A DNA stretch of 64,000 nt from Saccostrea echinata (taxonomy: Eukaryota): assembly GCF_033153115.1 (NCBI RefSeq), contig NW_026889753.1, forward strand, positions 7,254,001-7,318,000. The letters are read 5' to 3'. Positions 1 to 64,000 of the stretch are shown here, in pieces (the stretch's first letter is position 1; every line of letters starts with the position of its first letter). A program made the translations under genes and the position numbers. Below the pieces are notes generated by a model. The model was not told the origin of the DNA and searched no databases. It saw only the letters and a program-made list of their open reading frames with translations.

Positions 1-9
1 TGCGACTTA

Positions 10-348
10 TTTATTTCAACATGCAAGAAAATTATGTTGACATGCGATTTATTCATGTCGACATGCGAGTTGATTATGTTAACATGCAAGATATCATCTT
101 GCTTTTCGACATTATCAGCTTGCATGTCGACATAATTACATGTATCTTGCATGTTGGCACACATAAATATGTTAACATAATTGTCTTGCATGATGGCATA
201 ACATGTCAACATAGTTATCTCGCATGTTAACATAAATATCTTACATTTTCACATAATTAACTCGCGTGTTGAAATGAAGAAATTGCATGTTTCCCTAGTT
301 ATATTGCTTGTTCACATACATAACTCGCATGTCAACATATTTATGTTA
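10..348. repeat. Degenerate ~21-bp minisatellite (ACATGCAAGATAATTATGTTG-like) that flips orientation near 90
   Basis: Recurring catgtcgacata / tatgttaacatg / cttgcatg motifs. Confidence 0.65.
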
Positions 349-350
349 TG

Positions 351-871
351 GTTTTCCGAGGGGTGTCAATTTCAACTGTTACCCTCAAAAACGTGCACTA
401 TTTATTTTATTATACTGAATGTCTTTTTGATTTCGAATGTCATAAAAAAATTCGGACATCGTCGTTAAGTTCACGCTAAGAAAGCTTTCAAACTCCCCGC
501 TTCTATTTTTCTCAATAAGAAAGCTTCGGAATAGATTTACCAACCTCTTTATTGTTTGTTTGCTACTCAAAAAGTCCTTTATCATCTGAAGTTTGCACTC
601 GCAAGGATGTTTCGTCTGTTGTTTGCTGTTTTCAAGTAAGCTACATCGGACACAAGCTTTTATTGACGTCGTTTATTCGGCTTCTTTCAAACGCACAACC
701 GACGTTTTGAGAATTCTACGGTGAACCGTACGCGCATGATTTGAACGCATGTGACATTTTCGTAATGTTACCCGTTGTCAAGTGTGTTGCTAACGCTGAG
801 GGTAACATTACGGATTGTTAAATGCGCCTAAACCAATCAGATTTTAGTATTTAACATGAAAGTATAATAAT
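351..871. mobile_element. Non-autonomous interspersed repeat (Crypton-like, tentative); partial copies at 917-1140 and 2426-2593
   Basis: 351-495 aligns with 917-1058; 700-871 aligns with 2426-2593; shared end aaccaatca..ttagtatttaacatgaaagtataataa. Confidence 0.55.
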
Positions 872-1238
872 AAAAATTGACACACCAAGGAAAACAATTG
901 TCAACCCACGCGTCAGTTTTTCGAAGGGTTTCAATTTCAGTAGTTACCCTAAAAACATGCACTATTTATTTTATTATACTAAATGTCTTATTGATTTAGG
1001 ATGTCAGCGAAAACAATTCGGAGATCGTCGTTAAGTTCACTTTAGAAAGCTTCTAAATGTTAGTTATTTCTGCACTAGCAAGTCTTTTTCGTCTGTCGTT
1101 TGTTGTTTTCAATCAAGCTACTTTGGACGCAAGGTTTGATTACTGTCAGAGAGTGGCTGGGGGGTTCCCAAAATTACAATTCAATTTTGATAAAATAGTT
1201 TTTATTTACAATGTATACAAAACGCACGCGTTTCCTAC

Positions 1239-1314
1239 ATGGCTTAATGGCTGAATGGCGTAATGGCACAATGGCTTAATAGCACAATGGCACAACGGCT
1301 TAATGGCACAATGG
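1239..1314. repeat. 9-bp minisatellite (AATGGCNYN)n, about 8 copies
   Basis: atggcttaatggctgaatggcgtaatggcacaatggc... Confidence 0.8.
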
Positions 1315-2884
1315 GACCGAGAATATTAAACAATTATTGAAACATATAGTAGGCCTTTCAACTGCCGTTAGGGTTCGATGAAAAGAACGATAACCCGTTA
1401 CCGGAACTTGTTTACAGCGGGTCCGAGGAAGCTAACTGTTTTTAAGCATGTCAAGTTTTAGCATTTCCAAAGTGTTCCTTCACTGTCAGCGGAATCCAGT
1501 GGTTTTAAAATTTAGCTCAAATGTTAAGCTTGTTTATCATGTAGTTAACGACACTGTACAATAATATATAAGTGAAATTTTTAATAAAAATAGAAAGTGA
1601 AATCCATCCCCCTTCTTAATTTTGACCTGATTAAATTTTTATACTTGATCGTTCTTCTTCGTGCTTAGTGAAAAGACTAAGATGAATTATTGTTGCATTT
1701 AATTGTAGAAATATATATCTTTATAGATGAAGCACAACAATGCACACACAAAAAACATGGCATTATATTTTCTTCTTCATAACAACTGTCGGAGAGAGTT
1801 AAAAATCTTGAATATAGTCTGTTCCCCATTCATTGATCCCGTTATTCCAGGTATAGAGTGAAGACATTCTCCTTGTTTTGGTCAACCCTTTTGTGTACCA
1901 AAGAATATAAGGAACCCTTTTGTGAACATAACAATACCAATTGAAGCAGCCTATATGTCATTCCTATAAACGATAACTCAAAAATCGGCACTTTGTTGGT
2001 CGTTTTTTACGCTTGAGTTACCTGTCCTTAAAACACATCTTACAAATCAAATATTAATAATTAATTTTTTTATGATTTAATTAAAGGTATGTTTAGTTTA
2101 CAATCTTCTTTTGAGAATTTCATGTACCTACAAATCTATCTATCAACTGTTTTTTACCATATGTGCAACTTGAAAAACTAGTTGAAAGGCCTACATATAG
2201 GGAAAACTTGAGCTGTCTTACAACAAGACTGCTCTGGTCAATTGCTACGCCAATCTGATTTATGAATAGCACGGGATTTAAATCGCCAGGTGAAACCTGC
2301 TTAACAAGCTTAAAAGTATGGAGAACATATTGGGCAATAAATATTAGTTATACAGTAATCTGATAAAAATATATGAAACAATTATGGACATGAATTGTGA
2401 CAATTACGTCAAGTTTATTGGCCAACTGACGTTTTGAGAATTCTACGTAGGCGCATAATTTACACGCATGTGACATTATCGATGTACATGAGTTACCCGT
2501 TGTCATTGTGTTGCTAATGCTGAGGGTAAGATTACAAATCGTTAAATGCGTTTAAACCAATCATATATTAGTATTTAACATGAAAGTATAATAATATAAA
2601 ATGTTTAAATCTATTTATGTTAAATCCCGATCTGTGAGGACTTCATATAACTGAATATAAGTATTGTTTGATGTGATTTATTTACATGTTATTTTTTATA
2701 GGACTGATTGATTGATTATTTAACGATCATACAGTGAATTGGTATCCATGCAGTAAATGATCTTCCTTTGTACAGCTGTGTTTTGTTCATCTTCATAACA
2801 CGGCCACATACGAAAAGTCACCAGTACCAAAATTCCTTACTCTCAAATGGCATTTCTTGGATCATATCAAACAGCATGGACGGC

Positions 2885-3165
2885 ATATATATCTGATGTT
2901 GATGTCCAGCGCATCGCTCAAGCAGTACGAGGCATCATTGTATTCGAAATACGCAACATTATTGATCCTTTAAAAGAAACAAATATCTACTCATCAAAGA
3001 GAACATGACACTTGAAAAGCAATTTGATAATCTCGAAATGTCAGCAGAGTGTGCATCAGAGTCGCAGGAATTTCCGAGGAATAAGAAAACACAGATGATG
3101 TCGTCTTTGACACTGCAACCAAATTGGAAAATTCCTCTCGAAAAGGAGGACATCAGCTCTTGAAT
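2885..3165 (+). pseudogene. Decayed non-LTR retrotransposon ORF1 fragment (coiled coil + RRM start)
   Basis: With frameshifts reads ISDVDVQRIAQAVRGII...KENMTLEKQFDNLEM/SRVCIRVAGISEE*ENTDDVVFDTATKLE/IPLEKEDIS, matching the LINE ORF1 pattern DLEQYSRRNCLRIxGIxE..ENTD..V...DI. Confidence 0.6.
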
Positions 3166-4939
3166 TTTCTCATGCATTCTCTCAGTTTAAATTGTGTCTC
3201 GACCTGTAAGCACTATACTTTACGCGGTAATCATCAAAGGAAAACATCAGTTGCCACTGACAGGAAAGAGATCCTGAAGACAATCTAGAAGATTGATATA
3301 TTACACAATGAAAAGCATGATTTTTCTTAATTTTTTTTTCACTTTTGACAATACATTGAAAATATTTTGAACGATTGAAATGCTATCACCATTCATCGCT
3401 ATAGTATTTGTAGTTGTAAAAACACCTGGATTTCCACACTGTGGACACTTCAAAACGATTGCAAGTGCATTAAAAACCTGGAATCGAAGGTATACGAGAT
3501 TCTCAACTCCTAATCGGGTACCTACATAGTTCTGAAACCATTTGAATAAATACTTATATCATCAAACGTGCTTTGTATACTCTGTTTCAATGTAGCCACC
3601 GTTTATCAAAGCGGCCTGATTAGAAGTAAATTAATGGTCATTAGATTAATACAGACTTGACCTCTGATTTTTCATAGGGATGAGAAACATAATTTCTTTG
3701 TCAAAAAATTAAAACTAAAATATACGTTTACTTGCAACTAAGTAGAATGCATATGAGGCAGTTTAATTTAAGTACTGAAAACACTGATATCAGGAATACA
3801 AGAAAAAATGATCCTGCAAGGGTATGCTGCTTCACTGCCTGCCTGCGGTATATCACATATAATACATATGAATCCGAATCTTGTCCTGTAGCTGTTTTAA
3901 ATACTAAATTTGAAGAAATACATATAAGTAATTTCTCTAACTACAATAATAAATCAATATAAAAGAGAATCGAGGTACAGGAGAGATATTGCTTCTAAGA
4001 AATCAGCCGAGACTTCAATTAATGTGCAACTAGAATTTAATTTATCATGAAGGTCCGAAAAAATGTTTTGAACCTCAGACCTTGAAAAAGGTCAAAATGG
4101 TTGTGTATAAAAGAAAAACAGTATGACGTATTCCTTTTTCAAGATTTGTATTATTATACATGTATGAAAATTTGCATTTCCACATTTCCATCAGATGGAA
4201 TAAAAAAGGAGCTATACACCTAACCTTTTCAAGTGACGTTGTCTTCAATTTATTTAAGGATAAATTGGACATGGTTTTAAATTGTTAACAGGGAATCAAA
4301 GAATTATAATCTGAAAGTAGCATATAAGCTATCCGATGCATAATTGGGGAAAAAAGTCACATCACAGAAAGTGTGATCATATTTCATAGGCCAATATATT
4401 TACGAAGAAGCTTAATAAAATATTTTTCATAATTTGATGGTCAATGCGTAATTATATAATTTTAAGAGAAAATATTTACTGATTTTTAAGAAAAGATAAC
4501 TATTAAACTAAAAGTCAGTTAAAGGACTTTGTCCATGCATTTCCTGTATTTCACGTTGTTTGATATTCTTATTCTATTTTTTCAACAATTCAATAAGTAT
4601 AATTTATGTTGAATGTATACTGAAAAGTGCAAATATCCATCAATTATAGATCTATAGACTTCTAACCATTTGAAAACATATGACATGTTACATGCATGTA
4701 GTTACTAGTAAAGTTGATTTCCTCAAAGTACACAATAACAGTGCATCGAAGGGACAATATATAAACAATTTGAGAATGTCAATGATGTTGAACCTAAAGT
4801 CAGTCATTAATGCAAATATTTGAAAACAATAGAAACTATATTTATTTGCAAACAAGGTAATTATTAACTACCATAGAATTTTAGAAATACTGACATAAAG
4901 GTGTATTTGAAATCCCTGTAACATACAATTTATTTTTCA

Positions 4940-5275
4940 TAACCTGCTTCGGTTTAAAAAATTGATCGTACTCAGAGCATGCTCTTGAGTATTGAGTAGG
5001 TTGTGAGACATAAACAGCATTAACAGGTGATTGTAGAATATGACTACATAAATATGGAAAGTTGACAATTGAAAAGCTGAGGCCATCTCGTTTGTCATAC
5101 AGTTTATTTGTAAGTTAATGTTTATATTAATTAAAACATCCAAATAGAAAAAAGATGTGGCAGATGTGTCTTTGATATCGTGTTCACTGCGATATATCGA
5201 ATCAACCTATGGATGGAAGTATACTATTGTTAATTGATAAAATGTCGTAGATATATCTGAATGTAGAATTAATGT
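4940..5275 (-). mobile_element. Penelope-like (Naiad) RT C-terminal fragment
   Basis: FRYIYDILSINN..YLDVL..YDKRDGLSFSIVNFPYLCS..YSRACSEYDQF across frameshifts; aligns with 45650-45970. Confidence 0.8.
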
Positions 5276-5854
5276 TTTTAATGAGAAATGTTTATAAAGA
5301 TAAAATAATAAGCGTTGTACGGTAACAAAATTTCTCCGATATGTTATACAGTTTTCGTTTTCATGTAATTGCTTTATTGGACAAATCATTGCATGAACGG
5401 TTATTCTTTTTAAAATGAAATTTAAATTAAAAAACATAATCCTAAATAAATGTTTCAAATAAATAAATGCATGTTCATAACACATGTGCAGAAAAATAAC
5501 ACAAGTTATTAAATTAAAATAAACATATGTATCATAAAAAAATGCATACATCTTTATTAAAAATGAAAGGAGTAATAACATTCACTTTGGGAGGTTAATT
5601 TCAGGGAAAGGATTGTTCATAAGTTCTTCCCATATGTTACAAATATGGGTTGAAAATTTCTCTGTCATCTGTCTTCTAGTTTCTTAAACGATCGGATCTG
5701 AATGTTTTATGCTAAGTAGTAAAAACACATATCTTCTCCACAACATAAATAGGTGGGAGGAGTGGTAATTATAACCCTGACAAGTAATGTACGTCGTCAC
5801 ACAAAGCCACTCATTTAGATCACTATTGTTGTTTTAGTACGTCGTATGCCTTCA

Positions 5855-5956
5855 CTACAATTTATTCATCTCTGTTTTTGAATCCTTACTTTGGTGTTTC
5901 TTGTTTAAAATCACACTGAGAATTAGACAGATTACAGGAAGCAAAAGGGACACACC
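5855..5956 (-). CDS. Tetraspanin-like gene exon 8 (TM4, cytoplasmic tail, stop)
   Basis: GTTTTAG| GVSLLLPVICLILSVILNKKHQSKDSKTEMNKL TAG, 102 nt. Confidence 0.7.
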   Translation of the reverse strand, partial: GVSLLLPVICLILSVILNKKHQSKDSKTEMNKL

Positions 5957-8900
5957 CTAAAACACATGTATAAAAATTAGGTATGAAATTAGCAGTGGTA
6001 GTATTAGTAGTACATGTAATGGTTATATATGTAGTAACTAGTAAGTAGTAGTATACGTTATATTTGTGGTATAAATAAGTATAAATAATTATTAGTAATG
6101 TTCGGAAGCAATAGTGTATTAAGTTCTACATGTACAAGTACAGTGGCAGTAAATAATAGTTGTTATATGAAGAAGAATTAAATACTAGTAAGTATTAGTC
6201 CTAGTAGTAACAGTACTAGTAAGTAGAAGTCGTAGTAGTAACAGTACTAGTAAGTATTAGTCATAGTAGTAACAGTACTAGTAAGTAGTAGTCGTAGTAG
6301 TAACAGTACTAGTAAGTAGTAGTCGTACATGTAGTAGTGACAGTACTAGTAAGTAGTAGTCGTAGTAGTAACAGTACTAGTAAGTAGTAGTCTTAGTAGT
6401 AACAGTACTAGTAAGTAGTAGTCGTAGTAGTAACAGTACTAATAAGTAGAAGTCGTAGTAGTAACAGTACTAGTAAGTAGTAGTCGTGGTAGTAACAGTA
6501 CTAGTAAGTAGTAGTCGTAGTAGTAACAGTACTAGTAAGTAGTAGTCGTAGTAGTAACAGTACTAGTAAGTAGCAGTCATAGTAGTAACAGTACTAGTAA
6601 GTAGCAGTCGTAGTAGTAACAGTACTAGTAAGTAGTAGTCGTAGTAGTAACAGTACTAGTTAGTAGTAGTCGTAGTAGTAACAGTACTAGTAAGTAGAAG
6701 TCGTAGTAGTAACAGTACTAGTAAGAATAAGTCGTAGTAGTAACAGTACTAGTAAGTAGTAGTCGTAGTAGTAACAGTACTAGTAAGTAGTAGTCGTAGT
6801 AGTAACAGTACTAGTAAGTAGATGTCGTAGTAGTAACAGTACTAGTAAGTAGTAGTCGTAGTAGTAACAGTACTAGTAAGAATAAGTCATAGTAGTAACA
6901 GTACTAGTAAGTAGACGTCGTAGTAGTAACAGTACTAGTAAGTAGTAGTCGTAGTAGTAACAGTACTAGTAAGTAGTAGTCGTAGTAGTAACAGTACTAG
7001 TAAGTAGAAGTCGTAGTAGTAACAGTACTAGTAAGTAGTAGTCGTAGTAGTAACAGTACTAGTAAGTAGTAGTCGTAGTAGTAACAGTACTAGTAAGAAT
7101 AAGTTGAGTAGTAACAGTACTAGTATGTAGTAGTCGTAGTAGTAACAGTACTAGTAAGTAGTAGTCGTAGTAGTAACAGTACTAGTAAGTAGTAGTCGTA
7201 GTAGTAACAGTACTAGTAAGTAGTAGTCGTAGTAGTAACAGTACTAGTAAGTAGTAGTCGTAGTAGTAACAGTACTAGTAAATAGAATTCGTAGTAGTAA
7301 CAGTACTAGTTAGTAGACGTCGTAGTAGTAACAGTGCTAGTAAGTAGTAGTCGTAGTAGTAACAGTACTAGTAAGTAGACGTCGTAGTAGTAACAGTACT
7401 AGTAAGTAGAAGTCGTAGTAGTAACAGTACTAGTAAGTAGACGTCGTAGTAGTAACAGTACTAGTAAGTAGAAGTCGTAGTAGTAACAGTACTAGTAAGT
7501 AGTAGTCGTAGTAGTAACAGTACTAGTAAGTAGAAGTCGTAGTAGTAACAGTACTAGTAAGTAGCAGTCGTAGTAGTAACAGTACTAGTAAGTAGAAGTC
7601 GTAGTAGTAACAGTACTAGTAAGTAGTAGTCGTAGTAGTAACAGTACTAGTAAGTAGTAGTCGTAGTAGTAACAGTACTAGTAAGTAGCAGTCGTAGTAG
7701 TAACAGTACTAGTAAGTAGTAGTCGTAGTAGTAACAGTACTAGTAAGTAGTAGTCGTAGTAGTAACAGTACTAGTAAGTAGTAGTCGTAGTAGTAACAGT
7801 ACTAGTAAGTAGACGTCGTAGTAGTAACAGTACTAGTAAGTAGTAGTCGTAGTAGTAACAGTACTAGTAAGTAGAAGTCGTAGTAGTAACAATACTAGTA
7901 AGTAGCAGTCGTAGTAGTAACAGTGCTGGTAAGTAGTAGTCGTAGTAGTAACAGTACTAGTAAGTAGTAGTCGTACATGTAGTAGTAACAGTACTAGTTA
8001 GAAGTAGTCGTAGTAGTAACAGTACTAGTAAGTAGTAGTCGTAGTAGTAACAGTACTAGTAAGTAGTAGTCGTAGTAGTAACAGTACTAGTAAGTAGTAG
8101 TCGTAGTAGTAACAGTTCTAGTAAGTAGTAGTCGTAGTAGTAACAGTACTAGTAAGTAGTAGTCGTAGTAGTAACAGTTCTAGTAAGTAGTAGTCGTAGT
8201 AGTAACAGTGCTGGTAAGTAGTAGTCTTAGTAGTAACAGTGCTAGTAAGTAGAAGTCGTAGTAGTAACAGTGCTGGTAAGTAGTAGTCGTAGTAGTAACA
8301 GTACTAGTAAGTAGCAGTCGTAGTAGTAACAGTACTAGTAAGTAGTAGTCGTACATGTAGTAGTAACAGTACTAGTTAGAAGTAGCCGTAGTAGTAACAG
8401 TACTAGTAAGTAGTAGTCGTAGTAGTAACAGTACTAGTAAGTAGTAGTCGTAGTAGTAACAGTGCTGGTAAGTAGTAGTCTTAGTAGTAACAGTACTAGT
8501 AAGTAGAAGTCGTAGTAGTAACAGTACTAGTAAGTAGTAGTCGTAGTAGTAACAGTTCTAGTAAGTAGTAGTCGTAGTAGTAACAGTACTAGTAAGTAGT
8601 AGTCGTAGTAGTAACAGTTCTAGTAAGTAGTAGTCGTAGTAGTAACAGTGCTGGTAAGTAGTAGTCTTAGTAGTAACAGTACTAGTAAGTAGTAGTCGTA
8701 GTAGTAACAGTTCTAGTAAGTAGTAGTCGTAGTAGTAACAGTGCTGGTAAGTAGTAGTCGTAGTAGTAACAGTACTAGTAAGTAGTAGTCGTACATGTAG
8801 TAGTAACAGTACTAGTTAGAAGTAGTCGTAGTAGTAACAGTACTAGTAAGTAGTAGTCGTAGTAGTAACAGTACTAATAAGTAGAAGTCGTAGTAGTAAC

Positions 8901-11900
8901 AGTACTAGTAAGTAGTAGTCGTAGTAGTAACAGTACTAGTAAGTAGTAGTCGTAGTAGTAACAGTACTAGTAAGTAGTAGTCGTAGTAGTAACAGTACTA
9001 GTAAGTAGACATCGTAGTAGTAACAGTGCTGGTAAGTAGTAGTCTTAGTAGTAACAGTACTAGTAAGTAGTAGTCGTAGTAGTAACAGTACTAGTAAGTA
9101 GTAGTCGTAGTAGTAACAGTTCTAGTAAGTAGTCGTACATGTAGTAGTAACAGTACTAGTAAGTAGTAGTCGTAGTAGTAACAGTGCTGGTAAGTAGTAG
9201 TCGTAGTAGTAACAGTACTAGTAAGTAGTAGTCGTAGTAGTAACAGTTCTAGTAAGTAGTCGTACATGTAGTAGTAACAGTACTAGTAAGTAGTAGTCGT
9301 AGTAGTAACAGTTCTAGTAAGTAGTAGTCGTAGTAGTAACAGTGCTGGTAAGTAGTAGTCTTAGTAGTAACAGTACTAGTAAGTAGTAGTCGTAGTAGTA
9401 ACAGTACTAGTAAGTAGTAGTCGTAGTAGTAACAGTACTAGTAAGTAGTAGTCGTAGTAGTAACAGTTCTAGTAAGTAGTAGTCGTAGTAGTAACAGTGC
9501 TGGTAAGTAGTAGTCTTAGTAGTAACAGTACTAGTAAGTAGTAGTCGTAGTAGTAACAGTACTAGTAAGTAGTAGTCTTAGTAGTAACAGTACTAGTAAG
9601 TAGTAGTCGTAGTAGTAACAGTACTAGTAAGTAGTAGTCGTAGTAGTAACAGTACTAGTAAGTAGACATCGTAGTAGTAACAGTGCTGGTAAGTAGTAGT
9701 CTTAGTAGTAACAGTACTAGTAAGTAGTAGTCGTAGTAGTAACAGTACTAGTAAGTAGTAGTCGTAGTAGTAACAGTTCTAGTAAGTAGTCGTACATGTA
9801 GTAGTAACAGTACTAGTAAGTAGTAGTCGTAGTAGTAACAGTGCTGGTAAGTAGTAGTCGTAGTAGTAACAGTACTAGTAAGTAGTAGTCGTAGTAGTAA
9901 CAGTTCTAGTAAGTAGTCGTACATGTAGTAGTAACAGTACTAGTAAGTAGTAGTCGTAGTAGTAACAGTTCTAGTAAGTAGTAGTCGTAGTAGTAACAGT
10001 GCTGGTAAGTAGTAGTCTTAGTAGTAACAGTACTAGTAAGTAGTAGTCGTAGTAGTAACAGTACTAGTAAGTAGTAGTCGTAGTAGTAACAGTACTAGTA
10101 AGTAGTAGTCGTAGTAGTAACAGTTCTAGTAAGTAGTCGTACATGTAGTAGTAACAGTACTAGTAAGTAGACGTCGTAGTAGTAACAGTGCTGGTAAGTA
10201 AAATTAAAAAGCATTAAATATTAGAAGTACAGTAGTAGCAGTATAGTAGTAGTAGAAGTATTTGCATTATTAGGAGTACTAGTTAGAAGATGAAAGAAGT
10301 ACTAGACTAATAGCAGTTACTATAGTTTGTAACTAGTTATAACAATAATAAAGTAACACGCAAAAGAAACACAACAAGCAGTAAATTACAAATATCTGAA
10401 TTTTTTAGTATTTAAAAATAGTAATATTAATAATAATATACTAGTACCTAACATTTTGTGATTCAATGTGGTTTCTATTCAGTGAGTTGTTTGTTTGTTT
10501 TTTTTTTTTACACCTTAGTCTTTTATGAAGGAATGAAATAAAGAATATAATATCCAATCCAAAACTTTTATGTCATATTATAATAAATTAAAAGGTATTT
10601 CGGCAACTTTTTTGCTTTCCAGTTGGCTTTCTTTCGCTGCATAACAATTCTAACATTAATCATCAGCGGAGTGAGATAACGAGAAAAGTGTTTAAAAGTA
10701 GGATCTGTTATTTCAATGATTTTTAATCTAAATTTTAACTTTTCGTCGATTTTAAATGTTCATGTTTTTCATGCACATACATAAATATATGTTGATGATA
10801 GAACGGGGCGTCAGAAAAAAAATGTAGGGAATGTAAAATCACTGTTTTAAGTGGTAACATGATCAAGATCTACAAAACTGGATTATTAGTTACGATGTTT
10901 ATTTGAGTTGTGTGAATCGTTATTTTTATCATTCATATCATTTCTCAAAATCTGAATTTGGATTGCAAAAGTATAACTCATACCTTTATATAACTTAATC
11001 TTTTCCAGTATATGGTTACATCCTCCAAGTACTTATTTTGTTCCTTTTGCTTTTCCTTTTGTTGTTGTATATAAACATCCTTTCGTGACTGAAGCTCCTC
11101 TTTCACTACTTTAAAACATCCCTGCAATAACAGGCAAGTTAAAACAAGATATTATGAGAAAGTGGATCATCCGATTTCATGAATTTTATTGGCTTTATGT
11201 ATGTACACTGTTTATTTATTTTTACCTCTTTATAGAAGCCGGACTTTACATATTCGTGGCAAATTCTGTTGGTGTTTGAAGGATTTTTTGCAGAATAACT
11301 TTCACAGCAAGTCTTTGGTATCTGCGAGTTTGTTTGCTGACAGTCTCCAGATGTTGTACACCATGGAGTTGTGTCAAAGTCATTCGTGGTAGAGTTTATG
11401 GGGTTTACAGCACAACAGTTACGCTGGAAGTATATAAAGCAGCGAGCTTATGAAAAATTAGTAAACTCCACTTGTCAAGCAGAGTTTTTTGTTTCATATT
11501 TTTATTTAAGAAAGCTTCTTTGCATATGTCCACTACGGTGAATGGGAACATCTCAAAACTAATTTCCCTTACCAAATTGCTTTGAAAGCAGTAGAACTTC
11601 ATCAAGTCTGCTGCACCTTTGCAGCAAACATAAGTTTGTCGCTGTAAGATAACTTTCTTAGCTTGTTGGCAGATGAATGCCGCTAGCTCTAATCTTGCGA
11701 GCTGCGGGAACTCATGTCTATATAGAGGAACATTGCAAGAAACACACATACACGTACCATTCTGTTGTTTGCAACAGATTTGCAAGAGACATTTTACAAA
11801 TTGATTGTTTGCAGGAAATTTGCAAGAATAGTAAATACATGTAAGTCGAATTAGCCAATGAAATTCAGATTGTGTTTAGTTCAACACAAAATTTGTAATT

Positions 11901-23004: not shown

Positions 23005-23428
23005 ATATCAGATATGATAAAAAGAAGGCGCCCATACTTTATCAGCATTGGATAAACGACGCTCCAAAGACAGAGGACTCGGGTTGTGATGGTCACCGTG
23101 CTCATTCTGGGAAAGGATATCCTTATCCACCCATCCTATTGCCAAAATTTGGCCATTTCTGACAAATGGACTGTTCTTGCTATAAAAAACAAATTGCATG
23201 GTAAGAAATATAAGACAGGGGAAAATCTCTCAGCTTCTGTGAACAGAACGCCATGGAGCATGTCACTTGACCGCCTGGATCACGTGATTCGCGCATGGAC
23301 AGGACGGTGGCAGATGTGCATTAAAATCAGAGAGAACTACTTTAAACAATAATGAACACTAAAACCTAATTTTATTTCTTTTATGGAAGTAATCCAGTTA
23401 GTTCGTTACTTTTTGATCACCCCTTGTA
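23005..23428 (+). mobile_element. Decayed mariner transposase C-terminus plus right TIR
   Basis: ORF 23086..23352 HPSYCQNLAISD..IKNKLHGKKY..WTGRWQMCI...ENYF resembles mariner HPPYSPDLAPSD..LK..L.G.RF..W..RW.KC...GEYF; ends gttactttttgatcaccccttgTA. Confidence 0.8.
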
Positions 23429-24044
23429 CTATGAGTATGCATTCTTAAACAGAGAATATCATTGAATATATTGAAAAATCCTACTAACGGACTTCCATTT
23501 AACTTTTTATCAGTCATATTTAAACAAACATATGCTAGCTAGTGTTAAGTCAGCGCATGTTGACACACACAAAAAATTATATCAAGGTTGCTTTGCGTCG
23601 TGATTAAAAAATTATGCCATTTAAAGAAGTTGAAATATACAAAAAGTGCTACATGTATGCATCCCGCGTCAACGCAAATCGGTTCTGGTCATTAATTTTA
23701 ATGTACATTTAATTTGGTAAGAAAAAATATGAAAAGCCCCAACGGCACTTGCATTGGGCCAAAGATGCTTTCTAAATATATGTTAAAGTTTGACATGCAT
23801 TAATCTTTACTTATCAATTTCAGTTTTATACAGTCATTGGTTGAATGAGGAATCAGTCTAAGATAAGGTAATGAAAGTCTTCCTGTTTTCAATTTACCAT
23901 TTATATACTTGCATGTAGGCTGTGACAAGGCCACCTTTGTAATGATTACATAAAAAAGCCAGATATAATGTTTGCCTTAGATATAAACTTAAAATGATTC
24001 TTTTTTACTCAGCGGAGGCACGGACTGGTACATCAATGAAAAAG

Positions 24045-24230
24045 GTGAAGATAACAAACATTTATAAATCTTACAAGTACTATTTACAATTCAAATCGTA
24101 AACAGGGAAATAACACGCATCCTGGAAACACCAGAGGTTGTGGAACAGGGTGCCAAGGGAGGAAAAAAGCAATCTCTGCGACTGGTCACACCCGTGGTGA
24201 GCCCTCTGTATTCATAATGGAAACGTAGTA
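24045..24230 (-). mobile_element. Solo Penelope-like 3' terminus
   Basis: ggtgaagataacaaac...cctggaaacaccagaggt...ggtcacacccgtggtgagccc aligns with other copies. Confidence 0.7.
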
Positions 24231-27200
24231 TTAAACAGCTCCTTATGAAACCTTAAGGTATCATTTAAAAAAAGATACATAATTATAGGAAAAAATTAAA
24301 ATTGTGAACCAACTTAGAGAGTTTAACTGTAACATAAGAAACAAAACACAAGGAAAGAAAGATAAATAATATAGCTTTTTATAGAATTTTCAGCGTATGC
24401 AAGAATGAATGTATCACTAACAATTATTTGAGCATATCAATATTAACATATGCCTCCCCCGAATGCCCGACGATATTTTTTTGATATATATATATATAGT
24501 GTTTTTTCAACTACATTTCAATATTTAATTTTTGTTGTGTTAATAATGATCCTCTTGATATTTTCCTCTGACTTTGAACATGTATTATTTAATTCTTTTT
24601 TCTTTCTTTTTGTAATAATTTGTCGAAATGCGCATCTGGTGCATCAGAATTGGTACTTATATGACTTACATTATAATTTTTTTTTCTTTAATTGATGGGA
24701 GGTTACACAAAGGAACTAAACGTTTTTATATTGCAAACATTTAAATGATAATATATAGCTTTATTTTAGGGAGTAAATTATTGTTCATCTGTGCATGAAA
24801 GTATATTTTAAAAAAAAAACTTTATTCGACGCGTAAATGATTTTTCGTCAGCTACATGTTTATTTGCATTTATCTACAAATTGAAAGCTGCTCTCCTTTG
24901 TTTTTCTTACAGGAAACTTTACTCATAGTTTCCTTTTTCCTCAATATTTATATTTTTCTTGCCTTCCTCGTTTGTTGACCAAGTAACCACATTACTGTTG
25001 GCTTAAATTATAACAATCTATGAAGATTGAGGATGTCTCCTAAGGACATTGGCATGTGATCAGGTGTTTCCGGAGTAAAAAGGTTTAATACATGGTTTTT
25101 TTTCACTTATAAAATAGTGATTGAGAGTGATCTCCCGTGTAGAATTCTCTAAGCGGTGAAAACCAATAAAGCGTATGTTACACGGGTAAACAAAAGCACG
25201 TGTACTTCCTTCAACGGGTAGAATCATCTATACAGCAAGAAAGAAAAGTAGTAATGGCTTGTCGTACATTGTATTAAACCTACTTAAGAGTTCTTGAAAA
25301 ATTCTACGCGATAACCAGGAACCTTGTCAATGTCCTTAATATGGTCAAGTTATTTACTTAGTATCTAAATAGTCATATAGTCACTTCGTTTTTGGTGATT
25401 AAATTGGTTCTTATCTTAATATTCTGGCTTATGGAAGACATAAATATTTATTAACAGCGCTATTATAACAAACCACCATCTTTTTTCATCTGTAGATTTG
25501 ATTTACTCATGGTCACTTAATTATGCTGATTTTTAAAGTAACAGTATCGTTTGCTTTCTCACATTAAAGTCATTAACTCGTTTTAAATGTGTTTATCTAC
25601 AAATATATATATTTTTTTAAATTGAAATTTTAGGGAAAGGTATATGAAAAAGAAGAATAAATCATAGTTTGTATTAAAAAAAAAAAACTGATACGGAAGA
25701 TCTCTTTCCAGATAGGATCTTGCGTTTGTACATTTCTAGCAGTATTAGTAAACCATTCAGTCTTATTCAGACACTGCATTGTAAGCTTTCTTTGAAAATA
25801 GCCCTTTTCATTAACAAACGGAAGTTTAGGGTGAAAACATTATATTGGTAACATTTTAAAAAAGGACATTTCATGTCTCAAAACGACTCTGCCTTGCAAA
25901 TATGTTTTAAATATATACATGAATTTAAATCAATTTCACGTCATGTCATCTTTAGCGGAAGTGATTTGTATAATTGTAAGTCAGATTCAATGAAATTAGT
26001 TATGCCTCCTCCTTCCTTTACCTCCACACAACATAAACACCATATATGTTGAAAATGTATTTTATTGATCAAATAAGTCTTGATCAACCATCTAAACATG
26101 TAATAGGAACAAATAAAAATATCTACCAAAACATTCCTAAGACTACATACAATTGTCGAGTTCACACAAATAAGCAATACAAAAGAACTGACAAAATGTA
26201 ATCAAGTACTTCAAAACAAAAACATTCAAAAGTTTTACTTCTTCTTCATACAATGGTTATATTTAACAAAAAACAGACAGACAGACGAGCAAATTTATAA
26301 ATCTAAAATACATATCCATTACCAACATTCATGCCAGTCGAGAAAAAATATAAAATGAATTAAAGAGGTTACTACTGTGTTTCATTTATACCTTTGAATT
26401 AAAAGAAATAAAGATTTCATTGGTGGAGACACGAATCAATTACTAGGCGAGAGATTGGCAATAAACTGCCGTTGGCTCGTTTACATACAGCGAACATGCG
26501 GTCGTTTGTCAGCTAAGTGTTATGATTAACCTATCTGTATTATGGTAGACAGTTCAAGGAGTCATATAGCCTACTCTTCCTCTCTTAATTTTTTTTTGGT
26601 ATGTACAATGGATGTGTTTTAATGAATTATTTATTTATTTTTACATAAATACAATAGCATTAGTTTGATGAAGTGATCCTGATAAAGATGTTTACACTTT
26701 GGTGTATAAAATCTCCTCCGTGTTTGTGAAAAGGGCCCGCCGACCTTTTAGGGTTAATAGAATGTTTTTCCTCATTCTTTTACAAGCTTTATTTCTTCCT
26801 TTACTTTGTTTTGACTTGATGGTCTACAATAACAAACGATATAAATATGCACTAATTCACTGATTCACCTTGAGTTAAACAATATTACCTCAACTTCAGT
26901 GCATTTCAAAAAAAAAAAAAAAATCTGATTTCTTCCTCCTATTTAGGGTGCCATTTCTCTGTACATCGATTATAAGCGTCATGCTTTGACAGTGCCAATG
27001 CATTCAACGTATTATGTATATCATTTCTTACCGAGTTTCAGCAACAAAGTCAAAGAGTTTACTTTTTTTATATAAAGTCATAGGAGCTTATATTTTTTCA
27101 TATTAAGAGAGTTTTTAGTTTGTCCTTCCGTCGATTTGTCTGTCCGGACGTGTACTAATATTTGATGCATGCATGTTTGTGAATACATTCAATAAAGATA

Positions 27201-27943
27201 AGGTAAACTAAATCATTGCGGGGTGGAGATGAATTTTAAAATTGATTTTGAAATACAATTGCCAAAAACAAATTAAATTTATATATTAAAAAAAAACATT
27301 CTAAAGTGACACCGTATGTCACTGGTTTCTTTAGCAACGATGCGACCTTATTACAGATTAGATTTGGAGGGGGAGGGGATTTTGAAAGTATTGTTACTTT
27401 GTGTTCCTCTGTATAATGTATGAATTCTATCTGCTAATCTGTTTCTAACATTTTCTCCCTCTCATATTTGTATACTCATATTGTATTCGTATAATAGTTA
27501 AAATATTAGTAAACATGAAACATATTCAACTCCCAAACAACTCACACTGTACTCATTATTCGAAGTATTTAAATGGCGGTATCAACATAAACATTTAATA
27601 TGATGTGCATCCTTATGAAGCAGCGTTAAACATCGTCTGTTCTTTTCTTATACAGTTCAGTTACAAGTTCATTTTGTCGAAAAAAAAATACAGGAATATT
27701 AGGTGTTGATATGTATGATTTCCTATATTGTTTGTGATATTATTCATAATATATAACCAATACTGTAAATTATTGATATATTTATTTGATATGAAAACTA
27801 ATCATTTGCTTTCAAAATCTGCTGTGAACAAACAAACAAAAATCACTCGATAATGATACGCATTGTTACTGAATAATAACCATAGTAAAGACAACAATTT
27901 TAAGGTAACAAAATTGTTACATAATTTTTCAGATCATCATTTA

Positions 27944-28049
27944 TATTAAGGAAATGTAACAACAGTTCTCAAGCTGTGTTTCAATCAGACATTGCTTATT
28001 AAGGAAATGTAACAACAGTTCTCAAGCTGTGTTTCAGTCAGACATTGCT
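27944..28049. repeat. 53-bp tandem duplication
   Basis: tattaaggaaatgtaacaacagttctcaagctgtgtttca(a/g)tcagacattgct twice. Confidence 0.95.
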
Positions 28050-29688
28050 GGTTACTGGTTCCTCCCACGCACCAGTATAGATCAACCTCAGTCACAGCAG
28101 GAATTGGTCAACATATCCTTTTACTGTGTCTGCTTCAAGTTTGGGTCTCTTGTCCCTTGCGTTGAATAGTGGTATTTCATGCTGCAGAAAACAACGTTTT
28201 TATGTCGGTGTAGCTAGTTGGCCTGTTTACGCTCCAGTGATTGGACACATCAGGGCTGAATTGTGCATACTTTCCACATTTATAGTTATTTCCCTCATCG
28301 CTTCTTTCCCTTTGTTGCTGTCTGTTGCAAATCATGGATGTATTTTACTTTCTCTGCGATCATCTTTAAGATATTTGTCACTTTCATGGCTTCCGAAAAT
28401 TTTGCTGCCATTTCCCTGGTATTTTTTGAATGACCGGTACCGTTAACTTGACGTCAAGTAAAGCTTTTGTGTAGCTGAACCGAAATGAAGTCCCTTTTAT
28501 ACCTGTGTGGTAATAAGGAAAGGATCTCATTGGTCGAGTGAGGAATCAATTAGACCAAAGCAGATATATGCCATTGTAATGTTTAATTGTTGTTGGTTTG
28601 TTAACATTATTTTCAGCTGTTTATATCCGCGTTACTGTATACTAATTAATATGTTATGCTTCACTACTTCGTATTTTGAAGTATATATCTAAGTACTCTA
28701 TTAGTCTACATGTCATTGAATATTTATAATATTCTTTTTAATAATTAAATAAAATCAGGCTTCTTAACTTAACAATGTATATTCCTTTTTTTCATTCTTT
28801 CTTTTTTGAGGTTTTTCTTCTGCAGGCATGCTATCGGAGCAATGTTAGGACAAAGATATATCTTAATAGAGATATCATCTAGTCCTAAGTGAGGTCATCG
28901 AATCTTTCATAACTTAAACATATGCTAGGATTTCTCATAAAGTTAGGACATTGCAAGACTTGTCATGAAATGAACTTAAGAGACTCCAAATTTTGTGCAA
29001 CCGTTTATTTCCTGTCAGACACGTGTTGGGGGGTCTTCCCTTTACTTTTTCCCTTATTTCCTTTATTATTTTTATTTTTTTGTTTACCCCCTCCTCCTCC
29101 TTTTACAAATTATATCGACTCATGGAAAGTCTTCTATTTCACGCCTCAGAAAGTTTAACAGGAACGTTTTTTTTTGTTTGTCAGGCATTATCTGGCTGAC
29201 CCCCACTCCACTTCGCCAAAGCTAAGTTAAGGATGACATTTACTCGTGGATTCAGATTAAAGAAATGGAATACTATGAAGTACAATATGTTAAATCAAAA
29301 ATTGTTCTATATGGACAAAATAACCAAGTATAAATAAAATTCAATTTGAAAATTTTATATTTTATTATTTGAAGAAAATATGCAAGAACAAAAGTAAAAT
29401 ATATGGTGGTGCAGAGAAAATCGGACTAAATTTTGATTTTTCATCTTTATCACAAAACGTTTTTCTTGCAATATCATTCACAAAGTGAAGATTCTATGAT
29501 ATGTGTTTTTAACATCATTTTGCAAATATTATGTGTATTAAAGCTCATGTATTTTTTTTTTTATAATTGAATGACATGCAATGAAGAATTTCAGAAATAT
29601 GAACAAAAACCATTCCAGACAGCATATCTTAATAATTTGATCATTGACCTCATATAAATTTTTCTACCCGCAAAATAAGGGCAACAAA

Positions 29689-30194
29689 AACAAGCATTCT
29701 GAGAGTATTGCATTAGCAATACTAGTCCCCTACCGGCAAGTGTAATCTGGTTCCCGTTAAAAATTGAAAATGCCATAATTCCGTCAAAATCAATGAAGCA
29801 GAACGAAATGCAAACTTGATCTATAACTAATCAAGGTAAAGTCACATACAAAAATCAGCTCAATATCTGCAAGCGTTTAGGAAAAAAGTGCGGAAAACCC
29901 TGGAAAATTGAGAAGTTCGTAATTCCGTCAAAAATCATTGAAGCGGAACGAAATGCAAACTTGATCTGTAACTCATCAAGATACACTCACATACCAAAAA
30001 TCAGCTCAATATCTGCAAGCGTTTAGAAGAAAATTGCGGAAAACCAAGTGGGACAGACTGACAGACAGACAGAGGGACAGACGGACAGACGGACAGACGG
30101 ACGGACAGACAGACAGACAGCTAGACAGACAGACGGACGGACAGACTCAGAGGAAACCTATAGTCCCCTCCGGTTTCACCGGTAGGGGACTAAT
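29689..30194 (+). mobile_element. Second HINE/pearl-type element with two ~144-bp core repeats
   Basis: 5' AACAAG, subterminal tagtcccctaccgg; cores at 29777 and 29921; (GACA/GACG)n 30052-30146; 3' palindrome tagtcccctccggtttcaccggtaggggacta. Confidence 0.88.
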
Positions 30195-31076
30195 AAAATA
30201 GAGTTATAAGTAATTTAGAGTTCTTATCATTCAGATTTTTGTAATATTAGATTAAAAATTGGTAAAAATCAGAAAATTGACAGAGGAAATTCGGACTGGA
30301 ATAATGAAAAAGTTTATGGCTCAAAGTCTAATTGTTTATTTAAATGTAGCAAAACTATGCCGTTCCTATTATATTTTGTTATCTTAAGAGTTTTGTTGCT
30401 TGTTATGTTTGTGAAATAAAGAAATATTGGTCGAAGTGTGAAAAATTGAGCAATTTCCGAGAAATTCTAAGGGGCCACTAGCATGAAAAGTAGGTCATTG
30501 ACCTAGTTATATTTAAAAGGGAATAATAACACAAAAATCATAGGTGTACAATAGGCGATTTTTCATTCTTATCTGTGAAATTTTTTGTCATCTGAGTAAA
30601 CGTTATCCTTAAAGAAAAAGACTTATTTGATTAGTCATAAAAAGATTATTTGTCAGTCATTTTGTTAATTTTATAAAATTTATTTAATTTATTGTCTAGG
30701 TACATTTAAATTTTATATATAAATATACAAATATATTGTTTATCATTTTAAAAGAGAGAGAAAGGGAGAGGGGAAGAGAAAGACATTCCATTAATTCATT
30801 TATAAGATAAGAAAAAATCTTAGAATACAGGATTAGACAATTGTTTTACGAATACCCATGTCTTATTTAATTTTACAAGTTATTAAGAAAATTACCAATC
30901 AATATTTTTCTTTATTATATAAACATAGTCTGTACATATAAACATAGTCTGTTACAATATTTAAGAATTATCTTAAGAATAATCCTAAGTCTATCCTTGT
31001 TAGGACATTTCTAACAGAGCTTCTGTGTCTATCTTAAATAAATATGAGGGGCTGTTTTGGTATTTACTGTCATTAA

Positions 31077-31636
31077 AGGGGCCTGGACACAGTTGCATTG
31101 TACACAATACCAAAGTTCTATTTTATTTAAAAAAATTCAGATTAATGAATTGAACTTGCATGAATATCCTTGGAATACAATGACAACGACATTCTTCATA
31201 ACAACACGTCAAACATCGTGTTTGTAAACAGGACACGAGCTCAGTTATTGTTAATGTTAACGTTTTACCTGGTTTGTTTAATTTGGTTACTCTGTACACA
31301 TCACCGAGCACGGACAGACAATACTGGTGAGTTAGTTTTGCTTTTTTCACATTTCTACTCTTGATTTTCCGGATTATAGTTTGGACATTTTTTAATAAAA
31401 CACAATAAAATTTCTACTCTTTAAGTATTAAGGAAAAAGTCTACTTTCGTGAAAGTGAAAAATATGTGTCAATCAGACGCGTCCCGCAATTCATAGTTTT
31501 AATAATTTCCAGATAAAAGAAGTTCTAAACACGCTTTTATTGTATTTTGGTGTGAAATGCTTTGTCAATATATAAGTCATGATATTTTACCGAAATTTTG
31601 AGAAAATATTAACTTCAAATCATTGTCAAAGCCCCT
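31077..31636. mobile_element. Kolobok-like MITE
   Basis: TTAA|AGGGGCCTGGACA ... TGTCAAAGCCCCT|TTAC: imperfect TIR, RR..YY ends, TTAA-type target. Confidence 0.6.
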
Positions 31637-31640
31637 TTAC

Positions 31641-31815
31641 GTGATATTACCTACTAAATTTGTGATATCACCTATTCGAATTGGTGATATGATCTATTCA
31701 GCTTTTGAATTGATGATATCACTTATTCGAATAGGTGATATCACCTATTCGATTTGAATTAGTGATACCACCAATCGTAAAAGTGATATCACCTATTTCG
31801 AATCGAATAAGTGAA
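31641..31815. repeat. ~21-bp palindromic minisatellite (GTGATATCACCTATTCGAATT-like)
   Basis: About 7 degenerate units. Confidence 0.75.
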
Positions 31816-31819
31816 GACA

Positions 31820-32495
31820 AGCTGAAGAAATGAATAGTGATCAATCTTATAAAAATCTAAAAACAATACAATTAGTGAGCAGAGCATAAATCACGGACCC
31901 ATGGAAATTCCAGAGATGGGACAGGTAATTGGGAGGAGTAAGCATCTCCTGTTGACCGGTCATACCCGCCGTGAGCCCTATGTACATGTATTGATCAGGT
32001 AGACGAAACATTCCATGGTCAAATTTAGTATAAAACAAAGGCTTTACAATCAATATGAAACACAACAGTCCAAATACGACCCAGTGATAGGTTATGTTTG
32101 CTAACACGGCAATTCTAACGACCATAGAATTTACGAAATGCTGACTTAAAACGAACTTTTTAAATCCCTGTTACATCAACTTATCTGTCAATAGCTTGCC
32201 TTGGATTAAAAATTGATCGTTCTCAGAGAATGCTCTTAAAAATGGAATAAGCTAGGAAACGTAAACATCTTATGCATGTGATTGCAGAAAATTACTACAT
32301 AAATAAGGAAAGTGGACGATGGAAAAGCTGAAGTCATCTCGTTTGTTATACAATTTAGTTATTAATTGTCCCCTATTGGCTATAGTCAGTGAAATATCCA
32401 AATATAAACGGGTGTGGCAGACTCTGTGGTGTCTTTTATTTTAATTTCACTGGGATATATCGTGTCGACATATGAATGGAAGTAACTATTGATAG
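31820..32495 (-). mobile_element. Penelope-like (Naiad) 3' fragment
   Basis: Aligns with 20155-20440 and 45268-45930. Confidence 0.8.
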
Positions 32496-32761
32496 TATCG
32501 AGTTTTATCTTTCCTTTTTGGACCTCTTTCTTAAGGCGCTTACTCTACATAAAGAATGGACATTTCAAGTCCATACTATTGCAATTTCTTTAGCGACAGT
32601 GAAGATCATTCTTTGTTTAGAATTGCAATATCGGTGCATTGGATTTGTTTTCTTTCTAGTGTGCATATAATTTAATTTTACACTTAGTGAAAGGTTTTCT
32701 TTTAAATATTGCAACATTGAAAAAGAAGTGTAACATTTTATCAACGTATGTATTTTTGTTG

Positions 32762-32983
32762 AACTTTAGATTCCCTATTTTACGCGAGTACTTAATATCG
32801 CGAAATAACTCTTAGACGTCCAATAGCGAGAACAATAAATCGCAATTGGAGGGTTGATCAGGAGATTTTACATTGACTTCAGAACCATAAGATTAAGAGT
32901 AGGTAATTTTTATTTAGCGAGTGGTGCTTCTCGCGAAAATGCGCGATAATTAGTTCCTCGCGTATATTTAGGAATCTACAGTA
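32762..32983. mobile_element. Tc1/mariner-type MITE
   Basis: ~40-bp imperfect TIR: actttagattccctattttacgcgagtacttaatatcgcg / cgcgataattagttcctcgcgtatatttaggaatctacagTA. Confidence 0.7.
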
Positions 32984-34829
32984 TTTAGGCTATCTGGCCT
33001 GATTGAATTTGTAATACTCAGAAAAAAAAATAGGTTACGTCAGATAAGGTAACTGTTTTTTTAGGGTAATCGGACTACTCATTATTATTATCAGACTCCC
33101 ATGGGTCAGGTGTTGGAAAGGGAGAACAAACAAATGACGTTCGAAGCTCTGTTTTGACTATGTTAAATGGGTTTACCTTATTAGATCAATTCATTTTATC
33201 TACACATGAAATTCAACAGGTGGATAAAACATTTACTACATAATGATAGATAGCTTTGTGTTAAATAGTTTGTGTCGGGAACTTAATTTGCCTAAATCCA
33301 ATACTAGTATTCAAACCTAAAGCTCTACATGCAAAATTGTCTTAAATACTCAGGCAAACCTTCTGGTTATAGAGTATTAATGCTGGAATTCATTTTTTGC
33401 TTTTTAAAAAAGATTTAAAGCATATATGGTTTTAACTGAATTTTTATGACACTGAAACTATCTAATGTCACAAACGACTGAAATACTTTTAGGAAAAATA
33501 CATCAGTATAAATATCAATCGTGATTTTTTGTTCAAAGTTATTTTTGTTAAAAGGATTTATTGCAAAAGTTTTTGATTTCTGTGAAATGAAAAGCACGTA
33601 TTCACTCCTTCATACAACCTAGAGACAAAAAGAGAAACAACTCGTGCATCCTTGCTTTGAGATAGGTTTGAGTACTTCCTCTTTCTAAAATCACTGTGGT
33701 TAAAACGAGGTATATCAGTTATTATGAATTTTCTGTATGTAAACATTTGTTTCAAAATGACCAGTTAATTGCGGTCATTATGAACGAGTAACAAATTTAA
33801 AAATGTCATCTTGATTTTCTTTTTACCTTGTAGTAGAAAAAAAAGAATATACTTGAATATACTATGCTTTAAATAGAATTAATTCATTCTAGATAATTAT
33901 CTCATTTATAGATTTACGTTGACAAACGTACATTCTGTATATCTTGTAATCTTCTTTTTTTCAGTTGACATAACTAAATGATAAAAGATATTTCGATCAA
34001 GTGATATGTTTTATATTTAATATTGCATGTATTAATATTGAGAAATCAATGTGTATTTCAATGATACTATCTGCTTGACCTCTATATATGAAAATGCTAA
34101 CATATATAGGCTTTTGAAAAGCTTTTCATATAATGTTAGAATATTATTATATGAATGTGTTGCAGGGTATGAATAGCTGTTAACAGCAACAGAAACTAAA
34201 TGCATACTAAGTTTTAAATAGAGTATAATTTAATTTTGGTCGTAACAAGACATTAGGTAAGTAAAAAAAATAGTTTGTACCGTATACCGCGTGTGACCTA
34301 CGATCCGTAAAACATTTCAATCACTTAAAGTCTTTTTTCAAAGAAATTGTCTATTTTACATTAAATGATATAAAATCAAATATAAGTAAATTTTAAGCTT
34401 CTCAAGTTATACTTGTATTACCTAAGTTTAAACAGTTTACGCATTTTTTATAAACCGCTTCTTTATCTAGAGAGCATGGCCTCATTCAAGTTATACAGTG
34501 AAACAAGTGTAACCATTAAAATGATTTCTTAAATCATACTTCATATATTTATTACTCTTTCTAAAAAGTATATAAGTTGATAAGAATGCGTGGTTATTCT
34601 TTAAAAATAATGTACATAAAGATTATAATTCATGAAGGTTAAACTGTCGGTCGAGAATCAAAAATCGAATATCTTCCCTTATTTATGTAGTACATGTAAC
34701 TTCCATCATCACCTGTATATGGTGTTTTTGTCTCTCAGCTGATTCGATACGCAAAGGCGTTTTAAAACCGAGGCAGGTTGCTGACAAACATATTGATGTT
34801 ACAAGACTTTCAACAATCTCGTTTAATGT

Positions 34830-35115
34830 CAGCAGTTTGCAAATTATATGGTGGTTATAGTGGTTCTCGTTTGTAAATATATTCATACCAATTGTTATGT
34901 CATTGTTTTTTTATGCTGATTCTAACTACTTTACTCCGTTTACCTGACTAATACAGAGGTCTCACGGTAAGTGTGACCGGTGGACAGGAGATGCTAATTC
35001 CACCTCGACATCTGATCCAATTTCTGATGTTTCCAGTAGTCGGTGTTTTTGCCCTGTTCACAATTTGTATTGATTAAAGGATTTATGAGATCAATCACTG
35101 TTCGATATCTTCAAC
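34830..35115 (+). mobile_element. Penelope-like 3' fragment
   Basis: ctcacggtaagtgtgaccggtggacaggagatgc...gatcaatcactgttcgatatcttca. Confidence 0.75.
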
Positions 35116-36134
35116 TTTTTTCAATTTTTTAATAATCATATGAAAGTTTTTATATTAGCTTGCATTCCTTTATTTCTCTATCTCGTTAAAAAGGTTAGGG
35201 AGAGAGATTTAATTAATGATAAAGTTTAAACATGATCATAATTAAATGCATATCTGAAGAAGAAAAAGAATTTCTTTACTTTGATCATATATTAGGAATT
35301 AATCATCAACGATGATTATTGTAATGTGTATATTAATAACTTATTTTTATTTCTTTGCCACAATTAGTGATCTTATGTTGTATAACCATTATTCAAGGTG
35401 TGAAAATTCAGAAGCTTGATTTCACCAGATGACAAAAGCATACATTACTATAAAGTTCACATAGCATGTCTGAAAGATGTTTTTATTTTACAATCGATTG
35501 AAAGCATTGAAAGTTTCTTTACTTTTAACAGCAACACAAAATCTTCTTAGTTATTTCAAGTAAAGAAACTTATTTAAGAAATATCAAGTAAAGAATCGCA
35601 AAAGTTAAAATGAGTAAAAGTTTAATTAAAGAACCTAATGTAAAGAACATGTATAAAATCTTAAGTTATGAACCTAATGTATGAAATGAATGTTGGCATC
35701 TGAAGACTGAGACTTTTTCTCTCGACAGTAAAGATACATGTATACTTTTTTAAAAGACTTCTTTCATACAAAAAATTGTTTGTTTTAGATAAAATGAATC
35801 ATGCACTCATCAGATCCTGCTAGTTGTTTATGAATGAATCTCTTTATTTTCATAGGTATTAAATAAGTATTCTCTAATTTTTATTCTCAAATTTATGAAA
35901 ATAAAGAAGACTGAGATCTTACAGTATCAACATTTTTCTCATTTCAAACGGTTCCAAGTACCAACCATTCAACACCATTATGACCATACTGATAATTTTT
36001 TGCAAACATTTTATACTTGGCAAGACTCGAGCGTACATTAAGGACACGCATTTAAGATACGTACTTTATTTTATATACTTCATATGTATAATAAGTTGAG
36101 ATCTATCTTTTTACTTGTAAATAACGCATTATCA

Positions 36135-36330
36135 TTGTCAGAAGTCAATTCAAACAGTGTAATTATGAGCAGAGCGACACGGACCTCTAAAAATCAGAGG
36201 TTGGGAAAAGTACCTTGGAGGACTAAATAAGCATCCCCTGTCAACCAGGCACATCTGCAGTGTGTTTCTTGCCATGATCGGGTGAACAGAAAAAAATGTA
36301 GACAATTCAAAATAATGGCCTAACATTTTG
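36135..36330 (-). mobile_element. Solo Penelope-like 3' terminus
   Basis: gacacggacctctaaaaatcagaggttggg...agcatcccctgtcaacc. Confidence 0.7.
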
Positions 36331-36868
36331 TAACATATTGTAATGCAGTATACTTTGTCCTTAACTTGGCCCCTCTTTCCAGATTCACCTTGCCAACATT
36401 ACATACCAAATAGGCTGATTGAGTAGCGTATAAAGTAACAACTTGGTACAGAAAGGTTTCTGAACTTTTAAACACTCCTTATTAGATAGATAAACATACG
36501 TTCTGAACATTAGACCTGCATAAAAGATTTAAGCCTGTGTCCAGAAAAGTGTCTGTATGTTATATTTTATCAAAGGGTAAATAAAATAAAAATACGGTGA
36601 TACTTCTGCAGATAAAAAGCTTGGTCTTATTTCAGTAAAGTAAGTTTAATGACTGTTCAAAAGAGGGATAACATTTTTATCAATGATTTGTGGTCAAGTT
36701 CAAGCTGAATCGGAACCCCTGTATTGAGGGCTTGACCTGAGGGAGAGGACTGATATTTATATTCTTCCAAGCCTAATCACCTCATTTTTCAACTTCTATT
36801 TTGTTTAGATAAAAAAAGGTCGGAGACTTTAACTACTTCGCTAATCAAATATATCCTCGACGGTACTA

Positions 36869-37919
36869 CGAGGGCCGTTCAAAAATTACGCGGACTCTGC
36901 TATTATTTACTCTTACAGACGTCATATAGAATTGAAACTTCACAGGAACATATTTCTTAAAGATTCCAATAAATTCTTGGTATTTTTTTTATTTTATTTA
37001 ATATCTCATAAAATTATTCCTGTTTTGATACTGCTGATGGTGATGTACGGAGCACGGCAATAATGTTGAAAAACAAACATGCGGTATCAAAAATTTTATT
37101 CATTTATTTTCCATATTTTACGATATTATTCAACAATTTTCTCTAAAATTTCTTTTTTATTGTTGCATTATTAAGTATCTAGATTTCTAACGTAATATTT
37201 GAAGTACTAACAGAAATATTGTAATTTTTCTCTGATGTGACCCCTACAAAATCAACGGCAAAAGTGACGTCTCATGTATTGACGGAGCAGCGCACTTTTA
37301 TCAAATCATGAATCATGCTTGGAAAACGCCAACAGAGACCCAAAATAAGCCTGATGAAACATGTAGTAAACCAGCACATCTCTACAAAATGTAAGAAAGA
37401 ATTTTAGACTGTTAGACCTTAGTCAAAATTGCAATTCTGGAAATATGGATGAAATTCATTGACAAAACACTTATCTGGGCTGTTAAGAATGTGATTGAGA
37501 TCGACTGACCTCAAAGATGACTTCAGAAATATCTGCAGTTTTGAAGTTTAACACAAACTAGAGCACACAATACTAGTTTTATAGTTTTTAAGCTGGATCA
37601 GAAATGGTATATGGATGTTTATTCTGAGTGGATAAGGTAACCCAATCTATACAGTATCAAATACTAAGGTAAAATATTGAGAAAATGAAAGCTCCCATTT
37701 TGTAAAATGTCCGTGACGTTGAATGCTTTACTGCGCCGTGACTTCATGATATGTCCTGTTAAATCACCTGAAATTGATACAAATTTAAAATATTTTGATA
37801 TGAAATTTTAATGACCATATATGTAAAGATTTTTTATATTATTTGTGACTTTTTGCTTGATTATGTCGTCACATATATTTTCTGTGCAACAAGTCCGCGT
37901 AATTTTTGAACGGCCCTCG
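36869..37919 (+). mobile_element. Internally deleted mariner element with perfect 28-bp TIRs and TA TSD
   Basis: TA|CGAGGGCCGTTCAAAAATTACGCGGACT ... AGTCCGCGTAATTTTTGAACGGCCCTCG|TA; relic transposase N-terminus EQRTFIK../GKTPTET near 37285-37340. Confidence 0.9.
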
Positions 37920-38976
37920 TAATTTGAAGAAACAATGCTTCTTGCATGCAGAAATATTTTAAATATTATCATATTAAATCAATATTTTTATTTTATTATA
38001 TTAAATATACATTAAATATTTAACAAACTTTATGAACCTTGTAAAGTTGCAAACTATGAAATACTTGATGAAGCTATATGCAAAATTTACATGTTAATAT
38101 TTTTATACGAAGGAAGATATAGTAAAATAAGTAGCATTTTAAATTCAGTGTATGCTAGCCTTTAAATATGTCTTCTGATAGCCTTTTATCTTTTAAAAAC
38201 TTTTCCTAATTAATAAAATTCAACGCTGGGGATCCACCTCAAATCTCAACTTAAAAATAGCGAAATCGTTTATCTTATTTGACCTTCAAATTAGTGGAAT
38301 CATAAACGTTTTCCCCATTTAATATCTCACCACAGAGTAATGATACTGTTATTGACATTTAAAGTTTTCCCGGAATTGGTTTATTGTCCATTTTGTCCTT
38401 TCTTAGATAGTTCATGACACCAGAGGCATTTTTTCATCAAGAAATTAGTAATTCATTTCATTGGATGAAAATGAAAATCTGTACGTAAAGTCCCGTTATT
38501 TCTTTTCTGTTCTATCTTATAATGTCATTTATAGATAGATTAGCAGAATTCCCTCATAAACAACAGTTTATCGACCTAACATAATTATTAACATTTATTA
38601 CTTAATTGTTCAGGAAAACCAAAGAAAAATTAAACAAATAGATTATAAATATAATTACAATTTTCACACTTAGACAAACCTTCATAGCAAATTTGATCTG
38701 ATTCTGTTTTTATGCAAGTTTTACAAATTTTCAGTTGATGTTTCCTGCAGCAGTATGCAAACTCTGCTCAACCGAGGACTTACATATAGGTGTTATATGC
38801 ACCACTGGACTAATTTCATCTCCTGACATATTATAGTTATATGTATAATCTTTATATAAAATACTCGTCGGATCTCAGAAAGCACATTTACATTATAAGT
38901 ACTAATCCACACCTTTATAGAAGACCATGATGTTTTCTTTCTTTACAATTCCAAACGTAAGTTTTTTAAAAATTTT

Positions 38977-39118
38977 GATGCTTTCTGCATCAGTATGCTT
39001 ACATATTTGACTTCTTTGCTTTCTGTATTAGTATGCTGACATATTTTTCTTTGCTTTTTTGCATTAGTATGTTAATATATTTGACTTCCATGCTTTCTGC
39101 ATTGGTATGCTCGTATTT
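38977..39118. repeat. ~35-38-bp minisatellite, 4 copies
   Basis: tgctttctgcatcagtatgc..acatatttgacttc recurring. Confidence 0.75.
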
Positions 39119-39289
39119 AACTATTTGTAGAAAGCGGATCGAGGTTCAAGTGGCTACTAAAAAGTCCTGAAGAACTTTTAACTTCTGACAATTCAAACCT
39201 ACTGCTTCGGCTTAAAGTTTACTTTCAACTTGGTTGAAAAGAGCGGAATAAAAATATCCAAGTAATACTAGATAGCTCTCTAACGAGGG

Positions 39290-39410
39290 TGATATCTCGT
39301 TCCTACCTCTATCGTTCTTAGGTTTGGAGGTCCGTGTTTTTGCCCTGTTCATTTAGTGTTTTTACAGGATTTATAAAATTGATCACAATTTGTTATCTTT
39401 ACCTCTTTCC
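39290..39410 (+). mobile_element. Penelope-like extreme 3' remnant
   Basis: ggaggtccgtgtttttgccctgttc...ttgatcacaatttgttatctttacc. Confidence 0.55.
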
Positions 39411-39888
39411 TTTTAAAAGTCTAAAATGTTCTTGGTATCTTTTCGTCGAATTTCAGTATATCAGAATAAAATTTCTCTTTTCTGAACTAAGAACGTAAAT
39501 GTTATATTTATTACGAATCAGCAAACCTTTTATATGCTTCCGCCATTCGTCAAAAGAGACAGAAAAATCAAAAGAAAATCATAAAATATGTTTTAATGTT
39601 CACCAAAAGCAATGCATATACATGTAAATGAACTGTAGGTTTATCCTTGATCATTAGACAAAATGTCATGGGTGAATCAGAGTTCAACTACAGTTCTTTT
39701 CCCAACTCGTTGAACACTATTTTGTTGCGAAAGCGTTAACATCTTCATAATGCAGCATAGCTTATTTTGGTCACCGCGTCTTCCATACAGTACAAAGACT
39801 GAACTTGGAGACATTTTTTCCAATGTTGCGGCCCGTGTATTCTTGCATTGCATTGAGATTGCAGTGCCGGTGTGTCAGCTGCGTCTGT

Positions 39889-40055
39889 TCAGGTTGCAGA
39901 GTTACAAAGTTTCATAGAACTCTGGATAGAGGGGAAAGACAGCATTTTTGCTGCAAATTTCTTCAAAAGTTTGTTAACTTTGGATGCAGTTTGGAATTTC
40001 TCCAAGTCCAATTCATCAGGGGAAATCCACGCTGAATCTTTCTCGAGGAAATACC
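39889..40055 (-). CDS. Ankyrin-repeat protein gene, terminal coding exon (total 223 aa)
   Basis: TTATAG|GG in phase 1; GYFLEKDSAWISPDELDLEKFQTASKVNKLLKKFAAKMLSFPSIQSSMKLCNSAT then TGA. Confidence 0.75.
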
Positions 40056-40178
40056 CTATAAATATAATGACATGTTAATTAAGAGACAACTTACATTATA
40101 CTTTAACAAATTTTTGACTTCAACAAATTCATACCATTCTATGTATGATATTTAACCGAACAAAAAAATGTTACTTAC

Positions 40179-40490
40179 CACATTTCATAAGCTTCTTTAC
40201 TGTCTTCAAACAATCATTATTGCCTCCATTGGCAATCAAGAATAATGCTGATTGACCAAGTCCATCAACAATATTAACATTGCTGCCTTGTTTCATGAGA
40301 TACTGGGCAATCCTGAATTTTCCCTCTTGAAGCGCTAGGAGGAGAGGAGTTTTCCCAGACTCATCAATGCAATCAACATTGGCTCCTGCTTTGATGAGAA
40401 ACTTCACCATTTCGAGATCATCTAATCCCACGGCTGTTGTCAAAGCTGAGGTTGCAGAATCTAAACTTTTGAGATTGATGTCACAAACAT
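40179..40490 (-). CDS. Ankyrin-repeat protein gene, coding exon 2
   Basis: TTTTAG| ...SALTTAVGLDDLEMVKFLIKAGANVDCIDESGKTPLLLALQEGKFRIAQYLMKQGSNVNIVDGLGQSALFLIA...KKLMKC G|GTAAGT; 312 nt, phase 1-1; about 3 ankyrin repeats. Confidence 0.9.
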
Positions 40491-40601
40491 CTAAAAAAAA
40501 AACCCAGCCAAATTTAGATTAACCCTTTATTGAGTTCAAAATTTTTAATAAAATAATAATTTTACCTGGTTGTATTAAAAATGAGTAGAAAAATAACGTA
40601 C

Positions 40602-40794
40602 CACTCTCCAAAAGTACTTCGAGAGTATCATAATCTCCATTAACAACTGGAACAAAGATAAGAGGTTCCCCATTCCCATCAAAGACATTTGGATTTGTTC
40701 CTGCTTTCAGTAGCTTTCTGATAACGTTTACATGCCCCTGGTGAACAGAGTTGAAAAGCAGGACAGATTGAGCTCGAGCTTTATCACATTCCAT
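40602..40794 (-). CDS. Ankyrin-repeat protein gene, coding exon 1
   Basis: MECDKARAQSVLLFNSVHQGHVNVIRKLLKAGTNPNVFDGNGEPLIFVPVVNGDYDTLEVLLES, ankyrin consensus; donor G|GTACGT, phase 1. Confidence 0.88.
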
Positions 40795-40917
40795 TTTGAT
40801 AAATTCAAATTTCCAATATAAAGATTGACAGATGTATCAAGATTTGTCCTCTGCAAAGGAGCACTTCTTTCTCTGAAGAGATGTAAGAAAGATATGTTGA
40901 TAATCAAGACAATTCTT

Positions 40918-40928
40918 CTATTTATATA
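40918..40928 (-). promoter_or_regulatory. Possible TATA box of the ankyrin gene
   Basis: TATATAAATAG ~125 nt upstream of the ATG; an acceptor-like TTTGCAG near 40851 offers an alternative upstream non-coding exon. Confidence 0.25.
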
Positions 40929-43129
40929 TTATCAAAAGATGGCAATTAATATTTATGAGACACAAGCACCGCCTATTTTAATTTGATGTGCACAATTCCA
41001 GCTAAATGAGAGACGCTATACGAAGTGTAAACCATTGTCCTGGTCGGCGGGGACCACAAAATAAATCAGCAGTTGATGGCATGAAAGAAACAAGCATATG
41101 ATTAAATTTCCACCTTGAGGTTGAATTCGTTATGTATGAATTTTCAATCAGACATTGTCGGCAATCTTAACTATGGGAGACTGATCACTCGGTATAGATC
41201 TTTATTGTCATACATATGAACAAATATCTCTAGCTCAAAATCATATTGATTCTATAGGTAAAAAGTAACAGTTTGGGAAAAGTTCTTTTCATCTTTAAAT
41301 TCGGAATAATATTCAGTAAATTCAGAGTTTATTGCAAAAGTATGACTTTGTAAAACGTTTTAGGTTTGCTTTTTTGTTTTCTTTGAAAGAAAGCTCTTGC
41401 ATATCTCTATCTGAATCAATATCTCACATCAATAATCAACCATCTCAATCCCTCTCAAGTCCCTGTGCTTTATAACGGTATTAATGAGTATAGATATGAA
41501 GTTAGTATGGAACTATATTACTGATCATAACAATTATATTCATGCCAGTTATATAAAACTTAGTTTCTGTTTATCAATGATATGAATGAGATATGAATCT
41601 AAGATTTTAATAATGAGTCTAATCTTGTAGATGTTCATCAGCTTACTCCCTTTACTTTCTTCGTTTTTTAATCAATTTCCTGTAAATTTCAAATAGTTTT
41701 TTTTAATCTGATAATTCAAATAATTTCTAGAAGCTAAATGAATTTTATTTTTTTTAAACTAAAAAGGTCAACTATCTTCTGTGAGAATGACAGTTATTTA
41801 TAGATCGATTTTATTGTTTGAATTTCATACACAGACCACGATCACGGTGTAATGCTGTTTAAGCGCATTGTCTATCGATCATCAGATCAATACCAAAGGC
41901 CCAATTTCCTCATTACAGAGACTTGTTAACATGGAAAGAATCCCATCCATCGTCATCTTAAATCACAAATGTCGATTTTAACATGCATCGTGCTTAACAT
42001 CCTGGTATGAAATATTGAAAACAATGTCACTCAGGACTGTTTGCTTACATTATGCCAATATTATAGGTACAAACTAAATAAATTTTTTTTGGCTTATTTA
42101 TCTGTGTTTCGTATATTCATTGAAAATAACGATTCATGTTTTAATGTTAATCATTGTAAAATAATTTCGATAGTTAAAATAGCGTTTTTTTTTCAAGTTA
42201 TCTAATAATTTTCAAAACTTCACGGGCTGAGTAAAATTTTTCTCTATCAGAAAACTGACCATAAAAATCGTGGAAACAATAGTTTTTTTAAAACCGATAT
42301 TTGGAATTTATTAGTAAAATTCAGTCAGGAAATGAAATGTTCGGGTAAACTTTTACTAAACATTCTTTTAAATCTTCTAGTATTGATGTGAATGTCAATG
42401 CAGCTCTAACCAATTTCTCCGTTTCTGTGTTAAAATTTGATCACCGGAAGTGCGATGAAATTTTTGCATTGACAAAATATCTGTTTTTTCGTCATTGTAT
42501 TTCTTTGAAGCATTTTCAAAGAAAAATAGGGTTGTTTTATACACATTCTTCAATCATAAATTGACAAGCTAGTCGAGAAGTTACCGAAATTTCTGATCGA
42601 ACGTTCTTTACAAACCAAAAGGTGTGGCGACCATCAATATGCATTATTGTTTCCTGAATCTTTCCTTGGAAACAAAGAAAGACTAAGACAATTGAGACTT
42701 GCCTTTAATGAGACATTGATTAAGTATTGCACAATGCTGAGCTGTGGTTTACTTTGTAAACAGTTCATTAAAATGGCCCTACATACCTTAGCGAGGGTGT
42801 GTATCGGAAGAGTATTGATCAGATATAGTCAAGGTTTTGATTGATAGAGCATTTTCCTTCGTAATTATAGTGGAAGATGGATTTATAAAAAAAATTAATA
42901 AGAACATTGTTTATAGTTTTAACATAGCATAAAAGGCATTTACAGCATGTATTAAGTGAAATTGGATAATCCATCAAATAGCTTAAGTTATGTGTCTGTA
43001 AATAATGTTAATATACATTTCAAATAATAATTTATCTTCATCCACACGAATTATTATTTTTAAAATCTAATATTAGAATATAACATTATTCTTTTCGTAA
43101 ATACACATACATGAAAAAAAAGTTTATCA

Positions 43130-43345
43130 ATCGACGACCTTCAGATAGAGGGGTAGATAAAACGTCGTCAACAGATCTAATTGTTGAATTGATGGTAACA
43201 GCAAGAGACTTCTTTCCATGTAGAATTTTTTTAGTAAAAAATAAATTCTGTTTCACGAGAGCACAAAAAGCAAAATCTGCTTATAAATGGGAACAATAAT
43301 GTGAATTCCAACAAAGTGTTGGAAGACCCTGTCTCCAAAGGCTAC
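43130..43345 (-). mobile_element. Highly decayed Penelope-like RT core fragment
   Basis: FGDRVFQHFVGI resembles FGxxVFQQSVGIPMG; aligns loosely with 45940-46120. Confidence 0.55.
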
Positions 43346-43945
43346 TTTTAAATATAGATGATTATTAACATTAATAATTGTTGAAGTATTAAATAACATT
43401 AAAGGCTAAGTATTAAATAATTTAAAAACAAACAAACAAAACAACCTTAAATATATGTTAAGGACACGTTCTTAAAAACTATATAATTTTACACAAGAAT
43501 TTATGATTGAAATATTGCTACTTAGAGATGTTTCCTCAAAACAATTTGGAGCACATCTATGCAAGATTCTGGAGGATGGCATTTTCTATATAATCCTATA
43601 CCGGAAATCACGTAAACTGCTGATATCGCGATTTTTGGTTTATATATTTTTTAGACATGTTAGAAGTAGTTTAGAAATCAAAAGATAATACTTATAAAGA
43701 TCTTTGGCATAATACAAAGAAATGCAAAAACAGATATTCAATCTATCAAACTTTAAAACCTTAAGTTGAACTTATTTTTGGACAGAATTTACACCCAAAA
43801 ACTTAAAATTGCTTATCCTAGTTGAAACAGTCTGTAGATGCTGAAATAATGATAAATAATATTTATCCAAAAATGATTTTAATATTTGAGCAATTCCATT
43901 GTAAAGAAACATACTTTTAACTTCTTCATTTAGTTTCTGTCATTC

Positions 43946-43976
<31 letters not shown>
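43946..43976. repeat. (GATA)n microsatellite
   Basis: About 7 units. Confidence 0.9.
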
Positions 43977-45267
43977 TTAGAAAATACGAATAAAATCATA
44001 GTGCGATAAAAAAAAAAATCTAAACGTCTTGTAATTAAGCTCATATAATGTGAATTATTTTAAGTAAATTTGGAACGTGTTTGAATCCCATAAAGGAAGT
44101 ATGAAATAAATCATAATTTGTGAATGCCCTTACACATTACTGTAGAAATATAGATTATGTTGCATAATTTTGTCATGAAGCTGGTTAAAAGCGCATTGTC
44201 ATGCTCAAATATAGAACCTTATCTACTTAATCTTCTCATCTAAGTTTTGCATTTATTCACATGCCTCACTGACTTCATGTCGTCTTTACAGATCACGTCT
44301 GTCATTTATTTTTTATTTTATTTTTTTTTAAATTTTAAACCTGGAAGCTTACAGTCATGACATTTATATGATTGAGTGCTAAATTGCTAGCAGTTTTCAA
44401 TCATGAAACGGTCTATTATAAATAGGAAGTTATATATTGATATTTACATCAACTTATGAAAACCACCTCTTTCATTAATCAGTAAACGCCAGTAAACTAG
44501 TTAGAACCGGTTTTTAACCCACCTTTATAAATAATATATATATACGTGTGGTGGATAATAACCTTGAAATAAACCTATGCTTTATCAACGACTGTGCTTT
44601 ATCAATAGCACGTCCGGTTTGGATACAACCTTCCCCTCAGGATGTAAATTTATTGAAATTTGTATTTGTGAAAGTTCTTGCGTTATCAAATGAATGCTTA
44701 TGAGCAAAAATGTCCGTTATAAACAAGAAAAGACTTATATGTCGTTTTATTTCTATATTTTTTACTGGTCACTGCGATAATCCTCCCAATCCTTCTCATA
44801 TAAAAACGTTAAGTCTAGCATTAAAGTTGTTGGTGCAAGATTCATTTGACCATGCAGGAGAATCTAGTCACTTTCAACAATACTTTCTTACATTATACTA
44901 TATAACTTATCATGGATCTACAAGTAGCTTAGCACTGTCGCCGTACACAGAATGATTTCAGAGTAAGATTCATAATTCCTCGGTCTTTACAACACTGTAC
45001 AACTTCCAGTCAAAAGTTTGTATTAAAATAAATCTCAAACAGGTTGCCACATTTGTTTTAAAAGACACAACAGATATAATTCCAAAATTCCATATTTTGT
45101 ATCTACAGATAACTTTTTAGGGATATAAACGTCAACAGTGCGACGTCATCAATTTACTCGTCCTCGATTTGGGTAGAATTTCTCAAAGTTTTTTTTAAAG
45201 GAAAAAAGTATGAGATAAATAGAACATTTATGAGTGTGTGATTTGATATTTGCTTTATGAAATATGT

Positions 45268-47475
45268 GGAGATATCGAACATTACTCGAGCTCAAAAGTC
45301 CAATAAACATTACAAAATAGGAACAGAGCAAACACGGACCTCTAAGACATCAGAGGTGGGATCAGGTGCCATGGAGGAATGAGCATCCCCGCTGACCGGT
45401 AACACCCACCGTGTGCTCCTTGTCATGATCGGGGAATAACGAAAAAATCCATCGACAATTCAGTGTGTAAATAATGGCCTATTAATTAGTATGAAAACGT
45501 CAGTCAGCATTTGACTTAGTGAAAGACTGTATTGCTAACAAGGTCATTGTATCGACCATAGAACTTACGAAATGATGACTTTAAACGGGACTGATGATAT
45601 TCTTGTGTCATCAATTTGTTTGTCAATAACTTACCTTGTTTTAGAAATTGTTCATACGTAGAGCATGCTCTAGCGTATCGAATCAACTGAGAGATATAAA
45701 CCCCGTATGCAGGCGATAAGGGTATATTGCTCCATAATTAAGGGAAGTTGACGATTGAAAAGTTAAAGTCATCACGTTTATCATGAAGCTTTGTTGTTAG
45801 ATTACCATCTATGTTTTTTTTCTAATAAAATATCCAAATATGAAACAGATGTCAGACTCTGTGGTATCTTTTATCTCAAGCTCATCGGGATATATCGTGT
45901 CGACATAAGAATGGAAATTACCATTGTTAATTGACAGTACGTCGTAGATATATCTAAATGTCGAGTTGAAGGCCACAGCAGGTTTTTCTTCTCTTCACGT
46001 AAAAGATTTTGAACAAATTCTGCTTCATATGAATACAAAAATAGGTTTACTAATAACGGGGCGCAATTGGTACCCATGGGAATTCCGATAGATTGTTGGA
46101 ACATCTGTTCTCCAAAAACCACATAGATATTGTCAATCAGAAACTCGAGCATCTTTTTAATGTCAACTTCAGAGTACTTGTGTGTATAATCAGATTGTTT
46201 TTTACCAAAGTAATTTTGCAAATGACCAATGACAAGGTAAGTAAATTTACGAGTTCCATTTTTATTGAAAAAGCAGCTGTCAACGATGTCAGAAAGTCTG
46301 GACTTTAATTTATCGTGGGGAATAATTGTATATAAAGTTGAAAAGTCGTAAGTTTTTATGTTGTTGATTTTAATAAAATTCTGTTCCAGATGTTCCTTGG
46401 AATTTTTTAGTATCCACATCTGATTTACAACACTTCTCGAATATATTGTTGCACAGTACTCTTGAAGTTTATCCTTCACTACTGTTAATATCTTAGTGAG
46501 CACTAAAGAAAGAGGCTTGGTAGAACATTTACTGGAACCTGCTATGTATCTTTGTTTGTAAGGATTTTTATGAAGTTTCGGAATCCAATATAGATATGGT
46601 AATTCAAATTCATTTTGAATGTTGGAAATATAAAAAAATATTCAAAACTGACATATGATTTTGAAGAATTTCCTCCTTAGAAAGGGAGCTATTGGTATAA
46701 GTTGGAATACCACTTGAATTTGCAATATCCATAATCACAGATCCGAGCCTGTATTCTGGTGTCGAATAATCAACAAATGCACTTTCCTTGACCTTTTCAA
46801 GTAGACTATTCAAAAGTTTTAAAATAAAGTTTGGTGCGAATGTGATGAAGACCTAACTGTTATTATAAGGTAGTAAAGAATCATAAGAGATATCGTGTAT
46901 TAAAAGTTTATTATAAGACGGATGCCCATGACTACGTTTACGTCTCTGTGTATCGTTCAAAAGTCCCATCACATTGGCATTGTTACACTGTAGACTGGAA
47001 AGATTCCATACACTATCGACATTGTCATTGCATCCATTGCGTCCCTAGTTTTCTAATCAAAAATTCTTCTCGTTGTCTACGGAAAGGTGTACTCAGTGAT
47101 GGACTGTTTGTATGATGGTAAATCTTTTCTAGCATTCTAACTTCCATTGATAAAATTGAATAATCAGGTAAATTAAAGTGCTTGTACAGAAGCTGCTGGC
47201 CCCCGATGTTTATTTGAAATCTGTTATCCGATATTCTTTAATGAAGTGAACCCTTGGTTTCACCAACATAAATAAGTCCACAAAGATTATATTCTATTCC
47301 ATAGACAACATTAGAAGATTTGCAGTTCAGATTTTCCCAAGTTTTGGTATAGAAGCTCTGTCCAGTAAGACTACTAGTGAAAGTAGTGTTAGTTATCAAA
47401 ATGTCACAGGTTTTACAGTTTTTCGCAGAACATTTTGAAATAGCTCGGCAAGCCTCGCGAATATACACCATTTCA
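45268..47475 (-). mobile_element. Penelope-like retroelement with N-terminal GIY-YIG endonuclease and C-terminal RT (Naiad-type); defective
   Basis: ORF 47238..47471 has CxxxxCxxC and NVVYGIEYNLCGLIYVGETK (GIY-YIG); ORF 45871..46503 has KTYDFSTLYTIIPH and QQSIGIPMGTNCAPLL; RYIYDVL follows a frameshift; conserved 3' terminus at 45268-45440. Confidence 0.9.
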
Positions 47476-47533
47476 ACGCGTTGGATAAAGCAAACATCAA
47501 ATCACACAATATAGCCCCCCCCCTTTCTCTCTC

Positions 47534-47537
<4 letters not shown>

Positions 47538-47613
<76 letters not shown>
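47538..47613. repeat. (TA)n microsatellite next to the Naiad 5' end
   Basis: About 38 TA units. Confidence 0.95.
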
Positions 47614-47614
<1 letters not shown>

Positions 47615-49944
47615 CAATAGCTGAACCTATAATACTAACAAAGAAAGCATTTTATTGTTGAACTGAATTTGTCTGTGATGTGATGATTCTCATTTCTTTA
47701 ACGATGTTTCTACTTTACTGCTAATTTTGATTAATTTTTAATGTATTATAAATAATGCACTTTTCAATTTAGACATAAATGCTGCATCTGTAAATCATAA
47801 AAATCATGTGTTCTGGCATTTCGATAGATTATGTGTTGACGTAAACAATTTGAATGCATGAGATTTTGAAGGTATTTATCTCTGAGAACTTTTTTAAAAC
47901 TTGTTTTTTTTGTTGACATTACATAATTGCATAGTTTAAACTGATCTACCGTAATATGTTTTGCTCACGTGATTATAGGTGAATCTCGTGCAGTAATTGA
48001 CATCGGTACATGACGTGTGTATGACACAATGGAAGGGCACAGTGGTAACGAGATAATCATAACAACACTAACCGCTTTGTTTTCCAGCAGTTCACGATAA
48101 ATGATTCATAAGAATTAACTAGATTTTCTCTTTGATGTAATCAACACTGTGCAAAATATGGTTTTTAGATTTAGGATAATTCTATCAGATTGAAAGTTAA
48201 TTGTTCACAATAGAAAGATGACATTTCCATTGATATAACCAAATTCATAAAACACCTTTAAGCACATAAGATTCCATAACCATTGTAAACGAATAACTTA
48301 ACAACTATTTAGTTGATTCATTTTGAATTTGTTATACTGAAATATTCTCAATCAGGTTATACTTGTACTTGTAACACCAAGAAATGTGGTGTCATAGATA
48401 AAGTTATTTTGATAAAACCGATTAAAGTTTTGATAACTACAATCTACGAATATCAATCAGTTTAGTCTTTTTCTATTTAATCTTACTGAAAATTGATATC
48501 ATATTCCTTGAACTCGATGTAAATATTCACCCAGCATTGAGTTTCTTCAATTTGAATTGTTTTTGAATTTATGTATTATTTCTTTATACAGATTCATTAT
48601 TTCTATGCTATATTTACCAATTCAACTAGAATTTTTTTCTATTCTATATTTCTGTCAAGGCATTAGTTGTGTACACTTTGTTTTCGTCGTTTTGTTGTAC
48701 AACTTTTAATAATTTAAACTTTTATAACTGTAATAAGTGCCTTAGAACTTCTCATTTGTAAAGGTTTTGAGGACCATCAGATGTTTACATTTTTTCCAAG
48801 CTTAACATCTGTTGTCCAATTTTAATGTAAATTGAGCTGAGATCATTAGTAAAGTGATGTGTACACAGGACACGATTTGTGAAAAATTCTTGTTTTAAAT
48901 AAGTAATTCCCAAGCTTTAATCAGGTTAATTAGGTAGTTGAAACTGTTACTGACGTTAGACATGGATTATATGAGTAAAGTACAATGTGTATAAATCTTA
49001 AAGGTCATTTTATGAATAACTGTCAAAATTTCGTGCAGTAATTGGATCTCAGATTCATGCAATCAACTGAAGGCTTCAAGGATAAACTTCCATTAAATTT
49101 GCATGAATTTACACTACCAAATCATTCGAAAGCGCTAGCGTTTTGACCTATGTTGTCTTTTTTTAAATTTGATTTTACTTATATGAATACCGGACAAATT
49201 GGATATGTAAATATATTTCAATCAATGAAACATACACTCATCGGGTCCTCTCGATCTGGTGGAACAAAACGTAAGGACAAGAAGCAACGGGCAATTGTAA
49301 AAATATCGACGCAGACTGTATTATCTAAAGCTGTTGGCAAGATTGCTATTTTGGTAAATGTAGTAAGTGTCCATAAGATACTAATGCAGATCTTCAGGAG
49401 ATCCGTTTTGTGTGCGAAATTGGTCCTTCATTTGTTTATAGGGATCAAAAGGGAATCTCGAGTGCACACATCGGTAAAATTCATGCATTTGTGTTGGACC
49501 GATCCAACTTTTTTAGTGGAGATGAAACATGACGTTGCATTCGGCACTTTGATCTGTGCACAGTAAGGCGATACCAAGTATAACAGTTTTGGAGGATATA
49601 TCCATTTGTAAATTGCTATTATATATATTAAGGAAAAATATATTTTTAAAAAAAGTTGAGAAAATTTCGACAAAATGTTGAATTTTTCTACTCTAGATAA
49701 CCTGTCCTCGATTTTACCGGACAAAACTTGTATATACCAGGTACAATATTAATTATGCATTAATTTGTAACTCCAACCCAAAAGCTACATAAAAGATTTA
49801 TATGAAACGGGCAAAAGGCTTAAAAATGTTCTTCGAGGTTCAAGTTGAAAGATAACTGACCAGAAGGAACTTTAAGAGGTAATGTACAGAAACCCTTCTA
49901 AAATGCAATGAATACTGGTTTAACACAAACATGTACAATATATA

Positions 49945-50350
49945 ATATACAATTATGGATCTTTCTGTGGTGAATATGGTTTGATATTCATCAGAAAAAT
50001 ATCAATACTGACCGAGGCGAAGCTTAAGCAAACAAACCATATTCACCACATAAAGAGTCAATAATTATTTCATAATATAGTACGACTTTAAAGAAATAAG
50101 ACATTGAAGGCTTCACGGCGATCTACCATTTTCATTAACGAACTTCTGTAGTAAAAAAACAACAACAAACAAAACAAAAAACGTACAGAATACAAATTAA
50201 AACTTGCGATAGACTTGCTTAACATTTTTCCTGCTCAGATACACAACTGGCTCCGACCGTTGTAACAATTGTTTACAACGTTGTTTGAGGTATTGACTGT
50301 GACGTCACAATGCCGCTGCATGCGCACTGACCCTCCAGTGAATATGAAGT
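49945..50350. mobile_element. Third hairpin-bearing element (one arm partly deleted), head on the right
   Basis: Arms tgtggtgaatatggtttg / caaaccatattcaccaca within 49951-50066; GCGAAGC at 50017-50023; TGTGACGTCACA near 50298-50309. Confidence 0.55.
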
Positions 50351-51379
50351 GTTATGAAATGTTTGCGTTTGTATATATCATATATCATTATTAAGATTTT
50401 ATATACTACATGTATATATTATTATTAAAGATGTTATAAATTATTATAATATATTAATGCAAGTTTCTCGGAAGAATGACGCCCCATGTGTCATAACTGG
50501 GTAAAATTTAAAGACATAAGTAATTATTAGACATAAGTGATTATTTTGTTCAAAGGGTCATTTAATTTACAAAGCAATCTCAAAAACAATTTAATTCAGT
50601 ATATACATATATTCAACTGTACATTTTCCAAGTTTTACACGTATATTACAATTTGCAATTTAAATATTATACCAAGCCTCTTTCTTGAAGGAGTGAAGGA
50701 AAATTTCAGTACTGTACAATAGCATGTTCCAAAAGTGGTGTAAATCAGATGTGGATACTAACTCCAAAGAACTTTTGGAAAATTTGAACATGAACATAAT
50801 TTCTCAACATAAAGGAAAAGAAATGAAAAAAAAATTGAAGTAAACACATGAAAAAAAAAATAGAATAGTACGTCCACAACATGAAACATGCAGAAAATTT
50901 ACACGACACATATAAAGACAAAACAAACACGTACACACATCTTACATCACATGAAGTGTAAAGGTATTTATACATGATAACTTAGGTTTTATTTACGAGA
51001 CTGCCATTAAGATATTGATATCCTGTATATAAAAAGAGGAACTATTTAATTGTTTCCGATGTTATTAAAAATGCTCAGGAAACAATAATTTACTTTCTCA
51101 TAGATTACCCTCTTGAAATCTTAAATTCATAATACGTGCTTAAAACATACTATTGTTATTTGAGTAAAAATCAATCGATCAACTCTATGTGCACACCATT
51201 ACAGTTACTTTAGATCTCAAACCACTAAATGTGAAAATGACGATATTGCGTAAATAAATACTTTCAGAAATTAAGCTAAATTAAACATTGAAATTAAGAA
51301 TTAGATTACCTTTTATTCAAGCAGATCCAACGAAAGGAAAATTTAGCAAACAGGTTAATCTGACTGCCCTAGTAAATAT

Positions 51380-52540
51380 GTATGTAGCAGGAACTTGTGC
51401 CTAGGGAAATTGAAAGTGAAATCACAAAATTTTACGAAAATTAATAGCATTAAACCGTGTTAATTTTCCACATTTTATACAATCATTCCTCACAATATAT
51501 TAAAGGCCAGTTTTTTTGCATTCATTGACGACTACTTTTTCAGTAAAAATGGAACTTATGAATTAACGTACCTTGTCATTGGTTATCTGCAAAATTATTT
51601 TGTTAAAAACATTCTCATTCTACACATGTTAAGTACACCAAGGTTGCTATCAACAAGATGCTTGAGTTTCTGATTGACATTATAACATCTTTATAGGTTT
51701 TGGAGCTCAAGCCTTTCAACAGTCTGTTGGAATTCCCATGAATACTATTTACGCCCCTTTATTAGCAGACTTGTTGTATTCATTTGAACCAGAATTTTTC
51801 AGAATCTTCTATATGAAAAGAAGTCTCTTGCTGTGGCCTTCAACTCGACATATATATATATCGACCACGTTTTATCAATTAACAATATTCATTTTCCTTT
51901 CTTTCTTGATTCTTTGTGTCTCTTTGACCTCGAAATAAAAGACACCACAGAGTCTGACACATCTGTTTCATATTTGGCTATTTTACGAGAAAAAGACATT
52001 AATGGCAAACTAACAAATAAACGTTATGATAAACGTGATTAATTCAACTTCCCGTATTTATCTAACAATATACAATGCACAATAATCACCTACGTTTGGA
52101 ATTTATGTCTCTCAGTTGATTTGATACGCAATAGCATGTTCTACGTATGAACAATTTCTAAAACGAGACAAGCTATTGAGAAATAAGTTGATGATACAAG
52201 GACATCAGCAATGTCTAAAGTCAACGTTTCGCAAATTCTATGCTCGATACAGTGAAGTTATTATCAAATACAATCCATCATTAAGTAAAATGCTGACTGG
52301 CGTTTTTCATACAAATTGTAAGTCTATAATTTTCACCCTGAATTGTCTACGGATTTTCCCGTTTACCCGATCATGACAAGGAGCACACGGCGGGTGTAAC
52401 CGGTCTATAGGGCATGCTTACTTCTCCTTTGCATCTGATCGCATCTCATATGCTTACAGAGGTCCGCATTTGCTTTGTCCCATTATGTGTTGATTTAATG
52501 GACTTTTGAGCATGATTACTGTTCGTTATCTTAAAATTTC
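51380..52540 (+). mobile_element. Penelope-like (Naiad) decayed RT + 3' terminus
   Basis: FQQSVGIPMNTIYAPLLADL, YIDHVLSINN, YDKRD and KSTFRKFY motifs in ORFs 51738, 51833, 52176. Confidence 0.88.
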
Positions 52541-53194
52541 ATGGACATTCTTTACATATAATCCAAACACGGTCAAGTACTAAAACAGGAGGATACTTTA
52601 ACTAGAACACGTGACGATTTTTCTCTTTAAGAAAATGTATATCTTACAATTGCGAACTTTGTTTTTTTCGTGTTTATTTACAATTCAATTTTAACCACAG
52701 ACACTGACTTGGTCATTGTACTTGTTTAAATAGCTTCCAAACGATGAATTAAGTAAATAGGGTACAAATTACACTACTTGTAAAGAGTCATAAAAGAAGG
52801 AATGACGTTAGAATTATTAAATTTGCTTTTCAGCTTCCATATAAATTGCTTATTTAGATTCACAAAAACAGTCGTCAAGAGGTTATATTTCATTTTTACA
52901 GTACATGACCCTTTGAGACTTTTTAAAGTGTTTAATTAAAAAGAACTAATATAACCCCAGTGGTATTTAGGTCTGGATTGCTTGTATTTGCTCATATGAG
53001 AGGGTATTTAATGCCATCAGTAAAAAGTTAGAAAACTAATGTAAAAATGAATTGAAAAATACAAGAAATTCTTAATCCAATATTGTTTATATATGTTTAC
53101 GTGTATATATGATATGTTTTCCTTAATACGAAAATTGTTAATAAATTGTGATAAATCTCATATATTTTGTAAACAATATGAAACGTGAACACGT

Positions 53195-53400
53195 TAAAAA
53201 AAAAGAACCCCTGGAAACAACTGAAGTACGATCAGTATCCTAGGAGGAGTGAGCATACTCTGTCGGTCACTCAAGTCCGCCATGCATGACCCTCTGTAAT
53301 AATCAGGGAAACGGAGTATTCAAGCATAGTATGTAATCTAAAGCCTAACAAGTGATATAAAACATGTCAGTGAAATTCAAAAATGGTCAACGTACCACTA
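53195..53400 (-). mobile_element. Solo Penelope-like 3' terminus (decayed)
   Basis: aacccctggaaac...cctaggaggagtgagcat...ccgccatg. Confidence 0.6.
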
Positions 53401-56400
53401 GTACGTTTAAAATTTAAAGAGGTGCGCAAATATATGATATTTTATTTATCAGTCACAAATGTAAAAAAAGGAAATAGCATTGATGCATTAATTTCCAAAA
53501 TCTACCGAATAGTGATAAGTATAGTAAGTATAAGTATTGTTGTGATAGGTATAAACATCATTAAATGTACAATAAAGCTCTTCAGGGAGATTTCACATGA
53601 TAAATTATGTATCACAATAGATGTGAAAAATTAAACTGATAGCTTATTCCTTAAATAGCAATACTACTCTGCAATTTATGCCTAAATGCTCCCCGTTTCT
53701 TCGGGGAAAGTCTTTTAAAATTCAGACAATTTAAAAAATACATTTTAACTCTAGTCCAACTTTAAACGAAACCGATCAATTTTGTACCTTAAATACAGAC
53801 AGCAGTAAGCACTCAGATATGATTTTACTAAAATCTATTCAAAGAAATTCAGGTTGCAGAATACTAATGACAAAAGATCTCTGGTTCAAATTTTCTACAA
53901 ATCTCTTATTTATTGATTACCGGTAAGTATTGGGAACTAAGGCCTAGATACCTTTGGGCATAATTAACCCATGTGATTAAGAATAATGTGTTAATAATCA
54001 TCTTTACCTTGATCTTCTTCTTTGTGTCTGTCAACTTTAATGTTACTTCTGCATTTCATGTCAGATGCAAATGTAAATTACTGCTTTTATCTGCATCAGT
54101 AAATGTCATATGCAGCATTCAAAATACTGTCTTTGAAATTAAATGTTGGTTTATGTTAATCCATCATTGCATTCATTACATTGATATTTTATCTTTGCTG
54201 GTTAGTATTTATTTATCTTGTATGCAACATATTTTTATGGTTTAATTACTACTTTCATCCATACAAATTGAAAATTTTGAATGTTAATGTTGTCAAACAT
54301 GTTATAAATGTCACAAACCTCCTCACAATTGAACTGGCATTTCATTTTCTTATAATCTTTATATATACTATTGTGAAGTACATTTTGTGGTAGTAAATAG
54401 TATGCTACTTTATTTCAGATATCACATACACATTGTTATTTGAGAATTTTGATTTATTATAATGAATATGAAAGGTCTTTTATGAAGTGCATACCAGAAA
54501 CTATGAAGAGAGCAGAAAAAGTCTTTATTTACAGTACGTATTCAAAACACAATTCAAAATAACAAGTGTATTTAAATTTTTTTAATATTTCAATTGATTT
54601 CAAATTTAAAGGAAAAGTTCAAAGGGCATTGATCAACCACTGTAAACTAAACAGCTTTACATGAACTACTTCGTAGGTTGCTGACGGAGTTAATCGCTTT
54701 GATTTGTATATTATTTCTTATAATTATAACATTAATTGAATTTTATCATCGTACATTTTTTTCTTTAGCTTCCTTTTGACCTTAACTTGCCTTTGATTGC
54801 TTAATTGTAACCATGAATTGTAATTTTTTATTCATTTCCACATGTTGTATTTTTATTTTGGGGGTATAACCTTCATATTTGTCCTAAAAATATTTTCCAT
54901 ACACAGGAGTCAACTTAAACATTAAAATCTTACTGTTTTTTTTTCATTGATTTAAATATAGATCTACTGAATTGGCATTTTTGAATACTCTTTTCACAAA
55001 TTAAGTCTTTTTGTGTCATTTTCTTAGAGAAAAGATCACACAAATGATCATTATTCGACGAATTTGAAATACAAATTTGCAAACTTGATTTAACTTTAGT
55101 TAATTATACGAAATTTATTATTGTTTTTCGCAATAGGTCCCTGCACATTTATTTTAAACAATATCAAATAAAGATAGGGAATTCCTAGGACACAATGTTT
55201 AGTAAGGCCAGGTTATATGCTGTAAGGTTACTGTGATTAAGAAATATCTTGCAAATGAAACGTAAAACTTAGATACCTCGTAAGAAATAGAACTAAAGTT
55301 TTTTCAGTATGAAACAAAACTTTTAGAATCTTTGTATTTTGTTTAGTGTTTTGATGCAACATAATACCTAGCTGTACAAATACATGCATATAAAATATAA
55401 CGAGAAACTATTTCATGTGTGCAACAACGGTTATATTTGTTAATTGTACATAAGAAATGCATTGACTGGATATCTGTTTTCAATTAATAGATGTAATCCT
55501 ATTTTTTATGATGTCATCATTAGTAGGCTTTGATTGTTCAACAACTTATTTTATTTGAAAACAGTTCTTGTGTTGAAACTTATTGTGCTCAAGTTTCTTT
55601 TTAATTCTTTGATTGCTCTAAATTATCACACAAATTTGAATGAAGTCATGGGTTTATCAAATTGTTCAAATACAGACCACATGCTTAAGCCCTAGTGTAA
55701 TTATGTTCAATGTCTTATTAAACTGAAAACTTTACAAAAGAGATAAAAGGTGAAATATTTACTGCAGATTAGGTCGGTTTATCGATTTAAATTTTTGTTA
55801 ATTTTCTGGATCCTGCAAGATGTCATAAGAATGATCATACCTTTTTTTGACTGACGTACATTTGTATCTATGTACACCATACTAAAGAGGTACCTGTATT
55901 AGGCAATATCAGAAAATAAATTCTTAGTTAATTTAAAGCCAGAAGATAAAATTGTGTTCTTCAAAACCCTACTTATAATATAGTTTTAGGATATGTGGGC
56001 CATCTAGACACACCCAAAAGTTTTACAATGTAATTAAAGAAATAAGTTTTAATTTTCACGTTCTTGAAATGCGTCAAGCATAATTCTCTGGCATATTTGA
56101 CATCAACCTGCCGGCACGTGCATTGGACACCTGGTTTCATGAGTATTTAATGTCTCATATACCATTTATATGGTTAACTTAGAATAAATGAACTTGAACC
56201 TGTTAGTCTGAATGTGTATAATTTCTTAAATCTGTGTTAATCACAGGGGTTTCTTCATCTTTGAAGGACATACAGTTGAAAAAGAAAACATTGAAAGCAT
56301 TTACAATGTTTATAATATACATACATGTGCATAGTTATAGGATATTTTGTTATAACTGTTTGGCTAAAAGTTCTTTGGGAAATATATATACATTGTAATC

Positions 56401-56528
56401 TTCTTTAGATTTTATTATACACTGAAAAAATAGGTCAGTTAATTATGATTGTATTTTAATTTGAGAATTTAACATGTAAATTGGGAATCAGCGTCCTGTT
56501 TTTAGCCAACTTGACACCCATCATTTTC

Positions 56529-56580
<52 letters not shown>

Positions 56581-56761
56581 AGACCATGTGAATATATTAG
56601 ACGGAGAGATTTATGTTAAAGCTGTGTGTAAACTATCATTTTTAAAGCTGATGAGCATGAAATATCTTTTGAAAGATCGAGATACAGCATATTGAAAATT
56701 ATTTTTTTATTTTTATTCTTAATTGATTCCGATTTAAGAAATTGAAAATTGTGCTATACTC

Positions 56762-56882
56762 TTTATTTTAAATAGATCTCGATACTAGATGTTAAAAATT
56801 GTTTTCTCATTTTTATTTTAAATAGATTTTGATACTAGATATTTAAAAATGCTTTTCTAATTATTATTTTAAATAGATTTCA
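56762..56882. repeat. ~51-bp tandem repeat, about 2.4 copies
   Basis: ttattttaaatagat..gatactagat recurring. Confidence 0.75.
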
Positions 56883-57270
56883 ACTTTGAATTGGTTATTT
56901 CATAAGAATGTTTGATGCCCGATATGATAAGAAATAAATGTATTTAATGAACAAATATTGCATTAATTAACTGACATTGTATCTAGTGATATAAGAACAA
57001 TTCAAAAATACGATGTCATATGGTCATTTGCTTTTTTTTGGAATCTCCAGTCAACTAGATTGATTTTCAATATCACTAATAATATTAAGTCAGCATCCTA
57101 CGATAAAATAAGTTAGAATATGCATTTTCTGTTATTTTTTTTATTTAGCTGTAAAGAAGTCTAATTTGTTGTTAATAAAATTTATTATGTATTATTGTAA
57201 AATCAAAAAGTATTGACATTGTGGACTTCTATGTTTGACGAATATCTCTACTTTAAAAAAGAATGATCAA

Positions 57271-57590
57271 TGATTGATTGATTGTATGTTGTTTTACGTC
57301 CCGTTCGAAAAATTTTTACTTATATAGAGACGTCACCATATACCGGTGAAGGGCTTCAAATTTAGACCTTTACTCGGCACTCAGAGCCATTGAGCAGTGA
57401 GGGTTCTTTATCGTGCAAACGCCTACCGTAACACGGGGCCTCCGTTTTTAAGGTCTCATCCGAAGGACCCGCAACTTTCACTTCAAAGTGCCAAACGTTT
57501 GACGAAGAAACAGTTGCTACCTATTTTTTATCGACTTAAGTCAGTCGCGGCCATAATTCGAACTCCCGACCTTCCGATCACGGCGCGAAT
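57271..57590 (-). mobile_element. tRNA-derived SINE, second copy
   Basis: Colinear and highly similar to 14721-15050; B box GTTCGAATT; (CAAT)n tail. Confidence 0.88.
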
Positions 57591-57790
57591 TACATAAAGA
57601 CGAAAATACAAAAAAAAAAAATTGTTTCAGATTTCAAATCGTGCCATCTGCAGAATATAAAGAAATACATGTACATTTAATTCGAAATTTTTGCTACGGA
57701 TAACCTTGGAGGTTATGATAAATGCATCTTGTATATCTATGTCAAATAGTTAAATATACATTATTTAAATCTGCCATTCATTTAATTCTG

Positions 57791-57929
57791 NNNNNNNNNN
57801 NNNNNNNNNNNNNNNNNNNNNNNNNNNNNNNNNNNNNNNNNNNNNNNNNNNNNNNNNNNNNNNNNNNNNNNNNNNNNNNNNNNNNNNNNNNNNNNNNNNN
57901 NNNNNNNNNNNNNNNNNNNNNNNNNNNNN
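57791..57929. other. Assembly gap (139 N)
   Basis: Run of N. Confidence 1.
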
Positions 57930-60369
57930 CCCAACTGAAAGGAAGTTTCGTCATACAGTACACATACAACACGCATGTCTACCTCTCACATATATATTAA
58001 AAGTTCATTGACCAATTATATTTCATTCACGATGCAAGTAGTTAAATTATGTCAACTAGAGTATAAAGCACGAAAGGGCACTTAAATACCTCTTGACAAC
58101 GTACAACTTTTCAAAAGAGAGCCTTGTACGTTTTTGCATGCTTAAGTGTAATTATCATTTCTACCCTACATTATCAAACACATTAAGGTTAATCTCTTCT
58201 CTGTATGTCAAGGATATAAAATGTTTAAGTAAGTGACAGTAAAGAAGAAACATCATTATAATGATGTGAAAATTCATATTGTGATGATTCGTGAAAATAA
58301 CCTGCAAGCCTCTGTCTGGAAATGAATTCCAGCAGAACACAGAGGAAGAACTTTTACTTAGGACATGAAATTCTTGCTGAATAGAAACATAATATATTGT
58401 AATTACAGACGTGCGATAACATAGAATTATTACACTCAACAAAATCTTTTGAATGTTATAGTACATTGTAATACATTTTTTTTTTCCCTTTTTTAAAAAA
58501 TGTTTGTTATCGAAATTGATAATAAACTCATATCCTTTCATTGAACTTATCAAGCTGATTTTTGTACTGTCTCTTCTTTTAAAAGAAAGCTGAAGATTCA
58601 TGCTTCTGTGTTAAATGTAGAAACATATCAGGGACATAAAGCCGCTGATGTGTGTATTAAAGTAAGGTAACGAATACTAATTTTTAAAGAAAAGGGTCAA
58701 AGGTTTCAATAATAATAATTAAAATAAATTCAATAAGCTGTTTACAGCAATATTATGGAAAACAACATTTCAAGCTTAAAGATGATTTTCAAATTTTGCA
58801 ATGCTGCTTACACAAATTATAATTAGTTTTAGGGGATGGTTACATTGTATGTTGCAACGTACACATAAAAGCTTTGATTAATCGACTAAACAAATAAAAC
58901 AATACATACATTTTTAAGTCAGTGAACATCGAACTATACTGAAAAATCTATACGTAATATACGTATCTTGTTGAAATTATAAACTACATTAAAGTTAATT
59001 GTTTATTTGATGAAAGCAATAATGTAATTTGGATGCATATTAAACATGCAACCACATTGTCTGCAAATGTAGTCAGAGCACACCAGCATAAGCAGGATTA
59101 GAAATGGTCACAATCCTAGTTTTTATATCAATATAATGTTTCAAAACCACCTTGATGAACTAATTTTATTAAGTATGTTGAGGAAAATAAAGGATGGCAT
59201 TATGAATTTTATGTTATCTCTTTACGTCAATTAAACCTGTCCGTGACATTCTGAAGAATGGAGTGTCTCGAGTTGTTACTTCTGTATTGTACGTTTTCGG
59301 GGAGTATATAATTATGATGAACTAAGTACTTTGAAGTTTCTTAAATTTACTCTCATTGCATGAATCTTAGAGTTCAAGCACCCTTAATGTTGGTATACTA
59401 GTAGTAAAATTTGGATTTCTTTGGGATTTTAAAGCAGAAAAAATGGTCCCCTTTGCAATTAATTTGTTTATTTTAATTCTGTAAATGTAATATTTTATTC
59501 ACATTAAGTTTAAAAGTTGGGAGTCCAATTCGCTCAAAAAGCCTAGTCGAAGAACTAGGCCTTTAATCAAACGATAGTCATTTCCCCGTTAAATTATTTT
59601 TTCAAGACAGTTTAGCTTCATGTCTTTTTTTATACTGCTTCTACATATACAATCAAATATTTATATTAACAATGAAATAATAGAATTTATATAGGATCGC
59701 AGCACTTTTTAAAAGCTACAATGGGTGTTAAAACTATTTAAAAATTAAACTCTTCGAATTTTAACTTGGTTATGCCCTTGCACTATCGAAATTTATAGGT
59801 GACCTCAATTCTGCAAGTATATGTGCTAAAATCACGTGACTGCCACATTACGTGACAAATCTAAATGGAAAATCTAATCGTTCTCCATATGTAGTCAATA
59901 ACCATAATTACATTTGTCCGATATTAGTAAAGTGTTAAAAGGAATCGCCATCCTTAAAAAGAATATATGTTTGTATCGTAAAAAATCGCCGATATTTCCA
60001 TTGCGCACCTTATAACTGTACTGCGTTATGCTACTGTCTCAGTAAAGTAATTACTCAGAAGTAATACCCCTGCCTTATGTATATGAATTAGATTTCTTCC
60101 GTCTTCTTTTTTTTTTTTTTTTTTTTTTTTTTACCAAAATGTAATTTATTAAATACTATGGCTTGTCATCTCTTCTGCAGACGCTAATAATGCAATTAAT
60201 TTATCCCTTTATCCATTTATACCTGTCTAGTTCCAGCAAAATTATCGAAAAATTTCGAATTATGAATTTGAATATAGAATATATATTAATTATTTATTTG
60301 ATAGTTGGTATGACCGAGCGATGGCCAACTACTCGTTGACGTCCCTAATTAAAGGCTATTTACTGACTT

Positions 60370-61125
60370 GTTTTTATATTCTCATGAAGCAGATTTATTC
60401 AAAAACTTCTAAATGAGAAAAAGTGGCCTTCAGCTCGACATTTAGATTTTATCAATTAACAATAGTTATTTCCATTTATATATCAACTCGATTTATCCCA
60501 GTGAACTCTAAAGAAAAGACACCACAGATTCTGCCACATCTGTTTCATAGTTTGATGTTTTACTACTTATAGACAATAAGGACCAGCTAACATTTAAAAT
60601 GTAGAACAAACGAGATGACTTCGGCTTTTCCATCGTCAACATTCCTTGTTGCAATATTCCGCTATCACCTACGCAATAGGGGTTCATGTCTTCCAATTTG
60701 TTCAATACTTTAAAAAATGATTTGAGTACAGTCACTGTTTAAATCTCGGCAGGCTACTGACAGATAAGTTGATGTTACAAGGATTTCAACAACTTCGTTT
60801 TAAGTCAGCATTTCGAAAATTCTGTGGATTTTAGAATGACCTTGTCGTGAGGGTCATTGGGTCGTATTTTTGCTTACATTTTCTATACCAATTGTTAAAC
60901 CTTTGTTTTTTTTATATTAAATTTGACTCAAGAATAGTCCGTCTACCTGATCAAAACATAGAGCTCTTGGTGGATGTGACCGATTGACAGAGGATGCTTA
61001 CTTCTCATACGAACCTAATTCCGCCTCTGGAATTTCATGGACTTCGTATTTTATGTCCTGTTCACAAATTTGTATTGTTCAAGATTTTTTTTTTGATCGA
61101 CCACTATTAGTTATCTTCACCTTTT
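60370..61125 (+). mobile_element. Penelope-like (Naiad) RT C-terminus + 3' terminus
   Basis: KRDDFGFSIVN, KLMLQGFQQLRFKSAFRKF; 3' terminus at 60940-61125. Confidence 0.82.
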
Positions 61126-61377
61126 TTCATTGGTGGAAAAGGGATCTTTTATCTTACATTTTTATCTTACAGCTTAGCAAATTTTCAATTCAAAAGTGTC
61201 TTGTTAATCATGATACCTGAGAGATAGCATCAAATTTAATTGTAGAAGCCATTTCATGATATAATATAATTTAGCTGTCGATTTACAATCCGTCTATAAA
61301 ACGTATGACCATTTATCCCATAAGATTCTCACTGATGGATAATTCAATTGTAGCTTGTTCATAAAATAGAATCATAT

Positions 61378-61619
61378 CACTGGTGGATTAACAGGGACAG
61401 AAACTCCCCCCCCCCTCCTTGTGAACACAAAAATACGTAAGTTTATTAAATTTAAATCAATTTTTTGTGTGGGATATTGTATGAATTATACCTAAATTAC
61501 AGCTACAAAAAAATGTAAAATAAATCCAAAAACTGTTCCAAAAACTCCCGTTTCCCTGGGCCCTCATCCAATCCTCAACTTGCTGGACCCCCTTTTCAAG
61601 AATCCTGGATCAGCCACTC
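61378..61619. mobile_element. Small MITE with CAGTGGCGGATC-type termini
   Basis: cactggtggatt ... gatcagccactc; flanked by CATAT on both sides. Confidence 0.5.
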
Positions 61620-64000
61620 CATATGGTTTTCATTAGCTATTTAATAAGATTGATATCATAATCATATTATAATGTATTTTCTTTGTTAAGGTGGTCAAGT
61701 TCAACATCAGAAGGGATAACTTTTGAAAGAGTTTCCAAAATTATTAGATATATGTTACACTAACTACATTGTACCAAAATCATGAAAGAAGGTGTTAGGA
61801 GGTATTTTAAACATGCACATTTGCATAGTCATTAAAATGTACAATTTATCAGACTCCCTATGAATGGCGACATATTATTAATTGTACATGGTTTTAATGA
61901 AATTTAACGAAGTGCTTTCTCATAATACTCTTACCCTACCATAGGCATATGACAAATTGTATTTTTTTGTACTCTGTGACTTACTGAAGCGATTTAAAGC
62001 AAAAGAGATACATGTATGACTGAATTTATAATTTTGTGATTGCAAATAAATGTATGATATGTATAATATTTTTCTTTTGTCATTTACATGTTAGTACATC
62101 TGTGGTGAAAGAGATGAAAATACATGTATACTATGCCTTGTCAAGTTTTACACAGTACGTATTTACTTAATTAGTATTTCTCTGGGTAAAACAAGTTTGC
62201 AGTAAATTTTCTTCTCCAAAAAAGATATCATGACTTTAACCTTTAACTGTAAAGTAATACAAGGATTTTCAAGTCTTGGAATGCGCTGAATAACCCTCTC
62301 TGTCTCTCTCTGCAGAACCAAGGTCAAGCCTGTTATGCCTGCAGCTGACAATTATACCATTTATCTTTCGTGTTTTAGTTTACTGATAACAATTTGCTTT
62401 AAACATAAAAAGATTATCTTAATTAAATGTCCATTAATCTGCTTCTATAAGGGTCAATATCTTAATTGGTTTTATTTTATGATGTGTATTATTATGTTAA
62501 CTTTCCTAAAAAAAATGTATGTTGCTTTCAATAAAAGCAACTTTTTTTCAGTTAAATTTACTATTTGTTTTTCGTTTTGTATCTATGAAAAACAAGACTT
62601 GATTTGGTTTAACAAAAACCAATATCCAAAATTATTAAAAAAAAAAAGAGTGTCGAATCATTTGAGATTCTTTGATAAATGTTTGTTAGAATTATACTAA
62701 AAATTTTTATCAGTTAATTTACGTTGAATCTTGATGTTTTGTTATGTATCCATTTTAATTTATGCAGTTCAACTTTTTTTCCAGACATATATTAATTGTT
62801 ACCACCCTTCAAAGATACAGTGTCAGTGAGAACAAATTTAGTGCAAGTAAGAATAATGCACTTAATGGTCAAGCACAACATAATACGAACTGTTATTTTT
62901 CATATCAATTAAGAAAATAATTCTACAGAGGTCACAATATAATAAGAATGATGAATATACGTATAATAATTACGGGGTGCTATGTGTTTTATGAATGAAC
63001 TCTGCTTGCATGATTTTCAGAGACAATACGAGACTAGATAAAAATGAATTGAAAATTGCAAAACATTGTCAAGAATAATTATGCAAAATTTAATGAAACT
63101 CTTTATTAATAAATTAATTAATAGTTAAAAATTCAGAAAGCTTACTCACAAGGGGAAATAAGTGCATTGCTACAATGTTCAGAATATTATCTTAGTGTAC
63201 CACCAATTAAGTGCACATCATTTATTTATGATATTTGCATTCATCACAGCTTTAAGGCTTACATAAAAAATACATTGCTTTAATCCATCAAGTTTTGGTA
63301 TTGGATTTCATATATTAAGTGAATTTGATATGCTTATGAACCAGCTAATTTAACTCTAGACTTATGGACCATTTATCAATTGAAACAAACAATTTTTTGC
63401 TCTGAGGCAGAAGTTTGCATGATATTTGTCATCAAATCAGGTGATCTCGTTTACAATATAGCTACGCTTTTCAAATCATGAGATGAAAAAAAAAAATCTA
63501 AATGATGTTAATTAAATTCGTCAAAATAAGTTAATTTATGAAATATTCCTCTCCAGATAAGAACAGACCATAGCAAAATATATTGACGGGGAGATACGTA
63601 TTCACTTGCTACATGCACGTGATTTCATTAACCTTCAGACTCTTTTACTTTTCTGGCATATTCTGTAAAAGCCACTATATGTAAACGATCTCACGATTTT
63701 ATTATGTGTACCTAGAAATCCTGCAGAAAAAAAGCTTGCCTATTGTTAGATTAATGAGACATGACTGTTTGATATACATTTTTTTTGTTTACATGAATTT
63801 AAAAGTATTTGTAGTACTTGTCCTTCACTATAATGTACAGTAACAAGAACTTCATTTCACTGCTTGTGCATATATTATTGTAGATGTAAAAGTATCCTAC
63901 GAATCCTCTTTGAATTATAACGCTTAAAAAGGTTACTGTTATATAATTGTAAGATGTCTGTGTCTACATACTGCAATATTGAATTTGGTAATACAAATCC

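Follow-up and report, generated by a model that had tools for sequence, protein, structure and literature searches.

Why should one GC-rich block of about 90 nt recur throughout a short stretch of an oyster genome? The window analysed here, 64,000 nt of Saccostrea echinata DNA (contig NW_026889753.1, positions 7,254,001 to 7,318,000), contains ten full copies of the block and one partial copy, found with a covariance model and nhmmer. A first-pass annotation had listed the places of the repeat and had read it as a folded RNA ending Naiad-type Penelope-like elements (PLEs), either as a signal for the reverse transcriptase (RT) or as a self-processing RNA replacing the PLE hammerhead. The listed places hold good, since a covariance model trained on 14 sequences, all from outside the window, recovers ten copies at the same coordinates (E 2e-20 to 3e-4). 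On the minus strand these lie at 19563–19658 (with an internal deletion, in a truncated Naiad), 20214–20323 (of a CCTAGG subfamily), 24098–24210 (decayed), 31876–31984, 36162–36273 (decayed), 45325–45420 (itself decayed, the A of an invariant CAG being gone) and 53194–53295 (decayed); on the plus strand they lie at 34952–35061 (decayed), 52375–52484 and 60955–61055 (decayed). The partial copy, found by nhmmer at 39300–39407 on the plus strand, retains the 3' half and tail. Across the S. echinata genome (G000, 923 Mb) a strict 20-base degenerate pattern has 7,263 matches and its reversed control none. An evenly spaced 600-kb genome sample contains 27 copies reaching the 3' end, which scales to roughly 40,000.

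The block at 45325–45420 belongs to a decayed, 5'-truncated Naiad copy on the minus strand (45255–47443; 86–89% identity to the genome tandem unit by blastn), in which unit positions 342–1087 are joined to 1833–3289; the internal deletion of about 746 nt takes out the CxC/DKA region. An N-terminal CX4CxxC and GIY-YIG endonuclease (EN) remnant, with stops, is found by translation at 47020–47443 (minus strand), and the RT fragment P0001 (45871–46641, minus strand) gives a weak Pfam RVT_1 match (E 0.015, below the cut-off). The Naiad marker of an N-terminal GIY-YIG with CX2-5CxxC upstream is present in the window at 47020–47443 and in loci L530 and L126, and the CxC and DKA markers between EN and RT are present in L530, of the same family, and in the foreign loci L126 and L128. 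Partial tandems (pseudo-LTRs) and inverted 5' copies were also found. The element thereby resembles the Naiad clade as set out in the available part of Craig et al. 2021 (PMC8557442), which has an N-terminal CX2-5CxxC-GIY-YIG, CxC, DKA and RT, tandem pseudo-LTRs, inverted 5' copies and heavy 5' truncation, and in which the CxC and DKA marks define Naiads. The oyster family is, by eye, very close to the published Naiad_Sglo consensus. In three of the four near-full-length loci examined, two or three same-sense copies of the motif stand 3.3 kb apart, and the fourth has two copies 4.2 kb apart.

Several other features of the window accompany these elements. The 45-kb Naiad is flanked by a 24-nt inverted repeat, 96% identical (47485–47508 and 45235–45258), with no other instance in about 1 Mb sampled; it could be an inverted target duplication. 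A 320-nt repeat (14729–15051, second copy 57271–57588) splits a Naiad RT fragment. A near-perfect long inverted repeat with arms of about 50 bp (22050–22155), with a sub-threshold, weak Rfam miRNA match on both strands, is probably a small foldback element. Tandem arrays occupy 6183–10200 (31 nt, 128 copies), 15440–16397 (166 nt, 5.8 copies) and 29776–30045 (145 nt, 1.9 copies).

The block does not form the 3' terminus of the element, as had been thought. With position zero at the first C of CGGGTG, the outer stem ends at +82 and element copies end at +144 to +157, so that some 70 nt separate the end of the block from the 3' end of the element; it begins 71 nt 3' of the ORF stop. For these reasons it is a motif of the 3' UTR and not a terminus. 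Some copies do lack the RT, as had been observed, and comparison with the tandem unit by blastn shows nothing special in them, these being ordinary 5'-truncated copies.

On the element strand the order of parts is P0a, CGGGUG, palindrome 1 (10 nt), RCAG, P2a (5 nt), GCUYA-CYY, palindrome 2 (6–8 nt), CACCYG, P2b, the P4 hairpin and P0b. In the copy at 45325–45420, where all parts are on the minus strand, the 5' strand of the outer stem P0 (45409–45419) pairs with its 3' strand (45326–45337). The P1 5' strand CGGGTG, its first C decayed here (45403–45408), is complementary to 45363–45368 and is followed by palindrome 1, with one decay mutation (45393–45402). Next come the RCAG linker, invariant by column conservation, its A lost in this copy (45390–45392), and the 5' strand of the pseudoknot helix P2 (45385–45389), which pairs with 45358–45362. 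GCUYA followed by CYC, a candidate catalytic strand picked out by column conservation (45375–45384), precedes palindrome 2 (45369–45374), which is 6 nt long in oysters and 6–8 nt elsewhere. The P1 3' strand CACCYG with the P2 3' strand (45358–45368) and the terminal hairpin P4, variable in its loop (45338–45357), complete the motif.

This fold was assessed on an alignment, A1, of 14 sequences (two from the S. echinata genome, ten from metagenomes and two contaminants of genome contigs), hand-picked from 28 rows with near-duplicates and visibly decayed copies left out. In A1, 94.3% of 422 cells are paired and two-sided changes are seen in 21 of 31 pairs; slid controls reach 33–47%, and none of 500 shuffles matches the observed pairing, shuffle comparisons here and below not being p-values, since shuffles ignore relatedness. 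Four of the five scored pairs of the outer stem and five of the six pairs of the terminal hairpin vary on both sides. The GGGAT/ATCCC pseudoknot, which had been put forward tentatively, proves to be among the best-supported helices: all five P2 pairs covary, 69 of 70 cells are paired and there are 12 distinct variants among the 14 sequences. RNAalifold recovers P0, P2, P4 and the outer palindrome pairs from A1 unaided; folding of single copies gives modest z-scores, from -1.0 to -3.1. Because A1 was a selected set, the count was repeated on all 34 distinct core-spanning matches of a sequence-only HMM, decayed copies included, in which 147 of 168 P2 cells are paired (shuffle mean 117, maximum 128). 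P1 has no signal in this unselected set (177 of 198 cells, shuffle mean 178); being nearly invariant it offers no covariation test, and its predicted pairing probability is 0.8–1.0 in nine of the 14 sequences. In the 12 published consensi that bear the motif, as they stand in the available supplement of PMC8557442, P2 keeps five of five pairs in ten and four of five in two (by eye).

CGGGUG, CAG, GCUYA and CACCYG are nearly invariant across lineages, and identity between lineages is 0.68–0.74 in the core, 0.30–0.46 in the flanking UTR on either side and 0.43–0.69 in the upstream coding sequence. Covariation across lineages, the check that had been set beforehand, is present, the motif is better conserved than the UTR around it, and no already described Rfam motif matches it: Rfam 15 covariance models, run on the window, one copy, L133 and ten foreign loci, returned only chance matches. 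The reading of the first-pass annotation as an RNA fold on the Naiad element strand accordingly survives in its main part. Its inner TGCTTA/TAGGCA hairpin does not, since not one of the six pairs shows a two-sided change and pairing is equally good in 441 of 500 shuffles, and the CACAG/CTGTG of copy 19579 carries no weight as pairing evidence because CpG decay yields the same on both sides; the comparison across lineages takes its place. The two palindromes had been missed altogether.

Palindrome 1 is the more telling of the two. In A1 all 70 of its cells are paired and all five pairs covary, including the central pair, which is complementary in 14 of 14 sequences with four pair types; 11 variants among the 14 sequences keep full self-complementarity. 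In the unselected set 157 of 170 cells are paired (shuffle mean 115, maximum 128). A hairpin requires a loop of three or more nucleotides, and a sequence self-complementary even at its centre cannot be one; such symmetry would be selected only if two strands pair. The predicted self-duplex energy runs from -11.6 to -18.1 kcal/mol and, in every one of the 14 sequences, ranks within the top 4% of shuffles; the hairpin form, at 0 to -0.6 kcal/mol, is unstable. Palindrome 1 thus likely pairs with a second copy of the motif as an intermolecular duplex. Dimer minimum-free-energy folding, which cannot model the pseudoknot, makes it intermolecular in 11 of 14 structures, partly so in one and not in two. 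Palindrome 2 always adjoins CACCYG and is CCATGG in 95 and CCTAGG in 25 of 178 S. echinata genome copies; its cross-lineage signal is weaker (116 of 135 cells paired, shuffle mean 109, maximum 115), and its register differs in oysters. Comparative support for the predicted pseudoknot and for dimerisation is strong.

A group of 46 genome matches with a broken palindrome 1 was considered as counter-evidence and rejected as a dead copy inside another repeat, because most of the 20 fetched share sequence far past the element's 3' end. These matches (L448–L467, with one at L049) represent a dead Naiad 3' fragment carried as a passenger in an unidentified repeat of at least 2.4 kb.

Could the symmetry be a property of the DNA instead? 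The motif might be a protein site, a cDNA hairpin or a promoter element, or might simply be inherited with no selected structure; palindromes are strand-symmetric, and PLE promoters reside in pseudo-LTRs. Against this, the sequence of palindrome 1 varies as described with its symmetry kept through G-U wobbles, and the motif is conserved more than the coding sequence beside it. Furthermore, the strand bias of mismatches claimed by the first-pass annotation is borne out: read on the element strand, G-U cells number 45, of which a single invariant pair supplies 13, and A-C cells three, which argues for sense RNA rather than first-strand cDNA. A DNA-level signal or inheritance alone is a very improbable explanation.

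The motif is not confined to oysters. An RT fragment used as query retrieved 51 Naiad-like loci from metagenome contigs, in 26 of which the end of the ORF can be placed and is followed by 200 nt or more. The motif lies within 400 nt past the ORF end in 23 of these 26 loci of other hosts, which are not independent because many are decayed copies of one accession prefix. Two of the three remaining loci seem broken at the motif, and the third, L133, has a different 3' UTR. The available part of the PMC8557442 supplement gives the 3' ends of 29 of the 54 Naiad consensi, compared here by eye with names taken from the file order. The motif is present in 12 of the 29 (three oysters, an ark clam, a pearl oyster, four hemichordate, two Clytia and one toadfish consensus). 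Six others (Mgal, Bpla, Mphi, Scon, Mmer and Movir-1) have another, twister-like motif, and 11 have neither in the stretch covered; of these 11 consensi several carry hammerhead-like cores and some are themselves incomplete. The motif is deeply conserved, from hydrozoans to oysters. Pattern scans of prokaryote and viral collections gave at least 128 matches, with the full structure in two among the matches listed; both are AT-rich, one has a piece of Naiad RT, and they look host-derived. No Naiad RT was found in viral contigs. Animal Naiad sequence within two bacterial genome assemblies (L223 and L225) is likely host contamination.

Two further observations come from the same part of the supplement. 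In both Clytia families (Naiad-1/2_Chem) the motif is preceded by another block that is conserved and rich in GC. The 3' UTRs of Naiad_Bfor, Plae, Amil, Chem-3 and Smim contain pieces of a hammerhead-like core (GGCCGAAAC and CTGATGA) in unusual order, which are possibly permuted hammerheads.

In most loci the motif stands 17–181 nt past the ORF end, as might be expected of an element that acts from the 3' UTR on RNA stability, nuclear retention or translation and for which dimerisation is incidental. UTR regulatory elements are often pseudoknotted junctions like this motif. Such a function would leave two maintained palindromes unexplained, no Rfam cis-regulatory model matches, the SECIS layout is absent at the motif, and this explanation is improbable.

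The most informative locus is L133, whose intact 1,007-aa Naiad ORF is accompanied, in the pseudo-LTR, by a motif that resembles twister and holds two palindromes (L133:147–245, by eye), also seen on the minus strand of L156. No oyster-type motif was found on the L133 contig, which covers only part of the 3' UTR. Its RT nests among those of motif-bearing elements (15-row tree, midpoint root, support 99/98 and 97/95). By eye, the L133-type motif resembles a circularly permuted twister with two palindromes at the place of P1, and its 2-bp pseudoknot covaries (AC/GU, CC/GG and GC/GC, by eye). An RT-recognition element would track the RT and a ribozyme can be swapped, so that this replacement by an unrelated motif in the same region, next to a closely related RT, is the strongest functional hint. 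On this comparative ground self-processing is favoured over RT recognition as the candidate function.

A conserved signature, GCTGGTGGA..TCCCCGAG, occurs 15–45 nt past the tandem junction (L126:143–170, L133:605–630) and, in most of the bivalve and hemichordate Naiad consensi of the available supplement of PMC8557442, at the 5' end. Naiads with either 3' motif have the GCTGGTGGA..CCCCGAG signature immediately beyond the tandem junction in common, and for that reason this signature is the better candidate for RT recognition; it is a candidate RT-recognition, initiation or promoter element.

These observations weigh on a further alternative, that the motif is a non-catalytic signal for dimer linkage and RNP assembly. 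The palindromes would hold together a pair of template RNAs or a pair of copies within a single transcript. Binding of the Naiad EN-RT to the invariant core would aid the template jumps that build tandem and inverted pseudo-LTRs. Retroviral dimer-linkage sites, with their paired palindromes, offer a parallel. All the covariation evidence fits this explanation equally well, the motif is only some 70 nt from the start of reverse transcription, and a PLE protein is predicted to be dimeric (PMC11167929, as far as its available part goes). Pooled unselected copies also seldom start near the motif, with two starts in -50..+45 against 15 in -128..-50 and eight in +45..+100; this depletion is post hoc; it was seen in 41 copies and did not replicate cleanly in a second sample of 27 (2 versus 2). 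Against a dimer signal stand the unrelated motif in the same region of L133, the shared GCTGGTGGA..CCCCGAG signature as the better RT-recognition candidate, and the binding site of Poseidon, which lies 3' of the junction, within the first 172 nt of the ORF. On balance this explanation is possible and somewhat doubtful. Solo copies seldom start inside the motif and often start just 3' of it (+57 to +94), a pattern noted post hoc and not cleanly replicated, perhaps from RT stalling at the stem.

Our preferred explanation, to which we give an even chance from sequence comparison and analogy, is a dimer-dependent self-cleaving ribozyme of undescribed fold replacing the PLE hammerhead. Two copies of the motif would be brought together in a transcript that extends from the upstream pseudo-LTR across the element. 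Both palindromes would form intermolecular duplexes between the copies, the invariant unpaired letters would build the active site, and cutting would free an RNA of unit length that might then be circularised, along the lines proposed for PLE hammerheads. Those hammerheads reside in pseudo-LTRs, their stem III is palindromic, and cleavage has been proposed to take place in dimers of tandem copies (PMC4209133, PMC6765202, in the parts available). Of 73 distinct pseudo-LTRs, 38 start upstream of -10 and therefore keep the whole motif core. Their 5' junctions have no single-base spike and a broad excess, 16 in -10..+50 versus 7 in +50..+110. According to the available part of PMC11167929, cleavage-site ends are likewise missing in Poseidon although its hammerhead cleaves with protein, and the scatter of junctions is consequently weak evidence in either direction. 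The same source reports that the Poseidon hammerhead is dispensable for insertion in vitro, which counts against a ribozyme. RNA-seq was available as three raw-read runs of one study, oligo-dT and unstranded, with reads mostly 85–95% alike. These three runs gave no end pile-ups at the motif, a comparison of little power because the 5' UTR was barely read, reads there being almost absent; the signal reflects passenger transcription of fragments.

The letters of the motif stand in the supplementary consensi of PMC8557442, the available part of which does not describe it, and File S1 there lists the oyster and hemichordate families without any motif comment. No description was found in the full-text literature, subscription journals and the candidate supplements of ribozyme surveys lying outside this scope. 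The motif is real and, within the literature covered, undescribed; its catalysis is proposed from sequence and analogy.

What would follow if it cleaves? Natural self-cleaving ribozymes fall into some ten to twelve classes, and new ones are rare. On a broader and more tentative version of the preferred reading, held at somewhat below an even chance, this would be a new dimer-only ribozyme class with thousands of copies per genome, and Naiads would swap cores (this one, twister and hammerhead-like) in one dimer-gated slot without ever losing self-cleavage. Naiads, as the available part of PMC8557442 presents them, are a successful PLE clade without a canonical hammerhead, some having hammerhead cores and SECIS elements, and from this it was suggested that hammerheads may be no more than parasites of PLEs. 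If the reading is true, a dimer-forming motif here, together with one resembling twister in sister families, would overturn that suggestion, and dimer-gated RNA processing would be a general part of the PLE cycle. If the motif is non-catalytic, it is still a defined cis-element of an abundant invertebrate retrotransposon, the RT of which is sister to telomerase.

How, then, does the motif compare with known RNA classes? Mappings onto the pistol, hatchet, hairpin and HDV ribozymes, made by eye, gave no fit. The SECIS pattern (AUGA/GA core, apical AA) is absent over the motif on the element strand, and the ORFs of L126 and L128 run uninterrupted for 1,000 aa with no recoding by in-frame UGA. The HDV fold has P3/L3, a P1.1 GG after P1 and a J4/2 cytosine before P2b. 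In the succession P1a, linker, P2a, pyrimidine-rich loop and P1b the motif resembles the first half of that fold, to which the HDV-like ribozymes of R2, RTE and L1Tc belong. In the Naiad motif, by contrast, P2b abuts P1b in 14 of 14 sequences, leaving no P1.1 GG and no J4/2 between P4 and P2b; the P3 candidate lacks covariation, and the motif is 3' rather than 5' in its element.

Twister-sister and the TS-like ('lantern') RNAs provide a more specific likeness, as far as the available parts of PMC5660989 and PMC11620745 describe them. They share the GCUYA and CAG strands and the same possible A-U and G-C pairs, which can form in 14 of 14 sequences; C, A, G and G, C, U, Y, A match G5–G9 and G59–A63, and C62U and C62A are tolerated there with A63 essential. 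By this analogy the cut may be guessed at GCUY|A. A rearranged, domain-swapped twister-sister, in which RCAG and GCUYAC rebuild the L1 loop and cleavage falls at Y|A, is nonetheless quite improbable. GCUYAC agrees with the TS-like strand G-C-U-C-A-(U/A), which is cut at C|A, at five of six positions, and a five-letter match can be chance. The 5-nt strand G-C-N-A-G with its essential G5 is represented by RCAG without N; G5 is unconserved, the base before CAG being G in only 65%, yet G5A nearly kills twister-sister. The extruded base is missing, alignment A1 contains no SL4 whose loop could dock on L1 and no three- or four-way junction beyond P2, the helix order differs and there is no Rfam match. 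One 5-nt segment joins both strands, which a monomer could hardly accommodate, and the implied pairs never vary. The likeness is a lead only, given that G5, extruded base and SL4 are all lacking and that many classes were compared. For the Naiad motif of mussels, clams and box jellyfish, and for that motif only, the GAGG strand, NA step, YCAAG loop and pseudoknot resemble, by eye, the twister layout and agree with the criteria in PMC11662667; it differs in the two palindromes of its P1 region, and no Rfam twister model matches the mussel-type motif.

A parallel to the preferred reading, a dimer-dependent ribozyme, lies within the PLEs themselves. The minimal type I hammerheads of PLE pseudo-LTRs are reportedly the subject of Lunse 2017. 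The Naiad motif does not belong among them: the hammerhead core CUGANGA/GAAA was sought over the 3' UTR and junction without finding CUGANGA on the element strand, and no Rfam model matched. It has two palindromes rather than one, a pseudoknot and an invariant 6-bp helix. It is like these hammerheads, as the available part of PMC4209133 describes them, in the region of the element that it occupies, in a palindromic stem needing a second copy and in the low activity to be expected of a monomer. A palindromic stem for dimers in a pseudo-LTR, a trait of PLE hammerheads, is thus found in the Naiad motif as well, as a device that both share rather than as membership of one class.
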